IMG/VR virus record: IMGVR_UViG_3300017613_001618
Span: 1 to 5,707 of that record
DNA from: a virus
Reading direction: 5' to 3' (one strand)
DNA: 5,707 nucleotides
Below are positions 1 through 5,707 of this stretch, piece by piece (positions within the stretch are counted from its first letter, which is position 1; each line of letters opens with the position of its first letter). The notes beneath the pieces are model-generated. The model saw nothing but the letters and a program-made list of their open reading frames with translations. It had not been told where the DNA came from and did no database searches. Both the position numbers and the translations under genes were made by a program.

Positions 1-121
1 ACAGCAATTCACAAAGGCGTTAAGGCAAAAAATATACAGAGACAATGTTACAGTTAAGGAAAACAGGGAAAGGTGGCTCAAGGAAGGAGTCACAGGAAAA
101 TGGTCACCAAAATACCGTTAC
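1..121. repeat. Terminal direct repeat, copy 1 (identical to 5587-5707); signature of a circular genome assembled past its start
   Basis: By direct comparison, bases 1-121 (acagcaattcacaaaggcg...aaaataccgttac) equal bases 5587-5707. The reading frame of the Rep gene is continuous across the junction. Confidence 0.95.
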
Positions 122-736
122 TTCACAGTCGGAGAGTACGGTGGTCAAGGAGATCGCCCTCATTACCATATTGTTATGTATAATATTCCTAATGATTACA
201 TTGATACCAACAATTTAACAGGTAAACTATTCTCAGAGACATTAGAAAAAATATGGAACAAAGGCATCATAGATATAGACGAGGTAGCAAGGGGTTCGGC
301 ACACTACATGACAAAACATCACTTATTTCCTTATACGGAAATATGGTTAGAGGACACAGACCGTCAAAAGCCATTCGCAATAATGTCAAAAAAACCCGGA
401 TTAGGCTTAAACTGGATAGATGACAAAATTACTAATTATATTAAAAATTCTAAAAATAGCTATGCAACTCTTAAGGATGGCTCTAAAATCCCAATCGGTA
501 GATACCTCAAAGAAAAGGTCAGAGAAAACCTCAATCAAGAAGAGATATTCAATATCAAAGAGCAATCTCAAAAATATATTGCACAGCAAGAGAAAACAGA
601 ATGGGAATTCTTCGTTAGAGAAGCTCAGGGAGATATCTGGGAGGCTCACAAAAATCTCGGAATTGCACAAGCAGAATTCACTAGAGCAAATCGCAAAAAA
701 GCTATAAGACAACTTAAAAGAAACAACAAATTATGA
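2..736 (+). CDS. VP4: Replication initiator protein (VP4/gpA-like), C-terminal part; same gene as 5339..5707 (total 327 aa on the 5586-nt circle)
   Basis: The frame is open from base 2 (frame 2, continuous with 5339..5707 after subtracting 5586). HUH motif II, PHYHIVMYN, has H-Y-H at 161-169. Motif III, SAHYMTKHH, has the candidate catalytic Tyr at 305-307. The stop is TGA 734-736, overlapping the VP1 start (ATGA). The track ORF 176..736 is only the portion after an internal Met. Confidence 0.9.
   Translation, partial: QQFTKALRQKIYRDNVTVKENRERWLKEGVTGKWSPKYRYFTVGEYGGQGDRPHYHIVMYNIPNDYIDTNNLTGKLFSETLEKIWNKGIIDIDEVARGSAHYMTKHHLFPYTEIWLEDTDRQKPFAIMSKKPGLGLNWIDDKITNYIKNSKNSYATLKDGSKIPIGRYLKEKVRENLNQEEIFNIKEQSQKYIAQQEKTEWEFFVREAQGDIWEAHKNLGIAQAEFTRANRKKAIRQLKRNNKL
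420..707 (+). CDS. Candidate overprinted ORF (95 aa) embedded in the Rep C-terminal region in an alternative frame; hypothetical
   Basis: This is an uninterrupted 95-codon ORF on the coding strand inside Rep. It has a hydrophobic/amphipathic N-terminus (MTKLLIILKILKIAMQLLRMAL) followed by a Lys/Ser-rich basic tail. Microviruses are known for nested genes, but A-rich sequence can also give Lys-rich open frames by chance. I saw no RBS. Confidence 0.2.
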   Translation: MTKLLIILKILKIAMQLLRMALKSQSVDTSKKRSEKTSIKKRYSISKSNLKNILHSKRKQNGNSSLEKLREISGRLTKISELHKQNSLEQIAKKL

Positions 737-2394
737 AAAATGTAATGTTCAGAGAATCACCAGTACCTAGTCCAGGAAAAGGTGCGTTCGATTTATCAAA
801 CGAGGTAGACTTCACAGCACGTATAGGACAATTATTACCAGTTATGTGGCATGAGGTAGTACCGGGAGACAGCTTTCAATTAAGGCACAATATGATTATA
901 AAGTTAGCTCCAATGTTAGCTCCAGTATTTCATAGGTTAAATGCTTATGTACATGATTATTTCGTACCATATAGGTTATTAATGAATCCAATAGGTACAT
1001 CATATGCAGGATGGGAGGATTATATAACAGGAGATGTAGATTCGTTTTATGCAAACGAGGAATTACCATATGTTACAATTAACGATACAAATAAACAGTA
1101 TTTCGATGATATATCGTTATCAGCATATTTAGGACTCCCAATTATAGATTCCGGAACAACAGTATCACAAGATGTAGATATTAATGTATTACCGTTCTTC
1201 GCATATCATCTAATATACAATGAATATTACAGAGACGAAAATTTATGCGGAGCAGTATGTAATAAGCATGCAGGAGGTTCAACAGGAATAGATTTAGTAG
1301 GTGGAGACCATAATGTGGGTATATCGGCAATATGTTTAGAGAGTCCATATCATAGAGCTTATGAAAAGGATTATCTCAGAGGAGCCTTACCAACAGCTTA
1401 CACAGGAGCAGCTTCAGATGTAGAGTTAGATTTGGATGCACCGGATACATTTTATACAAAAGGTCAAGCCACAGGAGCACTTGTAACTGGAGCACCTACA
1501 GCAATGGATATAGACGCTAGTGGTAGAATAGAAATATCTGGAGGAAGTCGTGTTACACTTGATGGCAGTAGTGCAACAAGATTGCCGAGTTCATTAGCAA
1601 CAATAGAAGCAATGGAGTTACGTAGAATGATGGCAGTTACAAGATGGTTAGAAGCAGAGAGAAGAGGAGGAACAAGATATATAGAAATGTTATTAGGAGT
1701 ATGGGGTGTAATAGGAGATAATGCAGAGCTTCAAATTCCACAATACATAGGTGGAGGAAAACAGCCAGTACAGATATCATCAGTATTAAACCAATCTCAG
1801 GTATTAGATCCAACAGCAGGTGTAAACGATGGAGTAGGAGGAGCAGTAGTATCAGTTGATCCACAATCATTAGAAACAGGTAGAGCAATAGCATCAGGAT
1901 CATCAAAACAATCAAGGTTCTATGCAAAAGAACATGGTATTATTATGTCTATATTATCAGTATTACCACGTACAAAGTATGGAGGAGCACAGTTAGAAAG
2001 GTTCTGGCGTAAAGCAGACAGAGAAGATTTCTTCGTACCACAGTTACAAAATATAGGAGATCAATCAATATTACAATCAGAGGCCGGTTATGATGCTACA
2101 GGTACAGATATGGACGATGTATTCGGGTACGCACCAAGATGGTCAGAGTATAAATTCAAAAATTCATATGTAGCAGGATATTTTACAAACTCATTAGATT
2201 ACTGGCATATGGCCACAATAGGAGATACAGCTGGAGCAGGCCCATTATTAAATCAATCATTCATAGAGTGCAACGATCAGGACGACGAAATAACAAGAAT
2301 ATTCGCAAATGAAGTAGGAGAGCAAATATATTGCTTCATTCACAATGACGTAAGAGCAATTAGACCAATGTTCGTACACGATATACCAAAATAA
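733..2394 (+). CDS. VP1: Major capsid protein (Microviridae VP1/gpF family), 553 aa
   Basis: Family-typical blocks recalled from gokushovirus VP1 are present. They include FDLSNE...GQLLPVMWHEVVPGDSF near the N-terminus and LPFFAYHLIYNEYYRDENL. Also present are IEAMELRRMMAVTRWLEAERRGGTRYIEMLLGVWGV...LQIPQYIGGG, EHGIIMSILSVLPRTKY and YAPRWSEYKF. The start overlaps the Rep stop (ATGA at 733-736). Confidence 0.93.
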   Translation: MKNVMFRESPVPSPGKGAFDLSNEVDFTARIGQLLPVMWHEVVPGDSFQLRHNMIIKLAPMLAPVFHRLNAYVHDYFVPYRLLMNPIGTSYAGWEDYITGDVDSFYANEELPYVTINDTNKQYFDDISLSAYLGLPIIDSGTTVSQDVDINVLPFFAYHLIYNEYYRDENLCGAVCNKHAGGSTGIDLVGGDHNVGISAICLESPYHRAYEKDYLRGALPTAYTGAASDVELDLDAPDTFYTKGQATGALVTGAPTAMDIDASGRIEISGGSRVTLDGSSATRLPSSLATIEAMELRRMMAVTRWLEAERRGGTRYIEMLLGVWGVIGDNAELQIPQYIGGGKQPVQISSVLNQSQVLDPTAGVNDGVGGAVVSVDPQSLETGRAIASGSSKQSRFYAKEHGIIMSILSVLPRTKYGGAQLERFWRKADREDFFVPQLQNIGDQSILQSEAGYDATGTDMDDVFGYAPRWSEYKFKNSYVAGYFTNSLDYWHMATIGDTAGAGPLLNQSFIECNDQDDEITRIFANEVGEQIYCFIHNDVRAIRPMFVHDIPK

Positions 2395-2400
2395 AAAACC

Positions 2401-2595
2401 ATGATAGTATACAGAAATCATCAAAATTACCCAACAGATAGGCTAAAGGTCAATCATGTAGAGACACGTAAAAATCCAGAGAAATATGGATATACAGAGG
2501 ATTCAGTAAAAATTCAGACTATACCGGGACAATCTCAATCAGTTAAAGAAATACTAGAAAGAAATAAAAAGGGACGACCAATCATTCAAGAGTAA
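2401..2595 (+). CDS. Hypothetical 64-aa protein; possibly the N-terminal portion of a scaffold (VP3-like) protein
   Basis: The ORF starts 6 nt after the VP1 stop and has core-like A-rich composition. The segment TIPGQSQSVKEILERNKKGRPI resembles, from memory only, a conserved motif near the N-terminus of internal scaffolding proteins of non-phiX microviruses. The ORF ends exactly where the composition changes. Confidence 0.5.
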   Translation: MIVYRNHQNYPTDRLKVNHVETRKNPEKYGYTEDSVKIQTIPGQSQSVKEILERNKKGRPIIQE

Positions 2596-2727
2596 ATGAG
2601 AAGCCTAGGAGATGCATTGTTATGGCAATGTAGTGCATATGGCATGAGTAAGAGACAAGAAAGATTAGTTAGATTTTACGTTAAAGGAAGGAGCGTAGGA
2701 AATAAAAAGCGACATGAAACACAATAG
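2596..2727 (+). CDS. Possible 43-aa ORF, or a relic of a helix-turn-helix gene
   Basis: My own translation is MRSLGDALLWQCSAYGMSKRQERLVRFYVKGRSVGNKKRHETQ*. The ATG abuts the preceding TAA (TAAATG, 2593-2598). MSKRQERLVRFYVKGRS loosely resembles the first half of LuxR/sigma-region-4 type HTH domains, or the N-termini of small terminase subunits, but the recognition helix is missing. It may be non-coding. Confidence 0.2.
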   Translation: MRSLGDALLWQCSAYGMSKRQERLVRFYVKGRSVGNKKRHETQ

Positions 2728-2887
2728 ATGCAGCACATGCGGCTTTGCCGCAGGACACTTCAGAGAGGACCTATTCACAGGATTAATGTTATGTGATGAG
2801 TGCTGGATAAGAAAAAAACATTCTTTCTTTCCAAAACGCAGTCGCATAGCAACATCCAACACTTCTAGTTCGGAACGGCATGGTTAG
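2714..2887 (+). CDS. Small zinc-ribbon protein (57 aa), hypothetical
   Basis: My own translation is MKHNRCSTCGFAAGHFREDLFTGLMLCDECWIRKKHSFFPKRSRIATSNTSSSERHG*. It is below the cutoff of the ORF track. It has two CxxC pairs (C6/C9 and C27/C30) 17 residues apart, followed by a basic tail. It ends 37 nt before the hairpin at 2925-2946. No well-spaced SD is present: AAGGAGC lies about 20 nt upstream. Confidence 0.5.
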   Translation: MKHNRCSTCGFAAGHFREDLFTGLMLCDECWIRKKHSFFPKRSRIATSNTSSSERHG

Positions 2888-2920
2888 GACAGGCCCTGGC
2901 CTCAGTAGCAGGACGATCAT

Positions 2921-2946
2921 AAAAAAAGGCCCCTCACGGGGCCTTT
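2921..2946 (-). terminator. Intrinsic (rho-independent) terminator, strongest in the - orientation; may act bidirectionally between convergent units
   Basis: The stem is AAAGGCCCC (2925-2933) paired with GGGGCCTTT (2938-2946), with loop TCAC. Read on the - strand, the GC stem is followed by seven T (complement of A 2921-2927). It begins 5 nt after the stop of the - strand ORF 2952..3134. On the + strand only TTTAT follows. Confidence 0.8.
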
Positions 2947-2951
2947 ATCAT

Positions 2952-3134
2952 TCAGAAGGGCATATTCAGTTCAAAGTCATCCACAACGCCAGAGCTATAG
3001 TGGATAGAGACGCGAGTAACAGCAGCACGTCTTTCACAGTTATGTGGAACAGCCAAATTCGCGATCTCTTCCTCACATCGCTGCGTACGTCGTAGGAGTT
3101 CTTCCCACTCCCAATGTTCAACTTTCTTCCGCAT
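2952..3134 (-). CDS. Hypothetical 60-aa protein, second gene of the antisense operon
   Basis: The ATG (3134-3132) lies 1 nt after the TGA of the upstream - strand ORF (TGAgATG). GGAGG (complement of 3141-3145) lies 6 nt upstream of the ATG. A terminator follows immediately. I recognise no family for the product MRKKVEHWEWEELLRRTQRCEEEIANLAVPHNCERRAAVTRVSIHYSSGVVDDFELNMPF. Confidence 0.55.
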   Translation of the reverse strand: MRKKVEHWEWEELLRRTQRCEEEIANLAVPHNCERRAAVTRVSIHYSSGVVDDFELNMPF

Positions 3135-3135
3135 C

Positions 3136-3495
3136 TCATCCCTCCGGAATTATATTACGGTCATCATCAAGAGTAAAGCGGCCATAATCAGAACAAGGAA
3201 ATTCAGGCAAAATGGCCAATATATCATCTTCAACTTCACCAGAGGTAACACGCTTAAGCCCGTAATTCATAAAAGGGATGAGAGTACAGAGAGCATCTTC
3301 CTTATTAATATGGAACTCAAGCTTAATAAAGAGAGGAAGGTCATCAGCCGGATCAATGCTTTGACATAGATCATCAGCGGTACAACGTACAAGCTCCAGA
3401 TCAAATTCCAAGCCAAGATCCGGCACAGACCTCTCAAACTCATCATAAAGCTTACGTTCCTTACTAGACAGATTAATCAAATCAAATCTTTCCAT
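3136..3495 (-). CDS. Hypothetical strongly acidic 119-aa protein, first gene of the antisense operon
   Basis: This is the longest ORF in the island and the only long - strand ORF in the window that is not a Leu/Phe-rich antisense shadow. By hand count it has 28 Asp/Glu against 12 Lys/Arg. The amino-acid composition is balanced and protein-like. No SD is present, and the ATG sits very close to promoter-like hexamers. I recognise no family. Confidence 0.7.
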   Translation of the reverse strand: MERFDLINLSSKERKLYDEFERSVPDLGLEFDLELVRCTADDLCQSIDPADDLPLFIKLEFHINKEDALCTLIPFMNYGLKRVTSGEVEDDILAILPEFPCSDYGRFTLDDDRNIIPEG

Positions 3496-3609
3496 AATAC
3501 AGAAATTTAGTTAACGACAACATTGTCAAGCAGATAACAAGCCATTACTCGCCCAAGTCAAGGGTCGCTTTCGCGATTTATATACCCTTTACTTGGAAAA
3601 GAGACAGTA
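3496..3609. promoter_or_regulatory. Divergent intergenic control region between the antisense operon and + strand ORF 3610
   Basis: This 114-nt non-coding gap lies between divergent starts. On the - strand there are two -35-like hexamers, TTGACT (complement of 3556-3561) and TTGACA (complement of 3524-3529). A TAAATT/TAAATTTC element (complement of 3504-3509) lies only about 8 nt before the ATG. Spacings are not canonical for sigma70, so promoter assignment is tentative. Confidence 0.3.
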
Positions 3610-3954
3610 ATGGCTTATATTGCGGAAACAATGAGTCAAATCGCCCAAACATTAAAAGAAACTAACATGACAGAACGAGACGTACGCAAAAGCAAAAATC
3701 AAGAAGAGCAGATAGAAGTTCACTTCACAGACGCAGACTATTCAGACGACTTCAGAGCAGATCCGCTAACAACAATGGATGACATCAAAGAAGAGCGAGA
3801 CGCTATCAATTACAACAAGCAGCAAAGAGCCAATCAAGCGAGCGCGGAGGCAGAGGCCAAGGCCAAGGCCGAGCAAGAAGAGAAGGAAAAGGAGCTAGAG
3901 CGACTAAGAGAATTCGAAAGAAATAATACTCAAAAACCGTTAGGACAACAATAA
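3610..3954 (+). CDS. Hypothetical acidic 114-aa protein with a charged low-complexity/coiled-coil tail; possibly scaffold-related
   Basis: The ORF is on the core coding strand. It has an acidic block, HFTDADYSDDFRADPLTTMDDIKEERD, then ASAEAEAKAKAEQEEKEKELERLREFER (nt 3838-3921). Ala and Arg codons are more GC-rich than in the core genes. Confidence 0.6.
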   Translation: MAYIAETMSQIAQTLKETNMTERDVRKSKNQEEQIEVHFTDADYSDDFRADPLTTMDDIKEERDAINYNKQQRANQASAEAEAKAKAEQEEKEKELERLREFERNNTQKPLGQQ

Positions 3955-3970
3955 AAAAATAAAGGTCATC

Positions 3971-4015
3971 AGCACCATTCACTTGTCTTAATGGTGCTAA
4001 GTGACACTGTCACTT
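3971..4015. other. Two adjacent perfect stem-loops in the intergenic region upstream of VP2
   Basis: Hairpin 1 pairs AGCACCATT (3971-3979) with AATGGTGCT (3990-3998) around a 10-nt loop. Hairpin 2 pairs AAGTGAC (3999-4005) with GTCACTT (4009-4015) around a 3-nt loop and abuts hairpin 1 directly. No T-tract follows on the + strand, so this is not a canonical terminator. Confidence 0.6.
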
Positions 4016-4029
4016 AAAATCAAACAGTT

Positions 4030-4860
4030 ATGGCAATAGGACCAACACATCCACTAGCAAACGCAGCAAAAGGAGCAGCAGCAGGATCATTATTAGGACC
4101 AATCGGCACAGCAGTAGGAGCAGGAGCAAGTATATTAGGATCAGCCTTACAACGCTCATGGCAAAAAAAAATGTGGGATAGACAAAATAGATACAATGCC
4201 CCATCAGCACAAGTAGGACGTTATAGAGACGCAGGTATAAATCCAAATATGGTTATAGGCGGCGGCGGAACTTCAGCCGGTAACGCCGGACCAGTAGGAT
4301 CATATCAAAAAGGAGAAATAGGAGACATAGGAGCCTCCTTCACAAACCAAATGGCTCAATATCAAAACATTAGAAATCAAAAACAGCAGGTAGAGAACAT
4401 GAAATCAGATAAAAATCTGGTAGATAAAAAGGCAATAACAGAAACAGTAAGAGCATTATCAATAGGCGCACAGGCAAATTTATCAAAAGGTCAGTTAAAC
4501 AGGTTAAATAAATTACTCCCCGCAGAAGTATCAAAATACCAATCAGACGCAGAATATGCATCAGATCGTATAGGCTTATTAGAGATTCAAAAAAGGCTAA
4601 CAGAGGGTAAAGTCACAGGACAGACACTATCAAATACATTCCAAACTTTCAAGAACGAGTTATGGGAAGATAATAAAATGACTATGTCAGATGCAACATG
4701 GTTACGTATGTTCACAGGATTCCTAAAAGAAGCAGGAATAAGCGATAAATTACCACAGGTAAAACAATGGATAGAGGAACAAACAAATAAACTTCAAAAT
4801 CTAGGTCAGAACAGACCAGGAGTTAAAAATGGTAAAAATTGGCGAGATCGCCGTAATTAA
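4030..4860 (+). CDS. VP2: Minor capsid / DNA pilot protein (Microviridae VP2-like), 276 aa
   Basis: The N-terminus is Gly/Ala-rich (GAAAGSLLGPIGTAVGAGASILGSAL). It is followed by the block WDRQNRYNAPSAQVGRYRDAGINPNMVIGGG, which matches the YN-P--Q--R---AG-NP motif I recall from gokushovirus VP2 proteins. The C-terminal half is helical and Gln/Lys-rich. Its position after VP1 is typical. Confidence 0.85.
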   Translation: MAIGPTHPLANAAKGAAAGSLLGPIGTAVGAGASILGSALQRSWQKKMWDRQNRYNAPSAQVGRYRDAGINPNMVIGGGGTSAGNAGPVGSYQKGEIGDIGASFTNQMAQYQNIRNQKQQVENMKSDKNLVDKKAITETVRALSIGAQANLSKGQLNRLNKLLPAEVSKYQSDAEYASDRIGLLEIQKRLTEGKVTGQTLSNTFQTFKNELWEDNKMTMSDATWLRMFTGFLKEAGISDKLPQVKQWIEEQTNKLQNLGQNRPGVKNGKNWRDRRN

Positions 4861-4868
4861 AAAAAATC

Positions 4869-5153
4869 ATGACAGAAAAAACAGACAAATTTCCAAACAG
4901 TACAGAAGCAGATGGGCCCTTTCAAGAGGAACAATTAGAAGCAGCCTCATTAAATTTAGCAGAAAGAAAAATTAAAGCATGCGAATACTTAGATGGTCTT
5001 AAAGAGCCAGTAATAGCAACAGTAATAATAGGGCCATCAGAAGCCTTCGATTACAGAAACCTAGCGTTCTGGGAAGGATTTCAACAAAGGGACAGAAACC
5101 TTATAGATAAGTTAAACGAGTGGTTAAACAATAAACGAAAAGGAAAATTATGA
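4869..5153 (+). CDS. Hypothetical 94-aa protein (occupies the position of the internal scaffolding protein VP3 in gokushovirus gene order)
   Basis: The ORF has core-like composition, starts 8 nt after the VP2 stop, and its stop overlaps the next ATG (ATGA, 5150-5153). I recognised no sequence motif. Any functional guess rests on synteny alone. Confidence 0.6.
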   Translation: MTEKTDKFPNSTEADGPFQEEQLEAASLNLAERKIKACEYLDGLKEPVIATVIIGPSEAFDYRNLAFWEGFQQRDRNLIDKLNEWLNNKRKGKL

Positions 5154-5239
5154 ACTGGAAAGACAAGATTATCAAATGGTTAGGGTGGTTAGTAGCAATA
5201 GCTACATGGTTAATAGAGTTATTAACAGATGTAATATAA
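5150..5239 (+). CDS. Candidate 29-aa single-pass membrane peptide
   Basis: My own translation is MNWKDKIIKWLGWLVAIATWLIELLTDVI*. It has a Trp-rich hydrophobic core of about 19 residues. The ATG overlaps the upstream stop (ATGA), suggesting translational coupling. It is too short for the ORF track. Confidence 0.4.
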   Translation: MNWKDKIIKWLGWLVAIATWLIELLTDVI

Positions 5240-5254
5240 AAAAGGAGGTAAAAA

Positions 5255-5338
5255 ATGGCAAGAAGGTTTAGAAGGCGTGGCAGACGCAGTAGAGGTAGAG
5301 GTAAAGTAGTCCTCATTAGAGGCGGTAGACGTAAGTAA
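5255..5338 (+). CDS. Small arginine-rich DNA-binding/packaging peptide (phiX174 J-like, gokushovirus ORF8/VP8-like), 27 aa
   Basis: My own translation is MARRFRRRGRRSRGRGKVVLIRGGRRK*, with 14 of 27 residues Arg/Lys. AAGGAGG at 5242-5248 lies 6 nt upstream of the ATG. The stop abuts the Rep ATG. Its position just upstream of Rep matches ORF8 in chlamydiamicrovirus-type genomes. Confidence 0.7.
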   Translation: MARRFRRRGRRSRGRGKVVLIRGGRRK

Positions 5339-5707
5339 ATGAAATGCGAAAATCCAATCTGGATAGAAGTACACCCAGTAACAAAAGAGCATGTAGGATC
5401 ATATGTTCCTTGTTCGAGATGTTATTCATGTATACAGACAAAGAGATCAGTTTGGACGTTTCGTTTGTTAATGGAGTTAAGGGTAGCGGAGTCAGCATAC
5501 TTCGTTACTCTTACTTACGACCCTCAATCAGTACCATATATAACAGAACAAGGTATAATATACGAGAATCTAGATAAATCACATGTACAGCAATTCACAA
5601 AGGCGTTAAGGCAAAAAATATACAGAGACAATGTTACAGTTAAGGAAAACAGGGAAAGGTGGCTCAAGGAAGGAGTCACAGGAAAATGGTCACCAAAATA
5701 CCGTTAC
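5339..5707 (+). CDS. VP4: Replication initiator protein (HUH rolling-circle endonuclease, microvirus VP4/gpA-like), N-terminal part; runs off the window end and continues at base 2 on the circle
   Basis: My own translation from ATG 5339 is MKCENPIWIEVHPVTKEHVGSYVPCSRCYSCIQTKRSVWTFRLLMELRVAESAYFVTLTYDPQS... It has an N-terminal Cys cluster (C3, C25, C28, C31). HUH motif I, FVTLTYD, lies at 5501-5521. There is no stop to the end of the window. The ATG directly abuts the TAA of the preceding ORF (TAAATG, 5336-5341). The ORF track missed it because it is open-ended. Confidence 0.9.
   Translation, partial: MKCENPIWIEVHPVTKEHVGSYVPCSRCYSCIQTKRSVWTFRLLMELRVAESAYFVTLTYDPQSVPYITEQGIIYENLDKSHVQQFTKALRQKIYRDNVTVKENRERWLKEGVTGKWSPKYRY
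5587..5707. repeat. Terminal direct repeat, copy 2 (identical to 1-121)
   Basis: Same 121-nt string as 1-121. The implied unit genome length is 5586 nt, which fits the Microviridae size range. Confidence 0.95.

Follow-up and report, generated by a model that had tools for sequence, protein, structure and literature searches.

A conserved antisense gene unit and its upstream hairpin in a microvirus genome

Results

A microvirus genome with genes on both strands

The window (the whole 5,707-nt stretch of DNA analysed here) is a contig that closes through a 121-nt terminal repeat into a circular microvirus genome of 5,586 nt. A preliminary description had identified it as a microvirus, and our searches bear this out. 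We found capsid F at 733–2394 (PF02305 at 2.7e-61; phrog_514 at 1.8e-107), a pilot protein (phrog_8689 at 2.5e-20) and a 327-aa Rep of the HUH type that spans the window ends, contains HYH and matches phrog_942; tblastn gave matches in 3,631 microvirus records. The F/VP1-family capsid, HUH initiator, pilot protein and small circle place the genome in the Microviridae, and the virus probably infects a member of the Bacteroidota. Microviruses are regarded in the field as strictly unidirectional (Kirchberger et al.), and virion-sense orientation of all genes has been stated as universal for them (PMC9239249). Here the opposite strand encodes one gene, o119, which is also conserved in a relative, L033; a virion-sense-only layout is a usual property of the family that does not decide membership. 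Our literature searches found no earlier report of antisense genes in microviruses. The locus contains the following features.

2596..3609, strand not applicable: island of 1,014 nt, an insertion absent from the relative L008
2714..2887, plus strand: zinc-ribbon gene (CxxC...CxxC), converging on the same terminator as the antisense unit
2925..2946 (2946->2925), minus strand: intrinsic terminator, AAAGGCCCC-GTGA-GGGGCCTTT, 9 bp with 6 G-C, 7 T
2952..3134 (3134->2952), minus strand: o60A (frame A), 60 aa, GGAGG 6 nt upstream, stop 5 nt before the terminator
2966..3139 (3139->2966), minus strand: o57B (frame B), 57 aa, ATGA overlap with the o119 stop
3136..3495 (3495->3136), minus strand: o119, 119 aa, pI 4.2, net charge -16
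3516..3637, plus (virion) strand: long imperfect hairpin of about 120 nt, directly upstream of o119 in the minus sense
3543..3603, plus strand: conserved core of the hairpin, with an exact motif at 3557-3589
3593..3623, plus strand: promoter-like boxes on the far arm, TTGGAA-17-TATATT (sigma-70 type, 9/12) and TATATTGC at 3616-3623

The island sits exactly between two conserved plus-strand genes, of 64 aa (2401-2595) and 114 aa (3610-3954), whose homologues in L008 are spaced by 57 nt. The antisense unit is carried by the window and L033 and is missing from seven of the eight other genomes of the clade (L008, L027, L028, L029, L030, L032 and L034), which agrees with the accessory character that the preliminary description had given it. 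The window genome measures 5,586 nt against 4.7-5.3 kb in its relatives. At the centre of the island (about 2700-3300) G+C rises to 45-50%, compared with 33-39% in most of the genome, and the sign of the GC skew reverses within the island. The unit thus has the marks of a moron, with its own terminator, atypical G+C and absence from seven relatives, together with a predicted promoter. Arrival by mobile-element insertion is not supported, as we found no flanking direct or inverted repeats resembling target duplications. Assembly artefact is very unlikely, because the genome closes as a circle, a second contig (L007, JGI 3300017527), which crosses both island edges, matches it at 100% identity over 1634-4044, and the same layout recurs in L033, an independent and divergent genome whose capsid is 54% identical to that of the window.

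The zinc-ribbon gene is a clade accessory gene that lies outside the antisense unit. Its homologues are found in L033 (61% over 38 aa, E 1e-14), L032 and L034, and the last two carry it without the antisense genes. Its matches to TraR/DksA and to Lar restriction alleviation proteins were all below threshold.

The first antisense gene is coding and conserved

Two minus-strand ORFs had been described, of 119 aa (3495->3136) and 60 aa (3134->2952), meeting at a TGAgATG junction, and we located both. The first, o119, is a genuine, conserved protein-coding gene. An ATG-initiated ORF of at least 119 aa arose in 0.8% of 3,000 dinucleotide shuffles of 2921-3609, and the o119 region has the strongest per-codon three-base periodicity in the genome (chi2 46.8, p 2e-8). 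At third codon positions it has 55% T and 12% A, a mirror image of the plus-strand genes (42-58% A); this bias is clean in the window but not in L033 and serves as supporting evidence. L033 encodes a homologue at the same position and in the same orientation (4889->4479) with 28% identity (Smith-Waterman z 8.7, 0/2000 shuffles), and this homologue is likewise acidic (pI 4.6, charge -14). The antisense unit is therefore real and maintained, and it is not confined to this genome.

The product of o119 is a very acidic, cytoplasmic protein of 119 aa. As the preliminary description had reported, neither antisense protein falls into a recognised family. o119 had no match in Pfam, PHROGs, NCBIfam, PADLOC or PDB; a word search of 5.8 billion proteins and a HMMER scan of 1.84 billion representatives returned the self-match alone, as did tblastn with both proteins against 50,697 phage records. 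A two-sequence profile recovered no further o119 relatives in IMG/VR. One HMMER match, between the query protein and a 5,000-aa cadherin-like repeat adhesin (P0003; E 1.3e-8), was rejected as an artefact because its best single repeat scored 10 bits (i-E 8e4, bias 38) and the total sums many weak repeats; no other repeat proteins of this kind were matched. The AlphaFold model of o119 (pLDDT 50) is too low in confidence for fold comparison.

Could the ORFs be non-functional, as chance frames, a decaying captured fragment or an assembly artefact? The dearth of homologues beyond L033, even with very large protein libraries searched, the 60-aa ORF that is individually non-significant and the low confidence of the o119 model would fit such a reading. 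It is nonetheless extremely improbable and already close to refuted, given the periodicity and ORF-length tests, two identical contigs with circular closure, and a homologue at the same place and orientation in a virus with 54% capsid identity, where a matching terminator and hairpin are also present.

The second gene can be read in two frames

The preliminary description had rested the operon on three independent signals, and these fared differently: o119 and the terminator stood, whereas the Shine-Dalgarno-like GGAGG and the 60-aa frame are the weakest parts and may be wrong. The hairpin with a 7-T tail is where it had been placed, 5 nt after the stop of the 60-aa ORF. Terminators in the whole window occur at chance frequency (4 found versus 3.1 expected); this one stands far above the rest of the scan, yet is a single match in it. 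An equivalent minus-oriented hairpin followed by 7 T lies in L033 at about 4339->4302, 3 nt past the 57-aa ORF of that genome. In the window the structure may also halt converging plus-strand transcripts (plus-strand tail TTTATCATT). The GGAGG is present as described (3145-3141, 6 nt before the second ATG), and it is probably irrelevant, since the other genes here do without it, as does the likely host phylum: the window contains the pentamer 12 times, and not one of the 11 other copies precedes a gene.

Two overlapping frames compete for the second gene, which is ambiguous; a 57-aa tail-anchored membrane protein read from frame B appears most likely. o57B combines a basic N-terminal part with a C-terminal hydrophobic helix (pI 11.0), and L033 has a counterpart at 4516->4343 that is also 57 aa long and of the same architecture, the hydrophobic segment beginning at residue 38-39 in both (KD17 2.3 and 2.9). 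Similarity between the two reached p 0.016-0.035 under two shuffle nulls. Codon-position composition suits frame A more than frame B: o60A has a G1/T3 codon pattern resembling that of o119, and its single-sequence AlphaFold model (pLDDT 72) is a helix with a beta-hairpin. Taken alone, the periodicity of o60A is not significant (p 0.17). It has no counterpart frame in L033 (z -0.3), no homologue in any library searched and no structural match below E 0.7 (Foldseek against PDB and BFVD). The minus strand is rich in T, and spurious hydrophobic ORFs are common on it.

If frame B is real, an acidic protein (pI 4.2) would be followed through an ATGA overlap by a small basic one (pI 11.0) with a C-terminal helix whose position is conserved in L033, in an autonomous unit that ends at a terminator of its own. 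Toxins that are small membrane proteins with a protein partner are known, GhoT/GhoS being an example. These properties would suit a toxin-antitoxin or addiction, lysis or superinfection-exclusion pair, made of a basic membrane effector and an acidic partner or regulator, in place of an anti-defence or establishment function. We consider such a pair unlikely. o119, o60A and o57B match no toxin, antitoxin, holin or defence family in Pfam, NCBIfam, PADLOC or PHROGs; o119 has no recognisable DNA-binding domain, so that neither toxin or antitoxin domains nor the DNA-binding antitoxin of a type II system were found; and the membrane frame is itself uncertain, with codon composition favouring frame A and spurious hydrophobic ORFs common.

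A long hairpin in the virion strand precedes o119

The operon signals had been read correctly in their main lines, but the conserved hairpin upstream of them, the most informative part of the locus, had been overlooked. As single-stranded DNA, 3516-3637 folds at -26 kcal/mol (z -6.4, 0/200 shuffles) and is the most stable 130-nt fold of the genome. The right arm runs over the annotated start (ATG 3610) of the plus-strand gene that follows. A corresponding hairpin lies at 4940-5062 in L033 (z -5.35), and the lower stems of the two genomes differ in sequence yet remain complementary (AAGCCATTACT/AGTAATGGCTT in the window, GCTTACTCAAT/ATTGAGTGAGC in L033). The capsid-sense strand is the packaged strand in Microviridae.

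Promoter-like boxes lie on the arm far from o119. In the window TATATTGC fits the Bacteroidota variant box TAnnTTGY (definition from PMC9723704) and lies 22 nt from TTTACT. The corresponding boxes are TTGACA-17-TACCTTTG in L033, TATCTTTG in L035 and TACTTTTG in L077, and those of the window are the weakest of the family. The strict Bacteroidota pattern TTTG-N17-23-TAnnTTTG had no match in the window.

The hairpin belongs to a family found in Bacteroidota elements

At the centre of the hairpin lies a core that consists, in order, of an outer stem, GTCAAGGG, a mini-hairpin CGC-TTTC-GCG, unpaired TTTATATA, CCCTT(T/G)AC and the outer stem again. Our covariance model R1 scores window 3543-3603 at 52.9 bits (E 6e-15), a value that is partly by construction as the window belonged to the seed alignment; the exact-pattern match at 3557-3589 is independent of the model. 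R1 recovered the core from the window and L033; the relatives searched that lack the module, the partial contig L031 among them, gave no match. An exact-motif scan of bacterial genomes returned 32 loci, about 20 of them in Sphingobacteriaceae or other Bacteroidota and the remainder including Lachnospiraceae, Oscillospiraceae, Treponema and Dolichospermum. Three other microvirus-like genomes also carry the motif, and it is on the capsid-sense strand in all four. No Rfam family covers the core, and we found no paper describing the hairpin family in Bacteroidota.

The arms of the hairpin covary. Across the alignment 83.9% of cells are paired against 64.3% in shuffles, the covariation score is 0.456 versus 0.129 (0/500 shuffles; slid controls at most 0.131), and double changes affect 13 of the 21 pairs (133 cells). 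Complementarity is kept by compensatory change over 110-185 nt. Wobble counts (G.T 19, A.C 13, p 0.38) do not identify the folding strand.

Boxes and genes are placed asymmetrically around the core. A perfect TAnnTTTG or TATAAT box 15-19 nt after TTGAC is found on the right arm in 15/34 cases and on the mirrored strand in 0/34, and its type tracks phylum: Bacteroidota have TAnnTTTG and a Lachnospiraceae element has TATAAT. In several members the -7 box faces non-complementary bases, with 6-7 of 8 positions unpaired in L033, L041, L046, L052 and L053. Of the 26 bacterial loci with room on both sides of the core, an ORF of 50 aa or more is found on the left and on the opposite strand in 16, and on the right and on the same strand in two. 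The ATG of the left gene lies 39-93 nt from the core, with a cluster at 44-53 nt. The neighbouring genes are those of single-strand-transfer systems. In L051 the leftward operon encodes an unknown 200-aa protein, a MobC-like protein, a relaxase (5.7e-26) and a T4SS coupling protein, and in L067 a relaxase (5.6e-34) lies beside the motif. We considered the core as a Rep nick origin or oriT and judged this unlikely, because it is absent from relatives with a homologous Rep, occurs across phyla with different relaxases and contains promoter boxes of the host type. The arms of the core are about 20 nt apart, compared with 6 for a dif-like site.

Layout suggests transcription from the entering strand

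Taken together, these placements suggest how the unit might be expressed. Across the family the -33/-35 box (TTGAC, within the core) and the -7/-10 box lie on the arm far from the gene, and the gene, on the other strand, begins shortly past the near arm, a layout predicted to drive the gene only in folded single-stranded DNA. In the folded strand the far arm would act as non-template and the near arm as template, and RNA polymerase would travel from the apex down to the base and enter the gene. In the microvirus the injected virion strand itself would serve as template, so that the antisense genes could be expressed at entry, before the complementary strand is made. After conversion to duplex the same boxes would face the other way, toward the plus-strand genes.

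Whether the hairpin acts as an Frpo-like promoter that gives the antisense operon immediate-early expression from the virion strand is, in our judgement, evenly poised. A stable long hairpin in the entering strand (-26 kcal/mol, z -6.4), and an orientation of o119 and the L033 gene that makes this strand the template, are what such a promoter would have. Several observations weigh against it. Geometry is the basis on which single-strand transcription is proposed. The far-arm boxes are the weakest of the family, and 62 nt separate the o119 ATG from the core, against 44-53 nt in bacterial loci. A mediocre duplex promoter candidate, TTGACT-16-TGTTAT, is available on the minus strand (3561->3534). 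The low AlphaFold confidence of o119 and the failure of searches to assign a function to either protein count on the same side. Complementary-strand synthesis is fast in microviruses, so the period for such transcription may be short. Finally, L035 and L077 carry the motif without an antisense gene, and plus-strand genes follow it at sensible distances; the motif must serve another role in these genomes, for example as a plus-gene promoter or in complementary-strand priming, and that role alone could account for its presence in the window.

In a rival account the antisense operon is real but is a moron of the usual kind, expressed in RF DNA from a conventional promoter on the minus strand, and the hairpin is a plus-gene promoter, a complementary-strand origin or both. 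The minus-strand candidate in the window has a counterpart in L033 (TTGACT-18-TAAGAT, 9/12, at 4978->4949), a strong hairpin lies somewhere between the capsid and VP2 genes in every relative, and raised G+C, an own terminator and patchy distribution are those of a moron; L035 and L077 fit as well. We hold this account to be rather doubtful. The TGTTAT of the window lacks the conserved A at position 2, and a sigma-70 scan found no promoter upstream of o119. Across the family, perfect -7/-10 boxes are confined to one arm (15/34 against 0/34 on the mirrored minus strand), and genes still cluster on the left side (16 versus 2). Such a promoter would leave unexplained why complementarity is maintained over 110-185 nt by compensatory change.

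A broader version of the Frpo-like reading joins both directions. One promoter would act in single-stranded DNA on the antisense early genes, where its RNA may also prime the complementary strand, and in duplex DNA on the structural genes; it would represent a new class of single-stranded-DNA promoter common to Bacteroidota conjugative elements and microviruses, with antisense coding as an adaptation for expression before replication. We offer this broader version tentatively, as a possibility somewhat short of an even chance.

Discussion

The antisense unit breaks a working rule of microvirus genomics. ssDNA microviruses have been regarded as devoid of reverse-oriented genes and as carrying a very restricted accessory gene set, and large curation efforts delete reverse-oriented microvirus genes on principle (PMC9239249); units like this operon are consequently being lost systematically from reference sets. 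A possible reason for an ssDNA phage to place genes on the other strand is that only such genes are templated by the entering DNA. The analysis yielded a covarying, phylum-adapted family of hairpin promoters outside Rfam. The family has members adjoining genes for relaxases, MobC and coupling proteins and, if active in ssDNA, would extend the Frpo principle beyond enterobacterial plasmids to Bacteroidota elements and phages. It would then also flag unannotated early establishment genes, including a family of 192-200 aa without annotation.

Like the morons of tailed phages, the unit is self-contained with a terminator, atypical in G+C, set between conserved genes and patchy in distribution. It differs from them in residing in a 5.6-kb ssDNA phage genome and in an orientation opposite to that of every other gene. 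o119 recalls the DNA mimics Ocr and ArdA in being small, about 24% Asp+Glu, strongly charged (-16; pI 4.2) and, by prediction, expressed early. It has no sequence similarity to them and its model (pLDDT 50) is too poor for fold comparison; the resemblance is one of composition alone, which we treat as a lead.

Hairpins that mimic a promoter in the packaged or displaced strand are known from complementary-strand origins that depend on RNA polymerase, namely the M13/f1 minus-strand origin of filamentous phages and the ssoA-type origins of rolling-circle plasmids. As there, the RNA predicted here has the polarity of the complementary strand and could also prime DNA synthesis, a role that would explain the motif without antisense genes in L035 and L077. 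Those origins make only a short primer and precede no gene, whereas an ORF starts just beyond the hairpin base here and in 16/26 bacterial loci. In the characterised microviruses phiX174 and G4, priming is by primosome or primase, not by RNA polymerase.

A likeness also exists to Frpo/ssi, the ssDNA promoters in the leading regions of conjugative plasmids such as F and ColIb-P9 (Masai & Arai 1997, as cited in PMC11541004). From the plasmid strand that enters the cell, Frpo promoters drive genes for establishment and anti-defence, and their precedent comprises a structure-mimicking promoter, an orientation bias of early genes and experimental strand dependence (PMC11541004). The hairpin family differs from Frpo in having an invariant core of its own (GTCAAGGG ... 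TTTATATACCCTT), which includes a covarying mini-hairpin, sequence similarity not being expected, and in boxes that are mostly of the Bacteroidota sigma-A type (TAnnTTTG); the element described here resides in a phage genome, not a plasmid, and its predicted ssDNA activity is read from sequence layout. The two are alike, by layout, in that a long hairpin in the entering strand re-creates, or here would re-create, a promoter resembling duplex DNA, with its -35 and -10 boxes. In both, the orientation of the genes served makes the entering strand their template. Both are linked to small cargo genes, which act in establishment and anti-defence in Frpo and may do so here, and both are associated with elements that pass through a single-stranded stage.

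An inserted region in a distant microvirus

The last 121 nt of the window repeat its beginning exactly, giving a circle of 5,586 nt.

Features of the window (coordinates, strand, description)
5339 to 736, across the window ends, +, HUH replication initiator, 327 aa (HYH motif; phrog_942)
733–2394, +, major capsid protein, 553 aa (PF02305 at 2.7e-61)
2401–2595, +, 64-aa protein
3134–2952, −, o60A, 60 aa, candidate frame A of the second antisense gene (GGAGG 6 nt upstream of its start)
3139–2966, −, o57B, 57 aa, candidate frame B of the second antisense gene (ATG overlaps the o119 stop as ATGA)
3495–3136, −, o119, first antisense gene, 119 aa
3610–3954, +, 114-aa protein
4030–4860, +, pilot protein (phrog_8689)
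4869–5153, +, 94-aa protein

The window is the genome of a microvirus distant from those deposited; megablast against 50,697 phage records returned no match, and the capsid protein is 34–37% identical to those of the best GenBank microviruses. A capsid search of a 5.8-billion-protein collection produced a clade of about 35 relatives at 44–61% capsid identity, with full-length contigs of 4.7–5.3 kb. In L008, the closest relative by DNA patterns (capsid 53% identical), homologues of the 64-aa and 114-aa genes lie 57 nt apart, compared with 1,014 nt (2596–3609) in the window; this region is an insertion. Its centre (about 2700–3300) has a G+C content of 45–50% versus 33–39% for most of the genome, and the sign of the GC skew flips across it. 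Gene calls on the relatives L027–L032 and L034 were all single-strand, with none opposite. The antisense region is very unlikely to be an assembly artefact: a second contig (JGI sample 3300017527), which spans both edges, matches 1634–4044 at 100% identity, and the same arrangement recurs in a divergent relative, L033.

Directly after the 64-aa gene, a 43-aa ORF (2596–2727, +) that is absent from L033 contains a 74%-identical copy of the 3′ end of that gene. The repeat pair (2542–2575, VKEILERNKKGRP; 2680–2713, VKGRSVGNKKRH) resembles a scar left by the recombination from which the island arose. A small zinc-ribbon gene (CxxC...CxxC) follows the capsid gene in the window (2714–2887, +), L033 (4105–4260), L032 (1887–2090) and L034 (4297–4476), and so also occurs in relatives without antisense genes; its matches, to Lar restriction alleviation (E 0.008, two members) and TraR/DksA (E 0.019), were all below threshold. 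We note that L030 (ENA ERZ26869290 ctg352915, 12,128 nt) is a concatemer in which a ~5.1-kb microvirus genome is repeated head to tail about 2.4 times, with slight differences in gene calls from copy to copy; it may have arisen by rolling-circle replication or in the assembly of a circular genome.

Antisense genes and their counterparts in L033

The preliminary description reported o119 and o60A, their TGAgATG junction, the GGAGG before the second ATG and, 5 nt past the second stop, a terminator hairpin (AAAGGCCCC-GTGA-GGGGCCTTT, then seven T); all were found. An ATG-initiated ORF of at least 119 aa occurred in 0.8% of dinucleotide shuffles of 2921–3609, and no gene in the genome surpasses the o119 region in three-base periodicity per codon (χ2 46.8, p 2e-8); first positions are G-rich as in real genes. 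Third positions are 42–58% A in every plus-strand gene of the window; in o119 they are 55% T and 12% A, so that its silent sites, read on the virion strand, are A-rich like the rest of the genome. The bias in the window tracks the DNA strand and not the mRNA, and the mirror pattern, which is supportive only, fits strand-level compositional pressure on a gene that has been in antisense orientation for some time. It is not clean in L033. Plus-strand genes there have T-rich third positions instead (46% in the capsid gene) and the antisense gene has a flat profile; these related viruses differ in which way the bias runs.

Every sequence-based search with the o119 and second-gene proteins returned only the proteins themselves. 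A match to a 5,000-aa repeat adhesin was rejected, its score being the sum of about ten 10-bit repeat matches. A sigma-70-like site (TTTACT-17-TATAAT, 10/12; 3177–3149, −) falls within the 3′ end of o119, shortly before the second gene. It probably matches by chance, and RNA started there would be without the GGAGG.

L033 (JGI 3300079459, 5,142 nt; capsid 54% identical) clusters with the window in the capsid tree. Its capsid gene is followed, in order, by the 64-aa homologue, the zinc-ribbon gene (+), a hairpin in minus orientation with seven T, a 57-aa ORF (−), a 136-aa ORF (−) and a long hairpin. The 136-aa ORF encodes an acidic protein (pI 4.6, net charge −14) homologous to o119 (28% identity; Smith–Waterman score 73 versus 28.8 ± 5.1 in shuffles; z 8.7, 0/2000); the antisense gene has thus kept its position and orientation over substantial divergence. 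This homologue supplies the conservation in related viruses that had been proposed as a sign of selection.

Two overlapping frames are open from the o119 stop to the terminator. Frame A (o60A), the one originally proposed, shares the G1/T3 codon pattern of o119, and its single-sequence model (pLDDT 72) consists of a helix and a β-hairpin. Frame B (o57B) has T-rich second positions and encodes a basic N-terminal part and a C-terminal hydrophobic helix. o60A had no counterpart in L033 (z −0.3) and alone was not significant (p 0.17). The single frame open at this place in L033 is of the frame-B type; its 57-aa product is alike in architecture to o57B, with a hydrophobic segment from residue 38–39 and a similarity at p 0.016–0.035. 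Of the 12 GGAGG sites in the window, 11 stand before no gene, the exception being the one ahead of o60A; Shine–Dalgarno sequences are not used by the likely host phylum (PMC6847099; PMC9723704). Given these counts, the phylum and the open frame of L033, the GGAGG is weak evidence for the 60-aa frame, and frame B is somewhat more likely to be the second gene, with frame A or both also possible.

A family of hairpin promoters

The 114 nt between o119 and the next plus-strand gene, with the first bases of that gene, form an ~120-nt single-stranded DNA (ssDNA) hairpin (3516–3637; −26 kcal/mol, z −6.4, 0/200 shuffles), the most stable local fold of the genome. The equivalent hairpin of L033 has a z of −5.35. 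The apical core is near-identical in both (CAAGTCAAGGG-Y-CGC-loop-GCG-R-TTTATATACCCTT-K-AC), and the lower stems are unrelated in sequence with complementarity kept. Among clade relatives, the core was found only in these two genomes, the two with antisense genes. In every relative without the motif (L008, L027–L029, L030, L032 and L034), the most stable ssDNA fold, at −26 to −37 kcal/mol per 130 nt, also lies in the stretch from the capsid to the pilot gene; these folds have unrelated sequences and are candidate complementary-strand origins, differing from lineage to lineage.

The pattern GTCAAGGG-N9-15-TTTATATACCCTT retrieved 32 DNA stretches from a one-genome-per-species collection, about 20 of them from Pedobacter, Mucilaginibacter, Sphingobacterium or other Bacteroidota; the remainder include Lachnospiraceae, Oscillospiraceae, Treponema, Dolichospermum and an alphaproteobacterial MAG. 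Other viral contigs have the motif too, among them the microvirus-like genomes L035 and L077. Nearly all instances are hairpins of 110–185 nt, with GTCAAGGG, a mini-hairpin, TTTATATA and CCCTTGAC laid out within the stems (3557–3589 in the window). Family members (bacterial loci L036–L067; viral contigs L080–L082 and L084; L035, L077 and the window) are mostly from Sphingobacteriaceae and often adjoin relaxase, MobC and coupling-protein genes; L084 has three copies.

We aligned 29 sequences on a structure of outer stem, conserved stem and mini-hairpin. Paired cells amounted to 83.9% versus 64.3% in shuffles, compensatory double changes occurred in 13 of 21 pairs (133 cells), and the covariation score was 0.456; shuffles gave 0.129 (0/500) and slid controls no more than 0.131. 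No Rfam family matches the element and a literature search found no paper joining "ssDNA promoter" with Bacteroid*; this covarying hairpin-promoter family is apparently undescribed so far.

The conserved right half of the motif ends in TTGAC, and a perfect TAnnTTTG or TATAAT box lies 15–19 nt downstream on the same strand in 15 of 34 instances; at the mirrored position on the other strand, a perfect box was found in 0 of 34. TAnnTTTG is the Bacteroidota sigma-A −7 box, at −12 to −5 (PMC9723704). The kind of box goes with the host: TAnnTTTG is used in Bacteroidota, L033, L035 and L077, and TATAAT in a Lachnospiraceae element. We infer that the element is an asymmetric promoter. Among 26 bacterial loci with room on both sides, a left, opposite-strand ORF (at least 50 aa) was present in 16, with its ATG 39–93 nt from the core and a cluster at 44–53, and a right, same-strand ORF in only 2.

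The gene most commonly served (starting 44–53 nt to the left in L037, L042, L046, L048, L050–L053, L061 and L062) encodes a 192–200-aa protein with the conserved pattern MEKFALTLQS...GFG...GPNG.W.Y...GTAGSS...NRE.AL...TTNY...LF and no match in Pfam or NCBIfam; the gene is a candidate for an early role in the establishment of conjugative elements in Bacteroidota.

Proposed transcription from a folded single strand

In duplex DNA, the boxes of the family face away from the associated gene. In a folded single strand, the box-bearing arm would be the non-template and the other arm the template, and RNA polymerase would move from apex to base and on along the single strand into the left-hand gene. 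A start site 5 nt past the box predicts leaders of about 10–20 nt in the bacterial loci, which is normal for the phylum (PMC9723704). In several members, the box lies opposite non-complementary bases (6–7 of 8 unpaired).

The motif is on the capsid-sense strand, the packaged strand in this virus family, in 4 of 4 microvirus-like genomes, and antisense genes follow the near side of the hairpin in the window and L033. When folded, the far-arm boxes of the window would start RNA at ~3526, with a 31-nt leader to the o119 ATG; in duplex, they would start it at ~3628, and 3 nt further on the 114-aa gene has its second Met codon. The annotated ATG of that gene (3610) lies inside the right arm, upstream of the latter site, and the conserved portion of its protein runs from ~residue 39. 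Given the predicted duplex start, the gene may begin at Met8 (3631) or Met20 (3667). L035 and L077 have no antisense gene by the motif, and their element presumably serves as a plus-gene promoter, as a site where RNA polymerase primes the complementary strand, or both.

The single-strand mechanism is likely to operate in the family at large. For the genome of the window we put the chances at about even, because its boxes are the weakest of the family (TTGGAA-17-TATATT, 9/12, and TATATTGC) and its minus strand also has a mediocre candidate for a duplex promoter. TATATTGC fits the described variant TAnnTTGY (PMC9723704).

Possible function and relation to known systems

The unit is patchily distributed and self-terminated, and it is predicted to encode a soluble protein that is very acidic and a small one that is probably anchored in the membrane. 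Expression may occur at entry. The leading hypothesis, by analogy with the cargo of leading regions, is a role in establishment or anti-defence, with DNA mimicry by o119 one possibility; a toxin–antitoxin, lysis or exclusion module is also possible. The preliminary reading of the unit as real, antisense, accessory and selected is upheld in its main points, and the promoter element at its head makes the finding more interesting than was proposed.

In one group of Mucilaginibacter-type loci (L053, +120..+698; L041, L046, L052 and L055), a gene that converges on the motif from the right encodes DUF3276 together with a UPF0758 (RadC-like) N-terminal domain, and a gene for a 140-aa zinc-finger protein comes next. 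This set recalls islands for anti-restriction and establishment in other mobile elements. In the leftward operon of L051, an unannotated 200-aa protein comes first, followed by a MobC-like protein, a PF03432 relaxase (5.7e-26) and a type IV coupling protein; L067 has a relaxase at 5.6e-34. The contexts of L051 and L067 fit the picture of Frpo, the single-stranded-DNA promoter of conjugative plasmid leading regions, with cargo genes in the orientation that lets the entering strand be transcribed (PMC11541004). The principle of a single-strand promoter would be common to Frpo and the hairpin family as proposed here.

Follow-up and report, generated by a model that had tools for sequence, protein, structure and literature searches.

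The most unexpected result of this analysis is the presence, in a microvirus, of an antisense cargo slot associated with a hairpin. Microviruses, which rank among the commonest phages of gut and environmental viromes, are treated as being nearly without accessory genes. In the genome studied here, the slot is occupied by two small open reading frames, called A119 and B60 below, which are best read as a self-contained, moron-like accessory cassette placed on the strand opposite to that of all the core genes. A119 may provide a concrete candidate for the means by which a 5-kb ssDNA phage counters host defences, and the hairpin, a new portable DNA motif, might serve as an ssDNA promoter, a priming site, an operator or regulator, or in some other role.

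The window (the whole stretch of DNA analyzed, 5,707 nt in length) shows an exact terminal redundancy of 121 nt, positions 1–121 being identical to positions 5587–5707, which means that the contig closes into a circle of 5586 nt. This is a complete circular Microviridae genome: a Phage_F capsid protein, a Rep protein, and a pilot protein are encoded, and the size lies in the range of about 4.5–6 kb. The core genes coding for Rep, VP1, and the pilot protein are all located on the + strand (Table 1). The genes of microviruses are said to all face one way, and reverse-strand calls have been removed in the course of curation (PMC9239249), as a result of which terminator-bounded antisense cargo genes may have been systematically missed. 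The antisense cassette is an exception to this one-direction rule, since A119 and B60 lie on the complementary strand, as do the antisense ORFs present in the relatives L029 and L031. Nothing relevant was found in the literature on ambisense or antisense microvirus genes or on the sequence of the hairpin motif. The core genes VP1 (733), o64 (2401), VP2 (4030), and o94 (4869) have A-rich leaders with no Shine-Dalgarno site, unlike B60, which has a strong GGAGGG site; these leaders, along with the TAnnTTTG-like boxes observed close to the L029 and Pedobacter hairpins, hint at a Bacteroidota-type host.

Table 1. Positions of the genes, signals, and hairpin copies identified in the window and in other replicons.
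Feature	Replicon	Position	Strand	Remarks
Major capsid protein VP1 (Phage_F)	Window	733–2394	+	Pfam 2.7e-61; PHROG 514, 1.8e-107
Extra DNA, ~1 kb	Window	2596–3609	.	Relative to L008, the closest full-length relative
o57, zinc-ribbon (CxxC...CxxC) gene	Window	2714–2887	+	Convergent with the antisense unit
Intrinsic terminator (predicted)	Window	2925–2946	.	9 bp stem, 6 G-C, loop 4; minus-strand T-run after, A-run before
B60, 60-aa ORF	Window	2952–3134	-	ATG 1 nt after the A119 stop
A119, acidic ORF	Window	3136–3495	-	ATG start, 119 aa, strongly acidic
GGAGGG, Shine-Dalgarno-like site	Window	3140–3145	-	5 nt upstream of the B60 ATG, within the last A119 codons
Promoter-like boxes of the antisense unit	Window	3502–3561	-	Read by eye, resemblance to consensus
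Long imperfect hairpin, ~43 bp	Window	3516–3637	+	Between A119 and the VP3-like gene
Hairpin apex motif	Window	3557–3592	+	GTCAAGGG, GC mini-hairpin, TTTATATA bulge, then CCCTTGAC
DNA pilot protein	Window	4030–4860	+	PHROG 8689
Rep, replication initiator	Window	5339 to 736	+	Wraps the contig ends; PHROG 942
o57 homolog	L029	4105–4260		Sequence comparison
o57 homolog	L030	4297–4476		Sequence comparison
A119 homolog	L029	4479–4889	-	136-aa ORF, matching slot and orientation; found by synteny
Antisense ORF	L031	4308–4523	-	58–71 aa, acidic, unrelated to A119
Hairpin copy	L029	4970–5034		Apex conserved
Hairpin copy, diverged	L031	4535–4596		42.7 bits
Hairpin copy	L040	132–198		Distant microvirus
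Hairpin copy	L034	6230–6294	-	
Hairpin copy	L035	7721–7786		
Hairpin copy	L036	2083–2148	-	
Hairpin copy	L037	4415–4479		
Hairpin copy	pF1947 (NC_007206.1)	923–957		Conjugative Haemophilus plasmid

The initial annotation described A119 as a strongly acidic protein with 28 Asp/Glu as against 12 Lys/Arg, a net charge of about -16, and acidic residues occurring in clusters, and its position and all these features were confirmed by translating the ORF and counting its residues. The product contains 16 Asp and 12 Glu (about 24% of the residues) versus 5 Lys and 7 Arg, which amounts to a net charge of -16 and a pI of 4.17, and the acidic clusters ADDLCQSIDPADD, GEVEDD, and TLDDDR are all present in the translation. 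Per residue, it is the most acidic product encoded by the genome. It shows neither a transmembrane segment nor any hydrophobic stretch compatible with a signal peptide or a membrane span, and is predicted to be soluble.

A119 is the longest ORF of the 1-kb insert in which it lies: dinucleotide shuffles gave a mean of 64 ± 20 codons, and only 1.8% of them reached 119. Its codon periodicity is of the coding type (GC1 0.57 > GC2 = GC3 0.32; G1 0.34 vs. 0.37 in the case of VP1). The G-rich first codon position characteristic of coding frames was observed in both A119 and B60, as in VP1, and was not detected in the small + strand ORFs of the insert, including o71, which lies opposite B60; between 3188 and 3609, opposite most of A119, there is no + strand ORF of at least 30 aa. 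A119 and B60 were both annotated by an independent gene caller on a second (JGI) contig from the same sample, which is identical to the window over positions 1634–4044 and covers both insert junctions. The length of the ORF, its periodicity, the Shine-Dalgarno coupling and terminator described below, the independent gene calls, and the existence of a homolog in L029, which is the most important of these five lines of evidence, together indicate that A119 is a genuine protein-coding gene.

The insert was delimited by making a comparison with L008 (VP1 53%), in which the homologs of the flanking genes show 61% and 39% identity: the gap between these genes amounts to 1014 nt in the window vs. 56 nt in L008. 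The GC content of the insert is 0.44–0.47 vs. about 0.35 elsewhere in the genome, and its GC skew is reversed. At its left edge, a 34-nt direct repeat (74% identity) is present at 2542–2575, at the 3' end of o64, and at 2680–2713, before o57; this repeat may be a remnant of the recombination event that brought the insert. No evidence was obtained that the insert might have originated from an IS or a MITE: no transposon-like ends or target duplications were detected, and the other repeats were short and at chance level. In the L008 genome, the Rep gene shows an in-frame TAA (GEY*GPQ) at about 4590–4600, where the window reads GEYGGQG; this codon could be a sequencing error or correspond to a pseudogene or to recoding.

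The insert also carries the zinc-ribbon gene o57, which has conserved counterparts in both L029 (53% identity, E 4e-19) and L030, its position differing among the three genomes. On L030, no gene was called at the site of the homolog. The L029 and L030 relatives match the Lar profile (PF14354) with an E-value of about 0.008 and scores of 16.8–16.9 bits vs. a gathering cut-off of 28.6, other zinc-ribbon families, including DUF4428, score them about equally well, and the window's own o57 gave no Lar match in Pfam. The restriction alleviation protein Lar is, like o57, a small CxxC...CxxC protein of a mobile element, but the Lar scores of the o57 family stay well under the cut-off and were obtained with only two of its three members, namely the relatives.

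The 60-aa neighbor attributed to the acidic ORF in the initial annotation is also real in the sequence. Preceded by its Shine-Dalgarno-like site, B60 is predicted to be translationally coupled to A119. The B60 product is mildly acidic (pI 5.9), and its structural model (pLDDT 72), which consists of one helix and a beta-hairpin, gave no Foldseek match; the protein search returned only B60 itself, L029 has no counterpart, and the ORF is not conserved in the relatives. The terminator, which is located a few bases past B60 and faces the convergent + strand gene o57, is predicted to be strong and bidirectional, and equivalent terminators are present in L029 and L031. On the other side of the unit, the candidate promoter boxes are TTGACT (3561–3556), CTTGACA (3530–3524), and TAAATTTC (3509–3502), the last of which ends 6 nt before the A119 ATG. 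These putative promoter elements are weak matches to a consensus which may not be that of the host, and no site upstream of A119 was listed by a generic sigma-70 scan.

In tailed temperate phages, morons are autonomous promoter-gene-terminator cassettes. Like them, the A119 cassette is extra DNA of deviant composition which some close relatives have and others lack, and it is flanked by promoter-like boxes on one side and an intrinsic terminator on the other, which would allow it to be transcribed separately; it differs from them in that it is carried by a 5.6-kb ssDNA microvirus, where it is complementary to all the other genes. A119 is accessory: it is antisense, lies in compositionally distinct DNA, and is present in only some of the relatives. 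In L031, the antisense ORF runs up to a bidirectional terminator located immediately after VP1, and directly upstream of this ORF (in the minus-strand sense) there is a diverged hairpin copy; the start context CTAAATTTyNNTATTATG, which includes the TAAATTTC box, is common to A119 and this ORF. The L031 ORF was rejected as a relative of A119 (hhalign probability 0.1%). The terminator-cargo-hairpin layout observed in the window, in L029, and in L031 means that the same architecture recurs three times with different cargo.

About 35 VP1 relatives showing 44–61% identity, carried mostly by contigs of 4.6–5.1 kb, were listed, and ten of them were opened. In L029, a related microvirus from a different sample with a VP1 54% identical to that of the window, the ORF in the matching slot shows 27% identity with A119 over 102 residues (pairwise E 1e-5), and the motifs E[FY]..S.PD.GL[DE][FY], T.[IL]PF...GL, and VED are common to the two proteins. 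The aligned core of the L029 homolog has a net charge of -17 and a pI of 4.17, and the fact that the acidity has been kept at 27% identity is what would be expected if the charge matters. The other nine relatives examined (L008, L027, L028, L030–L033, L038, which is a partial contig, and L039) carry no A119-like gene, and the cassette is therefore present in two of the 11 clade genomes (the window and ten relatives). Judging from this alignment, A119 founds a two-member orphan family, the small size of which makes the conservation statistics thin. The 12.1-kb L028 contig (ERZ26869290 ctg352915) consists of about 2.3 genome copies joined head to tail, which differ slightly from each other; this concatemer is an artefact of assembly or of rolling-circle replication, and not a prophage.

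Neither A119 nor B60 gave any match in Pfam, PHROGs, PADLOC, or NCBIfam. A word search over 5.8 billion clusters returned only A119 and B60 themselves, tblastn searches of phage records yielded nothing for either of them, and a search of IMG/VR with the two-member A119 profile was likewise negative. HMMER searches of 1.84 billion representatives with A119 gave a single non-self match, the 5000-aa adhesin P0002, which contains cadherin-like repeats of about 95 aa (E 1.3e-8). This candidate was rejected: each repeat scores at most 12.3 bits, the E-value being inflated by about 10 near-identical repeats, and hhalign comparison of A119 with the repeat profile gave a probability of 0.18% and an E-value of 0.34. 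The match was found to depend on the order of the residues in a shuffle test. In PDB, phmmer and profile searches with A119 yielded only unrelated proteins, with best E-values of 0.38–1.4, and no DNA mimic. The absence of any resemblance to Ocr or ArdA noted in the initial annotation was borne out by the searches in Pfam, PHROGs, NCBIfam, PADLOC, and PDB. The secondary structure predicted for A119 is of a mixed alpha/beta type, with low confidence. The single-sequence AlphaFold2 model (pLDDT 50, pTM 0.32) is too poor for the spacing of the carboxylates to be judged, and a Foldseek comparison of this low-confidence model with PDB gave a best E-value of 0.8.

As regards the function of A119, the explanation favored here, tentatively and as a possibility falling somewhat short of probable, is that this acidic protein may act as a stoichiometric inhibitor, targeting a nucleic-acid-binding protein from the host or a competitor and serving as an anti-defence or takeover factor. 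A119 would be a soluble alpha/beta protein of about 120 aa which binds and neutralizes a basic nucleic-acid-binding protein belonging to the host or to a competing element, in the same way as acidic decoys; both the class of the target and the inhibitory mechanism are what we infer. Ocr (from T7), ArdA, AcrIIA4, and AcrF2 are acidic DNA-mimic or decoy proteins with anti-restriction or anti-CRISPR activity. Like these proteins, A119 is a small, strongly acidic, and apparently soluble accessory cargo of a mobile element, and the fact that its charge has been kept while its sequence drifted was counted as a further likeness; it differs from Ocr and ArdA in that it shows no sequence or profile similarity to them, the likeness in charge density being based on its composition. 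Acidity alone is weak evidence, since acidic products are common among small phage proteins. Loci involved in counter-defence or in interactions with the host typically have a slot in which small cargo is exchanged, and the presence of different cargo in the same slot (A119 here, the unrelated ORF in L031) was counted in favor of the anti-defence reading, as was the fact that the slot adjoins a conserved zinc-ribbon gene, the relatives of which show weak, sub-threshold Lar-like matches. Accessory methyltransferases contributing to restriction escape are known to occur among the cargo of microviruses (PMC9239249). The proposal made in the initial annotation that A119 might be a DNA mimic or an anti-defence protein thus stands as far as its accessory status, its predicted solubility, and the conservation of its charge in the homolog are concerned, but it finds no echo in any similarity to a solved mimic or to a defence family.

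Another explanation, which seems rather unlikely, is that A119 might be a prophage or carrier-state moron which benefits the lysogen or regulates the phage, for example by ensuring superinfection exclusion against other microviruses or by acting as an anti-repressor or a regulator of replication timing. Being transcribed in the antisense direction, A119 could be expressed at times when the lytic genes of the + strand are switched off, and an antisense, separately terminated unit would suit a lysogeny-expressed or exclusion gene equally well. The autonomy of the unit, which has a terminator of its own and is divergent from or antisense to the core genes, its sporadic occurrence in the clade, the different cargo present in the matching slot, and the proximity of the hairpin motif to integrases and recombinases in bacterial elements all point in the same direction, and superinfection exclusion by hypervariable regions of microviruses has been cited (PMC9239249). 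However, searches of the window revealed neither an integrase nor a dif-like site nor a repressor, no integrated copy of the clade was seen (L028 being a concatemer), and a protein that is acidic and lacks a DNA-binding domain does not qualify as a repressor. That A119 and B60 might be the acidic antitoxin and the toxin of a type II toxin-antitoxin or addiction pair, as also suggested in the initial annotation, is scarcely credible: the layout is certainly there, with two tightly coupled small ORFs, the acidic one upstream, and a common terminator, but the reading is weakened by the fact that B60 is neither toxin-like nor conserved. This 60-aa protein of pI 5.9 has no homolog and, like A119, matched nothing at E ≤ 1 in Pfam, NCBIfam, or PADLOC, the L029 cassette has kept the A119 homolog with no B60 counterpart, so that the pair is not inherited together, and A119 contains no recognizable DNA-binding antitoxin domain. 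It is very unlikely, lastly, that A119 is not functional, that is, that these frames arose by chance in DNA that was acquired horizontally or is structured but non-coding, or that the insert results from faulty assembly. The orphan status of A119 in databases containing billions of proteins, the moderate significance of its length (P about 0.02), and the fact that both of the contigs carrying it come from one sample would fit this explanation, but a homologous ORF with conserved motifs and charge occupies the same slot in an independent sample, A119 shows coding periodicity, the ORFs are framed exactly by the Shine-Dalgarno coupling and the terminator, and both insert junctions lie inside a circularly closed contig and were found again in the second one.

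Folded as DNA, the hairpin next to the A119 cassette has an energy of -26 to -28 kcal/mol (z -4.3 to -6.4), and no other 130-nt window of the genome is as stable; A119 starts 21 nt beyond its base. The 3' part of the apex fits CCCTT(G/T)AC, and the apex carries mirrored -35-like TTGAC boxes. In the right arm, a conserved (T)TGAC box is preceded by an unpaired A/T-rich bulge, TTGGAA-17-TATATT matches at nine of 12 positions, and the -10 elements are weak and variable. The downstream + strand gene o114 (VP3-like) probably starts at Met20 (3667) rather than at 3610, since the homologs in the relatives align only from residue 31 onwards and the L029 gene begins after the hairpin; the first nine codons of o114 as called from 3610 fall in the right arm of the hairpin.

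An exact-pattern scan of bacterial genomes yielded four matches with the apex vs. about 0.01 expected (a rough estimate): one in a Rikenellaceae element integrated at a tRNA and carrying a tyrosine integrase, one in a Pedobacter element adjoining a large serine recombinase, one next to an IS256-family transposase on an Anaerotignum contig, and one on an Oscillospiraceae contig. Further copies were detected by blastn in other GenBank microviruses and on plasmids of Enterocloster, Mucilaginibacter, Pedobacter, and Aliivibrio, and on pF1947 the motif lies upstream of two small ORFs and a resolvase. The motif therefore spans microviruses, plasmids, and integrative elements across the Bacteroidota, Firmicutes, and Proteobacteria. 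The sequences of the outer arms are unrelated between replicons, yet they are complementary within each of them: in a seven-sequence alignment, 84.7% of the cells pair vs. 64% in shuffles and 26–42% when the partner column was slid, compensatory changes are present in 16 of the 27 pairs, and the covariation observed was reached by none of 500 shuffles. Rfam contains no family corresponding to the hairpin or to anything else in the window. The pairing and covariation patterns give good support to the hairpin as a new structured motif carried by mobile elements.

By analogy with plasmids, the hairpin might be an ssDNA promoter or a priming signal on the virion strand, the microvirus counterpart of Frpo, in which case the slot would serve swappable immediate-early counter-defence cargo; this is quite improbable. 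In the Microviridae, the packaged strand is of mRNA sense, so that only antisense genes have the injected strand itself as their template. In the folded hairpin, the right arm would be the non-template strand carrying the TTGAC-type box and the left arm would be the template, and RNA polymerase would be directed straight into A119; the antisense slot would then be the only place where the injected ssDNA could directly give rise to a protein before any double-stranded replicative form has been made. On this reading, the hairpin would also be a counterpart of the minus origins of filamentous phages, which are primed by RNA polymerase. On conjugative plasmids, Frpo is responsible for the early expression of anti-defence, SSB, and PsiB genes from the transferred strand and also primes complementary-strand synthesis (PMC11541004). 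Like the hairpin described here, it is a long, stable hairpin located on the entering strand upstream of a gene templated by that strand, with -35-like and A/T-rich elements, the entering strand being in the present case the virion (+) strand, as can be presumed from the biology of the Microviridae. The ssDNA-promoter reading is consistent with the fact that the motif is carried by a conjugative plasmid and by integrative elements. The two systems differ, however, in that the motif studied here has weak -10-like elements and also occurs with no leftward gene following; in other microviruses, it lies in an intergenic region with no antisense cargo, and in one unverified microvirus record its orientation is reversed, which argues against a promoter of this kind. 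The prediction that the bacterial copies would always precede a leftward gene was rejected, their contexts being heterogeneous. If the reading were true, counter-defence cargo such as A119 would mirror the anti-defence islands present in the leading region of conjugative plasmids.

Two minor observations were made on the surroundings of the hairpin copies. In the record of bajarodmic virus 714 (PQ006936.1), about 760 nt in the region 3296–4252 have been left without annotation. A copy of the hairpin motif falls in this gap, which also overlaps the beginning of a 318-aa Rep-like ORF (CGKCLECRRNR..., HFHGLIF motifs) not labeled as Rep. In the Pedobacter element (L036, 1653–2132, minus strand) and in pF1947 (NC_007206.1, 923–2119), the motif is followed in one and the same orientation by one or two small ORFs, then by a gene coding for a serine recombinase or a resolvase, which suggests the existence of a recurrent motif-recombinase module.
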